A DNA stretch of 64,000 nucleotides. Origin: Escherichia coli. GTDB taxonomy: Bacteria > Pseudomonadota > Gammaproteobacteria > Enterobacterales > Enterobacteriaceae. The stretch is from the NCBI RefSeq assembly GCF_024700885.2, contig NZ_CP117016.1, one strand, 5' to 3'. Below the pieces are notes generated by a model. That model was not told the DNA's origin. It made no database searches and saw only the letters and a list, made by a program, of their open reading frames with translations. Positions 1-64,000 of the stretch are shown here, one piece after another (the stretch's first letter is position 1; each line of letters opens with the position of its first letter). The position numbers and the translations under genes were made by a program.

Positions 1-8869: not shown

Positions 8870-11344
8870 TTATTGCGGAGTGACATCCTGAGGTCGCCAC
8901 CAGTATGTCTGGTTAAACTCTTTCTTCGAACGTTGCTCCATTTTACGCAAATAGCCTGGTGAAAAATACTCCTGCATCTGGTTAAAGATCATGTGATCGA
9001 GAGCCGCCTTCAAGTACCAGAGATTCGCACCAGGCATCAAACCTTTCCCCAGCTTCACCAGATCACCACCAGTCTGCTCACTCTTCCCTTCCACAGCATT
9101 TAACGGTATGCCCTGAGCAATCTTCACTACGTCATCAACCAGACCAGCTACCGGGCCAAGCATCGACGCCAGCGCGCCGCTTCCGTACCTAGTGTGATCT
9201 GACAATAAAAAGTCACCGTACAGGCCAAGACCACCACCTTTCAGTAGAGCACCAAGCCAGAATTTTGCGGCATCTTCTCCTGTCATCTCTCGAGGATTAC
9301 GACCAGACGCAAGGTCGTTAAGTTGCTGCGACAAAGCGCCAAGAATGGTCGTACTGGCAATAAACGTCGCAATATATGCCGCACGCCCACCAGCAGACGG
9401 CATACCCATAGCGCGTGACCAGTGACGCATAACAACCGAGATAGGGAACGATTTAAACAGGAAAACACTTCTCGTTAATTCACCTTTCCATGTTCCACGC
9501 TGAATACCAGAACCGGTTATCAGTTGCTCACGTGCTCCCGGTGTAATAACAGCCATATCAACTTCTTCAGTTACGGCACCGAGCAGTTTACGCATTGCCT
9601 CAAATTTCACGCGTTCAGGCTCACCAAGATGTTTAACTGCTGAATCAGGGATACGCATAATGCTTTCCGGCGTCAGCATCGTATTATTACCGTTCCCCCA
9701 GTCCTCCTGTTGCGCCAACTTCCATACGCTCCAGTCTGTGTCAGTAATCCCTTTGCTTTTCAGGATACGAAAATCAGAGTCATCAAGGCTACGAAGGTCT
9801 GGTGTCCGTGACACTACTTCTCCCAGGCTTCCCATCATGGTTACGCCATAGGCGCGCTTGTGCGCATCTGACCATGCTGTAAGCCCACTGGCACGCATTA
9901 CCGCCGTTGCCGCCCAACGAGACACTGACGGCCCCATATTATCCATCGCCCAGCGGTTAACGCTGCCAAGTAGAGATTCCATCGCCAGACCAGCGCGGCG
10001 CGCCCGCACAAGTTCTGTACGGTTCGTTGGGTCCATAGCTTCAAGCTGGTTGCGGAATAACTGGTTCATTGGAAGGTTGGTAACCTTCGCAGACAGATAC
10101 ATGGTTCCAAGATCAGAGAACGATGACAGCAACGCGGATCCGAGCCTGCTGGCAACCAGCCAGTTGCGGATATTGTCAGACCATCGCGCGATGTGCGGAT
10201 TCGCTACAGGCTGTGTCTTTCCGGAAATAAAGTTGTACAGATTCTCTGTGTTGTTCGCCAGCCGCTCGACTTTACCGGTTTTACTCGGGTTAGCTGTTGC
10301 CGTTTCTGCCTTAACCTGATCAAGAAGGGAGCGGAAAACATGATCGGGGTTTGGACCATATGTTTCCACCAGAGCAATATCTTTACTGATACCTTCCAGG
10401 TGACCGACCATGATTTCCCATAGAGAGCGATCGCCATAAAGTTGTTGATATTGGAGATAGGAATCTGCATCTTTGAAATGTATCTGTCGTGATGCATTAC
10501 CACGGTTAGCACGTGCGCCGGAAATTCGCATTCCGGTATCAGTAAGCTTATTCAGCCCACCAGTAGCGATCGTGTTATAAGCCTCTCCAAGAAATGCAGA
10601 CAACTCGGCATCGTTCATCAGTTGTCCATCGGCTCTGGTATAATATTTGCGATCCAGCTTACCTATAACATCGCTAACCCACTTATCCTTTGATACCGCC
10701 CCAACCTTTTCCATAGAATGATGTTGAGGGATCCCCCAGTTTTCGAGATAGCCAATGTCCCCACCAGCATCATTAAACCGGCGGCGCAGCAGCTCTGCAA
10801 CTTCTCTCCACGCTTTAGCACCTTTTCTTGCTTTAGCATTGCCAGTATTTTGCCCCCGCATTTCATATACCAGGTCACGTACGCCCGCTTCATCTTCAAA
10901 CAGGCCAAAAAAGCGAGGATCAACTGCTTCAAATGCCTCCTGCAATTGACTCAATGCATAATCACGAGTGGCTTTTGTTCTGGATTCAACAGAGAGGAAA
11001 TTCGATTTACCGTCTGCATTAAAAGCAATAGTACGGTTAAGAGCGCCAAGTTTCCCATCAGCCCCTTGATAGCTATTGATAAATTTATCCAATCTCTGAC
11101 GTGCGGCTATAGTGAGAGCCACACGACGTTTCTTTAATGCCGCTTCTCGCTGTAATTCTTCAGATGCCAATTGTGCTGCACGATACAACCGTTCTGATTC
11201 GGAAAGTTGTCGCCACGACATCGGGTCATCACGAGCAATGGAGCGCATATTTCGATAAATGCGGTCTTCAATGTTCTGTATTTCTCGCGCCGTTAACGTG
11301 CGCTGCGCCGCCTGCTGGACCGCTTGTATACATTCCTGTCTCAT
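8870..11344 (-). CDS. internal virion / DNA-ejection protein (824 aa)
   Basis: Large protein in the gp15/gp16 position of a T7-like virion operon. Confidence 0.55.
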   Translation of the reverse strand: MRQECIQAVQQAAQRTLTAREIQNIEDRIYRNMRSIARDDPMSWRQLSESERLYRAAQLASEELQREAALKKRRVALTIAARQRLDKFINSYQGADGKLGALNRTIAFNADGKSNFLSVESRTKATRDYALSQLQEAFEAVDPRFFGLFEDEAGVRDLVYEMRGQNTGNAKARKGAKAWREVAELLRRRFNDAGGDIGYLENWGIPQHHSMEKVGAVSKDKWVSDVIGKLDRKYYTRADGQLMNDAELSAFLGEAYNTIATGGLNKLTDTGMRISGARANRGNASRQIHFKDADSYLQYQQLYGDRSLWEIMVGHLEGISKDIALVETYGPNPDHVFRSLLDQVKAETATANPSKTGKVERLANNTENLYNFISGKTQPVANPHIARWSDNIRNWLVASRLGSALLSSFSDLGTMYLSAKVTNLPMNQLFRNQLEAMDPTNRTELVRARRAGLAMESLLGSVNRWAMDNMGPSVSRWAATAVMRASGLTAWSDAHKRAYGVTMMGSLGEVVSRTPDLRSLDDSDFRILKSKGITDTDWSVWKLAQQEDWGNGNNTMLTPESIMRIPDSAVKHLGEPERVKFEAMRKLLGAVTEEVDMAVITPGAREQLITGSGIQRGTWKGELTRSVFLFKSFPISVVMRHWSRAMGMPSAGGRAAYIATFIASTTILGALSQQLNDLASGRNPREMTGEDAAKFWLGALLKGGGLGLYGDFLLSDHTRYGSGALASMLGPVAGLVDDVVKIAQGIPLNAVEGKSEQTGGDLVKLGKGLMPGANLWYLKAALDHMIFNQMQEYFSPGYLRKMEQRSKKEFNQTYWWRPQDVTPQ

Positions 11345-11349
11345 TTAAT

Positions 11350-13152
11350 TTAACCTCTCAAGAAACACGCCACAGCAACATCAAACAGGCTGGAATCCTG
11401 TATTGCCTGCTCACTTTCCCTGTTCGCTTCATCCAGTACTTCTCGCGCGCTGCGCGATTGTGGATTACCATCATCATCCAGCACGGTGATTATCATGTCA
11501 GGTGATTCAAGCAGCGAGTCTTCAGCTATGCGAAGATCAATACCTCCCGCCTGATCCGCCATCATTTTTTGTTCTGCCTGTTGCAATATTTTACCAGGCT
11601 CAAAAGGAGCTACTTCGTCTGGCGTCCTGACCTCTGCTGTTTTATAGAATGAAACAGCCTGAGCATTAAGTTCACTTTCTGCCTGCTGTCTCCGAGCCAG
11701 TTCTGCTCGAGCTTCAAAAAACTGACCGCCAGGCTCGTGCGGTGCCAACGCGTTACGGGAAAATTCCAGGCGTTCTTGTGCCTGCCGGATTCGTTGATCA
11801 ATATCGCGAAGTCTGGCCTGTTTATCTGATCGAGCACGAGACAAAGCTTTACCGCTACCGGTTGGCTCTTCTGCAAGAATTTGTGCCCGCTGTTCAGTGA
11901 GATTTTCAATAATTCGTTGGCTATTAGCGATTTCAGACTGGTAAACCTGTCTATCGCCACGCGGCAAAAGCTGCGCGGCCTGTTCTTCAAGCAACCGATT
12001 TTCTATAGCGCGCGCCGTTACTCCATCATCTACAGATGACAGAGCCTCATTAACTGCCTGAGACAGCAGACTCTTGCGCCCAGGAATTTCACTGAAAGAT
12101 GCAGACTCAACAATGCTGGCAACGTCTACAGGTCTCCCCTGGCTAACATCAGACATAGCTTTTCGCAGAGCCTGAATGTGAGAATTGCGCGAAAGCACGT
12201 TGATCGGCACGCCGGGCGCAATATCAATTTCAGCATGATGAGCGGCATTCGCCGCCAGTGCAGCATCGATATCAACTGGTGAAAAATTTGGTGCGTTTGT
12301 AGACTCGCCGCGAGAGTTAATAAATCTGCCGACACCACCAAACGCCACCCCAAGAACAGCATCAATAGCAATTGACTGTCGATCCAACACATCATACTGG
12401 TTAGCCATTTCGCTATAGCCACCATCACGAAGCGTTTTTGCAGTAAGCCCACGCTGTGCCATACCGAACGCAATATTTGTACCTGCGGCATAGGCAATAT
12501 CTGGCGTTGCACGTACTGCTGTTGCTGCGGCGCGTCGCACTGAACTCTCACCCGTCCGCGCAAGCTGAGCCGCCACACCTTCCGCCAGCGCACCACCAGC
12601 ACGTAACCCGAGGCTCATAGGGATCAGTGTTCCGACACCAGCAGTAATGCCCTGCACTAATCCCGCTTCCTGCGCCGTCCTGAAATCAACACCCTGTGCT
12701 GTCAGCCGTTCAAACTCAGAAAAACCCTGTAGCGAAGTTACCGCCGCTGCACCTCCGACAGGACCACCGAGCGTTGTACCGACAACAGCCTGCCCGCCCA
12801 TATCGAACAACCCATAAAGAACCTGCCCGGCGGTTCCGGTTGTCGCGGCATCAGGCGTCAGCCGCTTAACCTGCTGCTCTGCTAGTTTTCTCTGCTCGGC
12901 AATGTATGAAACTGAAGTGTCATTGAGCGAGGTGTTTTCGTTAACAAACTGAGCAATCGGGGATACGATTTTATCCATCCCTGCCCAGAGCAACTGATCT
13001 GGCTTTGCCACCAGCCCGGAGTACAAACCAGACAATGCCGCTCCTACAGCATTGTCGAAAAAACCAACATCGCTGTTAAAGCCAGCTGGATTTGATGCTG
13101 CTTCGTCAAGCTGCTGATTCTGGTTTACTGGATTAAGGCCAAAGTAACTCAT
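11350..13152 (-). CDS. internal virion / ejection protein (600 aa)
   Basis: Position; Gly/Ala-rich; translationally coupled to neighbours. Confidence 0.55.
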
Positions 13153-15956
13153 TGCGGAATATCTCCGGAGAATCTCTGACGCTTCTGTGTCAGATTAAGA
13201 ACAACGGGAGAACCATCATCTTTCAGCAGATAACCAGTACCAAGTTTCACCAGGTACTGACTATCGCCGTAACTTTGCAAACCATACTGACCAGGCGGTG
13301 TTTTTATCCCGGAGCCGACAACTTGTTCATTCCAAGCCTGATTAACCTGCTTATCGAATTGCTCTGCAGACATTCCCCACGGCAAAAGGACATTCCCCAT
13401 TCCGTTATAGTCATGCACGCCACCTGTAGCTACGTTAACAGCCTGTTTCCAGATATCATTGTCAATTTCGCCTGATACCACGCCTTTTTTCGCCATCACA
13501 CCAGCGTAATAATCCTTTGCGATCTCGTATGCCATTGATGCCCCCTGAGCGTCACCAGCAAATGCATCCTTCACCATGTCAGAAAACTCAAGGCGAAGAT
13601 CAGCATCTTTAGGCATCGGAATACCTTTCGCATCATCAGTACCTTTACGAGCCGCCGCGCCAGCAAGAATTGTCTGCGCAGCGGTTTCAGGAGACACGGA
13701 AACATCCGGATTAAACCAGTTTTTTTCTGCCAAAATACCACCAGGCTTATCCATCAGTATCCCGGCAACGGCAGCAGATGGAGCGTTGGCACTGATCTGC
13801 TGTAGTGCTGACATATACACCTGCCCACCACCAGTGCTCTGCCTGATGGTATCGAGATATGCTGCCTGTTGGGAAACTGGAGCATCACGAAAGAAAACAC
13901 CGATCTGATTGGCCTCGTCTTTGGAAAAGAACGTCAGTGGAGTGCCATATGACTTAGCAAGGTCACTGACCTGAGCGGCACGCAAGGCAACGCTCTGTCC
14001 AAAGTTATCCTTATTGCTCATGTCGATAGGCTTTGCCTGTCCGGAGGCAAGAGAGAACTGCACAGGATCCGACTGCCGCTGCTTTATCACCTGATTTGCA
14101 GCCGAAACAACGTTGTCATAAAGAGCTGCTCGTGCCGCATAGCCCTCCCCTGTATCACCAGTATCCGGGCGTAATTGCTCAACATATGCTGTAATGCTGC
14201 TTGTCGGCATGTTGCGGAAAGAGCCTATATACTGTCCAGCGATCTGCGTATTCTTAAACTCGGTATATCGCAGGTTTCCTTCTCTGACTCCATAAGCTGC
14301 AATAAAATCATCCTCACCAGGTGGGTTAGGAAATTCAACGCCACGCATATATGCAGCTGTCGCATCGCGAACCTGGCTGTCAATCATCGTTTTATATTCA
14401 GCCTGCTGCTGCCGACGCAGTTGATCCGCCTGTCGCATAAAACTTGCCTGCGCCTCAGGAGATGCCGCATCGAATGCTGCATTACCGGTATAGCGTTTGG
14501 TGTTGGTTGGAATTGTTGATAAACCAAGTGCTGCACTGACACCAGCAGTTAACTGCTGATCACTGTATGGCTGGCTACCGTTCTCATGATGGATAATGGC
14601 TGCACAAAGCGCCTTCAGGGTATCAGGATTTGATGCATCGAGAGGCTCATCAGCAGAAACGCCAAGTTGTTCGCACACTGCTTTGATATATGACATAGTG
14701 TCATTTTTATCAGTAGGCGGTGCCCAGCGATTAATTATCTCGCTGACTGTATCAATACCCTGCCGCTGATACGACATCAGGTTCCGCCCTAATGCACGAA
14801 TCCCGTGTTCAGGTGTTTCGAATTTAGCAAATCGACCATCATCACCGGTCTGGCCTACCCACGGATTAGTTTTGCTGTATTCGAGATTTCCTGGGTTGTT
14901 ATTACGGATACCGCGAGCACCACCTTTTACGTAATACTGATCCTGCTGTTCGTGAAGTTTCTCAGCATAGGCGGTCGCATTCTCAGGGTTATCGAATATT
15001 CCAAGGTGTTTTCCAGTTTTTTCATACAGAGCAATAGCTTCGTCATCGGAAAGCAATTTTCCATCATCACTGACGGTGGGAATGAGAACTTCTCCAGCTT
15101 CCGTGCCTATAGAAATTGTTCGAACGGTACTGATAGTCCCATCTTCATTTTTGACAGATGGGCGGTTGAAGAGATTAATATTTCCTTGAACAACCATTCC
15201 CTTTGTGGACTTTGGCTCTCCACCATAAGGATTAACAATAGCCCGCTTTGATCCAGCAGCAGTATCGCTTAGCTCGCCATTACTTTGGATAAATGAGATC
15301 GCATTGTTTGCCGACCACTGGGACAATGCTGCATCAGCAACCTTCTCTTTAAACTCGATTTTCTTGGCCTGTATTTGCTCGTCGCTCCAGCCATGTGCAG
15401 CACCGTACTCCTCAATTTGCTGGAAAGTTTGCTTATTAGCCAATATGTATGCGGCATTGTCGCCATACAATGCTGCGGCATTTTTACCATTGTTCAGCAG
15501 CGTCGCCTGAAACTGACCTTCTTCGTAGGCATTAATTTGCCCTATCTCGTGCCGCCCGGCCTGCGTAGTGAACTGAATGCGCTGCTGCTGTGCCTGCTGC
15601 ATGAAAGCATTACGAGTCTGTTCATCCGGCAGCGACATAGCCAGTTGTTCGACCTGAGCATCAAACTGCTGCGTATACTCCTGACCTTTTCCAATAGCAT
15701 TTTTCCCTTTCAGGTTAAGCAATCCTGTTTCAGTATTATTCAGCAGATCACTGCTTATCTGACTGAGGTTAAGAGATGCCTCCTGAGCCAGAGCGATATT
15801 GGCACGCTGTTTTGCCTGCCCCAAAACATCAATTGCCTCTGTCCCTGCCCGAACAAAAGCATCACTAATACCTGGCTGAGAAAACGTCTGCAAGCCTGCT
15901 GACTGAACTCCACGACTCTCAACCTGACGTCCGGATACTGTTGGTACGACTGGCAT
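13149..15956 (-). CDS. internal virion protein with possible cell-wall hydrolase-like segment (935 aa)
   Basis: Position; start set at MPVVPTV where ATG overlaps upstream stop; segment [12 protein letters not shown] could be a muralytic motif (uncertain). Confidence 0.55.
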
Positions 15957-16501
15957 TATAATCCTCCGGGTAATCTGGTTCCTGCTGCTGCCCCGATTGG
16001 CGCAGGGGTGCTTTGAGTAAACGGACTCCACGTCCCACCAAACATCTGGTACGCACCGTATGCCTTCAGAGGCGCAGTGAGCAATGTTGTTGCTGCTCCC
16101 ACATTCCCCTGTTTACGGGCTGAACTGGCTTCTGCTTTATAGTTGGCAGCCTGAACCTGATAACCGTAAGCCTCGCGTTGCGCGTTATTCACCGTCGTCA
16201 GCGAATCAAGAGCGCCAAACTGGGCAGTGTCGCCAAATATATCCAGCGCGTTACCGGTAGATAAATCGGCGCCGGTCGCCCCCATTGTCGCCGCCTGTGT
16301 ACCAAGCCGCTGTCGGGTCTCTCTGCGCCGTTGCTCAGCTTCAGCGTTACCTCTGTTTATTGCATCATTTGCCTGAGCTGTGGCTATATCTGCGTTCGCT
16401 TCTGCAACCTTCGAGGCATACTTTCCCTGTTGGTACTGGGTGTATGCCTGAATGCCACTCATGGCGAGCATTGCGCCACCAGCAATAACCGGATCGCACA
16501 T
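15956..16501 (-). CDS. internal virion protein B-like (gp14-like)
   Basis: Size and position after tail tubular genes; Ala/Gln-rich. Confidence 0.5.
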
Positions 16502-16965
16502 TATTTTCTCTCCATGTGAAATCTGTGGAAATTAAGACCAAGAGCACCATAAGGCGCGGCTTCTTCAAGCCTGAATCCAAGCCAGTGCAGCCATGCTTTG
16601 GCAACATGGTTTCGCTCGTCGACGTAGTTTTCCAGGCGTGGATAAACTGCCAGCATCTGCTGCAATACAGGGCGGCAGTGGCGAAGAAATGTCTTCTGAT
16701 ATTTTTCAATACGGCTGGTTCCTACCAGCCAGGGCGTACCATTGCCACCGATCATTGACGCCGGAGATACGCCAAACATGGTTACCAGTTCTCCGTTCGC
16801 AAATCCTGACCAGGCCATAGTCGCAGTGCGAAGACCAACACGCAGCGCATCTTCGGTAGTCATCAGCGATACCGCATACAGTTCGTCAATATCAGCCTGA
16901 CGAACATCCGGAAAAATCATCTGAAGATGCTCTTCGGTAGCGGGAACAATTCGAACATCGATCAT
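16501..16965 (-). CDS. internal virion protein A-like (gp13-like) / hypothetical
   Basis: Size and position only. Confidence 0.4.
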   Translation of the reverse strand: MIDVRIVPATEEHLQMIFPDVRQADIDELYAVSLMTTEDALRVGLRTATMAWSGFANGELVTMFGVSPASMIGGNGTPWLVGTSRIEKYQKTFLRHCRPVLQQMLAVYPRLENYVDERNHVAKAWLHWLGFRLEEAAPYGALGLNFHRFHMERK

Positions 16966-19436
16966 CAGAATCCCCCAACAGTAAGGCGAGGAATAACGGC
17001 AAGAACAGACAGCGGCAACGGGTCAAGCTGACGGATTCTTACACGTCCGTTTTTGCCCCAGTTACTGTCCAGTTTCACTTCTACTTTTCCGGTAGCGTCA
17101 TCAACAGGATCATCGTAGAACTCGAATTCACGCTGTGGATATTCGTACCATTTACCGCCGGGCGTAGTCGCCCAGATGCCGCGGCTGGCATTCACAACCA
17201 GAGTAACGGATGGGATCACCTGTTTTTTGTCCAGCAGCGTTTCCTGTCCGTTAATGTTGATATCCAGTGTTTCGAATTCAGCAGTTATTGGCAGGCCGAT
17301 GTGCACTACAGCCCCCGGTGATTCCAGCGTGACGGCGCCTCCGGAAACTACTTTCTGTGGTTCCACGTTCGCATCAGAGAGGATGTTTACGGTCTGACCT
17401 TCAAGATGAGACAAGCCGCCAAATGCCCGGCGCGCCATCTGCCAGTTCGTGGTGGCCACATTCCTGAGGGATGGCGGGACGTTCCTGTTAGCACGAACCA
17501 CTACAGCGGTGTTGCTGGTTACAGAAATAATGTCGCAACGTAATTCTTTTGACACTTCATCGCCAGTATCAGGATCAGTTCCGGTATAAGGGAACTGTAG
17601 TTGCGCACCGACATCACTACTGGTGAAGTACGCACCGCCAGAAATACTGATTGTATATTCCGCGCGGTAATCCCATTCGCCAGAACCACCAGTGATGGTC
17701 ATCGTTCTGTCAGACGTATTTCTTCCATCATAGCTAAGGCCAGAATCAACAAAGAAAGCATCTTCATCGCTGGTAAATAAACGGCTGGACAGTCTCTCGA
17801 TGTATCTCACTGTTTGCCCGTTAACGGTTCGGTTAACGACGAAATACACCGCATCTTCATTTCCTTCGCTGATACTGCATGTGCTTTCATATTTTCCGGT
17901 ACTGGATTGTGGTGCCCATGCAAAAACCTGCTGATCACGCAAATAGGTCATCACCAGTAATTTACCGTCATCACGAATGCAGAAGGCGCTGGAGTAAGGG
18001 ACAATAGAGAAGCACCAGTCAACAATGCTGTGCTTCTGAAAAAGATGATTGGCAAGGATGGTCAGGTCGTTCCCCTGATAGCCGTCAACATCGAATGAGT
18101 AGGCCAGATCACGGACAACACTGCCTTTCTCCTGGACGAACAGAGCAATATTCGCCACGGCAATTGGTGGGACATTGCTCGAGCCATTTGATCCCTGAGA
18201 GCTGAATGCAAATGATGATGGGGTTAACACTTTGTTCTGGTCGCCGGTGATGACGTACTCACCTCCGGAAGTCAGTGCCACCAGCGAACCGACATCAATC
18301 AGGTGGCGGATCTCATTAACCTGACGCCCGGCATAGGTGTAGATAATTCTGTCGTTATCCTGCGTAGGATTGCTTTTGCCAAAATCCTTATAATCCCCAG
18401 TACGGCTGGCCCAGATAGTCTGAGGGAACGCAGTCGATGCGGCGAAGTAAAGACGTTGTTGATAATAAACAACAGTGCCAGGATAACCATTAACACTGTT
18501 CCAGGCATATTTAGCCCATTTATAGCTGGCATTATCCTCGCCAACGACCTGCGAAGGGATATAGGAAATCACCTCGGCAGTTGCAGTAGTGCCGTTTACA
18601 GCAGTGATACGGGCAATGCCAAACCCACTGTGCAGATACTCCCACTCAATGCCAGTATTATCATCACCGGATCCGCCCCAGCCATCCCATGATGTGCCTT
18701 CTGTATGCGAAGGGCGCAAAGTACCAGTTTTGCCTGCTGTAACGGCGCGATAGTAGTTACTGTCTGCACGGCGAATATCACCAATCGACGTACTCTTACT
18801 GGTTTCCCATACCGGCACTGAATCCACTGCTGGCTGTTCCAGATAGAACAATTTGCCTACCTGCTCCGCGCCAAAAATAGAGGCGCTTGCCGTTAACGTA
18901 ATTGTCCCGGTGCTGGCGCTGGCATAAACCGTCACTGACTCGTCAATATTGATATCTTCAAATGGCCCGTTCTTCGTTACCACATCAACCAGTTGCCAGT
19001 TGTCATGCGCATAGCGGCGCAACTCTTTCGGCGGGTATGCCGGATGAACCAGCGTAAGCACGTCTGCGCTTTGCGTGAATTTAATTCTGAACAGATCGGC
19101 TTCAGTATATGGCGTGGCAATTTCATAAATAACATTGCTGCTGTTCAGCACCAACGCACCATCTTTGATAACGCGCATGTACTGGTGTCCGAACTCCAGA
19201 GCATAAGTCTGAACCGTCGAGAACTGGAACGGGATCAGGCGGCATTTCCGATTTGGGTATTTGGCGGCACCGACAAAACGCGTACCAGGTCGATTCTCAA
19301 CGCCGCCATACTGCCGCACGATAAAGTTATCGCACTTGCGCAATGCCACCTGGTACTTCGCCATGTCGATACGACCGTACAACGACGGTCCAATCTCACC
19401 ACCGGCAAAGCTGGGCTGGATCCAACTGATAGCCAT
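16965..19436 (-). CDS. tail tubular protein B (T7 gp12-like)
   Basis: 823 aa, immediately after tubular A-like gene; T7-like gene order. Confidence 0.7.
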   Translation of the reverse strand: MAISWIQPSFAGGEIGPSLYGRIDMAKYQVALRKCDNFIVRQYGGVENRPGTRFVGAAKYPNRKCRLIPFQFSTVQTYALEFGHQYMRVIKDGALVLNSSNVIYEIATPYTEADLFRIKFTQSADVLTLVHPAYPPKELRRYAHDNWQLVDVVTKNGPFEDINIDESVTVYASASTGTITLTASASIFGAEQVGKLFYLEQPAVDSVPVWETSKSTSIGDIRRADSNYYRAVTAGKTGTLRPSHTEGTSWDGWGGSGDDNTGIEWEYLHSGFGIARITAVNGTTATAEVISYIPSQVVGEDNASYKWAKYAWNSVNGYPGTVVYYQQRLYFAASTAFPQTIWASRTGDYKDFGKSNPTQDNDRIIYTYAGRQVNEIRHLIDVGSLVALTSGGEYVITGDQNKVLTPSSFAFSSQGSNGSSNVPPIAVANIALFVQEKGSVVRDLAYSFDVDGYQGNDLTILANHLFQKHSIVDWCFSIVPYSSAFCIRDDGKLLVMTYLRDQQVFAWAPQSSTGKYESTCSISEGNEDAVYFVVNRTVNGQTVRYIERLSSRLFTSDEDAFFVDSGLSYDGRNTSDRTMTITGGSGEWDYRAEYTISISGGAYFTSSDVGAQLQFPYTGTDPDTGDEVSKELRCDIISVTSNTAVVVRANRNVPPSLRNVATTNWQMARRAFGGLSHLEGQTVNILSDANVEPQKVVSGGAVTLESPGAVVHIGLPITAEFETLDININGQETLLDKKQVIPSVTLVVNASRGIWATTPGGKWYEYPQREFEFYDDPVDDATGKVEVKLDSNWGKNGRVRIRQLDPLPLSVLAVIPRLTVGGF

Positions 19437-20041
19437 CAGGACAACCTCGCAATGGTAAACTCGTCAACCGGTGGCTGTGGTTCCTGTGATTCATTCTGGC
19501 TATGCGAGCCAGCACTAAGAATCACGCGATTGTACATATTGAGGGCAAACGTACCGAGGTCTGCATTCCCAGTCAGCGCCATGTTAATAGCTGCCGCAAG
19601 ACGCCAGGCCAACGCCTCCATAAAAATGGCATCAAACATGTTCACATCTGTAACACGAGAGACATACTTGAGCCATGCCTGAGGCTGGTCTGTGTAGATC
19701 AACTTTCCTGTTCCGTTGGTGTCTACACCTACTTCGTACTGAACGCGCATTGCTGCTGTTGGATTGCGTACACCAGGAAGCATAATTTCAGTAATGCGCA
19801 GACAATCGGACGGGTACTGATACGCATATTCCCAGTCAGGCGGTAGATTGCTCGTATCTGCAAGCGCCACGCGTTTGGTAGCAAAGTTCCAGTCAAAATC
19901 AGAAAGCACAGCATCACGGCAGGCCTCAAAGTGCAGCGAACATTCCCCCGCTTCCTTGCTGGCTTCCGTCAGGCTGTTAATGCTGCGGCTATTGCCAATA
20001 TTGGACAGCGCACGATTGCAGATCTCTACTACAGAGGCCAT
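19436..20041 (-). CDS. tail tubular protein A (T7 gp11-like)
   Basis: ~200 aa; N-terminus CNRALSNIGNSRSINSLTE resembles gp11 N-terminus. Confidence 0.7.
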   Translation of the reverse strand: MASVVEICNRALSNIGNSRSINSLTEASKEAGECSLHFEACRDAVLSDFDWNFATKRVALADTSNLPPDWEYAYQYPSDCLRITEIMLPGVRNPTAAMRVQYEVGVDTNGTGKLIYTDQPQAWLKYVSRVTDVNMFDAIFMEALAWRLAAAINMALTGNADLGTFALNMYNRVILSAGSHSQNESQEPQPPVDEFTIARLS

Positions 20042-20370
20042 TACTCACCCCCATTGCCGTACAGGGTTTCAGCCGCTGATTTTTCTACATCCCCGGAAAC
20101 AGGAGCGATCGCCATATCAGTGATCTGCAGATCGGCACTGCGATTAACACCATCGTCAGTTTCTCTGGCAGACAGGCCTCGAATAACAGCCTTTGCAGTT
20201 ATCATCACTTCTGTTCCGACGCCCTGAGGTTGCGCCTTCAGCTTATTCAATGTGTCGTTATTAAGAGTGATGCACAGCCCCCACGGGTATTCATCGCGAG
20301 TTCTGGTTTCTCCGCTCTCATCCTGGTAGCTGTCAGTGCCGGTTTTGAGGTTTACGAGTTCCATATACAC
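20041..20370 (-). CDS. hypothetical virion-module protein
   Basis: ORF in structural operon, overlapping stop/start. Confidence 0.45.
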   Translation of the reverse strand: MYMELVNLKTGTDSYQDESGETRTRDEYPWGLCITLNNDTLNKLKAQPQGVGTEVMITAKAVIRGLSARETDDGVNRSADLQITDMAIAPVSGDVEKSAAETLYGNGGE

Positions 20371-20414
20371 TCCTGCAATAAAGGGGCCGAAGCCCCTTGT
20401 CTGATCCGCGAGGC

Positions 20415-20759
20415 TTACACGCCCAGTTCTTTACGCTTATCTGCGATCTTCTCGCGGAGCGTTTCGGCTTTGGCGTTATGGTGTGGCTTCTCGTTAAAGA
20501 GCAATTCGTACTCTTCACGGAGCTTATCCAGTTCACCATCATCTGACACATCGTTGATGATTTTGGTGCTGGTTGCTGCCATTGACACCTTTCCTGCAAC
20601 TTTTGCTTTTGCCTGTCTGGCTGCATCGTTAACAGGTTCCAGTGCGCTACCAGGCTCACCTTCGTATTCGATTTCTGCCCCCTCCGGCCACAGTGTGTTA
20701 TGGATATGAGAGAGGCGCAGAACGCGGTATCTTGGTTTCTCACCTGACATCGATATCAC
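20415..20759 (-). CDS. hypothetical virion-module protein
   Basis: ORF in structural operon. Confidence 0.45.
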   Translation of the reverse strand: MISMSGEKPRYRVLRLSHIHNTLWPEGAEIEYEGEPGSALEPVNDAARQAKAKVAGKVSMAATSTKIINDVSDDGELDKLREEYELLFNEKPHHNAKAETLREKIADKRKELGV

Positions 20760-20760
20760 C

Positions 20761-21198
20761 TTAACCAGTTACTTTTGAGCGGATCGGGTACGGCGTATTG
20801 GCATCAACATCCAGACTGATACCAGCAGTGAATTTGCCATCCGTTAGTGGGCCAGTTGCGACGGAGTAGTTAACACGCAGATATCGCTGAACACCGGCTG
20901 GCACCTTTGCAGAAACAACTCGCTTACCTGCTGTCAGGGTGGCCTTTGCCAGTGCGCCACTATCATAAATAGTGGTCCAAGAGCTGTTATTCTCACTCGT
21001 CTGCAACTGGATGTTTACAGTTGCCTCACCACTTGCCGTGGCGGCTTCGTTAACCAGCGCCCAAAACTCAAGCGGGTAACCCACGTCGATATCGCGACGG
21101 TTTCCATCAATTGGACCGAGATCGATTACGTCAGTAGAAGCCGCGGTATCAGTTACCGCCTGTGCTTCGGAGAACATCAACAGTTTGTCGGTGATCAT
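20761..21198 (-). CDS. hypothetical head-associated protein (possible decoration protein)
   Basis: Position directly downstream of the capsid gene. Confidence 0.4.
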   Translation of the reverse strand: MITDKLLMFSEAQAVTDTAASTDVIDLGPIDGNRRDIDVGYPLEFWALVNEAATASGEATVNIQLQTSENNSSWTTIYDSGALAKATLTAGKRVVSAKVPAGVQRYLRVNYSVATGPLTDGKFTAGISLDVDANTPYPIRSKVTG

Positions 21199-21249
21199 CT
21201 TCTTTCTCCATTAGTGGGTCTGTTACGACCCACAGGTTAATAACAGGCG

Positions 21250-22242
21250 TTACACCACGCGGGCTTCTGTTTCCAGAAGCGCATCAGTTTCACGGATTGG
21301 TACACCACGGAATGACGTCCACCACTCGCCTTCTGTCTCTTTTACGCTGATAGCCAGAGATGTTTTCTCCAGAGACTGCAGATCAAGAGCCTGGCCTACA
21401 GTGCGGTTCATGTAGAACACCGGGCGGCCCATGCCACGGTTTGGAATGCGATGTAGTGCTTTAACCATCAACTTCGCAATATTTGCGGCAGAGGAAGGTT
21501 CTGAAAGATTGCTGACATCGATGTTTGCAATGCGAACAACATAACGCCAGTCACGCAGAGCAAGCCCGTTGTCCCATTTGTAATGGGTACGGTAGCCTTC
21601 GTACTTGCCGCCATTCGCATCTTCCAGTGTCACCTGGCCTTTATCTTCCATCTGGATGCCAGCCTTCTGCCCTTTCGGGAAGATGCCATGCACGGTGTTT
21701 TCACCCCACACCACTAACCAGATTGAGGTGTTATCTGTACCCGTGCCACCAGCATCAATGATGTTCTGAGCATTACCCGCAGACAGGCTGGAATAGCGGG
21801 AGGACAGTCCCATAAACTGCTGAGGGTTAACGCTGGAATCACCATAAAACAACGTCTGCGCCATCTGCTGATTCATCGCTTCAATAAATGCGCGGTCTTC
21901 AGACAGGCGGAACTCGGCGGTATTGCCGTTCAGATCAGCCAGTGACTTATCGACTTCAGCATAGGTTTCCAGCATGCCAACGGAATCGGTTACCTGCACT
22001 GTGGTTGATTTGCTTGGCTGTACGCCATAGTTCAGCAAACGCCAGGTAGCTGAAGGTAAACCAGAACGAATGGTGGTTCGGTGTCCGGTAGGAAGGTTCC
22101 CTTCGACAAAAGGCATATCCTGAAGGATCGGGTTAGTTTGACCGAGAAGCTCGATAATCTTATCGACTTTCCCGTTTGGATCGACGCGCTTACCCCAGTC
22201 AGCCAGCGTTAGCGCAGTTAAGCCTTTAACAGCCATTGTCAT
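21250..22242 (-). CDS. major capsid protein
   Basis: 330 aa, between scaffold and tail genes; strong codon usage. Confidence 0.7.
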   Translation of the reverse strand: MTMAVKGLTALTLADWGKRVDPNGKVDKIIELLGQTNPILQDMPFVEGNLPTGHRTTIRSGLPSATWRLLNYGVQPSKSTTVQVTDSVGMLETYAEVDKSLADLNGNTAEFRLSEDRAFIEAMNQQMAQTLFYGDSSVNPQQFMGLSSRYSSLSAGNAQNIIDAGGTGTDNTSIWLVVWGENTVHGIFPKGQKAGIQMEDKGQVTLEDANGGKYEGYRTHYKWDNGLALRDWRYVVRIANIDVSNLSEPSSAANIAKLMVKALHRIPNRGMGRPVFYMNRTVGQALDLQSLEKTSLAISVKETEGEWWTSFRGVPIRETDALLETEARVV

Positions 22243-22250
22243 TTCCTCTC

Positions 22251-22952
22251 TTATTTGCCATAGAGCACTTCGGCCGCACTACGCTGGCCTTCATTACCAC
22301 CGGTGACCATGCCATCTTCAGACATCGCCTTTCCGATTTTCACGAACGTTTTGACCAGATCAGGGTGATTACCCAGCCCGGTGGTGTTCAGATATTCTTT
22401 GAGTTCAGGTGTCCCGAACTGGTCAAGCGCACGCTGTGCGGCGCTAAGGTTAGAAATCAACTTGTCGCCACCGATTTCTTTGTCAGCTTTTACATCCGCA
22501 GCCCACTGCTCGGTTGTTTTCTGCCAGGCTTCTGCCTGGCGCTGCTGAACACCTGCCAGAATCTTCGGATAAGCATCAACCAGCTTTTGCGCTTGCTCGT
22601 TGGTCAGGTTAAGTTCTCGCGCCACTGGCTCGAATTCCTTCAACGCTTCTGTATCCAGCTCTACGCCTTCGGCAGCATGAAATTCGTACTTCTCCGGCGC
22701 ACCCTCTGGTTTATCGCCGTCCTTTTTTTCACCCTGCTTATCGTTTTCAGATTTTTTTTCATCATCAGGTTTATCGACATCAACAACAGGTTGTGGCTTA
22801 TCACCTTCCTGTTGTGATGGATCACCAGCTGGAGCAGGGTTATCACCTGCATGCGCTGACGGTTCTGACGCAGCCGGAGCTGCCCCACCATCGACTTGTT
22901 GCTCATTGCAAAGACGGCGATACAGCAAACGCTCAAATAAACTCATGATCAC
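22251..22952 (-). CDS. capsid scaffolding protein
   Basis: Acidic, Pro/Glu/Lys-rich low-complexity N-half, located between portal and capsid genes. Confidence 0.6.
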   Translation of the reverse strand: MIMSLFERLLYRRLCNEQQVDGGAAPAASEPSAHAGDNPAPAGDPSQQEGDKPQPVVDVDKPDDEKKSENDKQGEKKDGDKPEGAPEKYEFHAAEGVELDTEALKEFEPVARELNLTNEQAQKLVDAYPKILAGVQQRQAEAWQKTTEQWAADVKADKEIGGDKLISNLSAAQRALDQFGTPELKEYLNTTGLGNHPDLVKTFVKIGKAMSEDGMVTGGNEGQRSAAEVLYGK

Positions 22953-23245
22953 TCCTGTTCACTGGCCTCTTTGGCCATCTTCAAATACTGTTCAGGGCAA
23001 TGCGCCATAACGCGCTGAAACAGTTCCAGCGCCAGATTGCGTTGCCCCTCATTAAATGCCATTGCCATAGCATCCATCGGAGAGATAGCGGAAAACACCC
23101 GGCCTTTCTCCAGCACCGACCAGACAACGCGACGCCCCTGTTCACTGCTCATGACAAAGCGAATGTCATCAATTTCACGCTGTGCCATGTCACGTTGCTT
23201 ACGGGCGTTTTCTTCTTTCAGTTGATCGTCTTCGTAATCTGTCAT
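22949..23245 (-). CDS. hypothetical head-assembly protein
   Basis: Position between portal and scaffold; 4-nt overlaps. Confidence 0.45.
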   Translation of the reverse strand: MTDYEDDQLKEENARKQRDMAQREIDDIRFVMSSEQGRRVVWSVLEKGRVFSAISPMDAMAMAFNEGQRNLALELFQRVMAHCPEQYLKMAKEASEQE

Positions 23246-24921
23246 TGTGATTGCCCACCCTGACCACTAACTGCATTCGCCATAGCTGACAAAACACTCG
23301 GATCCGAAGTTTTAGCTTCGCTTAGCGTCTTGGCACCCTGTGCCGCCGCCATCCCCATCGCCATCATTTGTTGCTGCTGTTGTTGCTGTGCCCGTTGCTG
23401 GCGAGCCTGCTCAACCTGTTCCTGCGGAACAATGACGGTTGGAGACACTCCGGACATATCAGCGAATGCATCGATCGCCTGATCAACGTTGAGTTTGTCG
23501 AGAGCTTCTGGTTTCGCTTGCGCAAGTTGACCAATAAAGTTGACCGTGGATGCCAGACTGGACAGGCCGATAGACTTCTGCGCCTGAGCCATGACGGAAA
23601 TGTATTCGACCTTCAGGGGCATACCTTCCATCGCGTCAGGCGGTGGCGGCAGCATGTTTTTACGCACCATCATCGAGAAAGCGCGGTCAATGAGAGGATT
23701 AAGACATTCGTCGTTCAGACGCTCCAGAACCGGCCCCAACATCAGAAGTTTTTCTTCTTTCATTTCGATCACCGCTTCAACAGGCATCGAGCGGGTATTG
23801 ATGTTCTGCAACATCATGAACAGATCGACAAAGTAGGCGCTGTTAATGATTTGACGAGTGTCCTGAATGTCTGCCACCAAATCTGCTGTACTGGGGTTAA
23901 CCAGATAAGCAGGCCTGAAACCATCCTGACCAGTAATCTGATCGATATACGTGATGTCGCCAGGAAGAAGGGAGGCACGCTGATTCTTGAGGGAAATCGG
24001 AGCAACCATCGGCGGATTGGTGGCTTTATCAATCAACTGCGACTTGCGCTTCTGGAGAAGCTGCAATGCCTTAACAGGTCCAAGCGCCAGCATACCCGGG
24101 CATGATGATCCATAAACATCTTCGCCGTTAACTTCCCAGCGCGGAGCCATAATTGGAAACTCATCGAATCCGGACTCACGCAACAACTTGTCGTTATCGC
24201 CACCAACCTCGTAATAAACCGATTTGAATGGCTTGTTCTTGCTATCCAGCTTCGATGTATCGCGGTCAATGTTCGGGTAAACCGAATGCATCACTTCAAT
24301 CCACTTCTCGTAGGTGCCGCTTTCCCACATGCTTTTTACGGATTCGCTGACGTTATTTAGCCCGAACTCCTGAACAAGCTGACGAACAGTCATAGAGAAC
24401 TTGCGAAAACAGGTGTCAACACTGCCACGAGGTGAGTTAGCCAGGTAGTAACTTCCTATCGGGAATGGCATTGTACGAATGATGTCCTCGTCATCCTCCA
24501 GCACCGCCATTGCGCCAGTGCTGTATGTGCCGAGGCTTCCGTATAACTGCGGCAGCGACTGATAGAGATTCGACTTATTGAACATATCGTTCATGCGGTT
24601 CTGCACCGCCTCAAGCCACAACTTAACAGGGCCATAATCCATCATTTCAGGATCTGGCGTAGCCAGGCGAAACCACGGACGCGCTGGGCTTGTGATGCCT
24701 GACATCATGCCGCTGGCGAGAGTGCGCGCCGCCATAGTCCCGGTCGAATCAATAATGCGTGTATTGCGTCGATCGTTACGGTTGACCTCAGAAGTCAGAA
24801 AGCGGGAACCACGCGGGTTGATGTAATCACTCAACTCGCGCCAGTGCGGCTCGAACGACTGACGCTCGCTTTCAAGTTGTGCGAACTGTTTGTTCAATCG
24901 CTCTTTAGTTGTTTCCGCCAT
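23242..24921 (-). CDS. portal protein (head-to-tail connector)
   Basis: 559 aa; Gln/Ala/Met-rich C-terminal tail as in T7-like portals; first large gene of the head operon. Confidence 0.75.
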   Translation of the reverse strand: MAETTKERLNKQFAQLESERQSFEPHWRELSDYINPRGSRFLTSEVNRNDRRNTRIIDSTGTMAARTLASGMMSGITSPARPWFRLATPDPEMMDYGPVKLWLEAVQNRMNDMFNKSNLYQSLPQLYGSLGTYSTGAMAVLEDDEDIIRTMPFPIGSYYLANSPRGSVDTCFRKFSMTVRQLVQEFGLNNVSESVKSMWESGTYEKWIEVMHSVYPNIDRDTSKLDSKNKPFKSVYYEVGGDNDKLLRESGFDEFPIMAPRWEVNGEDVYGSSCPGMLALGPVKALQLLQKRKSQLIDKATNPPMVAPISLKNQRASLLPGDITYIDQITGQDGFRPAYLVNPSTADLVADIQDTRQIINSAYFVDLFMMLQNINTRSMPVEAVIEMKEEKLLMLGPVLERLNDECLNPLIDRAFSMMVRKNMLPPPPDAMEGMPLKVEYISVMAQAQKSIGLSSLASTVNFIGQLAQAKPEALDKLNVDQAIDAFADMSGVSPTVIVPQEQVEQARQQRAQQQQQQQMMAMGMAAAQGAKTLSEAKTSDPSVLSAMANAVSGQGGQSQ

Positions 24922-24935
24922 TTCAATGACTCCGG

Positions 24936-25142
24936 TTACTGACCAAGCAGCGTTTTACCGCTGGTATTAGCGGTTGATGTGTCGCCCTGAGAACCGGTAA
25001 GCAGCGTAGAACTACGACCAGCAGCAGCGCGACGGCGACGAGTTTCTTCGTCGCGGGCATCAACAACGGCGGCATCCTGCTCCTGTGGTGCTGCCTGAAC
25101 TTCTGGTGTTGCAGGCACTGATGGTGAGCTACCCATGCACAT
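24936..25142 (-). CDS. small hypothetical protein upstream of portal
   Basis: GGAG Shine-Dalgarno; low complexity; weak. Confidence 0.3.
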   Translation of the reverse strand: MCMGSSPSVPATPEVQAAPQEQDAAVVDARDEETRRRRAAAGRSSTLLTGSQGDTSTANTSGKTLLGQ

Positions 25143-25232
25143 ATCAATGACTCCGTACGCAATTAAATTATTACCAATTTAACCACATATGATTTATTTA
25201 TCGTAGATAGTTGACATTTAACGCACAAATTA

Positions 25233-25247
25233 TTACCTTTAAGGTAA
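25233..25247. promoter_or_regulatory. operator TTACC-TTTAA-GGTAA at start of head operon (with AACCACATATGA motif at 25181-25194)
   Basis: Same palindrome family as the immunity-region operators. Confidence 0.5.
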
Positions 25248-25569
25248 CTAAAGAGTTCATTCCGGTTACTAACCTGACTGGCTTGTCGTTAAATTGAACA
25301 GGTGGAGTGAGCTTTTATTTTGAGCAGTACGGCGTATGGCACATGCGCCGATAGCGGTCTGGATACGTTTAAGGGGCACCCTCCCTTGCTCGGGCAAACG
25401 AACCAGGTAGCCGGAATGTGCAAGTCGAGCGGTTTTATTCCGCGCACGGGGATTCACCATCCCGGCTATTCGGTGTGACGCCTCGGAATAGACGAGGGTA
25501 CAACGATGAGAGCATTTATGGAGCTGCGACAAAGTGTGGCGCATTAACAGGCTAAGTGCTCTCAGCGTT

Positions 25570-25646
25570 GTGGCATTAGCTCAGCTGGACAGAGCAACCG
25601 CCTTCTAAGCGGTTGGTCGCAGGTTCGAATCCTGCATGCCACGCCA
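25570..25646 (+). tRNA. tRNA-Arg (anticodon UCU), phage-encoded
   Basis: Perfect 7-bp acceptor stem GTGGCAT/ATGCCAC, D-arm GCTC..GAGC, anticodon loop CTTCTAA, T-loop GGTTCGAATCC, discriminator G and CCA. Confidence 0.9.
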
Positions 25647-25689
25647 GAATCACGCCTAAGGACCGTGATGCCAGAAGTTCCAGGTGCTT

Positions 25690-25732
25690 GGCGGTGATGG
25701 TTTCCCTTGAAGGACTATCACCGCCCTTTTTT
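25690..25732 (+). terminator. rho-independent terminator downstream of tRNA
   Basis: 9-bp stem GGCGGTGAT / ATCACCGCC followed by T-run. Confidence 0.55.
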
Positions 25733-25942
25733 ACAGCAGGACGCCATTGCGATGACTTCATGCTGTAAACCCGTACAGCCACGGAAGGCATAACTCATTG
25801 CTTCCAGTTCGCCCGGTTCGCCGGGCATTTTTTTGGCGTGATACGTCACAATTATGATATCGATGCAGATTACGACATACATGAAAAACATGTCATAGTA
25901 TCTCCTGAGGTTAATCTCGATTCAAAAAGAGGATGATTTATA

Positions 25943-26290
25943 ATGATTAAAATCAATAACGTACGTGGTGCTAACGTTAGCGTCAACGGAGAAGACTTCA
26001 CTGGTCATCATATTACGATTAACAATGGAAAAGTGATCGTTGATGGTGTCGAAAAAAATAGCAATCTTGACGGACAGATTAACGTAACAATTAATGGAAG
26101 CGTGGAAGGCGTTGAGATTGAAAATGGATCAGTGACTGTAAGCGGTGATGCACATTATGTGAAAACTATGTCTGGTGATGTCCATTGTTCCAATGTATTG
26201 GGAAATGTAAACACCATGTCTGGAGATGTAATCTGCGAAACTGTTGGTGGAAACGCCAGCACAATGTCTGGAAATATTATCAAGAAATAA
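25943..26290 (+). CDS. small repeat-rich beta-strand protein (115 aa), moron; possibly bactofilin-like beta-helix
   Basis: Strong Shine-Dalgarno AAGAGGA; internal repeats of V/I-x-G-x-V and TMSGDV motifs; opposite strand to the surrounding operon. Confidence 0.55.
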   Translation: MIKINNVRGANVSVNGEDFTGHHITINNGKVIVDGVEKNSNLDGQINVTINGSVEGVEIENGSVTVSGDAHYVKTMSGDVHCSNVLGNVNTMSGDVICETVGGNASTMSGNIIKK

Positions 26291-26375
26291 TTATTTAAAA
26301 ATAAAGCCCGCCAAATGCGCGCGCTTTGTTTTATCCTCACCAGAGGATATCAACGACATTATCCCCACCAGCGGA

Positions 26376-27851
26376 TTAAGCATAGGGATCGTAATCTGTA
26401 ATGGCCTTGCCTTGCTGGTTCTGCTGACCTGGAATTCGCAGACGCTTCGACACAGGGAACGCAAACGTCAGCAGTAGCGCATCGCCTTTACCCGGCGAAC
26501 GCCCAAGCCGCTCCTTGATATCCTCCTTCGGTTCGATAACGATTTTACCGTCCACGCGAACTTTGTACTCTGCCGCCGACAGGTCGTCTGCAGTTTCCTG
26601 GTCATCCAGCATGCCGCCCAGCCTCAGCCATGTCTTGCATGAGTTGAACATCTCCCCGCGCTTGTTGAGCATCTGAGGGTCAGTTGACGCGCCACCGAAC
26701 GGAACAAGTTGCCATGTGCGCCCCCAGCCGTCACCGATTGACTTCAGGCCAGTACCGTAACCGAAGTCGATGAACACCGCGTCGGCCTGATACTGGTCTT
26801 CAAAGTCAGCGATACGCTTCGCCATAATCAGATCGTCGGTGGTCTTGTTGCCAGTCCACAGCACCTTACTGTGCAGCCCCTGCCGCAGGTATATCACCGC
26901 GTCATCAACGCCGGAGTATGCCGGGTCAACTCCGATTATCACCGGAGCATGTGCCACCTGCGCAGCGGTTACCACCCGTTTCATTGCCTCGTCAGTAAGA
27001 CCGGTAGGGATAAACTGCAATTCAGATGCATCAGGGAATATGCCACGCACACGGATTTTAACGAAGTCGCTGTCTTCCCCGTAGTCATCAACCCATTTCT
27101 GCAACTGCTGTTTGTTAGTGCCTTCCACCGTCCGGCTGTCAATCTGCGCAGTTTTCCAGCGGTGTTTATATTTGCGGAAACATTCTCGGAAACGTCCGGT
27201 ATTACGCGTCGGGTTTCCGAACGCCACCCAGATAATCTCAGTGTCTTCGTCCGTAAGCGCACCCTCGGCAACTTCCCACACCAGATCCGCAATGTTCGAC
27301 GCTTCATCGAATACCACGATGATACGTTTGCGCTCGTTGTGTAGTCCGGCGAACGCCTCAGTATTGTGCTCAGACCAGGGGATTGCGTCAGCTCGCCACC
27401 GCTTGTCGTGCCCAGGATCATTGCTGTACATCGCGGTAGCGGTACAGGTGAACCAGTCTTTCGTGATAGCAAGGTTCGACCACTTGATAATTTCCGGCCA
27501 GGTCTTCGTTCGTAGCTGGTTGTCGGTGTTGGCGGTCACCACGATCTTACAATCCTCGCAAGTGGACATGCCCCAGTTGATCAGCATTGAGATGAATGCG
27601 GATTTACCAATACCGTGACCAGAAGCGCGTGCCAGCATAAGCGGCTGATAGCGCGTCTCTGGATTCTGCAGGTGATCACGTATCTCTCGGAACGCATCAG
27701 CCTGCCACTGACGTGGGCCGGTGGCATGTGCCAGTTCAGTCCCCTCTTCCCCCCACGGGAACGCATAGAGGGCATAGCCAAGCGGATCGTGAGTGAACCC
27801 TGCAATATCCTCGATCAACTGCTCTTCAGGAGATAACGCTGTATCTGTCAC
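26376..27851 (-). CDS. terminase large subunit
   Basis: Walker A-like SGHGIGKS; ~490 aa; followed by the portal gene. Confidence 0.85.
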   Translation of the reverse strand: MTDTALSPEEQLIEDIAGFTHDPLGYALYAFPWGEEGTELAHATGPRQWQADAFREIRDHLQNPETRYQPLMLARASGHGIGKSAFISMLINWGMSTCEDCKIVVTANTDNQLRTKTWPEIIKWSNLAITKDWFTCTATAMYSNDPGHDKRWRADAIPWSEHNTEAFAGLHNERKRIIVVFDEASNIADLVWEVAEGALTDEDTEIIWVAFGNPTRNTGRFRECFRKYKHRWKTAQIDSRTVEGTNKQQLQKWVDDYGEDSDFVKIRVRGIFPDASELQFIPTGLTDEAMKRVVTAAQVAHAPVIIGVDPAYSGVDDAVIYLRQGLHSKVLWTGNKTTDDLIMAKRIADFEDQYQADAVFIDFGYGTGLKSIGDGWGRTWQLVPFGGASTDPQMLNKRGEMFNSCKTWLRLGGMLDDQETADDLSAAEYKVRVDGKIVIEPKEDIKERLGRSPGKGDALLLTFAFPVSKRLRIPGQQNQQGKAITDYDPYA

Positions 27852-28522
27852 TGATTACCATCCTGACGTTCTTTGAGTCGCTTCCTGGCTGCTGCTATGC
27901 GATCAGCAATTGTCACATTCACATTAACATCCAGACGTTCTTTGAACGCGTTGACATCAACATGCTTACCAATCAGCTCAAGGTTCTTCACCTTGTCAGG
28001 CCATTTAATTTTTTTGAGGATTGTCTCTATCGAATCCTCGTTCATGTTCATGATGGTCGATGACAGATCAAAGCCACTAAGCGTAGTGCGCCAGATTTTC
28101 GGCCACTCGCGGATTGGCTTAAGGCTCCCATCGTCGTTGAGGATGTCGATCACATCCATCTGGTCGATCTCCACCAGGCGCATAAGAACGTAATCGGCAC
28201 TGACGCGCATTCGTTTGTTGCGCTCCTCCATCAGCTCGGCAATCCGTTTTTGAATGCGTTCATCGCGCATCATGACACTGGCTTTAACTGCCGCTGTATT
28301 TGGGGAGAATCCTGCGTTAATCGCTGCCTGAGTCTGGTTTTCAGGCGTTTTGATGTATGACTGGCAATAAGCCTCCTGCATTGCTGTTAGTGGCTTAAAT
28401 TGCGTTGATTTGCGTTTATAGGTTTTAGGTTCAGCAGGCATCATAACCACCGTGGTAATAGTTACCGTTTTGGTAATAGTACCATGCAAAACAAAGCCGC
28501 CATAGTTGGCGGCAGTATTCAA
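27848..28522 (-). CDS. terminase small subunit
   Basis: Overlaps terminase large start by 4 nt; start may instead be the MMPAEPK Met at 28444. Confidence 0.6.
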   Translation of the reverse strand: MNTAANYGGFVLHGTITKTVTITTVVMMPAEPKTYKRKSTQFKPLTAMQEAYCQSYIKTPENQTQAAINAGFSPNTAAVKASVMMRDERIQKRIAELMEERNKRMRVSADYVLMRLVEIDQMDVIDILNDDGSLKPIREWPKIWRTTLSGFDLSSTIMNMNEDSIETILKKIKWPDKVKNLELIGKHVDVNAFKERLDVNVNVTIADRIAAARKRLKERQDGNQ

Positions 28523-28554
28523 AACCCATCAAATTCATCATGCATAATCTACTC

Positions 28555-28566
28555 GTGACATGTCAC
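28555..28566. repeat. 12-bp perfect palindrome GTGACATGTCAC (copy 2)
   Basis: Identical to 8370-8381; sits immediately upstream of the terminase small subunit gene. Confidence 0.8.
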
Positions 28567-28904
28567 ACTATTAATTTCGTTTCATGCCAGCCTTTAGTCA
28601 CCCAGCATTGCGAGTCACCATTACACGGGCATGAATTAACTGGAACTCTCCCGCCGCACTTACCGCAACGTTTTCTGCTGATCGATTTTATACGCCCGCG
28701 CACGCGTGCATCATCCTGGCGGATCAGTAACGCTATATACTCACCAAATTCGTAAGGCGCACGCCCGGGGCGACGCGTGGCACAGTTACGCTCCAGCATT
28801 TCAATTTCCTGAGCATCAAGCACAATTTCCAGCTTACGCACACCAGATGCAGCTTGTCTGGCTCTCTGAGCGGCTTTGCGCTCTGCTGCTGATTTAGCCA
28901 TCAA
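28563..28904 (-). CDS. basic protein with C-terminal Cys cluster (putative zinc ribbon); candidate late-gene regulator
   Basis: RCGKCGG...CPCNG motif; located just upstream of the terminase genes. Confidence 0.45.
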   Translation of the reverse strand: MMAKSAAERKAAQRARQAASGVRKLEIVLDAQEIEMLERNCATRRPGRAPYEFGEYIALLIRQDDARVRGRIKSISRKRCGKCGGRVPVNSCPCNGDSQCWVTKGWHETKLIV

Positions 28905-28936
28905 TATTTACCTTTATCGCGAACACCTTTACCGGT

Positions 28937-29179
28937 TTATCTCCTTTGCATGGCACGTAATTTTTTCAGATGGTTCTCCTGTTCTGTTTCAGCCAGGATC
29001 TGGTGATATTCTCTGTGATCAATGTGTTCGAATAAATTATTGAATTTTCTGATGCACACCCTTCCAGGATAGCCATCCATCCTCTTGAAGAACACTGAGT
29101 GATCAGTACTACGAATGATTTTTACTGGATAGCCGGCGCTATCGGTGTATATCTGACCACGTTGAATCAGAGAGAACAT
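28937..29179 (-). CDS. hypothetical protein
   Basis: ORF in early-right operon. Confidence 0.4.
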   Translation of the reverse strand: MFSLIQRGQIYTDSAGYPVKIIRSTDHSVFFKRMDGYPGRVCIRKFNNLFEHIDHREYHQILAETEQENHLKKLRAMQRR

Positions 29180-29240
29180 TCGCTTATCCCCAGATAAAAA
29201 TATAGCAATACCAATTACATAAAATACTTCAGGCCAAGCA

Positions 29241-30026
29241 TCATTTCACCTCCTGCGGCGGTTCTGGTAGAGGCATCCAGTGTGACGGTTTCCACGACGC
29301 ACCAGGAATTATCCACCCATCATTAGCGTCAGGATGCCCGGGGATGTAAGTAGCCCATTTCATTCGCCAGTCACCTTTCCTGTCAAACTCCACGGCAACA
29401 AGAACGGCTGTTTTGGTATTCGGCATTCGCTCACTACAGCTTATCCAACCATCCGGAGTTACCGGAGAGTTGACAGCCAGTCTGCGCAAAACAGCCTTAA
29501 CAGCCTCAATACGGTCATCATCGCAATTTTCCAGCGTATCTATGCGGTCGAGCATGATGATGGCGTTATCAATATCAGGATTGCCAGTCCACTCATTACT
29601 GCGATTGGATTCGGCAGCCTGGTTGCCAGATGCTGGTTGATTGTCGGCTTGGCTATAGCTAACAGCACGGCAGGCATCCTCTACGCCTTTAACTGCATCT
29701 GCGCAGTAGTTATAGCGATTGCATTCCACTAACTTCTGCTTGAGGTTTTCAATTGCTTGCGCGACATTAGCCTGTGTTACCGGCACAGGTGGAGCGGCGA
29801 ATAGATATCCTCCAAAGTCAGGAAGCTCTCCAATGGCCTGTACGAACTTTTGTTTGCCTACGTCAATTCCTAATGGGTAGTGAGCTATAATTTTTGCCAC
29901 TGGCTCTGCCTCCAGCGATGCCAGAGCAATTTCATAAGCACGGCGCTCAATATTGTCTCGCACGTCCAGGCTGCCGATTCGCTCTTTGATTTCTTTAATC
30001 AGTTCTTTGTCGGTTAAAGTGGTCAT
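29241..30026 (-). CDS. DUF551-domain phage protein
   Basis: C-terminal WISCSERMP...WMPLPEPP motif characteristic of DUF551. Confidence 0.6.
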   Translation of the reverse strand: MTTLTDKELIKEIKERIGSLDVRDNIERRAYEIALASLEAEPVAKIIAHYPLGIDVGKQKFVQAIGELPDFGGYLFAAPPVPVTQANVAQAIENLKQKLVECNRYNYCADAVKGVEDACRAVSYSQADNQPASGNQAAESNRSNEWTGNPDIDNAIIMLDRIDTLENCDDDRIEAVKAVLRRLAVNSPVTPDGWISCSERMPNTKTAVLVAVEFDRKGDWRMKWATYIPGHPDANDGWIIPGASWKPSHWMPLPEPPQEVK

Positions 30027-30232
30027 TTGTTAATCCTCAAAACTTTATGCCCGGGCGCAAAAGCACGCGTTTTGTCTTTGCTTATTCGCCACCCGTCTTT
30101 ACGGGCCTCTTTTGCACAACCAGACCATGACGTACCGATATACTCACCGAAGTTTGGCACTGGATATACACCTTCCGTACACTGGCGACAATCACAATAG
30201 AGATGCATGGTGTAACTTGCGGCAATAGCCAT
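30023..30232 (-). CDS. small Cys-containing hypothetical protein (69 aa)
   Basis: Start set at internal Met with strong AAAGGAGAG Shine-Dalgarno. Confidence 0.5.
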   Translation of the reverse strand: MAIAASYTMHLYCDCRQCTEGVYPVPNFGEYIGTSWSGCAKEARKDGWRISKDKTRAFAPGHKVLRINK

Positions 30233-30233
30233 A

Positions 30234-30422
30234 TCACTCTCCTTTAGTACGCAAGTGGTTTTTCCAGCGGTTTTGCGCCGCGCTGGGCTTTTTGCAAAAA
30301 CCACAATCCATCATCCCGTAATGTTTCATTAACCCCATCCGTCGGTTGCTGAGTCTCACCCACTGCCAGACGCCAGGACCGTTTCTGCGAACTAATAGGA
30401 TTTTTGCTTTACGGTTTTTCAT
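30234..30422 (-). CDS. small basic hypothetical protein (62 aa)
   Basis: Fills the gap between neighbouring genes; weak ribosome-binding site. Confidence 0.3.
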   Translation of the reverse strand: MKNRKAKILLVRRNGPGVWQWVRLSNRRMGLMKHYGMMDCGFCKKPSAAQNRWKNHLRTKGE

Positions 30423-30426
30423 CGCT

Positions 30427-31158
30427 TTACTCTTCTTCCTCACGCCCAAGATATGAAAGAGATGTGACTGCTGTTGCATGGAAACAACAAACCTTGCTAA
30501 GTGCGCTTTTAAACTCTTCAAGGTCGGATTGCGATTTGATTCTGAAAGGTGACTGCGCAATCCCGGACATGGTAATGCCGCTAACATTGCTCACTGCGCT
30601 GTAGTGATATACGTGCCTATTAGCTGATTGAGCCACGTGTTCCTGTTGGCTGTTTATATTGGCGTCCTGTCTTGTGTTGGCCTGCTCCAACTCTTCGATA
30701 CGTTCAGCCATCGCAGCACACTCTTCAAAGTTGCTTAATGCTTTTCGCTCCGATTCAGCGCATTGTTTTTCCAGTTCTGCTATGCGCTTACCTCCATCCA
30801 CGATTACTCCCTCGTAATGCTCGCGCTGCTCGTTGAGTTTTGATTTTGCCGACTCCAGTTGTTTTGTTAGTTCCGCAATACGGCAAACATCGTTGATACG
30901 CGTTTCCTCTAATGCGTTGATCTCATCCAGTAGTGCCAGCGCAACTTTTGGTGGGATAGCCGCGATATAACGGGCATTAGCACCAGCATTCCTTTGCCCA
31001 TCAATGCCAGGCCAGTCAATAAAGTATCCGCAATGCCTACCCTCAGACGTGCGCGCAGGATAAATGCCGTTATGACCCGGCAAAATATATGCTACCCATT
31101 CATCTTGCGTTGCCTGTTCCGCCGCCTCGCGCAGTGCCTGATAATTAATCTTGCTCAC
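30427..31158 (-). CDS. Ead/Ea22-like protein
   Basis: N-terminus MSKINYQALREAAEQATQDEW typical of Ea22-like proteins; central coiled-coil. Confidence 0.6.
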   Translation of the reverse strand: MSKINYQALREAAEQATQDEWVAYILPGHNGIYPARTSEGRHCGYFIDWPGIDGQRNAGANARYIAAIPPKVALALLDEINALEETRINDVCRIAELTKQLESAKSKLNEQREHYEGVIVDGGKRIAELEKQCAESERKALSNFEECAAMAERIEELEQANTRQDANINSQQEHVAQSANRHVYHYSAVSNVSGITMSGIAQSPFRIKSQSDLEEFKSALSKVCCFHATAVTSLSYLGREEEE

Positions 31159-31808
31159 TGGCTGCCTCCTTTGCGAAGCTGTTCAGCGATATCTTCGAGA
31201 ACGCCATCAGAGAATGAGCGGTCAAAATCGCCTTCCCGCGCATTAGCCATAAACTCAGTAGAGGTAAGAATCATCCGGGCAATATCCGCGGCGTTCTTCG
31301 CAGTATCATCAATAAAACCAGCTTCCCAAGCAGCCAGCATTCTGTTCGCCACAAAGTAAGCGCCCTCCTTGCGTGCTTCAGTCTTCACTTCATCCAGGAA
31401 AGTGTCGGTCGCAGGAGTGGTTTTTTGTGGTGATAGGGCGATACGAATTGTTTCAAGAGCTGGATCTATTTCCACTGTTGGCACTTTGATAAAACCAAGC
31501 TGCACGCCATTCATAATGAACGTGCGGCGATCCTCACATATCGCCTTCAGCGCCGCATTCTCCGCTGCCAGCGCCGAAAACTTCTCATGTGCCAACTTAA
31601 CAGCCGAATCAGCCTGCTTAATTGACTCAATCGCTCTCTGGTGGTCTTCGGCCAGCGCATTAGCACGCACCAGTTGCACTTCAAGTTGCGTTGCCAAATC
31701 GCTGATCAGCTTTGCCACACTGCGCATATCAACGGCACCACATTCTGCTTTCAGTTCCGAAGCCATCTCATGCCCGGTGGAAACTAACCCTTTGATATTA
31801 CTTTCCAT
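31155..31808 (-). CDS. hypothetical coiled-coil protein
   Basis: ORF with 4-nt overlap to the downstream gene. Confidence 0.45.
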   Translation of the reverse strand: MESNIKGLVSTGHEMASELKAECGAVDMRSVAKLISDLATQLEVQLVRANALAEDHQRAIESIKQADSAVKLAHEKFSALAAENAALKAICEDRRTFIMNGVQLGFIKVPTVEIDPALETIRIALSPQKTTPATDTFLDEVKTEARKEGAYFVANRMLAAWEAGFIDDTAKNAADIARMILTSTEFMANAREGDFDRSFSDGVLEDIAEQLRKGGSQ

Positions 31809-31869
31809 CTTTACCCTCGCTTATCCACATAACTTATTGATAACATTGATAACTAAAAAGATCGTCGAT

Positions 31870-32214
31870 TCAGAACTCTTCGATTTTCCATCCGCCACCT
31901 GCTTTCTTTGGCTTAACCGTTACCCCGATGATTCGGAACGGATACTGATCTGCGGCGATTTTGGTTTTCACCCTGGCGTCGTCTGTCCAGAAACCTTTCA
32001 CTTCGTGCAGTTCCATCTCTCCGGTGGCGAGCATCACAGCAAAATCTGGCGTATAGAACGTGTTGTCAGCTAACCGCAGCTTGATACCCTCGAATCGATA
32101 CCAGGCGATTTCCCCTGCACGTTTACGCTGCTCAAGGTGCTGGCAATACGCAGATTCTGTTTTGTTCATCTGGCCTGTTTTGAGTCGACCAAGAGCCTGC
32201 ATCTGTTTTCTCAT
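31870..32214 (-). CDS. DUF1064-like phage protein (putative nuclease)
   Basis: ~114 aa with YTPDF...HEVKG motif; nin-region position after P. Confidence 0.45.
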   Translation of the reverse strand: MRKQMQALGRLKTGQMNKTESAYCQHLEQRKRAGEIAWYRFEGIKLRLADNTFYTPDFAVMLATGEMELHEVKGFWTDDARVKTKIAADQYPFRIIGVTVKPKKAGGGWKIEEF

Positions 32215-32217
32215 GAT

Positions 32218-32294
32218 TTACCTCTGAGGTAATTAAAAACCACATAAGACACGAAATCAATAGAGTTTAGAATATTTTATTACCTGATGGGTAA
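32218..32294. promoter_or_regulatory. two operators TTACC-TCTGA-GGTAA (32218-32232) and TTACC-TGATG-GGTAA (32280-32294) flanking an AACCACATAAG motif
   Basis: Palindrome family shared with the immunity region; directly upstream of the gene starting at 32214. Confidence 0.5.
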
Positions 32295-32331
32295 TTATTT
32301 GAGCGTAAAAAAATGCGCTATCGCGCTGGTA

Positions 32332-33132
32332 TTACTTGATAAATCCTGCCGCCTTTCCCCGCCTGTATTCCTCCATCAGCCACTGCGCCGGTGTTATTCC
32401 CCCAAGGGTGGCGGCGTTAGGCATGCATCCGAAACTTCGCCCTGGTGGATGGTAAACGTCTCTCCCTGTGTCCGGAGGTGTACTCATGGGCTCTGGCTTT
32501 GCCTGTATGCTGATCACCGGATCGGGTATCTGCTGTCCGGAAGCCACCTTTTTCGCCCAATCATCGAGCAGCCTGCGCGCGTGTTTCTCAACCTCAATCT
32601 CGCTAAGCTGGCGCTGATACATTGCACGGCGGGTATCACATACGACCCAGTACATAACCGGATGTCGCCACGGGAATCTTTCGGGACCACCAGGATATAA
32701 ACTTTTTTCCTTGCTGTACCGGTGAAACTCCGCCATCACATCGTCAATGGTGACGCCAAGAACCATCTTGCTGTCTTTACACCACTTGATGAATTGCCCA
32801 GGCGACGGCCAGAACGGAGATTCACTGGCGCGGGCGTGGCGCATACCAGCAGAAACCTGTTCACGGGTTCGGATCCCCCCTTCGGCAAACGCAGCAATCC
32901 ACTGCTGTTTTGCAGCTACTTCCTGCCCTGGCGTCTTCAGGTTGGTTACCACTGCCGCCGGAAACAGTTGTTTCAGCTGTTTGAAAAGGGCATCAACAAG
33001 CCTCTCTGCTGACATGTTAACCACATTGTCATTGTTGACGTACTGATGCTCATAACCTGACATGCGAGAAAGGGCTTCTCCGTCACGGTTTTGTATCGCG
33101 GTAAAAACGTTGTTCACAAGAAATCCTCCCAT
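32332..33132 (-). CDS. replication protein P (DnaB helicase loader)
   Basis: GGIRTREQVSAGMRHARASESPFWPSPGQFIKWC closely parallels lambda P. Confidence 0.8.
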   Translation of the reverse strand: MGGFLVNNVFTAIQNRDGEALSRMSGYEHQYVNNDNVVNMSAERLVDALFKQLKQLFPAAVVTNLKTPGQEVAAKQQWIAAFAEGGIRTREQVSAGMRHARASESPFWPSPGQFIKWCKDSKMVLGVTIDDVMAEFHRYSKEKSLYPGGPERFPWRHPVMYWVVCDTRRAMYQRQLSEIEVEKHARRLLDDWAKKVASGQQIPDPVISIQAKPEPMSTPPDTGRDVYHPPGRSFGCMPNAATLGGITPAQWLMEEYRRGKAAGFIK

Positions 33133-33929
33133 GCTTCAGGGCTGTTCCAGTGCGGAACGTTGTTATCAGGTAATGTTGATTGCTTCTGTCTGCTAATCTG
33201 CAGCCGCCTTGCCAGCTTCTGCTCCCACTGTGCCTGATGGTATGCCTTACCCTCAGCCATCCAGTAAATTCTGAACTCTGCAAGTTCCTGTGCCGTTGGC
33301 AGACTGTCCAGGTAGATCCCCTGCAATGAGCTTTTCCGAAGAAAGTCATCTGATGGCTGCCATTGTTCATGCATGACAAATTTTCCTAATTGCCCTGGTC
33401 CACCAGGAGGAACAAAGTTATTCATCACGGCGTTGTTTGCTCCGGGGTCATGAGGCACAGAATCCCCGCTTTTTGTCCTGCTCTCCCTCTCTTGGTTAAA
33501 TGACTGGTTATATGACTGGTTCTGGATCCCGTTTTTGGGATCATTCAACATCCCGTTTTTGGGATCATTCAACATCCCGTTTTTGGGTATATTCCCGTTT
33601 TCGGGAACATTACCGTTTTCGGGTTCATTACGTCCTTCTAGGTTGCCTTTAATGTTCCCTTTTTTGGTTATATTAAGAGAGAAAACCCGCACTCTTTTCG
33701 TCGCTCCCTTTCTCTCTCCGGTATCTGAAATAAGCCCCATTTTCATGAGCGATATAAGCCCGGCCTGCACGGTTTTTTTATTCAGGCAAGTGTCTTTAAC
33801 GAGGCGTTCTATGCTGGGGTAGCAGAGGTTATATTCATCGGCTCTGTCAGCCATCGAGAGCAGTATGAGCTTTAATGACGAGCTACCTGGATCTGTCTCC
33901 CAGGCCCAATCTGTTGCATGTCTGCTCAT
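33114..33929 (-). CDS. replication initiator O-like protein
   Basis: Precedes P; N-terminal HTH-like region; central Asn/Pro/Gly-rich repeats encoded by the iterons. Confidence 0.7.
   Translation of the reverse strand: MSRHATDWAWETDPGSSSLKLILLSMADRADEYNLCYPSIERLVKDTCLNKKTVQAGLISLMKMGLISDTGERKGATKRVRVFSLNITKKGNIKGNLEGRNEPENGNVPENGNIPKNGMLNDPKNGMLNDPKNGIQNQSYNQSFNQERESRTKSGDSVPHDPGANNAVMNNFVPPGGPGQLGKFVMHEQWQPSDDFLRKSSLQGIYLDSLPTAQELAEFRIYWMAEGKAYHQAQWEQKLARRLQISRQKQSTLPDNNVPHWNSPEAWEDFL
33527..33640. repeat. origin-of-replication iterons inside the O gene
   Basis: About five direct repeats of ~23 bp (ATCCCGTTTTTGGGATCATTCAAC and CCGTTTTCGGG variants) followed by an AT-rich tract. Confidence 0.7.
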
Positions 33930-33944
33930 GATTAATCTCCGCTA

Positions 33945-34145
33945 TCAGCTTGAATGTTGTGGGGAGGAATTAATCATGATCTGCTTAATCTCAGCCCTGA
34001 TGCGACGGTTTGATTCCATGGTGCACTCAACACAGTGTCCGTTGTAAACCCAGCGTTCACTGTCATGTCCGTGCTTACATGGTTTTCCGGTGTAGTAGCG
34101 TTTAAGTCCGCGCTTTGCGGCATCAATACGTGTAATGATTTCCAT
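33945..34145 (-). CDS. small zinc-ribbon-like protein (CxHxH...CxxC)
   Basis: Start set at internal Met MEIITRIDAAK; occupies the cII-like position between cro and O. Confidence 0.4.
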   Translation of the reverse strand: MEIITRIDAAKRGLKRYYTGKPCKHGHDSERWVYNGHCVECTMESNRRIRAEIKQIMINSSPQHSS

Positions 34146-34225
34146 GGTAAGCCCTGTTATTAGTATTGGGATTACGGTCATTTTGTGCTGACACAAAAAA
34201 AAGATCAACCACATTTGGTTTTTTA

Positions 34226-34240
34226 TTACCCTTAAGGTGC
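34226..34240. promoter_or_regulatory. operator-like site TTACC-CTTAA-GGTGC plus palindrome AACCACATTTGGTT (34207-34220), downstream of a tR1-like hairpin
   Basis: Hairpin AGACCGCC/GGCGGTCT at 34265-34282. Confidence 0.4.
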
Positions 34241-34295
34241 GAATAGATATGAAAAGACCGCCGGATGGCGGTCTACAGAGGGTTGTGGCTGGATA

Positions 34296-34526
34296 TCATG
34301 AGTAGAAGAAGTATGCCAATTCTGCTTTTGAGCGCAGCCATTGTCTTGTTTTACAGGCTTTAAAAAGCCCATTCATCAATACCTTACCTGGCATTTTGCG
34401 CTTACCTGTTAAGTGAGTCTGGATATAGTGACTCGTCGTTCCGGCTTCCTGTGCGAAGGCTTCACGCTCATCCGGAGTAAGTGCAAGCCAGTGCTTTTTG
34501 AAATCGAAATGTCCGTTATCGCTCAT
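34296..34526 (-). CDS. Cro-like HTH regulator
   Basis: 76 aa; divergent from the repressor gene; HTH-like segment EAFAQEAGTTSHYIQTHLTG. Confidence 0.55.
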   Translation of the reverse strand: MSDNGHFDFKKHWLALTPDEREAFAQEAGTTSHYIQTHLTGKRKMPGKVLMNGLFKACKTRQWLRSKAELAYFFYS

Positions 34527-34562
34527 AGCTATTGCCTGATATTTATTTCAGATAATAAATAT

Positions 34563-34625
34563 TCACCCATAAGGTAACAAAAATCAAGGATAGTTACCCA
34601 TGAGGTGCATTTACCTGTTGGGTAA
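34563..34625. promoter_or_regulatory. tripartite operator in the repressor/cro intergenic region
   Basis: TCACC-CATAA-GGTAA (34563-34577), TTACC-CATGA-GGTGC (34594-34608), TTACC-TGTTG-GGTAA (34611-34625). Confidence 0.6.
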
Positions 34626-34680
34626 TATTGCTTTAAATTGAATCATCTTCTGATTCATATATGAGGCGATTTTCCAGAAA

Positions 34681-35265
34681 ATGAAAAGTATCCAAGACGT
34701 CCGCAGGCAAAATCTCAACGACTTGATCGACCGTGAATTCAATGGTGTTCAGACGCGGATGGCTGAAAAACTTGGAACTCAGGCAAATCTGGTAAACCGC
34801 TGGGCTCTTGGCAAGAAGGTTATCGGCGACCAGGTTGCGCGAAAAATTGAAGCTGCCGCCAATAAACCACGTAACTGGCTTGATATCGATCGCTCGCTTT
34901 CTCAGGAGGGTTTTCAGCCTGTCGGACCAAGCGACATTGGTCAGCTGGCGGCTCACAACCTGGAACGCTGGATGAGCGAAAGCCGCGACCTTTCAACACA
35001 GGGAAAACTTCACCGCGCATCCGGCGTCGCCCAAGTGACAATCAGCCGCCTGTTAAACAATGAGGTCAGCGTTTCCATTTCCACCCTGGAGAATGTTGCA
35101 TCTGCATTCGGACGTCACGGATATGAACTACTGATTCACCCGCACGACCCTGCAACTATCAACTATGACCGCTCGCGCTACGCATTGTTACCTGAAACCG
35201 AGAAAGCAAAGATCGAAAGTTACATTGAATTTGTCATCAACCAGAACGAAAAAAACAAACAATAA
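34681..35265 (+). CDS. prophage repressor (CI-like), two HTH domains, no S24 peptidase domain
   Basis: HTH-like segments near residues 20-60 and 110-150; no Ala-Gly / Ser-Lys autocleavage motifs seen; divergent from the cro-like gene. Confidence 0.65.
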   Translation: MKSIQDVRRQNLNDLIDREFNGVQTRMAEKLGTQANLVNRWALGKKVIGDQVARKIEAAANKPRNWLDIDRSLSQEGFQPVGPSDIGQLAAHNLERWMSESRDLSTQGKLHRASGVAQVTISRLLNNEVSVSISTLENVASAFGRHGYELLIHPHDPATINYDRSRYALLPETEKAKIESYIEFVINQNEKNKQ

Positions 35266-35286
35266 AATCATATTTTTCAGTAAGTA

Positions 35287-35311
35287 AGCCGCCAAATGGC
35301 GGCTTTTTTAT
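35287..35311 (+). terminator. rho-independent terminator after repressor gene
   Basis: AGCCGCC-aaat-GGCGGCT followed by T6. Confidence 0.65.
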
Positions 35312-35322
35312 TGTCTATTTAA

Positions 35323-35399
35323 TTACCTTGCAGGTAATTTTTTCAACTCATACCTATTGACATCAAACCAAATACGCATAATCATTACCTCAACGGTAA
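35323..35399. promoter_or_regulatory. two operators TTACC-TTGCA-GGTAA (35323-35337) and TTACC-TCAAC-GGTAA (35385-35399), OL-like
   Basis: Same palindrome family; upstream of the early-left operon. Confidence 0.55.
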
Positions 35400-35418
35400 C
35401 AAGCTGAGGTAACAAGTT

Positions 35419-35571
35419 ATGCAGTGGAAAATCATCAACGGTTGGTACTGCGTTACTGCATGCGGATTCATGAGCTGGAAGTTCCGCACCTTACAGGAAG
35501 GCATTAAGTGGGCTTTCGTCAGCAAAGAAGCTCGCGATGTGGCCAACGATAACGAGATATGGGAGGGCTGA
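35419..35571 (+). CDS. small hypothetical protein (50 aa)
   Basis: GAGGT Shine-Dalgarno; first ORF after the OL-like operators; not in the supplied ORF track (under 60 aa). Confidence 0.3.
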   Translation: MQWKIINGWYCVTACGFMSWKFRTLQEGIKWAFVSKEARDVANDNEIWEG

Positions 35572-35573
35572 TA

Positions 35574-35873
35574 ATGAACGTTAATCAGCAGCAAAATCTT
35601 CAAAAAATCATGCTGGCATTCGACAAGGACTACCGCCTGTCAGAACAGCTATATGACCGACAAGTTGAACTGATCGAAAGCATCCGGCTTCATCAACTAG
35701 CCTCAACTTTCGACGCTGTAACAGGTAAAGGCGTTCGCCAGGAAGTACTGGAGGCCGCTAAAGACAGTCCAGAGTTCGAAGAACTGATGGATTCCTACCG
35801 GCGCGAGGCAATGGCAATTATCGCCCGCTGGGATCTGGCTGATCAGCTTGATGGGCAGAGGGACGCGGCATGA
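35574..35873 (+). CDS. hypothetical early protein (99 aa)
   Basis: GGGAGGG Shine-Dalgarno; start at MNVNQQQ. Confidence 0.5.
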   Translation: MNVNQQQNLQKIMLAFDKDYRLSEQLYDRQVELIESIRLHQLASTFDAVTGKGVRQEVLEAAKDSPEFEELMDSYRREAMAIIARWDLADQLDGQRDAA

Positions 35874-36691
35874 AGCCGGGAATTTATTTCGACATCAGCA
35901 ACGAAGACTACCACGCCGGGGACGGCGTGAGTAAGTCGCAACTGGACATGGTTGCCAAGAATCCGGCGCTTCTTAAATGGGTTCAGGCAGCACCAGAAGA
36001 CGAAGAGAAAAAGTCTGCACTGGATATGGGAACCGCATTGCACTGTCTGCTTCTGGAGCCTGGAGAATTCAACAAACGCTTCATTGTTTCACCGAAATTC
36101 GATCGTCGGACGAAACAAGGTAAAGCTGACGAAGAAGCATTTCTTCGTGATGTAGCGGATATGGGGATTACGGTACTTGATGCCGAGCAGTGGCGGAAAC
36201 TGGAGCTGATGCGTGATAGCGCAATGGCTCACCCGGCGGCACGCTGGATGCTGGAAGCACCTGGTTACTGCGAAGCATCAATGTACTGGAATGATGAAGA
36301 GACTGGTGAGTTGTGCCGCATTCGTCCAGACAAATGGCTGAACGAGCACAACGTGATCGTCGACGTGAAAAAGGTTGCAGATATGGACCGTTTTGCACGC
36401 CACATCGAGGAATTCCGCTACCACGTGCAGGACGCAATGTACCGCGAAGGAGCGATGAGGGTTACTGGTCAGTCGCATGGTTTTTTCTTTCTTGCCGTGA
36501 GCGAAAGCATTGATTGTGGTCGGTATCCGGTACGCGTGTTCGAGCTGGATGCGCCGGATGTCGATGCCGGGCACGCTCTGTTCCGCCGGGATCTGAATAC
36601 CTATCACGAATGCCGCATCAATGATGAATGGGGCGGCGTGGAAATTATTAAACGCCCTGACTGGGCACGTAAACAGGATATGTACGTATGA
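35870..36691 (+). CDS. phage exonuclease (YqaJ/RecE-like PD-(D/E)xK recombination nuclease)
   Basis: Precedes a RecT-like gene with 4-nt overlap; conserved acidic and Lys residues (DVKK) of PD-(D/E)xK nucleases. Confidence 0.6.
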   Translation: MKPGIYFDISNEDYHAGDGVSKSQLDMVAKNPALLKWVQAAPEDEEKKSALDMGTALHCLLLEPGEFNKRFIVSPKFDRRTKQGKADEEAFLRDVADMGITVLDAEQWRKLELMRDSAMAHPAARWMLEAPGYCEASMYWNDEETGELCRIRPDKWLNEHNVIVDVKKVADMDRFARHIEEFRYHVQDAMYREGAMRVTGQSHGFFFLAVSESIDCGRYPVRVFELDAPDVDAGHALFRRDLNTYHECRINDEWGGVEIIKRPDWARKQDMYV

Positions 36692-37569
36692 GCAATGATA
36701 TCGCAATCACATCACAACCAGGCGCAACTGTAGGTACTGCTGCGGCAATCTTCAGCCCGGAGGGCATGAATCAACTGGTGCGTTTCGCGGAGTTGATGTC
36801 ACAAAGCAAAGCGACTGTACCGAAACATCTTGAAGGCAAACCTGCCGATTGTCTGGCGGTGACCATGCAGGCGGCACAGTGGGGAATGAACCCTTTCGCC
36901 GTGGCGCAGAAAACGCATGTGGTAAACGGAACGTTAGGCTACGAAGCACAGTTGGTAAACGCGGTCGTATCCTCTTCCAGCCTGCTAGCGACACGCCTGA
37001 ATTATCGCTGGAGCGGTGACTGGTCGAATGTTAACGGCAAAACAGATAAATCACCGAATCTGACGGTAACTGTGTCAGCAGTTCTTAAAGGAGAAGCAGA
37101 ACCCCGTGAGCTTACCATCAGTATGGCGCAAGCCGGAGTGCGTAACTCTCCATTGTGGGAACAGGATCCGCGCCAGCAGCTTGCCTATCTTTGCACGAAA
37201 CGATGGGCTCGCCTGCACGCTCCTGATGTACTTCTCGGTGTTTACACCCCTGACGAATTACAGGAAACGGCACCGCGCGTTGAGCGAGACATTACTCCGC
37301 AAACGACTACTGCTGCGGGAATGAACAGTCTGATCAACGCTAAACCAGTGAAAAAGCCTGATGAGCAAACGCGTAAAGCGGATAGCCGTGATCCAGAAGA
37401 AATGCTGATGGCCTTTACCAGCGCAGCGATGAATTACAGCACTGTCTCCGAACTGGATAAGGCTTACAAATACATTGCACAAAAACTTTCAGATGATGAC
37501 GAACTGCTGGCAAAAGCCACCGACGTTTACAGCGTTCGTCGGGAAGAATTAAACGAAACATCTATGTAA
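36688..37569 (+). CDS. recT: RecT-like single-strand annealing protein
   Basis: Family-typical N-terminal region; paired with the exonuclease gene. Confidence 0.7.
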   Translation: MSNDIAITSQPGATVGTAAAIFSPEGMNQLVRFAELMSQSKATVPKHLEGKPADCLAVTMQAAQWGMNPFAVAQKTHVVNGTLGYEAQLVNAVVSSSSLLATRLNYRWSGDWSNVNGKTDKSPNLTVTVSAVLKGEAEPRELTISMAQAGVRNSPLWEQDPRQQLAYLCTKRWARLHAPDVLLGVYTPDELQETAPRVERDITPQTTTAAGMNSLINAKPVKKPDEQTRKADSRDPEEMLMAFTSAAMNYSTVSELDKAYKYIAQKLSDDDELLAKATDVYSVRREELNETSM

Positions 37570-37618
37570 CCACCACCGCGGCGCCACGCGCGCCGCACTG
37601 CAACCAAGAGAGGTATTT

Positions 37619-37867
37619 ATGAAAGGTGCATTAGGTAAGAAGGAACTCCTGGCGGTGGTGCCACTGTCATGGAGCACTATCGACCGTATGGAGCGCGCAG
37701 GGGAATTTCCTAAACGCTGGTATATCACCGATAAACGCTGCGCATGGAACCGTGATGAAGTTGAGCGTTGGCTTGATGAACGTCAGGCAGCAAGCCCGGC
37801 AGAGTTCCAGGGTAAAAAACCTCCTGTTCAGCAACGTGTATATCGTCCTGTGAGCAACGCGGCATGA
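37619..37867 (+). CDS. AlpA-like HTH regulator / excisionase-like protein
   Basis: LSWSTIDRMERAGEFPKRWYITDKRCAWNRDEVERWL matches the AlpA/Xis winged-helix pattern. Confidence 0.6.
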   Translation: MKGALGKKELLAVVPLSWSTIDRMERAGEFPKRWYITDKRCAWNRDEVERWLDERQAASPAEFQGKKPPVQQRVYRPVSNAA

Positions 37868-37976
37868 GTGTGCTGCTAAGGCACTGGAGCAAATGGTCAG
37901 GATGGTACTTATTCCTGGCCTCTGTTTCAGCATGGCTTTATCTGCTGGCATTAATTTTCAGAGAGGGTTGGATTAA

Positions 37977-38276
37977 GTGAGAAAGTTAAGCCGACTTGAA
38001 AAATATCACATGAACAAGGTTTCAATGCGCAGCCCTTCAAAGGTTGTTGCCGTTACTCCTGCGGCGATAGAGATCGAAAAACGCGCGATTGAAAGAGAGA
38101 AAAAAGGGCAGTTCCGCATTGCCGCCCACCTTTGGCTTCAGTGTATGGATGTTGCTTCTGGTGATGTTGAACGTGCAAGGATCGCGGTTCGCAGGGACCA
38201 ATGTATCACAAAAGGTAACGGCCTTCGCCGTGGCGACTATAGCGGCATAGGATGTTGTGGGGTGGTTTATGACTAA
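37977..38276 (+). CDS. hypothetical protein
   Basis: ORF between alpA-like and methyltransferase genes. Confidence 0.4.
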   Translation: MRKLSRLEKYHMNKVSMRSPSKVVAVTPAAIEIEKRAIEREKKGQFRIAAHLWLQCMDVASGDVERARIAVRRDQCITKGNGLRRGDYSGIGCCGVVYD

Positions 38277-38919
38277 GAAATACACACTAATCTATGCAGA
38301 TCCACCCTGGGCATACCGGGACAAAGCCACAGATGGTAATCGCGGTGCCGGTTTTAAATATCCGGTTATGAGTGTGCTGGATATCTGCCGCCTTCCTGTG
38401 TGGGATTTGGCCGGTGAAAACTGTCTGTTGGCCATGTGGTGGGTGCCAACACAACCACTCGAAGCACTAAAAGTTGTTGAAGCCTGGGGATTCCGTCTGA
38501 TGACCATGAAGGGCTTCACGTGGATAAAATGTGGTAGTCGACAACCAGATAAACTGGTTATGGGGATGGGACACATGACTCGCGCCAACAGTGAAGATTG
38601 CCTGTTTGCGGTAAAGGGAAAACTACCTCCGCGCATTAATGCAGGTATCGTTCAGTCATTTACCGCACCGCGGCTTGAGCATTCAAGAAAACCAGATGTC
38701 GTTCGTGAAAAACTTGTGCAATTGTTAGGCGATGTTTCTCGCATTGAACTGTTCGCCCGCCAGTCGTCTCATGGCTTCGATGTTTGGGGTAATCAGTGCG
38801 AAGACCCGGCAGTGCAACTACACCCAGGATACGCGTTGGATATTGCCGGATTAACAAATGCATTCAGCAATGCTCCGCTGTCACCAACAGACAACCAGGG
38901 GCGGGAGCGTGCAGCATGA
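38269..38919 (+). CDS. MT-A70-family N6-adenine DNA methyltransferase (orphan)
   Basis: Catalytic motif IYADPPWAY; no adjacent restriction gene. Confidence 0.8.
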   Translation: MTKKYTLIYADPPWAYRDKATDGNRGAGFKYPVMSVLDICRLPVWDLAGENCLLAMWWVPTQPLEALKVVEAWGFRLMTMKGFTWIKCGSRQPDKLVMGMGHMTRANSEDCLFAVKGKLPPRINAGIVQSFTAPRLEHSRKPDVVREKLVQLLGDVSRIELFARQSSHGFDVWGNQCEDPAVQLHPGYALDIAGLTNAFSNAPLSPTDNQGRERAA

Positions 38920-39110
38920 ACAGGGCATCACCAGCAGATTTAAGGAAATGCCTTGAAACTGCAAACATGCTTGCACACAGCGGGATCAGGTTTGTTCCAA
39001 TTCCCGCTGTCACTGATGCTGAATTTGCAACACTGTCAGCAATATTCACAGATAAAATTGAATCACTGGCAGCAGAAGCCGAGATGGAAGAAAATCAGCA
39101 GAACTATTAA
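38916..39110 (+). CDS. small hypothetical protein (64 aa)
   Basis: ATG overlaps methyltransferase stop (ATGA). Confidence 0.4.
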   Translation: MNRASPADLRKCLETANMLAHSGIRFVPIPAVTDAEFATLSAIFTDKIESLAAEAEMEENQQNY

Positions 39111-39113
39111 ACG

Positions 39114-40364
39114 TTATTCCCCCGCCATCCACTTCTCAAACTTCGACGGGGAGAACGGAATCAGATCCGTATGCTCCCCGTTAATCCAGGAATCAATCAT
39201 ATCGGCCCACTGCTGCAACATGTAGGCGCGCTGTCTGGCGTATTCCGCTTTGTTATATACGGCGCGCACACCTTTCTGCTCATGTGCCAGAGCCTTTTCA
39301 ATCCAGTCTGAAGGATAACCAGCCTCATGCAACAACGTACTGGCTGTACGGCGCATATCGTGTACGGTGAAGTCCTGAATATGCTCACCATCTTCATTTA
39401 TTATTTTCACCGTTCTGTCGATCAGAGAGTTCAGCGCGGCATTAGATAATGGCTTCCGGAAATTGTAACGACCAGGAACCAGATATTCACTTCCACCAGC
39501 GCACATCTGCAACCCGACCAATATATCCTGAACCTGTTTAGGCAGGTAAATAACATGCGCCCGGCTTCCCTTCATGCGGTCTGAAGGAATTGTCCATGTC
39601 CATTTTTTAAAATCTATTTCATCCCACGTTGCATTGGTGAATTCGCCCTTACGAACCATAGTGATAAGCACCAGTTTTAAAGCCATTTTCATAGTGCCCA
39701 TAGCACCAATGGCATCCAACGTGCGGAAGAACAGGCCAATTTCTTCTGGTGTCAGTGTTCGCTCTCGTGGTTTAAATATGGCGATAGACGAAGGTTTAAT
39801 GTCAGCCGCAGGATTAAACAAACCATGACCACGGTCATTGGCGTGACGGTATACGCTGCTGATGATCTCCCTGGCCTGTACTGCTGTTGCCCGACCACCG
39901 CGTTCGACAATCCGGTCACACAAATCACGAACCATCGATGTGGTAATTTCAGCCATCATTTTGTTGCCAAGAACCGGAAGTATGTCACGGTCGATCACCG
40001 CCTGCTTCATTGCGCGGGTACTGTCAGCCAGGATGACGTGTTTCATATAACTGTCGGTATGTACCGCAAACGTCTCGGCACCACGAATTTTTTTGATACC
40101 GTCACGTTTAGCCGCAGCCGGCGACTGGCCTGCTTTAAGCAGCTTCTTTGCAGCAATCAGTTCTTCTCGCGCTTCTGCCAGGCTGATACCGTCACGCCCA
40201 TACTGCCCGATTACCAGTGTTTCGCGGCGACCGTTGATACGGTAGTCATAGCGAAACGAGACCGTGCCTGACGTAAGCACAGCTACATACAGCCCGTCAC
40301 GATCGGAGACCTTGTACAGTTTGTCCTGCGGCTTGAGGTTTTTTAATTTTGTATCGGTAAGCAC
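39114..40364 (-). CDS. int: tyrosine integrase (P4-like, N-terminal DUF4102-type arm-binding domain)
   Basis: 416 aa; C-terminal catalytic region with HDMRRT and terminal Tyr-containing segment; adjacent to attR. Confidence 0.9.
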   Translation of the reverse strand: MLTDTKLKNLKPQDKLYKVSDRDGLYVAVLTSGTVSFRYDYRINGRRETLVIGQYGRDGISLAEAREELIAAKKLLKAGQSPAAAKRDGIKKIRGAETFAVHTDSYMKHVILADSTRAMKQAVIDRDILPVLGNKMMAEITTSMVRDLCDRIVERGGRATAVQAREIISSVYRHANDRGHGLFNPAADIKPSSIAIFKPRERTLTPEEIGLFFRTLDAIGAMGTMKMALKLVLITMVRKGEFTNATWDEIDFKKWTWTIPSDRMKGSRAHVIYLPKQVQDILVGLQMCAGGSEYLVPGRYNFRKPLSNAALNSLIDRTVKIINEDGEHIQDFTVHDMRRTASTLLHEAGYPSDWIEKALAHEQKGVRAVYNKAEYARQRAYMLQQWADMIDSWINGEHTDLIPFSPSKFEKWMAGE

Positions 40365-40406
40365 AATTCACCCGTATAGAAACCATTTTCATGACGGTAT
40401 GAGAGT

Positions 40407-40431
40407 ATACCTTTAAGGTAATACCGTCACC
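40407..40431. promoter_or_regulatory. integrase upstream region: ATACC-TTTAA-GGTAA palindrome overlapping putative arm-type site ATACCGTCACC
   Basis: 11-mer ATACCGTCACC also present at 1627-1637 near attL. Confidence 0.4.
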
Positions 40432-40553
40432 TGTACCGCCGAAAAATATGGTGTAGAGTGAATAGAAATGAATACATAAAAACAAAAACCCCCTGCAAAA
40501 ACAGAGGGTTGAGTTGGCATCTGAATAGGAATGATTTGCTATGAGTTAGCTGT

Positions 40554-40571
40554 TAATCATTCCCACTCAAT
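40554..40571. repeat. attR core direct repeat (AATCATTCCCACTCAAT) overlapping guaA stop codon
   Basis: Matches 1538-1555 with one mismatch. Confidence 0.6.
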
Positions 40572-42134
40572 GGTAGCTGGCGGCTTGCCGCTGATGTCAT
40601 ACACCACGCGGGAAATACCGTTCACTTCATTGATAATGCGGTTGGAAACGCGACCGAGGAAATCGTACGGCAGATGCGCCCAGTGTGCGGTCATAAAGTC
40701 GATGGTTTCGACAGCACGCAGAGAAACAACCCAGTCATACTTACGACCATCGCCCATTACACCAACGGAACGTACCGGCAGGAAGACGGTGAACGCCTGG
40801 CTGACTTTGTCGTACAGGTCCGCTTTACGCAGTTCTTCAATAAAGATGGCGTCAGCACGGCGCAGCAGGTCGCAGTACTCTTTCTTCACTTCGCCCAGTA
40901 CACGAACGCCGAGGCCTGGTCCCGGGAACGGGTGACGGTACAGCATGTCGTACGGCAGGCCCAGCTCCAGACCAATCTTACGCACTTCGTCTTTGAACAG
41001 CTCTTTCAGCGGTTCAACCAGCCCCATCTTCATCTCTTTCGGCAGGCCGCCCACGTTGTGGTGAGATTTGATGACGTGTGCTTTACCGGTTGCAGACGCC
41101 GCAGATTCGATAACGTCAGGGTAGATAGTACCCTGCGCCAGCCACTTCACGTCTTCCAGTTTCAGCGCTTCTTCATCGAATACTTCAACGAAAACGCGCC
41201 CGATGATTTTACGTTTTGCTTCCGGATCGTTTTCGCCGGCCAACGCTGACAGGAAGCGATCTTCTGCCGGAACGTGAACAATGTTCAGACCAAAGTGATC
41301 GCCAAACATATCCAGAACCTGCTCTGCTTCGTTGAGACGCAGCAGGCCGTTGTCGACGAATACGCAAGTCAGGTTTTTACCGATAGCGCGGTGCAGCAGC
41401 ATTGCGGTTACGGAGGAATCCACACCACCAGAGAGGCCGAGGATGACTTTATCGTCGCCTACCTGCTCGCGGATGCGAGCTACAGCATCGTCGATAATTT
41501 TCGCTGGCGTCCACAGGGCTTCACACTGGCAGATATCTCGCACAAAGCGCTCCAGCATGCGCATACCCTGGCGGGTGTGAGTCACTTCCGGGTGGAACTG
41601 TACGCCATAGAAGCGTTTTTCTTCGTTAGCCATAATGGCAAACGGGCAGCTTTCGGTGCTGGCTACGGTGACGAAGTCGGACGGGATAGCGGTAACTTTA
41701 TCGCCGTGGCTCATCCAGACATCGAGCAGAGGTTTACCGTCTGCGGTCAGAGCATCTTCAATACCGCGAACCAGTGCGCTGTCGTTTACGACTTCAACCT
41801 GCGCGTAGCCAAATTCACGTTCGTTAGAGGCTTCAACGTGACCGCCCAACTGCATTGCCATGGTCTGCATGCCATAGCAAACGCCGAATACCGGTACGCC
41901 TGCTTCAAAAACATACTGCGGCGCACGCGGGCTGTTTTCTTCGGTGGTGCTTTCCGGGCCGCCGGAAAGAATAATGCCGCTTGGGTTGAAGTCACGAATT
42001 TGTGCTTCTGTCACATCCCACGCCCACAGTTCGCAGTAAACGCCCAGCTCACGCACGCGGCGCGCAACCAGTTGAGTATACTGGGAACCGAAGTCCAGAA
42101 TGAGGATGCGATGCTTATGAATGTTTTCCGTCAT
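40557..42134 (-). CDS. guaA: GMP synthase (glutamine-hydrolysing)
   Basis: 525 aa; class I glutamine amidotransferase N-domain and ATP-pyrophosphatase motif SGGVDSS. Confidence 0.97.
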
Positions 42135-42202
42135 TGACGCTTATTCCGAGGCAAGTGAAACAGATAATATAAATCGCCCGACATGAAGTCGGGCGAAGAG
42201 AA

Positions 42203-43669
42203 TCAGGAGCCCAGACGGTAGTTCGGGGACTCTTTAGTAATGGTCACGTCGTGAACGTGGCTTTCCTGAATGCCCGCACCGCTGATACGTACAAACTCCG
42301 CTTTAGTACGCAGTTCGTCGATAGTACCACAGCCGGTCAGGCCCATACAGGAGCGCAGGCCGCCCATCTGCTGGTGAATGATCTCTTTCAGGCGACCTTT
42401 ATAAGCTACGCGACCTTCGATACCTTCCGGCACCAGTTTGTCGGCAGCGTTATCGCTCTGGAAATAACGGTCAGAAGAACCTTTGGACATCGCGCCCAGG
42501 GAACCCATACCACGGTAAGATTTGTAAGAACGGCCCTGGTAGAGTTCAATTTCTCCCGGAGATTCTTCAGTACCTGCCAGCATGGAACCCACCATTACCG
42601 CGCTTGCGCCAGCGGCGATAGCTTTGGCGATATCGCCTGAGAAACGGATACCACCGTCAGCGATAACCGGAATACCGGTGCCTTCCAGGGCTTCTACTGC
42701 ATCAGCAACGGCGGTGATCTGCGGAACACCTACGCCAGTCACGATACGAGTCGTACAGATAGAGCCAGGGCCGATACCGACTTTAACCGCGCTGCAACCA
42801 GCTTCTGCCAGAGCGCGTGCCCCCGCAGCTGTTGCCACGTTGCCGCCGATGATTTGCAGATCCGGATATTTAGCACGAGTTTCACGGATACGCTGCAGAA
42901 CGCCTTCAGAGTGACCGTGAGAGGAGTCGATCAGCAGAACGTCAACGCCTGCGGCAACCAGCGCATCAACACGTTCTTCGTTACCCGCACCTGCGCCAAC
43001 CGCTGCACCAACACGCAGACGACCTTGTTCGTCTTTACAGGCGTTCGGTTTACGTTCTGCTTTCTGGAAATCTTTCACGGTGATCATGCCGATCAGGTGG
43101 AATTCGTCATCAACCACCAGCGCCTTTTCAACGCGTTTTTCGTGCATTTTTGCCAGCACCACTTCACGGGCTTCGCCTTCACGCACGGTGACCAGACGCT
43201 CTTTCGGCGTCATGTAAACGCTAACCGGTTGATTCAGATCGGTCACAAAACGCACGTCACGACCGGTGATGATGCCGACCAGTTCGTTTTCTTCGGTAAC
43301 GACCGGGTAACCCGCAAAGCCGTTACGTTCAGTCAGTTCTTTCACTTCGCGCAGCGTCGTGGTTGGCAAAACAGTCTGCGGGTCAGTTACCACGCCAGAT
43401 TCGTGTTTTTTCACACGGCGAACTTCTTCTGCCTGGCGTTCAATGGACATGTTTTTGTGGATAAAGCCGATACCGCCTTCCTGAGCCAGAGCAATAGCCA
43501 GGCGCGCTTCCGTTACGGTATCCATTGCTGCGGAAAGCATAGGGATATTCAGACGAATAGTTTTCGTCAGCTGGGTGCTGAGGTCAGCAGTATTCGGCAG
43601 AACGGTAGAATGAGCAGGAACGAGGAGAACGTCGTCAAACGTCAGAGCTTCTTTAGCGATACGTAGCAT
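42203..43669 (-). CDS. guaB: IMP dehydrogenase
   Basis: 488 aa from [21 protein letters not shown] pair; catalytic [11 protein letters not shown]. Confidence 0.95.
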
Positions 43670-43800
43670 GGGCAATATCTCGACCAGAGTGGTTAATAAA
43701 TATTGCCGCGGCATTATACAGAGCGTAACCGATTGCATCTACCCCTTTTTGCAAAAAATGCTTGCTATCCCCGGAGGGCGGGTTACTATCGACTGAATAA

Positions 43801-45413
<1,613 letters not shown>

Positions 45414-45482
45414 ATGAATTCCTCCGGTAGCCATTCCCTCTACATTTATAGAGGGAATGGCAGATAAAATACTTACGGATAA

Positions 45483-46955
45483 TTATTTATTTTTCTTGAT
45501 ATGCTTCATCAGGCGCTTACGCTTGCGCATCTGGGTTGGCGTCAGGGTATTACGCTTGTTCGCATACGGGTTTTCCCCTTCTTTGAACTGAATACGAATC
45601 GGCGATCCCATTACGTCCAGCGATTTGCGGAAGTAGTTCATCAGGTAACGCTTGTAGGAATCAGGCAGGTCTTTCACCTGGTTACCGTGAATCACCACAA
45701 TCGGCGGGTTATAACCACCGGCGTGGGCATATTTCAGCTTCACACGACGACCGCGTACCAGCGGCGGTTGGTGATCTTCAACAGCCATCGTCATGATGCG
45801 CGTCAGCATAGAGGTCCCCACACGACGGGTGGAGCTGTCATACGCTTCACGTACTGATTCAAACAGGTTACCAACACCACTGCCGTGCAAGGCTGAGATA
45901 AAATGCACACGAGCAAAATCGATAAAGCCCAGACGGAAGTCCAGCGTTTCTTTCACCTGCTCTTTCACTTCCTGGCTCAGGCCATCCCACTTATTCACCA
46001 CAATGACAAGTGAGCGCCCACTATTGAGAATAAAGCCCAGCAGGGAGAGATCCTGATCGGAAATACCTTCGCGCGCATCAATCACCAACATCACCACGTT
46101 GGCATCTTCAATGGCCTGCAACGTTTTGATTACCGAGAATTTCTCTACAGCATCGGTGATTTTGCCGCGTTTACGTACGCCTGCGGTGTCAATGAGCACA
46201 TACTCACGTCCATCGCGCTCCATTGGAATGTAGATACTGTCACGCGTCGTGCCAGGCATGTCGTAAACAACAACGCGCTCTTCACCAAGAATACGGTTAG
46301 TGAGTGTAGACTTACCTACGTTCGGACGACCCACAATCGCCAGTTTGATCGGCAGACTTTGCGGGTCGAAGTCATCTTCCTCTTCTTCTTCGCCGTTTTC
46401 TTCTGCTTCAAATTGCGCCCAGTATTCAGCATCTTCGTCGACTTCTTCTTGCGGTGCGAGATCTTCCATCCACGGCAGCAGCACGTGCTCCAGCAGACTT
46501 AATACGCCACGACCGTGAGACGCGGCGATCGGGTAGATTTCCCCTAAACCAAGCGAGTAGAAATCAACCACTGCCTGATCGGGATCCAGACCGTCAGTTT
46601 TGTTTGCCACCAGGAAGGTCGGTTTTTCACGGGAGCGCAGATGTTTAGCAATCGCTTCATCCGCCGGCATCAGGCCCGCGCGCGCATCCACCATAAACAG
46701 TACGACGTCCGCTTCTTCAATCGCCAGCAGCGACTGTTCCGCCATGCGGGTTTCTACACCGTCTTCTGTGCCATCAATCCCGCCGGTATCAATGCAGATA
46801 AACTCACGGCCTTCAATTTCTGCACGACCGTACTTACGGTCACGAGTCAGACCCGGGAAATCCGCAACCAGCGCATCTCGGGTGCGAGTTAGACGGTTAA
46901 ATAACGTGGATTTTCCTACGTTAGGGCGCCCGACAAGCGCGACCACAGGTACCAT
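45483..46955 (-). CDS. der: ribosome-associated GTPase Der (EngA)
   Basis: Two tandem GTPase domains each with GRPNVGKS; start at MVPVVALVG. Confidence 0.95.
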
Positions 46956-47072
46956 GTTTAAAGCCTCATTTTTATAAATCATCAGACAACGCACGCTATA
47001 TTCGTGTCGTTGTTAAAAACAGGAAAACGGCCCCTGTCCAGGAGCCGTTTTCAAAGTGAACGACAGAGACGA

Positions 47073-48251
47073 TTAACGTGTAATAGAGTACACGGTTCCG
47101 TCTTTTGCCTGGATCAGCAGTTTGCCGTCAGCGGCAACCGGTTCAGTCTGGAAACCGGAACTATCAACTTTTTGCTGGGCAACGAAACGACCATCTTCGA
47201 CGTTAATCCAGTGCAGATAACCTTCACTGTCACCTACCACCAGGTTGCCATTATACAGCACCGGAGAAGTCAGCAGGCGATGCAACAGATCGCTTTGTGT
47301 CCACAGCGTAACGCCGCCATCAATGGTCAACGCCATCACCCGGTCATTTTGATCGACCAGATAGATGCGATTGCCGTCGACGATGAAATCATTCACCGAA
47401 CCCAGTTCGCGTTTCCACATAATCTGACCACTGCGCAGATCAAGCGCCGTCAGGTTACCATTATAGGCCAGCGCGAAAACAACGCCGTTAACAACGACGG
47501 GAGTCGTGTCAACATCGCTCAGACGGTCAATTTCGGTAGAACCGGTCGCCTGGGAAATACGCTGCTGCCAAATCATCTGGCCCTGTTCCATCAGCACTGC
47601 GCTGACGCGACCATTATCGCCACCCACGACAGCCGCACCAAAAGCCGTTGCCGGCGCAGACTCGCCACGCAAAGAGAGCGAAGGCATATCGAGGTTAACT
47701 GTCCATTTGACAGCGCCGTCAGCTTCGTTCAGCGCTTGTAACTGACCGTTACTGGTGTGGATTAACACCAGACCGTCGCTGACCACCGGGCGAGAAAGAG
47801 CTTCACCCGCGACTTTAGTTTGCCATGCCACAGTACCATCGCTGGTATTCAGCGCGTAAACCTGCGCCTTTTCACTGCCAATGTAGACATGCCCGCCAGA
47901 CACGGTCACGCCGCCAGAAAGTAATGCAGGCTCTTTAGAGAACCAGCCATCTTTCTCGGCCAGGCTGACAGACCAGATTTCTTTGCCATCATCCGCATTC
48001 AGCGCTTTTACTAAACCAGCGCGGTCCGCTGCATAGACAACGTTGTCCGCCAGTGCCGGATGAAGATTGGAATAGAAGTTGCCAATGCCGCTACCAACGG
48101 AAGTACTCCACGCCGTGGTCGGCGTAAACTGGTTTTCAACGGTCGGCAATGGGGACATCTTTACCACATCTTCTTCGCTGTTAAACAGCGAACAGCCGCT
48201 TAAAAGGGTAACGGAAAGCAGTCCTGGCAGCAGTAATTTACGCAATTGCAT
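47073..48251 (-). CDS. bamB: outer membrane protein assembly factor BamB
   Basis: Lipobox LLSGCS; PQQ-like beta-propeller repeats. Confidence 0.95.
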   Translation of the reverse strand: MQLRKLLLPGLLSVTLLSGCSLFNSEEDVVKMSPLPTVENQFTPTTAWSTSVGSGIGNFYSNLHPALADNVVYAADRAGLVKALNADDGKEIWSVSLAEKDGWFSKEPALLSGGVTVSGGHVYIGSEKAQVYALNTSDGTVAWQTKVAGEALSRPVVSDGLVLIHTSNGQLQALNEADGAVKWTVNLDMPSLSLRGESAPATAFGAAVVGGDNGRVSAVLMEQGQMIWQQRISQATGSTEIDRLSDVDTTPVVVNGVVFALAYNGNLTALDLRSGQIMWKRELGSVNDFIVDGNRIYLVDQNDRVMALTIDGGVTLWTQSDLLHRLLTSPVLYNGNLVVGDSEGYLHWINVEDGRFVAQQKVDSSGFQTEPVAADGKLLIQAKDGTVYSITR

Positions 48252-48261
48252 CGGGTCCCTC

Positions 48262-48882
48262 TCAGATGGACAAATTATTAATTTTCATCTGCATCATTTC
48301 GCTCAGTGCCGGGGTAACATCGCTTTTCACGCCTGCTTCCCATGCACTACGCGCACCTTGCTTATCACCTTTGCTCAGCAATGCTTCACCACGCAGGTCG
48401 GCAACAATGGCAGCCCACCCTTCACCTTTGATGGTATCAAGGGTTTTCAGCGCGGCATCAGCCTGCTTGAGCTGAACCTGAACGCGAGCAAGACGCAGAT
48501 TTATCACGGCTTTGAGATTTTCATCGCTCGTGTCTGCCAGCCCCTGTTGTAACTGGGCGGCAGCTTTCTCTAGTTCATTTTTGTCAACAAATTGCTGCGC
48601 AAGTTCCAAAGAAGCCAGCGCACCATAAGTATTTTTATTTTCAGCAGCAAATTTTTCCGCCGCCGGGATGCTATCCGGTTTGCCTTCGCTCACTGCGGTA
48701 ACCGCATTTTGATAGGCAAGAGAAGCGGAGCGTGCAGAATCAACCTGATGGCTGTTCCAGTAGCGCCAGCCAATTAGTGCGCCAACGCCCAAAATCACCC
48801 CAACAGCCAGTGCTTTGCCATTTTCAGCAAAAAAGCGTTTAACCGCTTCTACCTGGTCGTTTTCGTTCTCGTAAATTTCCAC
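48262..48882 (-). CDS. yfgM: TPR-like membrane-anchored protein YfgM
   Basis: 206 aa; single N-terminal TM helix; synteny. Confidence 0.9.
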   Translation of the reverse strand: MEIYENENDQVEAVKRFFAENGKALAVGVILGVGALIGWRYWNSHQVDSARSASLAYQNAVTAVSEGKPDSIPAAEKFAAENKNTYGALASLELAQQFVDKNELEKAAAQLQQGLADTSDENLKAVINLRLARVQVQLKQADAALKTLDTIKGEGWAAIVADLRGEALLSKGDKQGARSAWEAGVKSDVTPALSEMMQMKINNLSI

Positions 48883-48899
48883 GCTGTCCTTCTCCTTCC

Positions 48900-50174
48900 T
48901 TAACCCAGTAACGTGCGCAAATGCGCGGCTACGCTATCCTGCGCAACTGCTGTTTGCTCACCAGAGCGCAAATCCTTCACTACTGCTGTGCCGTTAGCCA
49001 CTTCAGACTCACCCAGCACCACAGCAACGCGGGCACCCCATTTATCAGCACGGGCAAACTGTTTCTTAAAGTTGCCGCCGCCGTGGTTGGTCATCAATTT
49101 CACGCCCGGTAATTCATCACGCAGACGCTCAGCTAATGCCATAGCCGCAGATTGTGTATCAGCACCTGAAGCCACCAGGTATATATCGACAACAGGATCG
49201 GCTTTAAATTCCGGATTAACGGCCTGTACTAACAATACAAGACGTTCGAGGCCCATCGCAAAACCGACAGCCGGTGTTGCACGACCGCCCAGTTGTTCCA
49301 CCAGACCGTCATAACGACCGCCTGCACACACGGTGCCCTGGGAGCCGAGACTGTTAGTCACCCACTCGAAAACGGTACGGTTATAGTAATCCAGACCACG
49401 CACCAGACGCTGGTTTACGGTGTAAGCGATCCCCGCGCTCTCCAGCAGTTTGCACAGACCGGCAAAATGCTCACGAGATTCCTCGTCCAGATAATCGCCT
49501 AATGCCGGAGCGTCGTTGAGAAGCGCCTGCACTTCCGGATTTTTTGAATCCAGCACGCGCAGCGGGTTAGTGTACATGCGGCGTTTGCAGTCTTCGTCCA
49601 GCTTTTCTTTATGCTGCTCAAGGAATGCCACCAGCGCATCGCGGTAATTGGCTCGTGCTTCCAGCGAACCGATAGAGTTCAGCTCAAGAGTTACGTGCTC
49701 GGAGATACCCAGCGCGCGCCACCAGCGGGCGGTGAGCATAATCAGTTCAGCGTCGATATCCGGACCTTGCAGACCGAAAACTTCGCAGCCCAACTGATGG
49801 AACTGACGATAACGCCCTTTCTGCGGACGCTCGTGACGGAACATCGGCCCGATATACCACAGACGCTGTTCCTGATTGTACAGAAGACCATGCTCGATGC
49901 CGGCGCGTACACAGCCCGCCGTCCCTTCAGGGCGCAGAGTCAGGCTGTCGCCATTGCGATCCTCAAAGGTGTACATCTCTTTTTCAACCACGTCGGTGAC
50001 TTCACCAATCGCACGTTTGAATAGCGGGGTCTGCTCTACAATCGGCAAGCGGATTTCACTGTAACCGTAGCTGCCGAGCACGTTTTTCAGTGTGCCTTCA
50101 ATGCGCTGCCAGATGGCCGTTTCGCCAGGCAGGTAATCGTTCATGCCGCGAATGGCTTGAATGTTTTTTGCCAC
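48900..50174 (-). CDS. hisS: histidine--tRNA ligase
   Basis: 424 aa; class II aaRS motifs; N-terminus [18 protein letters not shown]. Confidence 0.97.
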
Positions 50175-50284
50175 GTTTATTCTCTTTCTGAATATAAAAA
50201 TGAACCCTCAACGCTTCCCTCAATGTTTCGGGAGCCATGCGGGTTCAATCATACACGGGAAGCGAGGCGCTTCCCATCACGTTA

Positions 50285-51403
50285 TTATTTTTCAACCTGC
50301 TGAACGTCAATTCGACGCGCTTCGTCCAGCTGACTGGCTTTCGCACGAATGCGCGCTTCCAGCTGGTCGATCATATCGTTGTTGTCCAGACGGTCTTTGC
50401 GCACGCCATCTTCATAGAGGCCGCTTTTCTTGTTACCGCCGGTGACGCCGAGTGTAGAAACCAGCGCCTCACCTGGGCCATTCACCACACAGCCGATAAT
50501 CGAAACGTCCATCGGAGTGATGATATCTTCCAGGCGTTGCTCCAGCGCGTTAACCGTACCGATAACATCAAACTCCTGACGCGAACAGGTTGGACAGGCG
50601 ATGAAGTTGATCCCGCGCGAACGGATACGCAGCGATTTCAAAATATCGAAACCGACTTTGATCTCTTCGACCGGATCAGCCGCCAGCGATACGCGCAGCG
50701 TGTCGCCGATGCCTTCAGACAGCAGCAGACCTAAACCAATGGAGGATTTAACCGCCCCGCTGCGCGCACCACCCGCTTCGGTGATCCCCAGATGCAGCGG
50801 CTGATCGATCTGTTTTGCCAGCAAACGATAAGACTCAACAGCGAGGAATACGTCTGACGCTTTCACGCTGACTTTGAACTGATCGAAGTTCAGGCGATCG
50901 AGATGATCAACATGACGCATGGCGGATTCCAGCAACGCCTGCGGCGTCGGTTCGCCATACTTTTCTTGCAGATCTTTTTCCAGCGATCCGGCGTTAACGC
51001 CAATACGGATCGGAATGTTTTTATCGCGCGCACAGTCAACCACCATGCGAATACGCTCTTCATTACCGATATTGCCAGGGTTAATACGCAGACAATCGAC
51101 GCCGTATTCCGCTACTTTCAGCGCAATGCGATAGTCGAAATGGATGTCAGCCACCAGCGGCACGTTAACCTGCTGTTTGATGAGTTTGAACGCTTCTGCC
51201 GCGTCCATCGTCGGTACTGAGACACGAACGATATCAGCGCCAACGCGTTCCAGCGCCTTGATTTGATTGACCGTTGCTTCGACATCTGTCGTGCGCGTAT
51301 TGGTCATGGACTGTACGGCGATGGGAGCACCATCGCCAATCGGCACATTCCCAACGTAAATACGTGTTGATTTTCTACGTTGAATTGGAGCCTGGTTATG
51401 CAT
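50285..51403 (-). CDS. ispG: 4-hydroxy-3-methylbut-2-en-1-yl diphosphate synthase (flavodoxin)
   Basis: 372 aa; C-terminal Fe-S ligands ACPTCSR. Confidence 0.97.
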
Positions 51404-51429
51404 GAAAAATCTCCCGCGTTACCCGTCTG

Positions 51430-52443
51430 TTACTGCGCCGGTGATTGTTCGGCATTGAGGGTCAGACGCGCAACCTGGTTAGTTCTGATAAAACGACTCA
51501 GATCGACAGGTTTCCCTTGATACTGGATCTGTACTGCGGCTGGCGCACCAATTTTCAGTTTGTACGGTGCCTGGCCGGTTAAGTTCAAATTACCGTCTTT
51601 ACGTTGCATACCGCTAAACAATTTTTTACCGGTAGCATCAGTGACCTCCAGCCAGCAATCGGCAGTAAAGTTCATCACCAGCGCATTCGGATCAGCCGCC
51701 GGCGTAGTCACGCCTGCCTGATCGGTTGGCAACGGCGCAGCGCCATCTGGCGTTGTTGTTGCCGTTGGTGCCGGGGTCGCGGCGGTATCCACATTTGCCT
51801 GCGAAGGCGAAACAACCGCATTCTGTTGCGGATCAACAGCTGGTGCTGGCGCAGTTACGGCAGGTGTTTGCGTGTTGGTTGCGGTAGTATCCACAGACGC
51901 TGGCGGCGTGGACGTTGTAGCCGGGTCTGTAGTTGTCGACGTATTTAACGGAACACTCTGCCCCTGCTCACTATTACTGCTTAGTTCCGCCGAAGATTGA
52001 TCGGCCATAGTGGTGATCTCTTCCTGCTGAGCCTTGTGGTCTTGCCACCACCAGGCACCGCTCAGGCCAATGACAACAAACAACACCAGCCAGGTGAAGG
52101 TCATCAGCCAGCCGTCGCGTTTTTTGCGGCGTTTACCGAGGGAAAAACTCTGCATCGGCGCAACTTTTGCAGCCCGTAGTGGAGCCTGCTTTTCCAGCCC
52201 TGGCAGCAGTTCTTCTTCTGGAATATGTACCAGACGCGCATAAGAGCGGATATATCCGCGCAGGAATGTTGAAGCAAGATCGGCGGGGGCCTTATCTTCT
52301 TCAATGTCGCGTACCGTGGAAACCTTCAGGCAAAGTCGCTCGGCAACGGCCTGCTGACTAAGTCCTAGTTGTTCGCGAGCATTACGCAGGCGAGCGCCGG
52401 TAGTAAGTGCTTCATTTTGGTCGTGCGTGGCTTCAGTATTCAT
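51430..52443 (-). CDS. rodZ: cytoskeleton protein RodZ
   Basis: N-terminal HTH, single TM helix, Pro/Thr/Ala-rich linker. Confidence 0.9.
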
Positions 52444-52727
52444 TCGCTGCAGGTACGTTTAAATGAGAATTGAGATGCCGGTGAACCATCATGCTCACCC
52501 ACACCGCGAAACATCCGTTAAGTTAACCGTTATCATACAGTATAAGACCGTCTGTGTGCTCGTGACAAAGCCCACATTCACTAAGGCTAACTTACTGTTG
52601 CATCGTTACATACTGCCTTAAAGTCAGCAAAAACGCACCGTTAATATTGACCAGACAATTGCAACTTAATACTTCATTCATAAAAGATTACGCCACGGTA
52701 CATAAAGTAACCGTGGCGTAATGGCTA

Positions 52728-53882
52728 TCAGACCGCTTTAATGTCGATGGCTTCACCCTGCATCCGTTTACGCAGAGTACGTTTCGTACGGTCGATAACA
52801 TCGCCCGCCAACTGTCCACAGGCAGCATCGATATCATCACCACGAGTTTTACGCACAATAGTGGTGAAACCGTAGCTCATCAGCACTTTTGAGAAACGGT
52901 CGATACGGCTGTTCGAACTGCGTCCATACGGCGCGCCAGGGAACGGGTTCCACGGGATCAGGTTGATCTTACACGGCGTATCTTTCAGTAGCTCCGCCAG
53001 TTGGTGCGCGTGTTCAGTGCCGTCGTTAACGTGGTCAAGCATCACGTATTCAATAGTGACTCGGCCCTGATTGGCGTTGGATTTCTCCAGATAACGGCGC
53101 ACCGCAGCAAGGAACGTTTCGATATTGTACTTTTTGTTGATCGGCACAATTTCGTCACGAATTTCATCGTTCGGCGCGTGCAGGGAAATTGCCAGTGCAA
53201 CGTCGATCATATCGCCCAGTTTATCCAGCGCCGGAACTACACCGGAAGTGGAAAGCGTCACGCGACGTTTAGACAGACCAAAGCCAAAGTCATCCAACAT
53301 GATTTCCATCGCCGGAACGACGTTGTTCAGGTTGAGCAGCGGCTCGCCCATGCCCATCATCACTACGTTAGTGATTGGGCGCTGACCGGTGACTTTTGCT
53401 GCGCCGACAATTTTCGCCGCACGCCACACCTGGCCGATAATTTCCGATACCCGCAGGTTGCGGTTAAAGCCCTGCTGGGCGGTGGAACAGAATTTACACT
53501 CCAGCGCACACCCTACCTGCGAAGAGACGCAGAGCGTGGCACGGTCGTCTTCCGGGATATACACCGTTTCAACGCGCTGATCGCCAACGGCGATCGCCCA
53601 TTTAATGGTGCCGTCAGATGAACGCTGTTCTTCAACCACTTCCGGTGCACGGATTTCCGCCACCTCTTTCAGTTTGCCGCGCAACACTTTATTGATGTCG
53701 GTCATCTCATCAAAGTTGTCGCAGCAATAGTGATACATCCACTTCATCACCTGATCGGCGCGGAAGGGTTTTTCACCTAAATCTTTAAAAAACTCCCGCA
53801 TCTGCTGACGGTTGAGATCCAGCAGGTTGATTTTTCCATCTTTCGTGGTGACGTTTTCAGGTGTGACTAATTGTTCAGACAT
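52728..53882 (-). CDS. rlmN: 23S rRNA/tRNA m2A methyltransferase (radical SAM) RlmN
   Basis: CxxxCxxC radical-SAM motif CALECKFCS; 384 aa. Confidence 0.95.
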
Positions 53883-54031
53883 ATGCTATTCCGGCCTCGT
53901 TATTACACGTTATGGCCCCTGGAGGGTTGAAAAAAGAAACGCCCCGGTGAGCGGCTGCTCGTCCGGGGGCGCTGCATTGTACAAATTCTGGCGCATGGAT
54001 GCCACGTTTGCACGCGGCATTTACGAAATTA

Positions 54032-54463
54032 TTAACGGGTGCGCGGGCACACTTCGCCTTCGCCGAAGAAATAAGCGATTTCGCGAGCGGCAGATTCGAC
54101 GGAATCAGAACCGTGGGTACCGTTTTCGGTCAGGCTGTCAGCGTAATCAGCGCGCAGAGTACCGGCCAGTGCATTTGCCGGATTGGTCGCGCCCAGCAGA
54201 TCGCGGTGACGCTGAACGGCGTTTTCACCTTCCAGCACGGAAACCACGATCGGGCCAGAGGTCATGAATTCAACCAGACCATCAAAGAACGGTTTTCCAT
54301 CGTGTTCAGCATAAAAGCCACGAGCCTGTTCAACGGTCAGGTGCAGCATTTTGGTGCCGACAATTTTGAACCCTGCAGCTTCAAAGCGCGCAAAGATATT
54401 ACCAATGACGTTTTTTGCTACCGCGTTCGGTTTGATGATGGAAAAAGTACGTTCAATAGCCAT
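54032..54463 (-). CDS. ndk: nucleoside diphosphate kinase
   Basis: 143 aa; [15 protein letters not shown] and active-site NGTHGSDS. Confidence 0.97.
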
Positions 54464-54611
54464 TTTTACCTCTGTAAATTGTTCTGTTGTTGTCTGTACC
54501 AGCGTACGAGATGGCGCGGATTATAATGAGCAACAGGGCCGTTGACTATTGATGAAGGTAACATTTTTTTAAAATAAACCTAGTTTAAGCAACAATCAGG
54601 GACAAAACAGA

Positions 54612-56924
54612 CTATTGCATGACAAATTTCACTGTCGCGATTTGCCCCACCTCATCCATCACCAGCAATTGATAATCGCCTTTATCCATCAAATGCAGGG
54701 TCACGTTGCGCCCGCGTTCAGTTAACGGTTCGCCATTCAGAAACCACCAGCGTTCACCTGCCCCTCCACTTGATTGCAACGGCAAAGTCGCTTCCGCTGC
54801 GCCCGGTAAACGTTTAATAATCGCGCCATCGCGAACACCTGTCAGCTGCAGTGGGAGTTGTGCATCGTGACCGTATGGCGGGCAAATTGTCGAGGCCGGT
54901 GGTAAGCGCACAGCGCGGCGTTCTGATGCGGGCAACCAGGGTTCCAGCGGTAGCGGCCAGACATTTATCATTTCTTGTCGCGCTTGCGGGCAATCAGCGG
55001 CAACACGTTTGCCATTTTCATCCAGCCAGATGGGGAAACGAATGCCATTAATGCCTTCCTGCTCCGGCAGTAATAGAGTTGGCGGCTGGCTCCCGTCCAG
55101 CAGCCAGGTTGCCAGGCGGCGGCGACAGTTACCGTCACCTTCCGGCAAAGACTGTCCGCCCGGCCAGCAGATAACACCACGACTTACAGAGTCAGGACGT
55201 GGGTCTTCCGGCAGATTCGCACTGCGCGACAGTAAGATATTATTAACCTGATTCAACAATGGTACGGCGCTGGCAAAGCCAAACTGACCAACAACGGGCG
55301 TGCCGTCCGGTCTGCCAGTCCAGATCCCAATAACATAGCGAGCGTTAACCCCAATCGCCCAGGCGTCACGATAGCCATAGCTGGTGCCCGTTTTCCATGC
55401 CAGTGGGGCGACGCGCGGCAAGGCACTATCCGGCAAGGGTTGCGCTTCATCAGCCATAATCCGGCGGATGATCCACGCAGCCCCCGACGACATTAAAGGC
55501 CGTTCAAGCAGCGGATCGTCAGGCTGTAAGCGCAATTTACCTGCCTTGCCGTGGCGAGCAAACGCGGTATACGCTGCCGCCATATCTTCCAGTTTTGCAC
55601 CAGCGCCGCCGAGAATGAGCGAAAGATTCGGTGCAGCACCGTTGGGCAAATATAGCGGCAATCCAACATTGCGTAACTTTGCCGCAAACCGTTTCGGTCC
55701 ATAGGCTTCCAGCACCTGCACAGCAGGTAAGTTCAGCGAGCGCACCAGCGCCTCACTCATGCTGATCGGGCCATGAAAACCGCTGTCAAAGTTGCCAGGT
55801 CGGTAATCACCGGTGCGCCGGGGTACGTCTTGCAACAGCGATGCCGGGTGGATCAAGCCTTCATCCAGCGCCAGACCATAAACAAACGGTTTGAGCACCG
55901 ATCCTGGCGATCGGATCGCATTGACCATATCAACATGACCAAAGCGTGAATCATCGTTGAGATCAACCGATCCCACCCAGCCGCGAACACGCATATCGGT
56001 ATGATCAACAACGATCATCGCCAGTGAGCTGCGCGGTGGTAATCGTCCTTTCCAGTTTTGCGCCAGTTCTTCCAGACGTCGTTGAAGACCGGCATCCAGC
56101 GTCGTAACGATTTTGTCGCTTTTGCTTTTACCGAGCATCATGCGCGAAAACAGCGGTGCCAGTTGCGGCATTTGTCGGGGTGCCAGCCAGATGGGTTCTT
56201 CCCTTGACTCTTTTACCTGCTCACGGGACCACACACCTTGCACGGCCATCCGTTCGAGCACTTTATTACGCGCGGCTTCGGCACGCTCCGGCCAACGATC
56301 CGGGCGTAGTCGGCTGGGTGCTTGCGGCAAAACCGCCAGCATTGCCGCCTCGGAATAGCTTAAATTCGCAGGCGACTTTCCGAGATAAGCCCAACTTGCC
56401 GCACCGATCCCCTGCAACGTACCGCCAAACGGAGCGCGGTTAAGATACAAGGTCAGAATTTCACGCTTAGGCAGATGCCATTCCAGTTGCAACGCGCGCC
56501 AGAGCTGGCGAATTTTGCCGCCAAATGTTTTGGGGTGAGGATCAAGCAGACGAGCAACCTGCATAGTGAGCGTGCTGCCACCGGAAATAACCCGTCCCGA
56601 AGTGAGATCTTGCCATGCTGCGCGCGCCACCGAGAATGGATTCACCCCCGGATGCTTCCAGAACCAGCGATCTTCATAATTGATCAGCGCTTCAAGGTAA
56701 CGTGGAGAAACATCTTCGATTGTTACCGGATAACGCCAGATGCCGTCAGCATCGGCGAAGCGCCAGAGCGGCGTCCCATCCTGAGCCACAACCACTCGTG
56801 CGGGATTGACTTCATGCAGCGGTAGAGGCCAGAGTTTATCTGCTCCCCACGCTGCAAGAAAAAGGAGAAAGGGCGCGGCTGCCAGCGTTATCCAGCAGCC
56901 GCGTTTGGTTAACAGGCGAGGCAT
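54612..56924 (-). CDS. pbpC: penicillin-binding protein 1C (peptidoglycan glycosyltransferase)
   Basis: 770 aa; glycosyltransferase and transpeptidase-like domains; synteny with yfhM. Confidence 0.95.
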   Translation of the reverse strand: MPRLLTKRGCWITLAAAPFLLFLAAWGADKLWPLPLHEVNPARVVVAQDGTPLWRFADADGIWRYPVTIEDVSPRYLEALINYEDRWFWKHPGVNPFSVARAAWQDLTSGRVISGGSTLTMQVARLLDPHPKTFGGKIRQLWRALQLEWHLPKREILTLYLNRAPFGGTLQGIGAASWAYLGKSPANLSYSEAAMLAVLPQAPSRLRPDRWPERAEAARNKVLERMAVQGVWSREQVKESREEPIWLAPRQMPQLAPLFSRMMLGKSKSDKIVTTLDAGLQRRLEELAQNWKGRLPPRSSLAMIVVDHTDMRVRGWVGSVDLNDDSRFGHVDMVNAIRSPGSVLKPFVYGLALDEGLIHPASLLQDVPRRTGDYRPGNFDSGFHGPISMSEALVRSLNLPAVQVLEAYGPKRFAAKLRNVGLPLYLPNGAAPNLSLILGGAGAKLEDMAAAYTAFARHGKAGKLRLQPDDPLLERPLMSSGAAWIIRRIMADEAQPLPDSALPRVAPLAWKTGTSYGYRDAWAIGVNARYVIGIWTGRPDGTPVVGQFGFASAVPLLNQVNNILLSRSANLPEDPRPDSVSRGVICWPGGQSLPEGDGNCRRRLATWLLDGSQPPTLLLPEQEGINGIRFPIWLDENGKRVAADCPQARQEMINVWPLPLEPWLPASERRAVRLPPASTICPPYGHDAQLPLQLTGVRDGAIIKRLPGAAEATLPLQSSGGAGERWWFLNGEPLTERGRNVTLHLMDKGDYQLLVMDEVGQIATVKFVMQ

Positions 56925-59900
56925 TTACGGTCTGACAATCAGCAAATCTTCAGCCGCGCCGGTCGCCCGCCATTGGGGAACATACATTGATTCCACCATC
57001 GGTTGCGGTACCTGATACGTTCCCGGCGTCACCGCCCGCGCCAGATACACCAGCGTTACCGGTTGGTATTCATCAACGGCAACCGCCGCCACAAAGCGAT
57101 CGTCACGGAACTCAATGTGCTTAATGCTCGCCTGCTGCATCTGGTTCAGTAAGTTTTGCACTTCGCCACCACTTTGCTCCAGGCTGGCGCTACCGTTCGC
57201 CAGATTCTGGTTTTCCAGTTCCAGACCCGCAGGCAGCAGATCCACGACTAACGCATCCGGCACGCTGTTACTGGCTTTAACCTGCAACCAGACCAGCACC
57301 AGATCGCCGCTACGTAACGAGTCCAGCGATTTGCTCTTACCATCAGTACCAAGAATATGACGCTCGATTTGCAGCACATTGTTCGCCGGTAAAGGTGCGG
57401 ATTGCGGATAACCGTTGGCATCCACACGCAGCCATAACGGCTGATCGCCACTGTTGGTCACCTGCAAGGTGGCAAGTTGATCGCTATTCAGATTGCTGTT
57501 TTGCGCTTTCTCGCCTGTCAGCGGCTCAGCTGAGAAAGAGGTTTGCGCCTGCCATTTACCCGGTAAATCCTGGATCGTACGGGCAGCCATGAACAACGCG
57601 TTGCTTTCCTGCGTCGATAGCCAGCGTTCACCAAACGCCTGCTGCGAAAGCGTGTTCAGCAAAGTGTTTTGCTCATCGGGTAGCAGTTTATTTTCTTCCA
57701 GCAAGGAGAGCATTAACGCGTTGTCGCGCAGTGGGCTACCGTAATCACCCAGCCATTTCCGCTCATCATTACGCGGCGTTTTCAGCGCCAGCGCAATCGC
57801 TTCTTCACTACGCGTCGCATCCCCCATGGTTTTCAGCGCAACGCCAAGTTGCAGCAGCGGTAATCCAGACGCAGCATCTGCACGATGCTCCCAGATTTCA
57901 CGCAGCGCACCCAGTGGTGCTTTTTGCTGACGGGCCAGCACCAGCGCAGCGTAAGACTGTACGGCGAATTTACTGGCTTTGAGATTATCCGCGTACGGGA
58001 TCGACATCATGCCCGGATCTTGTAAATAGCGCAGCAGACGCTCATTTCCCCGGTTAATGACGTCTGTCGGCACGCTGTAACCCTGCTCACCTGCGCGGAC
58101 CAGGAAATCCATCACGTAAGCCGTCAGCCAGTACTCTTCGTCACCGTTTTTATCCCACAGCGCAAAGCCGCCGTTATCACGTTGCATTTGCAGCAAACGG
58201 GAAATGCCGATATCGACCGATGCACGGCGCTTCTCATCACTGTCGCCTTTGATGCCCAACGCCTGCAGTTGGGCTGCGTTGGTATAAAGTGACGGGAACA
58301 GGCCGCTGGCGGTTTGCTCAAGACAGCCGTACGGATACGCTTTTAACTCTTTGATATAACGTGCGATGTTCAGCGGTGGTTTGCCGCTCAACAACAATTG
58401 CCCTTCCAGTGTAACAGGCGAGAAGTTTTGCAATCCATCCGCCGGAATCGCCCATGTCTCACCAGGCTGCAACGCCGTACCGTAATTAACCGTTTGTGCC
58501 GGGAACGCCGGACGGACGCCGATTTTCCACTGCTTATGCTGATCGGCAACGGTTTCACCCGGTAACGCTAACCCGCTAATGGTGGCCTGAATTTCTCCAT
58601 CGCCATAACCCGGCAATGCTCGCACCGGGATAAACAGCGTAGTACGCACACCTGGCGCTAATTCAACGGCTGCGGGTGAAACGCTGACCAGTTCAAGCAA
58701 ACCACTGGCGGTCAGGGCAACGTTCAGTTTTTGCGGTTTATCGGTAAGATTAGTGATATCCAGCGTCAGACGCGAGGTATCGCCACTCGCCATAAAGCGC
58801 GGCATGTTCAGTTCAGCAATCACCGGTGCGGCAACTATCACTTTGCTTTCGTTGCTACCGAAGTCATCTGCCGTCCAGGCTTGCGCCATGACGCGTAGTT
58901 CACCGTTAAAATCGCCAATCGGCAGTGTAACCGAGCCTTCGCCCTGTTCGTTGAGCGTTACCGGCAGCGCCTGCTGCGCGACAATATTGACGTGATTGAC
59001 CGGCGGTTTACCACCACGTTTCAGCTCATCACCATCGCCACCAAAACGCAGAGCTGCCAGACGCCCCTGACCTTCAATGACCTGACCGTAAATATCGTAA
59101 ATGTCTGCACCATAGCGTTTCTGACCAAAGAACGCCTGCCACGGATCGGGGGTAACGTAATCAGTAATATTCAGCACACCGCTATCAACGGCAGACACCA
59201 GCACATTCACCTGTTTTGGCATCTCACCATTTTTATTGCTGGCTTTAATTTTCACGGTTAATGGCTGATTGGGGCGCATTTTGGTGGGGGTTTCCAGCGC
59301 CAGATCGAGACGACGGTTTTCATCGCCAAGCGGCAGATGCAACACCCCAACTGCGCGTTTTGGCGTCGCAGAGCGAGATTTATCGCCAGGACGTACCACC
59401 AGCGTACTTAAATACAAATCATGACGATTCCAGGTTTTATCGACCGGAATCGTCAGATCCAGCCCTTGAGCCGGAACATCAATCTCTTGCCACCACAGCG
59501 GCCCTTCACTGGACTCGACCATCGCATAACCTTTACCCGCCGTTGGCGCGGCGATATGCAACTTAATGGTGTCGCCAGGGCGATAACTGGCTTTATCCAG
59601 TTTCAGCGTGACACGGTCCGGACGCACTGCGCCGCTCCCGTCGCTGTTGTCCTGCCAGCTATAGCCAGCCCAGAAACGCACACTACTGACCGCTTCATTC
59701 GGCGCTTTGACTTCCAGACGATAAGCGCCCCACTCTACCGGGAAACTGACCTTGCCGGTTTCGTCCGCTTTCAGATCCAGAGTTTGTTCATTTTCAATCA
59801 GATCTTTTTGATCAAACTGTGATTGCCAGCCTTCATCTTCTGACCAGTTCCAGTAGTAATCGCGGCGTTCGCGAATCAGGCGCACCTGCAAGCCCGACAC

Positions 59901-61883
59901 GGCTTTTTTCACGCCTTGCGCATCGCTATAAACGATGTCAAAAGCGGCGTTACTGCCTTCATCAACAATGGGCTGTTTCACCGTGCTGTCAGTGCGATAA
60001 TCGTAAACCGATTTCGAGGCGAACTGCGGACGGATCCCCGGCAATGCATCGGCAGGCCAGATAGCCTGCTCAGCGCGGCGCGTCACCGGGCGACCGCCCG
60101 ATTCCAACAAACTACCCTGGAAAATAACCTGTAATGGGGAATGCGTTTCCTTCCACTGGCTTTCTGTAGAAACTTCGCCACGCCCTTTATCATCCAGCGT
60201 CAACTGAACTTCATCCAGCGTGCGGGAAAGATTTTCGGCAGCTATATCGCCGAATTCGAAACCAGGTAAGGCTGACACAGCTTCACGCAGTGGGCGCAGG
60301 AAAAGTTGCCCTTGCAAAGTATTACCATTAGCAGGCGCACCATACAGGTAGTACCCCACCACGGAAAATCTCACTTCATCTTTCGGCGTTAGCGGGGTTT
60401 TCTCACCAGTCAGATTCAGCGCCATGCGCTCTGGCATAAAATCTTCGACGTGGAAATCCCACATCCGGTACTGGTTATCGCCCGTGTTAGCGCGAATATG
60501 CCACATACCGGTTGCCGCATTGCTATCGAGTGGCCAGGTAAAGTGGTAGAGGCCATTCTCCGGCTGACTAACGACGCTCCTGAGTACCTGCCCGTCGGGT
60601 TTAATCACGTCTAACTTGATGGGTTGATCGGGCAATGCTTTACCATCTGCATCACGCAATAAACCATTGAGGATAACTGTTTCACCAGGGCGATAAAGAT
60701 CGCGCGGGCCAAACATGAAAAACTGTTTGCTATAGCCTGGCGCGCCAGCAATGATAAATTCTGCTAAGTCCAGCGCCGGAAGTTTTAAATCGAGTAGCGT
60801 TGTCTGACCGTCTTTACGCGCCAGCAGTAATGCCGCGTTTTTATCATTTTCCAGCTGCACATGCCCCTGAGCATCACTGGTTGCCTGAGTCAGAGTCTGC
60901 CCTTTCTCATTTAATAAAGAGACTTCTATTCCTTGCTGGGCCGCGCCGTTTTCCAGACTTTGGGTAAAGATATCCAGACGATTGTGATAACGGTGAGCTG
61001 AAACGCCGATATCACTTAACGTAAACAGCGTCGCGGGATTACTGTAATCGTAACGTCCAGCCTGATTCATCACAGCCAGGTACACGCCTGCCTGCTGAAG
61101 CGGTTTGATATCGCCCAACGGCAGCAATAATTTTTCACGGGTGTTACGCGCAGGATTGAGATCAAACCGTCCGGTGTAGACCAGATCCGCCATCTGCAGC
61201 AGTTTGTCAGACTGCCAGTTCGCCAGCGAATTGCGGTATTCCCATTGGCTAATGAATGCTGGCAGAGATTCTGGCTTAACACGGAAGAAGTTAACATCGA
61301 CATTATTAACATTGAGCGCCATTACCGGCAGCCCTTCAATAACTTTACCAGGTAACAACGAGCCACGGCTGGCAAAACCGACGCTGGGTTGGATATCGCG
61401 GGTAGTTATAGTTTTTTCGTAATCTTTACTGAAGGTTGCGTTGTTGAGTGCTTTGACCTCCTTGCCAATAGTGACGATCAAATCACGTTTCGGTTCGAGG
61501 TGGCGTAAACGCAACTCTTTAAGATTATCTGACAGCTCCCAGGCACCATCCACTTTGCCGCTTTTCTTATCGACGACATGGATAACGCGTGAGAAATCCT
61601 GATCCGGGTCGAGAGGGATGGAGAACGTCAGCACCAGCGTGGCTGCGCCATCAAGTTGAACTTCAGAGAGATCCAGCAATGTCAGCGCCTTACCGGCACT
61701 CTGTTGTGCCAGTTTTTGTCGCTCCGGCACGGAGAGTTTTGCTGAACTCGCGTTTTCTGAAGAGACCGCTTTAGTAACTTCAGAAGGCGCATCTTTTTTC
61801 ACCGCTGTTGGCGCGTTATCGTTGTTGTCGCACCCTGCCAGCGCCAGCATTAGCATGCAGGCGGCTACGCGTAACTTTTTCAT
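56925..61883 (-). CDS. yfhM: alpha-2-macroglobulin family lipoprotein YfhM
   Basis: 1652 aa; lipobox LAGC; thioester motif CLEQ. Confidence 0.95.
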   Translation of the reverse strand: MKKLRVAACMLMLALAGCDNNDNAPTAVKKDAPSEVTKAVSSENASSAKLSVPERQKLAQQSAGKALTLLDLSEVQLDGAATLVLTFSIPLDPDQDFSRVIHVVDKKSGKVDGAWELSDNLKELRLRHLEPKRDLIVTIGKEVKALNNATFSKDYEKTITTRDIQPSVGFASRGSLLPGKVIEGLPVMALNVNNVDVNFFRVKPESLPAFISQWEYRNSLANWQSDKLLQMADLVYTGRFDLNPARNTREKLLLPLGDIKPLQQAGVYLAVMNQAGRYDYSNPATLFTLSDIGVSAHRYHNRLDIFTQSLENGAAQQGIEVSLLNEKGQTLTQATSDAQGHVQLENDKNAALLLARKDGQTTLLDLKLPALDLAEFIIAGAPGYSKQFFMFGPRDLYRPGETVILNGLLRDADGKALPDQPIKLDVIKPDGQVLRSVVSQPENGLYHFTWPLDSNAATGMWHIRANTGDNQYRMWDFHVEDFMPERMALNLTGEKTPLTPKDEVRFSVVGYYLYGAPANGNTLQGQLFLRPLREAVSALPGFEFGDIAAENLSRTLDEVQLTLDDKGRGEVSTESQWKETHSPLQVIFQGSLLESGGRPVTRRAEQAIWPADALPGIRPQFASKSVYDYRTDSTVKQPIVDEGSNAAFDIVYSDAQGVKKAVSGLQVRLIRERRDYYWNWSEDEGWQSQFDQKDLIENEQTLDLKADETGKVSFPVEWGAYRLEVKAPNEAVSSVRFWAGYSWQDNSDGSGAVRPDRVTLKLDKASYRPGDTIKLHIAAPTAGKGYAMVESSEGPLWWQEIDVPAQGLDLTIPVDKTWNRHDLYLSTLVVRPGDKSRSATPKRAVGVLHLPLGDENRRLDLALETPTKMRPNQPLTVKIKASNKNGEMPKQVNVLVSAVDSGVLNITDYVTPDPWQAFFGQKRYGADIYDIYGQVIEGQGRLAALRFGGDGDELKRGGKPPVNHVNIVAQQALPVTLNEQGEGSVTLPIGDFNGELRVMAQAWTADDFGSNESKVIVAAPVIAELNMPRFMASGDTSRLTLDITNLTDKPQKLNVALTASGLLELVSVSPAAVELAPGVRTTLFIPVRALPGYGDGEIQATISGLALPGETVADQHKQWKIGVRPAFPAQTVNYGTALQPGETWAIPADGLQNFSPVTLEGQLLLSGKPPLNIARYIKELKAYPYGCLEQTASGLFPSLYTNAAQLQALGIKGDSDEKRRASVDIGISRLLQMQRDNGGFALWDKNGDEEYWLTAYVMDFLVRAGEQGYSVPTDVINRGNERLLRYLQDPGMMSIPYADNLKASKFAVQSYAALVLARQQKAPLGALREIWEHRADAASGLPLLQLGVALKTMGDATRSEEAIALALKTPRNDERKWLGDYGSPLRDNALMLSLLEENKLLPDEQNTLLNTLSQQAFGERWLSTQESNALFMAARTIQDLPGKWQAQTSFSAEPLTGEKAQNSNLNSDQLATLQVTNSGDQPLWLRVDANGYPQSAPLPANNVLQIERHILGTDGKSKSLDSLRSGDLVLVWLQVKASNSVPDALVVDLLPAGLELENQNLANGSASLEQSGGEVQNLLNQMQQASIKHIEFRDDRFVAAVAVDEYQPVTLVYLARAVTPGTYQVPQPMVESMYVPQWRATGAAEDLLIVRP

Positions 61884-62089
61884 TTTTCATCCCTGCCACA
61901 ATGGCCCGTTAGCAACGTCGAATAATTATTATGCGTGAGAATTTACGTTATGTAATTCAGTATCACGCCCATACAATCCGAATTTTAGTGAGAATTGTGG
62001 CTCAGACAGCCAAATCAGCCTCTTTTGCTTGTCGCTTTTCACTAAACATCCGACAATTTAGCCTAACCCCGGCAAAAATGGAGATGCCT

Positions 62090-62935
62090 ATGTCCACGAC
62101 ATGGTTTGTAGGAGCCGACTGGCTCGCCGAACATATTGATGACCCGGAAATTCAGATTATCGATGCCCGCATGGCGTCGCCTGGACAGGAAGATCGTAAC
62201 GTTGCTCAGGAGTATCTGAATGGACATATTCCCGGCGCAGTGTTTTTTGATATAGAAGCGCTTTCTGATCACACTTCCCCGCTTCCGCACATGCTGCCGC
62301 GCCCGGAAACGTTCGCCGTGGCGATGCGTGAATTAGGCGTTAACCAGGACAAGCACCTGATTGTCTATGACGAAGGTAATCTTTTCTCAGCCCCACGAGC
62401 ATGGTGGATGCTGCGCACCTTTGGTGTAGAGAAAGTGTCGATTCTGGGTGGTGGACTTGCAGGCTGGCAGCGCGATGATCTGCTGTTAGAAGAAGGTGCA
62501 GTAGAGCTGCCGGAAGGAGAGTTTAACGCCACGTTTAATCCTGAAGCCGTGGTGAAAGTCACCGATGTGTTATTGGCAAGCCATGAAAATACGGCGCAAA
62601 TTATTGATGCCCGCCCGGCTGCACGTTTTAACGCAGAAGTTGATGAACCTCGCCCAGGTTTACGTCGCGGACATATTCCCGGTGCATTGAACGTTCCGTG
62701 GACGGAACTGGTGCGCGAAGGCGAACTAAAAACGACCGATGAACTGGATGCTATATTTTTTGGTCGCGGCGTCAGCTATGACAAACCGATTATCGTCAGC
62801 TGCGGCTCTGGTGTAACGGCAGCCGTGGTTTTGTTGGCACTCGCGACGCTGGATGTGCCAAACGTGAAAATGTACGACGGCGCATGGAGTGAATGGGGCG
62901 CACGGGCAGATTTACCGGTTGAGCCAGTGAAATAA
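62090..62935 (+). CDS. sseA: 3-mercaptopyruvate sulfurtransferase
   Basis: Tandem rhodanese domains, active-site CGSGVTA; start at MSTTWFVGADW (281 aa). Confidence 0.9.
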   Translation: MSTTWFVGADWLAEHIDDPEIQIIDARMASPGQEDRNVAQEYLNGHIPGAVFFDIEALSDHTSPLPHMLPRPETFAVAMRELGVNQDKHLIVYDEGNLFSAPRAWWMLRTFGVEKVSILGGGLAGWQRDDLLLEEGAVELPEGEFNATFNPEAVVKVTDVLLASHENTAQIIDARPAARFNAEVDEPRPGLRRGHIPGALNVPWTELVREGELKTTDELDAIFFGRGVSYDKPIIVSCGSGVTAAVVLLALATLDVPNVKMYDGAWSEWGARADLPVEPVK

Positions 62936-62954
62936 GCTTTTTACAGGCAATAAA

Positions 62955-62982
62955 AAACCGCCGAATTTGGCGGTTTTTTATT
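62955..62982 (+). terminator. rho-independent terminator after sseA
   Basis: ACCGCC-gaattt-GGCGGT followed by T-run. Confidence 0.6.
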
Positions 62983-63694
62983 GTGCACAGAAAACCCCCA
63001 GCTAGGCTGGGGGTTCCGGAAAGCTTTCAGCTTTGAGCCAGTTATTAAAACCCCTTTTGATTTGTTAAAACACCTTGCGGTCTGGCAACTGCAAGTGTCA
63101 AACAAGAAATCAAAAGGGGGTCCCAATGGGGGACGAAAAGAGCTTAGCGTACACCCGCTGGAACTGTAAATATCACATAGTTTTTGCGCCGAAATACCGA
63201 AGACTGGCGTTTTACGGAGAGAAGCGTAGGGCGATAGGCAGTATTTTGAGAAAGCTGTGTGAGTGGAAAAGCGTACGGATTCTGGAAGCAGAGTGCTGCG
63301 CAGATCATATCCATATGCTTGTGGAAATCCCACCCAAAATGAGCGTATCCGGCGTTATGGGATATCTGAAAGGGAAAAGCAGTCTGATGCTTTACGAGCA
63401 GTTTGGGGATTTGAAATTCAAATACAGAAACAGGGAGTTCTGGTGCCGAGGGTACTATGTCGATACGGTGGGTAAGAACACGGCGAAGATACAGGACTAC
63501 ATAAAGCACCAGCTTGAAGAGGATAAAATGGGGGAGCAGTTATCGATTCCATATCCGGGCAGCCCGTTTACGGGCCGTAAGTAACGAAGTTGAATGCAAA
63601 TGTCAGATCGTATGCGCCTGTTAGGGCGCGGCTGGTAACAGAGCCTTACAGGCGCATTTGAAAAACCTCCGGCTATGCCGGAGGATATTTATTT
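62983..63694 (+). mobile_element. IS200 insertion sequence (boundaries approximate)
   Basis: Left-end hairpin AAACCCCCAGC/GCTGGGGGTT, tnpA ORF, right-end hairpin CCTCCGGC/GCCGGAGG; ~710 bp. Confidence 0.7.
63126..63584 (+). CDS. tnpA: IS200 transposase TnpA (Y1 HUH family)
   Basis: MGDEKSLAYTRWNCKYHIVFAPKYRR and HIHMLVEIPPK motifs, ~152 aa. Confidence 0.9.
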   Translation: MGDEKSLAYTRWNCKYHIVFAPKYRRLAFYGEKRRAIGSILRKLCEWKSVRILEAECCADHIHMLVEIPPKMSVSGVMGYLKGKSSLMLYEQFGDLKFKYRNREFWCRGYYVDTVGKNTAKIQDYIKHQLEEDKMGEQLSIPYPGSPFTGRK

Positions 63695-63726
63695 GCTGGT
63701 CTGGTTCGCGGCCTTTCCAGCAGGTT
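63695..63726. repeat. 32-bp repeat GCTGGTCTGGTTCGCGGCCTTTCCAGCAGGTT (copy 1)
   Basis: 31/32 identical to 63962-63993; both preceded by a hairpin. Confidence 0.6.
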
Positions 63727-63961
63727 GTATTACTGCAAGTGTATCTCGTCTACTCAATACTCGCTTTATGCATCAACGATGTCAAGTAGATAAAAAAGGA
63801 TAGATTTTGAATTCATTTGGCTTATCAGTCCGAATTCAGACAAATATAAACAAATCCCGCTTAATATTAAAATATACTAACTGGTAAAAGATATTACTTA
63901 AACGTGTAATTTCACTTTCTTTAAACAACAAAAAACCGCCAAAATCAGGCGGTTTTTTGTT

Positions 63962-63993
63962 GCTGGTTTGGTTCGCGGCCTTTCCAGCAGGTT
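63962..63993. repeat. 32-bp repeat (copy 2), preceded by hairpin AACCGCC-aaaatca-GGCGGTT
   Basis: Second copy of the hairpin plus 32-bp unit; window ends shortly after. Confidence 0.6.
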
Positions 63994-64000
63994 CACTTGT

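Follow-up and report, generated by a model that had tools for sequence, protein, structure and literature searches.

A RecE/RecT pair, an AlpA-family protein and an orphan MT-A70 adenine methyltransferase in the early-left region of a Uetakevirus-like prophage of Escherichia coli

The closest known counterparts of the locus analyzed here are the early-left regions of the phages phiV10 (NC_007804, p39-p31) and epsilon15 (NC_004775, gp37-gp28) of the genus Uetakevirus, in which a repressor gene is followed by two small ORFs, an exonuclease gene, recT, an AlpA-like gene, a small membrane ORF, a PerC-like gene, an MT-A70 methylase gene, another small ORF and a convergent gene for a P4-type integrase. 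MT-A70 methylases encoded by other mobile elements have been studied experimentally, with divergent outcomes. Together with its partner PNB-2, M.EcoPA8orf6770P of the Stx2a phage PA8 acts preferentially on 16S rRNA and makes spontaneous induction more frequent, and the purified enzyme showed near-background activity on dam- DNA (PMC10810198). For M.EcoGV, GATC methylation was reported on overproduction (PMC10810198, PMC6602927). Furthermore, p32 of the Serratia phage BZS1 and M.EfaBMDam are GATC-specific MT-A70 enzymes, and HK639 gp35 is 75% identical to BZS1 p32 (PMC7556043).

We analyzed a block of genes in a 64,000 nt stretch of E. coli DNA (the window). The block shares the gene order described above, which is common to phiV10, epsilon15, Salmonella 65FD and Klebsiella BUCT711, and its DNA is 95% identical to that of phiV10. 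In the phiV10 record, the nuclease and RecT form one fused ORF, due to one extra A in an A-run. In epsilon15, the nuclease encoded at this position is of the lambda-Exo/YqaJ type and RecT is longer, and a serotype-conversion gene is found where the block has a DUF1382 gene. Two E. coli strains, MLI114 and EC0026B, carry a 100% identical block annotated with the same gene names, and altogether the block is present in 470 of 5,426 complete E. coli genomes (~9%). It is already known in the sense that RefSeq and phage records use the same gene names, so that the finding adds nothing to the existing annotation.

The near-identity and synteny with these phages, the att sites and the completeness of the modules for structure, lysis and replication place the surrounding element in Uetakevirus. 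The att core is the 11 bp sequence AACAGAGGGTT, with the left copy at 1503-1513 and the right copy at 40500-40510, within the guaA terminator hairpin. Thus, the block very probably represents part of the early-left operon of an intact phiV10/epsilon15-like prophage in the guaA terminator, a tightly packed, repressor-controlled operon for RecE/RecT recombination, AlpA-type excision and an orphan MT-A70 methylase with GATC DNA as its likeliest target. The assignment to the early-left block of a temperate phage, made in the original prediction, is borne out by the synteny with phiV10 and epsilon15. That the block is instead a decaying remnant with non-functional genes is highly improbable. Silent inactivation of prophage genes can occur, and nothing specific points to it here; against it, every reading frame is intact and tightly coupled to the next, the catalytic motifs are kept, and the prophage has complete gene sets for replication, packaging, head and tail formation and lysis in addition to both att copies. 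Moreover, the isolated, plaque-forming phages phiV10, TL-2011b, vB_EcoP_ZX5, phiv142-3 and PAS61 are 95-98% identical to the block.

The operon comprises about nine tightly packed genes on the + strand (35419-39110), and neighboring genes overlap by 4 nt or 8 nt, as can be read directly in the sequence. The preceding repressor gene (34681-35265) ends with a terminator-like hairpin (35286-35305, + strand), and a terminator is annotated at the homologous place in phiV10. Downstream of the hairpin, a promoter scan revealed a candidate early-left promoter accompanied by two operator-like palindromes (35323-35399, + strand). The candidate promoter consists of TTGACA (35357-35362) and AATCAT (35380-35385), separated by a 17 nt spacer, and matches the consensus at 10 of 12 positions. 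The palindromes, TTACC-N5-GGTAA, are located one on each side of it, at 35323-35337 and 35385-35399. This motif occurs 12 times in the window, compared to 1.0 expected occurrences, and both the motif and the layout are the same as for the epsilon15 sites annotated as 'repressor'. On the strength of the consensus matches and of this analogy, the sites are regarded as a putative promoter and putative operators. Because putative repressor operators bracket its promoter, the operon is predicted to be silent in the lysogen, where it should be off. Derepression would yield a single transcript from the promoter at 35357-35385, which would then be translated from gene to gene through the overlaps between stop and start codons.

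The first two genes of the operon, which precede the interval addressed by the original prediction (35870-38919), encode proteins of unknown function, namely a 50-aa ORF (35419-35571, + strand; phrog_898, corresponding to phiV10p39) and a 99-aa ORF (35574-35873, + strand; phrog_856, corresponding to phiV10p38), the latter with a stop codon that overlaps the nuclease start (ATGA). Three further genes inside or directly after that interval had been missed: an ORF for a 38-aa protein with one predicted transmembrane helix (37864-37980, + strand; equivalent to phiV10p35 and epsilon15 gp32), which overlaps each neighbor by 4 nt, the PerC-family gene discussed below, and the last gene of the operon, encoding a 64-aa DUF1382 protein (38916-39110, + strand; PF07131, E=1.4e-30). 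The small membrane peptide and the PerC-family helical protein would be produced from the operon without an assigned role. The four genes that had been named are all real, with clear ORF limits and family matches far beyond chance.

The first of these four genes encodes a predicted RecE-type 5'-3' exonuclease of 273 aa (35870-36691, + strand) that consists of the C-terminal PD-(D/E)XK nuclease domain only. It matches Pfam PF12684 (E=2.7e-22) and positions 606-873 of the 877 positions of the NCBIfam exodeoxyribonuclease VIII model NF007259 (E=3e-93), and it aligns end to end, over 257 residues, with the crystallized RecE nuclease domain (PDB 3H4R, E=5e-78), including the H...D...DxK core. The full-length architecture of RecE from the Rac prophage (~866 aa) is not present, and the score of 313 bits is below the equivalog cut-off of NF007259 (1269). 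The protein corresponds to the C-terminal third of Rac RecE and lacks its N-terminal region of ~600 residues. As in the Rac prophage, a recT-family gene is next and the two genes overlap at their stop and start codons (ATGA). Its product is a RecT single-strand annealing protein of 293 aa (36688-37569, + strand; PF03837, E=1.2e-31; phrog_561, E=1.7e-145), and the family assignment draws on the domain as well as on the adjoining partner exonuclease gene. The domain matches thus support a two-component recombinase formed by a RecE C-terminal domain and RecT, in agreement with the exonuclease/annealase pair that had been predicted. The minimal nuclease domain would resect double-strand ends in the 5'-3' direction, and the cognate RecT would anneal the exposed single strands, which could serve phage recombination and recombination-dependent replication.

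The next gene (37619-37867, + strand) encodes an 82-aa winged-helix protein of the AlpA family (Phage_AlpA, PF05930; 24.2 bits, cut-off 21), which is also similar to the 'AlpA family phage regulatory protein' of PDB 8C3T (E=1.8e-11). Therefore, the family assignment of the predicted AlpA-like regulator held, whereas a role as a general regulator appears less likely than that of an excisionase. This preference follows from the match to PHROG 66, 'excisionase and transcriptional regulator' (E=2e-16), and from the annotation of the AlpA-like homologue epsilon15 gp33 as an excisionase, that is, from family names. A P4-type tyrosine integrase with the domains Arm-DNA-bind_3, Phage_int_M and Phage_integrase is encoded convergently with the operon (39114-40364, - strand), 1.2 kb from the AlpA-like gene in the same element. 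The AlpA-type protein most likely acts as the directionality factor of this integrase and would steer it towards excision.

The methylase gene (38269-38919, + strand) encodes an MT-A70 (class beta) N6-adenine methyltransferase of 216 aa when started at the ATG, or 220 aa when started at a GTG at 38257. The protein matches PF05063 over the whole profile (E=2.4e-21) and the PADLOC model MTase_II (E=1.2e-77), and it contains the peptide IYADPPWAY, with DPPW at residues 11-14. Its AF2 model (pLDDT 83, pTM 0.81) matches METTL3 and ciliate MTA1 (Foldseek E about 1e-13, TM 0.7 on target). The METTL3-METTL14 and MTA1c complexes share the fold and the catalytic DPPW motif, but both are obligate heteromers that include an inactive second MT-A70 subunit as well as additional modules for nucleic-acid binding, whereas there is no second MT-A70 gene here. 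The methylase had been predicted to lack a cognate restriction gene, and indeed no restriction endonuclease, as expected for a type II restriction-modification system, is annotated anywhere in the prophage. Among the proteins tested with PADLOC, the methylase was the sole match, and its neighbors, including the flanking PerC-family and DUF1382 proteins, had none.

Over residues 1-187, the methylase is 83% identical to M.EcoPA8orf6770P. The alignment ends at residue 187, and the C-terminal tails, 29 aa long here, are unrelated. Both genes are located near the integrase end of an early-left operon and are followed by a DUF1382 family gene (PF07131, E=1e-27 in PA8). Unlike in PA8, however, PNB-2 (143 aa, winged helix) is missing: BLASTP gave no alignment between PNB-2 and the protein encoded upstream of the methylase, hhalign gave a probability of 2.3%, and the slot is occupied by the non-homologous PerC-family gene. 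As a small, single-domain orphan enzyme encoded near an integrase gene, the methylase also resembles M.EcoGV, BZS1 p32, HK639 gp35 and M.EfaBMDam of Tn1549, which stem from temperate phages or a transposon (PMC7556043, PMC6602927). However, it is just 45% identical to HK639 gp35, the relative of the GATC-specific BZS1 p32, and HK639 gp35 contains an insertion of 23 residues.

The target site had been called unknown in the original prediction, which overlooks published work on close relatives (PMC10810198, PMC6602927, PMC7556043). By analogy to these enzymes, GATC in DNA (Dam-like, beta class) is the most likely target, because three tested small prokaryotic MT-A70 enzymes share GATC specificity and PNB-2 is absent. 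The methylase would transfer the methyl group from SAM to the N6 position of adenine, and it would act on the fast-replicating phage DNA in lytic growth, so that GATC sites stay fully methylated. Full methylation could protect the DNA from GATC-directed restriction in new hosts, and recombination intermediates from nicking by MutH. As a secondary possibility, co-expression of a Dam-like methylase and RecE/RecT might blunt MutH-dependent mismatch repair and thereby favor recombination between diverged phage genomes. GATC is about as frequent in the prophage as expected (O/E 0.99), and hence the sequence carries no selective signature. Two observations run against GATC as the target, namely that the in vitro data for the closest studied relative are unfavorable (PMC10810198) and that a GATC methylase looks redundant in a Dam+ host. 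Comparing the methylomes of a lysogen and a cured strain would probably be uninformative, because the operon should be off and the host Dam would hide a GATC signal.

Alternatively, the enzyme could primarily be an RNA (16S rRNA) adenine methyltransferase like M.EcoPA8orf6770P-PNB-2, tuning ribosomes and thereby the frequency of spontaneous induction rather than modifying DNA. The 83% identity of the catalytic core would fit this possibility, as would the RNA m6A writer METTL3 and ciliate MTA1 being the nearest solved folds, and a preference for rRNA, an effect on induction and protection of ribosomes have been reported (PMC10810198; preprint 10.1101/2023.09.20.558713). We nevertheless consider it improbable, as PNB-2, which is needed for the rRNA preference (PMC10810198), has no homologue upstream of the methylase, and the C-terminal tail, the contact to PNB-2 proposed by the authors, is swapped for an unrelated one. 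In addition, the modified bases are not identified in the published paper (PMC10810198), the three other family members methylate GATC DNA (PMC7556043, PMC10810198), and the prophage has no Shiga toxin, so that the ribosome-protection rationale is not applicable. The methylase is a natural comparison case in the current disagreement on the nature of small phage MT-A70 enzymes, which are seen either as Dam-like DNA methylases or as rRNA methylases directed by a partner. Since the 83% identical core lies beside a different upstream gene and bears a different tail, a swap could reveal the determinant of substrate choice.

The protein in the slot of PNB-2 is a small helical PerC-family protein of 99 aa (37977-38276, + strand), whose gene extends 8 nt into the methylase gene. 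It matches PF06069 above the family cut-off (E=6e-7, 30.1 bits, cut-off 22.6) and phrog_868 (E=6.5e-62), and scores 23.6 with the related ANR model, under the cut-off of 32. In the AF2 model, helices span residues 28-82 (pLDDT 85-95). Size (~100 aa) and helical character are shared with PerC of EPEC and Pch of EHEC prophages (PF06069), but the family match is confined to residues 35-80, and the subfamily found here adjoins a methylase gene. It is conceivable, though doubtful, that the methylase works together with this protein as an accessory subunit or a dedicated regulator, which would take the place of PNB-2 in this lineage and determine the activity or the choice of substrate. The general form of this idea is about equally tentative: PerC-family proteins encoded upstream of phage MT-A70 genes might be accessory partners that are analogous, not homologous, to PNB-2, in which case the 'orphan' methylase would be a two-component enzyme with its substrate (GATC DNA, other DNA or RNA) set by the PerC-like subunit.

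The genomic neighborhoods of MT-A70 genes, surveyed at 64 loci with one genome per species, bear on both forms. At 17 of the 64 loci, a PerC-family ORF is present upstream on the same strand, and no locus has one downstream or on the other strand. PerC forms the largest cluster of immediate upstream neighbors (10 loci; the next clusters have 5, 4, 4 and 3), and PNB-2 is found at just three of the 64 loci. Nine of the 17 PerC loci lack the Uetakevirus context of AlpA, integrase and RecET, and in five of those nine the two genes are directly adjacent. The distant PerC-like proteins are truly homologous (hhalign 97.7%, E=1.9e-12), and their genes accompany both methylase clades, which are 42-46% and 66-97% identical to the methylase here. 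Furthermore, the 8 nt overlap of the two genes would suit a partnership, and heteromers are typical of MT-A70 enzymes (PMC10810198). On the other hand, the conserved order may merely reflect inheritance of a two-gene module, 47 of the 64 loci lack a PerC-like ORF in the 2.5 kb upstream, and in sister prophages the two genes are separated by DUF1317, by a PDDEXK_5 ORF or by gaps of 150-1500 nt. PerC/Pch family members are also known to activate transcription in the absence of a methylase, and the PerC-methylase fusions that occur naturally are rare variants with a 1-nt deletion. In an AF2 model of the two proteins fused, the pLDDT of the methylase tail (residues 192-201) rose from 69 to 85, which would be in line with a partnership, whereas the pTM was 0.62 and the model has no interface read-out. 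If a partnership exists, it would give a testable role to PerC-family phage proteins. The recurrence of PerC-like genes directly upstream of MT-A70 genes across unrelated prophage backgrounds is a mildly new observation.

All four ORFs that the original prediction had placed in the interval 35870-38919 are present, and each has a family match. The RecE-type nuclease (273 aa; 35870-36691, + strand; PF12684, E=2.7e-22) covers positions 606-873 of the NCBI exodeoxyribonuclease VIII model (E=3e-93) and, when aligned with the RecE nuclease domain in crystal structure 3H4R (E=5e-78), lines up in its His and D...DxK core. It belongs to this nuclease-domain family even though the N-terminal two-thirds of Rac RecE are missing. 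The ATG of the gene for the RecT-family annealase (36688-37569, + strand; E=1.2e-31) overlaps the stop of the nuclease gene, and both proteins conform to the sequence definitions of their families, which corroborates the predicted RecE/RecT-like pair. The AlpA-like gene (37619-37867, + strand) was also correctly recognized, as its score exceeds the cut-off for Phage_AlpA and it has a match in PDB 8C3T (E=1.8e-11), an "AlpA family phage regulatory protein". The MT-A70 methylase gene, which extends from an ATG at 38269 (or a GTG at 38257) to 38919 on the + strand (E=2.4e-21), indeed encodes the peptide IYADPPWAY.

Several further genes, absent from the original prediction, belong to the same operon. 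Between the AlpA-like gene and the methylase lie a 38-aa membrane ORF (37864-37980, + strand; phiV10p35 in the phiV10 record) and a PerC-family gene (99 aa; 37977-38276, + strand; PF06069, 30.1 bits at a cut-off of 22.6), the end of which shares 8 nt with the methylase start. Like the AlpA-like, annealase and methylase proteins, the PerC-like protein fits the sequence definition of its own family. A DUF1382 gene (38916-39110, + strand) directly follows the methylase, and two small ORFs are located upstream of the nuclease. Because 4-nt or 8-nt overlaps are found at all junctions except one, the region 35419-39110 can be read as one translationally coupled operon. It is convergent with the gene for a P4-type integrase (39114-40364, - strand).

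The window DNA is E. coli chromosome, and the ~39 kb around the block contain genes for replication, terminase, portal, capsid, tail, acyltransferase and lysis. Strains MLI114 and EC0026B carry the region 35870-40600 with 100% identity and with the same gene names in RefSeq; the identity of the block to the isolated phages phiV10, TL-2011b, vB_EcoP_ZX5, phiv142-3 and PAS61 is 95-98%, and at least 80% of its length is present in 470 of 5,426 complete E. coli genomes. An 11-bp repeat, AACAGAGGGTT, occurs at both prophage ends (1503-1513 and 40500-40510). The prophage is integrated inside the terminator hairpin of guaA, where the right copy lies, and supplies sequence that rebuilds a terminator-like hairpin (1480-1512) at the opposite junction. 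Relatives adjacent to guaA are also found in Salmonella, Enterobacter, Citrobacter, Klebsiella and Superficieibacter.

The gene order is common to phiV10, epsilon15, Salmonella phage 65FD and Klebsiella phage BUCT711, namely, repressor, small ORFs, exonuclease, RecT, AlpA-like, (membrane ORF), PerC-like, (small ORF), methylase, small ORF and integrase. For the genus Uetakevirus, this block is the canonical early-left region. The nuclease slot is occupied by a lambda-Exo/YqaJ-type enzyme together with a longer RecT in epsilon15 and in an Enterobacter prophage; this exchange of modules reinforces the functional interpretation of the nuclease/RecT pair. The "RecE-RecT fusion" of phiV10 (p37, ~4160) differs from the corresponding region of the window (~36660-36691) in having one more A in an A-run immediately ahead of the junction, and is either a sequencing error in the record or a real frameshift fusion. 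Elsewhere in the prophage, a tRNA-Arg(TCT) gene (25570-25646) is located between the terminase and portal regions, and three 24-nt direct repeats, ATCCCGTTTTTGGGATCATTCAAC, the third of which is 75% identical, lie within the DnaT-like replication initiator gene (33526-33597). These repeats are iteron-like, resembling those of lambdoid origins, which are located inside the O gene.

Upstream of the operon, a terminator-like hairpin (35286-35305) marks the end of the repressor gene and is followed by a predicted promoter-like site (TTGACA, 17 nt, AATCAT; 35357-35385) with a TTACC-N5-GGTAA palindrome on either side (35323-35337 and 35385-35399). The window contains 12 copies of this palindrome, compared with 1.0 expected; sites of 15 bp are located at 7998, 25233, 28444, 28462, 32218, 32280, 34563, 34611, 35323, 35385 and 40407. 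Across the prophage, the palindromes often form intergenic pairs about 50-60 bp apart, with one pair in the cro/repressor intergenic region, and both the form and the placement of the motif match sites that the epsilon15 record labels as repressor-binding. This distribution suggests a repressor regulon that would include several promoters, one of them near the integrase end. A promoter scan of the operon found no further promoter-like sites on the + strand; for gp6-gp5 of phage PA8, by comparison, an internal promoter has been reported. Given that the predicted promoter is bracketed by repressor-type palindromes, the operon is expected to be silent in the lysogen and expressed upon induction or infection.

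The methylase was predicted to have no cognate restriction gene nearby, and no such nuclease is annotated in the whole prophage. Among the proteins tested with PADLOC, the methylase alone was recognized, by the Type II MTase model (E=1.2e-77); the cognate nuclease that defines an R-M system is missing from the locus. The target of the enzyme had been called unknown, but its family is already partly characterized in published work. The methylase shares 83% identity across residues 1-187 with gp5 (M.EcoPA8orf6770P) of the Stx2a phage PA8. On its own, M.EcoPA8orf6770P has an activity near background, whereas with PNB-2, the product of the gene upstream of gp5, it forms a 1:1 complex that prefers 16S rRNA, and its gene increases spontaneous induction and virulence (Gong, Chakraborty and Koudelka, PMC10810198); a preprint ties the PA8 methylase to ribosome protection against Shiga toxin (10.1101/2023.09.20.558713). 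Action on rRNA, as in PA8, is a serious rival for the function of the window's enzyme. However, two of the three features that define the PA8 two-subunit rRNA methyltransferase, the partner gene and the tail, are lacking here: PNB-2 is absent from the window, the upstream PerC-family protein has no similarity to it, and the C-terminal 29 residues of the methylase are wholly unlike the Stx-type tail.

Other relatives point to DNA. According to PMC10810198, the close relative M.EcoGV methylated GATC in vivo when overproduced, and it is listed as a GATC enzyme in PMC6602927. Independently of this, Serratia phage BZS1 p32 rendered dam- plasmid DNA MboI-resistant and DpnI-sensitive, and M.EfaBMDam of Tn1549 is cited as GATC-specific in the same paper (PMC7556043). 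The methylase is 45% identical to gp35 of phage HK639, which in turn is 75% identical to BZS1 p32 (PMC7556043). Weighing these relatives along with the missing PNB-2 and the different C-terminal tail, we consider GATC-directed DNA methylation during lytic growth to be the most likely activity. GATC is neither depleted nor enriched in the prophage as a target signature (O/E 0.99). The proposed methylome comparison between lysogen and cured strain would probably fail for two reasons: repression of the operon is likely in lysogens, and GATC methylation is masked by the Dam of the host. M.EcoGII, a non-specific prophage adenine methylase, was rejected as a relative; it is a 349-aa DPPY enzyme, described in its paper as a typical beta-class DNA MTase, with MT-A70 unmentioned.

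Because MT-A70 enzymes usually act with partners (PMC10810198), we examined the PerC-like gene as a possible partner of the methylase. A scan of genome contigs, with one genome per species, yielded 64 MT-A70 loci with 39-97% identity to the methylase; an earlier scan of viral contigs was left out, as its loci were all 96-100% identical. In 17 of the 64 loci, a PerC-family ORF preceded the methylase on the same strand, whereas none was located downstream or on the other strand, and PerC-family genes formed the largest immediate-upstream cluster (10 loci; next clusters 5, 4, 4 and 3), with PNB-2 present in 3 loci. Eight of the 17 are Uetakevirus-like; the other nine lack AlpA, integrase and RecET genes in their flanks, and in five of these, the two genes are directly adjacent. 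By hhalign (97.7%, E=1.9e-12), the PerC-like proteins of these distant loci are true homologues, and they go with the divergent HK639-like methylase clade. Pairwise identities of the PerC-like proteins and the methylases correlate (Spearman 0.54), over non-independent comparisons. In an AF2 PerC-linker-methylase fusion, both parts were well folded (PerC helices pLDDT 85-95; pTM 0.62), and the pLDDT of the methylase tail (192-201) rose only modestly, from 69 for the enzyme alone to 85. However, intervening genes separate the two in sister prophages, the majority of MT-A70 loci have no PerC-like gene, and PerC and Pch proteins are known transcription activators. Taken together, the PerC-like protein is unlikely to be the partner of the methylase.

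Homology of the PerC-like protein to PNB-2 was rejected, with no BLASTP match and an hhalign probability of 2.3% between family profiles, or 1.6% via the longer "intermediate" proteins of distant loci; a recurring short R-x-x-C-I match between the two is not significant. A long C-terminal tail does not co-vary with the PerC-like neighbor, as PerC-like genes go with several different methylase tails; in HK639, a PNB-2-like gene goes with a short-tailed methylase. Natural PerC-methylase fusions are rare variants with a 1-nt or internal deletion and carry little weight as Rosetta-stone evidence. Everything in the original prediction was already annotated; the recurrent PerC-like/MT-A70 pair is the sole element for which we could not find any discussion, in a weak literature search swamped by "percent" matches.

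In phage HK639 (29152-30400), a PNB-2 homologue annotated as "regulator" and 55% identical to PA8 PNB-2 adjoins the RecT and Gam genes two genes upstream of the MT-A70 methylase; hence, although the 2023 preprint words it otherwise, the PNB-2/methylase pairing is not confined to Stx phages. In the Enterobacter hormaechei prophage at guaA (2498-3717), an ORF for a 175-aa PDDEXK_5 nuclease overlaps the start of a mosaic MT-A70 gene, in which the N-terminal half is HK639-like and the C-terminal half and tail resemble the window's enzyme. These two genes may form a restriction-modification pair in this sister prophage.

The most striking feature outside the interval is a perfect 8-nt tandem repeat, GCACAGCA, with 42.8 copies (4419-4760). 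The 3' third of a hexapeptide-type acyltransferase gene (3644-4768, + strand) beside the tail-fibre gene consists of this repeat. This acyltransferase gene is present in 10 of 5,426 E. coli genomes. Compared with the window, MLI114 has one additional unit and AST205 has 26 fewer, so that the C-terminal reading frame varies among strains. Possibly, GCACAGCA is a contingency (phase-variable) repeat, located within a gene for serotype conversion.

Follow-up and report, generated by a model that had tools for sequence, protein, structure and literature searches.

The DNA downstream of sseA in the 64,000-nucleotide stretch of Escherichia coli sequence analysed here (the window) carries a terminator-like hairpin followed by a 32-bp word, and this unit stands there twice, once intact and once interrupted by IS200. 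What is the unit, how did IS200 come to lie in it, and what would the insertion do? A first-pass annotation had described the duplicated arrangement and left open whether the unit is a REP-like element, a small RNA or a promoter. Our main reading, to which we give a probability of about 0.8, is that the unit is the 3′ part of the small RNA gene timR, that IS200 at the usual site of its clade splits timR-1 from its terminator, and that the predicted outcome is a chimeric TimR and a near-neutral insertion. The features of the locus are collected in Table 1.

Table 1. Features of the sseA-timR region. Positions are those of the window; L001 is the locus of strain 1190 (window coordinate = L001 + 59799).
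Feature	Position	Strand	Sequence or basis
sseA (3-mercaptopyruvate sulfurtransferase)	62090..62935	+	RefSeq annotation of the identical strain 1190 locus and ORF
Hairpin 1, predicted bidirectional intrinsic terminator, perfectly symmetrical	62948..62983		CAATAAAAAACCGCC GAATTT GGCGGTTTTTTATTG
IS200, 712 bp	62983..63694	+	Empty-site alignments; no target duplication
IS200 left end (LE) and tnpA 5′UTR (Rfam STnc490, art200 region)	62993..63116	+	RF01405, full length, 146.4 bits (gathering score 56)
IS200 LE hairpin	62993-63015		AACCCCCAGC-TAG-GCTGGGGGTT
tnpA, 152-aa Y1 (HUH) transposase	63126..63584	+	Pfam PF01797 Y1_Tnp and RefSeq annotation
IS200 right end (RE)	63661..63694		Hairpin CCTCCGGC-TAT-GCCGGAGG (63666-63684) and tail ATATTTATTT
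Predicted chimeric timR-1 transcript, 90 nt	63661..63750	-	Start site (TSS) from K-12 timR homology and promoter spacing
32-bp unit, copy 1: conserved internal stem-loop (scaffold) of TimR-1	63695..63726	-	Word GCTGGTCTGGTTCGCGGCCTTTCCAGCAGGTT
TimR-1 seed	63734..63750	-	Plus-strand word TGCAAGTGTATCTCGTC
Putative timR-1 promoter	63757..63785	-	-35 TTGACA (63785-63780), 17-nt spacer, -10 GAGTAT (63762-63757), TSS 63750
IS128 RNA region (Rfam RF00125)	63794..63972	+	165.5 bits (gathering score 80)
Hairpin 2, predicted bidirectional terminator	63927..63961		AACAAAAAACCGCC AAAATCA GGCGGTTTTTTGTT; -20.6 kcal/mol
timR-2, cut by the window end	63962..64000	-	32-bp scaffold (63962-63993) and start of body
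timR-2 seed, type A	L001 4216-4232, beyond the window	-	...GCAGGTGCCTCACAGC; no match to the strain's own timP 5′UTR

The two copies of the 32-bp word were confirmed; they differ by one mismatch, and each adjoins a terminator hairpin. The sseA stop codon (62933-62935) precedes the start of hairpin 1 by 13 nt; the hairpin is a palindrome with 15-nt arms, a GC core at 62958-62973 and a T-run at 62974-62979, with a folding energy of -18.7 kcal/mol. IS200, which the first-pass annotation had placed a few base pairs 3′ of the hairpin, lies 9 nt after its GC stem, directly 3′ of TTTTTTATT and between the timR-1 scaffold and terminator. A comparison with E. coli lacking the element, set beforehand, found the predicted junction: the IS-free strains O158:H23 CFIAFB20140388 and 042 and the closest siblings, LR-28 and MS 21-1, read GGCGGTTTTTTATTGCTGGTCTGGTTCGCGG, which is the window minus exactly 712 bp, and the empty site of K-12 has the identical junction except for one SNP. 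Joining the IS200 flanks thus does restore an intact unit, as had been proposed.

The boundaries of the element are ambiguous by 1 nt (a G), with 62984-63695 equally possible, and its ends (LE start GTGC(A/C)CAG, RE end ...ATATTTATT(T)) agree with those of 40 Yersinia IS1541 ends. The termini, GTGCACAG... and ...ATATTTATTT, are not inverted repeats, and both ends have subterminal hairpins. With a single-domain Y1 TnpA (Y1_Tnp at E=1.1e-36 over profile positions 2-121 of 121), an art200/STnc490 5′UTR, no terminal inverted repeats and no target-site duplication, this copy belongs to the IS200 group. Its top strand lies on the strand of negative GC skew, that is, the leading-strand template, whereas IS608 and ISDra2 show the opposite, lagging-template bias. 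IS200 occupies this site in only 30 of 5,426 complete E. coli genomes, which form one lineage with isolates from humans, poultry, dog and water.

Is the unit one member of a dispersed family? The 32-bp word has only two copies in the 64 kb, even with up to three mismatches allowed (none in 100 dinucleotide shuffles), and across 5,425 E. coli genomes it occurs at one to three places per genome, always at the sseA-sseB locus and never on a plasmid in the same survey. A dispersed REP/BIME-like palindrome, recognised by IS200 or by a RAYT-like activity, would share with our unit its palindromic form and intergenic position, but such an element should not be confined to one chromosomal locus, and the hairpins beside other IS200 copies differ from this one in sequence. 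The genome-wide search for further copies was the annotation's own proposal, and by that standard its REP-like option is ruled out; we give this reading next to no chance.

Tandem architecture with two units is present in about 2,190 genomes, roughly 40% of those of E. coli. The repeat extends further than had been noticed, and it is found in IS-free genomes too: in K-12, the tandem unit measures about 322-326 bp, with 64 nt at 84% and 91 nt at 90% identity. Since IS-free genomes carry both copies, the repeat was not created by IS200, and a long target duplication made by the element is ruled out.

What stood of the first-pass annotation's three options was the small RNA. Taken together, annotation in K-12, published work and seed complementarity identify the hairpin plus 32-bp unit, at the level of sequence, as the 3′ part of timR (ryfB), a minus-strand gene whose sRNA is the antitoxin in the timP/ryfA type I toxin system. 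In the K-12 RefSeq annotation, timR (b4811) covers the homologous hairpin, the 32 bp and about 40 nt more on the minus strand. Two papers on this system (PMC7667032; PMC5333039) describe timR as a divergently transcribed small RNA, roughly 100 nt long, that pairs through some 18 nt at its 5′ end with the timP/ryfA 5′UTR and ends in an intrinsic terminator. The same arrangement of toxin and sRNA is found here, with timP between sseA and sseB and a divergent sRNA whose 5′ end matches the timP 5′UTR; timP itself lies just beyond the window end and is annotated downstream in the sequence-identical locus of strain 1190. A search of Rfam for a TimR/STnc2070 family found nothing on the minus strand of the window (E<=1), nor in K-12 at the gathering score.

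Could the unit instead work on the plus strand, so that the 32 bp would not belong to a minus-strand gene? Copy 1 would then close the sseA mRNA and copy 2 the IS128 sRNA, or the unit would be the promoter of a downstream RNA. The IS128 RNA region lies between both timR copies, its model match extends 11 nt beyond hairpin 2, into the 32-bp word, and both hairpins have T-runs on the plus strand too. However, an RNA that ends at such a terminator would not hold 32 conserved nucleotides past the T-run, and the seed beside the 32 bp co-varies with the timP 5′UTR only if read on the minus strand. The K-12 annotation and Shigella RNA-seq, which detected divergent transcripts of about 100 nt at the locus (PMC5333039), also argue against it, and we regard this reading as very improbable. 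The two strands can share the hairpins: hairpin 1 is, as judged from its sequence, the terminator of sseA on the plus strand and the native terminator of timR-1 on the minus strand, the latter role being based on the K-12 timR annotation, which spans the homologous hairpin, and hairpin 2 is predicted to end IS128 RNA on the plus strand and timR-2 on the minus strand. Compared with K-12, where the IS128 family scores 261 bits (Rfam), the window has lost about 30 nt of the 5′ part of the model, including the ryfA-like promoter and start. The ryfA and IS128 families of Rfam are both matched in K-12, the ryfA family in K-12 only, and overexpression of IS128 RNA gave no phenotype (PMC4606813).

If the unit is the 3′ part of timR, which copy would serve timP? 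We compared seeds by the longest contiguous word shared with the timP 5′UTR; full-length RNAduplex was uninformative, giving long artificial duplexes for every pair. The TimR-1 seed is complementary at 17 of 17 nt to a site in the timP 5′UTR (L001 4375-4391, window-equivalent 64174-64190). This site ends 64 nt before the timP ATG and agrees with the TimR site described in PMC7667032, which is given there as more than 60 nt upstream of the RBS. Longest words for timR-1 and timR-2 are 17 and 5 nt in the window strain and LR-28, and 5 and 17 nt in O158:H23 and 042. K-12 has 7+8 nt around one G.U pair for timR-1 and 6 nt for timR-2, and O157:H7, with a single timR copy, has 16 nt. Over these six strains, the distance from site to ATG is always 63-64 nt, seed and target co-vary, and the scaffold is kept between copies and strains while the 5′ seeds differ. 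In the window strain, only timR-1, the copy hit by IS200, has a seed that matches the timP 5′UTR. A target for the orphan TimR copies was sought within the IS128 region and none was found, the longest words there being 5-7 nt.

Two points about the insertion had escaped the first-pass annotation, namely that the body of the gene and its terminator now stand on opposite sides of the element, and that the copy hit is the one with the toxin-matching seed.

Why does IS200 lie exactly here? In the textbook mechanism of the IS200/IS605 family, the left end reads a short target sequence, a tetranucleotide in IS608, and not a target hairpin. The first-pass annotation had invoked hairpin-directed targeting instead, and a survey of IS200-group copies across many taxa, with each distinct left flank counted once, gave it empirical support: a strict hairpin plus T-run abuts LE in 97 of 118 flanks against 14 of 432 control 50-mers, so that 82% of left flanks are terminator-like versus 3% of controls. 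In 70 of 88 cases, 6-10 nt separate the final G:C pair from the element (here 9 nt), and T dominates flank positions -7 to -1 except -3 (TTTNTT), resembling the RE tail TTTATT. Right flanks, inspected by eye, have no such hairpin structure, and the flanking hairpins are all different in sequence and do not form one repeat family. Odaert and colleagues reportedly noted, in 1998, a terminator-like hairpin before IS1541 at 8 of 14 sites in Y. pestis. IS200 at hairpin 1 occupies the usual landing site of its clade, a fairly ordinary event.

The association could in part mean survival of harmless insertions. In its full form, this explanation holds that the only real target is a T-rich pentanucleotide and that the hairpins are a matter of survivorship. 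It accords with ISDra2, which inserts 3′ of a specific pentanucleotide, with the prevalence of T at positions -7 to -1, and with a preprint in which terminator-like sequences are enriched upstream of IS200/IS605 elements and the enrichment is read as a niche limiting transposase expression. However, it leaves the tight hairpin spacing, the restriction of hairpins to the LE side and the size of the difference from controls to be explained, and hairpin-less T-runs are abundant in intergenic DNA. Survivorship as the whole explanation thus appears unlikely to us. The target structure resembles the right end of IS200 itself, a hairpin followed by ATATTTATT, which suggests mimicry of RE. We tentatively propose that IS200-group transposases may recognise terminators as single-stranded DNA mimics of their own RE (a GC hairpin followed by some 9 nt rich in T, TTTNTT). 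Both ends of the element being terminator-like in both directions, insertion would swap in an equivalent terminator for transcripts that come from either side and keep the length of TimR-1. If this is true, the element would be transcriptionally invisible, which could explain how a near-dormant insertion sequence persists at tens of copies.

What would timR-1 produce after the insertion? Its native terminator, present in the empty-site siblings, is displaced by 712 bp, and the candidate replacement is the RE hairpin with U5. The putative timR-1 promoter scores below the threshold of a consensus scan, and its start site, 7 nt past the -10, reproduces the TTGACA-N17-GAGTAT-N6-TSS geometry of K-12 timR. 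Transcription from there should enter the right end of the element by 10 nt, meet the RE hairpin and U5, and stop. The minus strand reads UUUUUC (63665-63660) after this hairpin, which the consensus scan marks as terminator-like in either direction; it has 8 bp (7 GC) and a core of -14.8 kcal/mol against -8.5 kcal/mol for the native core, with 5 U and then C against 6 U in the native terminator. The product would be a chimeric TimR-1 consisting of the seed, the scaffold, 10 nt of IS200 tail, the RE hairpin and U5, which folds with the same architecture as the native 87-nt TimR-1 of LR-28 and would have the same seed-scaffold-terminator order. Since the native layout would be kept, the insertion is probably near-neutral for antitoxin function, and sseA should retain its own terminator, hairpin 1.

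A contrary outcome is that IS200 inactivates the cognate antitoxin, with TimR-1 unstable, mis-terminated or deprived of chaperone binding and timP derepressed, possibly under selection, since TimP may have a non-toxic membrane function. Hfq and ProQ often need the terminator and its U-tail to bind an sRNA, and TimR could therefore still suffer from a chimeric 3′ end. The gene body is cut off from its native terminator, timR-1 is the sole copy with a matching seed, and an insertion sequence lies in timR-1 in 33 of the 38 genomes at least 99% identical to the window allele, including an independent IS1 in the -35 of the timR-1 promoter in three related genomes. Loss of timR is tolerated in Salmonella, where the deletion is described as raising TimP (PMC7667032). 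However, the 33 genomes fall into clonal groups and stand for only two insertion events, the site needs no selection given that IS200 lands at terminators everywhere, and a strong hairpin with U5 lies 10 nt from the junction, near the native distance. We consider inactivation possible but doubtful, and prefer the chimeric, near-neutral TimR-1. Read-through past RE would give an RNA of about 770-800 nt antisense to tnpA, ending at the LE hairpin, which has been described as a bidirectional terminator (PMC4513863), or at hairpin 1.

An anonymous repeat has thus become a concrete, testable case of a mobile element apparently replacing the terminator of a type I antitoxin sRNA, for which intact sibling alleles are natural controls. 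Moreover, timR of E. coli exists in two paralogous forms that keep one scaffold and have exchangeable seeds, and either the proximal or the distal copy may match timP; anyone who annotates or knocks out “timR” in E. coli should bear this in mind, also in the pathogenic strains used for work on ryfA and timR. An APEC RyfA/TimR paper and a 2026 NAR paper on timP make no mention of two timR copies, of IS200 or of terminators at the timPR locus. The survey of 118 flanks provides a clean quantitative statement of terminator targeting by the IS200 group. What is new is an allele of known things, with related observations in the prior literature, and current understanding is not overturned.

Among known systems, REP/BIME sequences and the insertion sequences that target them share with this locus the use of palindromic intergenic DNA as a landing site. 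REP/BIME elements have tens to hundreds of dispersed copies, whereas the present unit is confined to a single locus, and the flanks of IS200-group copies are unrelated terminator hairpins rather than one repeated family. Closer in function are zorO-orzO and zorP-orzP, shoB-ohsC and tisB-istR, in which, as in timR, the antitoxin does not overlap its target in antisense and pairs in trans through a short 5′ seed. Tandem-paralogue type I pairs offer a precedent for tandem duplication that leads to seed-specific pairs, as compared in PMC7667032 and PMC5333039; unlike these, most two-unit E. coli loci have one orphan antitoxin, without a matching toxin mRNA in the locus.

With timPR as its principal descriptions present it (Andresen et al. 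2020, PMC7667032; Fris et al. 2017, PMC5333039), the locus shares its place between sseA and sseB, a divergent sRNA gene of about 90-100 nt, 5′ pairing over 16-18 nt, in the empty-site siblings an intrinsic terminator, and a variable region of ryfA that overlaps the pairing site. Expression of TimR, repression of TimP and toxicity of overexpressed TimP are reported there for the Salmonella and Shigella homologues. The window differs in having two timR paralogues for one timP, compared with two full ryfB-ryfA pairs in S. dysenteriae and one pair in Salmonella; here the distal of the two copies is the cognate one, with an IS200 end apparently in place of its terminator, and its seed variant (variable region TGTAT) is absent from the four variants of Fris et al. 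(PMC5333039).

With IS200/IS1541, finally, the element shares a Y1 transposase encoded by a single ORF, a length of about 710 bp (712 bp here versus 707 bp stated for Salmonella IS200, PMC4513863), subterminal hairpins at LE and RE, the STnc490/art200 5′UTR, the lack of target duplication and an insertion just after a hairpin resembling a rho-independent terminator. It differs in that its top strand lies on the leading-strand template, and in that it struck a bidirectional terminator, that of an sRNA gene encoded on the opposite strand, whose 3′ end the IS right end would become.

The element downstream of sseA is a bona fide IS200: its tnpA encodes a full-length Y1_Tnp protein (E=1e-36), its 5'UTR scores 146 bits against Rfam STnc490, and both ends carry subterminal hairpins. 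It occupies this site in 30 of 5,426 complete E. coli genomes. Using a junction query built so that no IS-bearing genome could match it unbroken, and then fetching the IS-free loci, we found the empty site GGCGGTTTTTTATTGCTGGTCTGGTTCGCGG in O158:H23 CFIAFB20140388, 042, LR-28 and MS 21-1, the last two being the nearest relatives over the whole intergenic allele; the K-12 empty site differs from it by one SNP. The first-pass annotation had proposed that joining the IS200 flanks recreates an intact unit, and comparison with the IS-free loci confirms this, since taking exactly 712 bp out of the window gives the empty-site sequence, and no target is duplicated. A single G could belong to either IS200 end; the tabulated boundaries are favored by 40 Yersinia IS1541 right ends and a tandem IS1541 junction in L080, a contig from our IS200 left-end scan.

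The interrupted unit, a hairpin followed by a 32-bp word, is present twice in the layout that the same annotation had described (table). The word is found at these two places only in the 64 kb window with up to three mismatches allowed, and nowhere in 100 shuffles of the window at the same tolerance. A genome-wide search returned one to three units in each of 5,425 genomes and none on plasmids, ruling out a REP-like element, one of the options previously left open alongside a small RNA or a promoter. The small RNA option stands. K-12 RefSeq places timR (b4811) on the minus strand across the homologous hairpin, the 32 bp and ~40 further nt (1857-1956 of the K-12 locus, L002), with ryfA/timP ~400 bp downstream on the plus strand; in the identical locus of strain 1190, timP is annotated just past the window end. 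Salmonella TimR is divergently encoded, an 18-nt stretch of its 5' region pairs with the timP 5'UTR >60 nt upstream of the RBS, and intrinsic terminators follow such complementary sequences in all enterobacteria examined (Andresen et al., PMC7667032); in later timP papers the TimR site falls within stem-loop SL2 of the 5'UTR. In S. dysenteriae, ~100-nt divergent RyfB transcripts lie upstream of each ryfA copy, their complementarity overlapping the variable region of ryfA (Fris et al., PMC5333039). The K-12 annotation and these papers therefore identify the unit, read on the minus strand, as the conserved internal stem-loop (32 bp) of the antitoxin RNA TimR plus its terminator.

Features of the sseA-timP region (window positions unless a locus is named)
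Feature	Position	Details	Basis
sseA 3' end	62935		sequence
Hairpin 1	62948-62983	perfectly symmetrical palindrome CAATAAAAAACCGCC-GAATTT-GGCGGTTTTTTATTG, follows sseA	sequence
IS200	62983-63694	favored boundaries	IS1541 comparison
tnpA	63126-63584		
32-bp word, copy 1	63695-63726	GCTGGTCTGGTTCGCGGCCTTTCCAGCAGGTT, after IS200	sequence
TimR scaffold loop	63703-63711	minus strand, GGAAAGGCC	
timR-1 seed match	63734-63750	TGCAAGTGTATCTCGTC	
Putative timR-1 TSS	63750		
IS1 in timR-1 promoter -35 hexamer	L128 (E. coli SCU-172, NZ_CP054353.1) ~1290-2070; window-equivalent 63776-63784	9-bp target duplication AACGATGTC	
IS128 RNA region	63794-63972		Rfam
Hairpin 2	63927-63961	precedes second 32-bp copy	sequence
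32-bp word, copy 2	63962-63993	one mismatch vs copy 1	sequence
timP mRNA 5' end	L001 (strain 1190 locus) ~4312-4321	GGCCCTTTCC	
Seed sites	L001 4216-4232 and 4375-4391	equivalents in L002, L003, L004	
Single timR-timP unit, deleted terminator hairpin	L125 (O157:H7 PV15-279) 1285-1335		

By RNA folding, every timR copy has three parts: 5' seed, scaffold stem-loop and terminator. Both hairpins are bidirectional, hairpin 1 also being the sseA terminator and hairpin 2 the end of the Rfam IS128 RNA, which occupies the space between the timR copies. The IS128 region here lacks ~30 nt of K-12, among them a ryfA-like -10 element and the start of its transcript; should K-12 IS128 expression use that promoter, the window strain probably does not express it.

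The two-unit architecture is present in ~2,190 genomes, and others, such as O157:H7, have a single timR-timP unit. The K-12 tandem repeat (~322-326 bp) runs from timR through the divergent promoter region into ryfA, of which it takes in the first ~17 nt; its copies have diverged in the seed segment only. Because TimR lies on the minus strand, complementarity to timP mRNA shows as a shared plus-strand word, and for each timR body we measured the longest such word it has in common with the timP 5'UTR. In the window strain and LR-28 it is 17 nt for timR-1 (the sseA-proximal copy, split by IS200) and 5 nt for timR-2 (the second copy, running past the window end); in O158:H23 and 042 it is 5 nt for timR-1 and 17 nt (GCAAGCGCGTCTCAGCG) for timR-2. 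K-12 has 7+8 nt around one G.U for timR-1, consistent with the position of b4811, and 6 nt for timR-2, and O157:H7 has 16 nt for its single copy and no timR-2. In every case the pairing site stops 63-64 nt short of the timP ATG, and seed and target co-vary among strains, supporting TimR-timP pairing. Judged from these matches, the cognate paralogue can be distal in some strains and proximal in others, leaving the remaining copy an orphan, for which the IS128 region offered no target either. In the window, the only plausible antitoxin for timP is the IS200-hit timR-1.

At least four seed types occur among timR paralogues: A (GCAGGTG..TCACAGC), B (TGCAAGTGTATCTCGTC), C (GCAAGCGCGTCTCAGCG) and an O157 type (CAGGCACCCCACAGTG). 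Which of them accompanies which timP 5'UTR allele varies from strain to strain, a pattern that looks like recombinational shuffling. The conserved TimR scaffold loop is itself nearly complementary to the ryfA/timP transcript at its extreme 5' end (9 bp and a single bulged C), perhaps as a second contact or as a remnant of the duplication. In O157:H7 PV15-279, the single unit lacks the IS128 region and keeps its 16-nt match; its sseA/timR terminator hairpin is deleted (GCTTTTT joined to ATTGCTGG), so neither gene there has an obvious intrinsic terminator.

A putative timR-1 promoter, TTGACA-N17-GAGTAT, has the same geometry as that upstream of K-12 timR and would now drive transcription of seed and scaffold into the IS200 right end. 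Ten nt into IS200, the transcript would reach CCUCCGGC-AUA-GCCGGAGG and then UUUUUC. A terminator scan flags the right-end hairpin on the minus strand, the core of that hairpin exceeds the native one in stability (-14.8 vs -8.5 kcal/mol), and the predicted chimeric TimR-1 (90 nt) folds like the native 87-nt RNA of LR-28. With so stable a terminator and a near-native length and fold, the insertion is probably near-neutral for timR-1. That the changed 3' end instead cripples the antitoxin and derepresses TimP seems rather unlikely: a second, independent hit, IS1 in the timR-1 promoter of three related genomes with the same timR/timP allele and no IS200, lends it a little weight, but the IS200 and IS1 hits are only two events, each in a clonal group. 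Near-neutrality is the reading we prefer. As for sseA, it retains its own terminator, beyond which the IS200 left-end hairpin, described as a bidirectional terminator (PMC4513863), would add a second stop ahead of tnpA.

IS200 lies on the plus strand directly 3' of TTTTTTATT, 9 nt past the last hairpin G:C pair, in agreement with the earlier proposal of insertion a few bp 3' of the hairpin. We sought the IS200 left-end hairpin in one genome per species, and the matches listed gave 118 unique left flanks, from Yersinia pestis, Vibrio, Brenneria, Mailhella, Oxalobacter, a Bacillota MAG and others. A strict hairpin (>=5 bp, >=3 G:C) with a T-run abutting the IS is present in 97 of these 118 listed flanks vs 14 of 432 control 50-mers from positions 400-1000 nt away, and most remaining left flanks have imperfect hairpins; the hairpin-directed targeting invoked by the first-pass annotation is thus empirically sound. 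Among the same listed matches, 70 of 88 scorable flanks have their last G:C pair at a distance of 6-10 nt to the IS, positions -7 to -1 are mostly T with -3 variable, and right flanks inspected by eye show no comparable hairpin structure. At its own right end IS200 has a hairpin and then ATATTTATT(T); the terminator-like target therefore resembles that right end, both being a hairpin with a T-rich tail, which suggests target recognition via right-end mimicry. Hairpin-directed targeting of IS200 is already known in outline. Odaert and colleagues reportedly saw terminator-like stem-loops at 8 of 14 IS1541 sites in 1998. A 2026 preprint describes strong enrichment for terminator-like stretches upstream of IS200/IS605 elements.

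GC skew of the window plus strand is negative throughout, placing the IS200 top strand (tnpA sense) on the leading-strand template. IS608 and ISDra2 are biased towards the lagging-strand template, and the orientation here is opposite and does not fit. The exact 21-nt left-end hairpin CCCCAGCTAGGCTGGGGGTTC turns up across very distant taxa, where the hairpin-to-flank sequence differs: among the matches listed (L005-L124), in Yersinia, Vibrio, Mailhella, Desulfovibrio, Oxalobacter, and Bacillota, Peptococcaceae, Elusimicrobiaceae and Saccharibacteria MAGs, many of these contigs ending within the element. Elsewhere, positions 1-8000 have a G+C of 0.43 vs 0.49-0.53 over the rest of the window and may be horizontally acquired.

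The searchable timPR papers hold no mention that we found of a two-paralogue timR arrangement, and the ryfA variable region of the window, TGTAT, is absent from the list of four variants given by Fris et al. (2017). New or unreported in searchable papers are the allele with IS200 between the cognate antitoxin body and its terminator, where the IS200 right end is the likely replacement terminator; the two-paralogue, swappable-seed organization of E. coli timR with orphans; and a quantitative flank survey suggesting right-end mimicry. The components themselves all belong to known types: the insertion is an IS200-group element sitting at a terminator, and the locus hit is the timPR/ryfAB type I toxin-antitoxin system.
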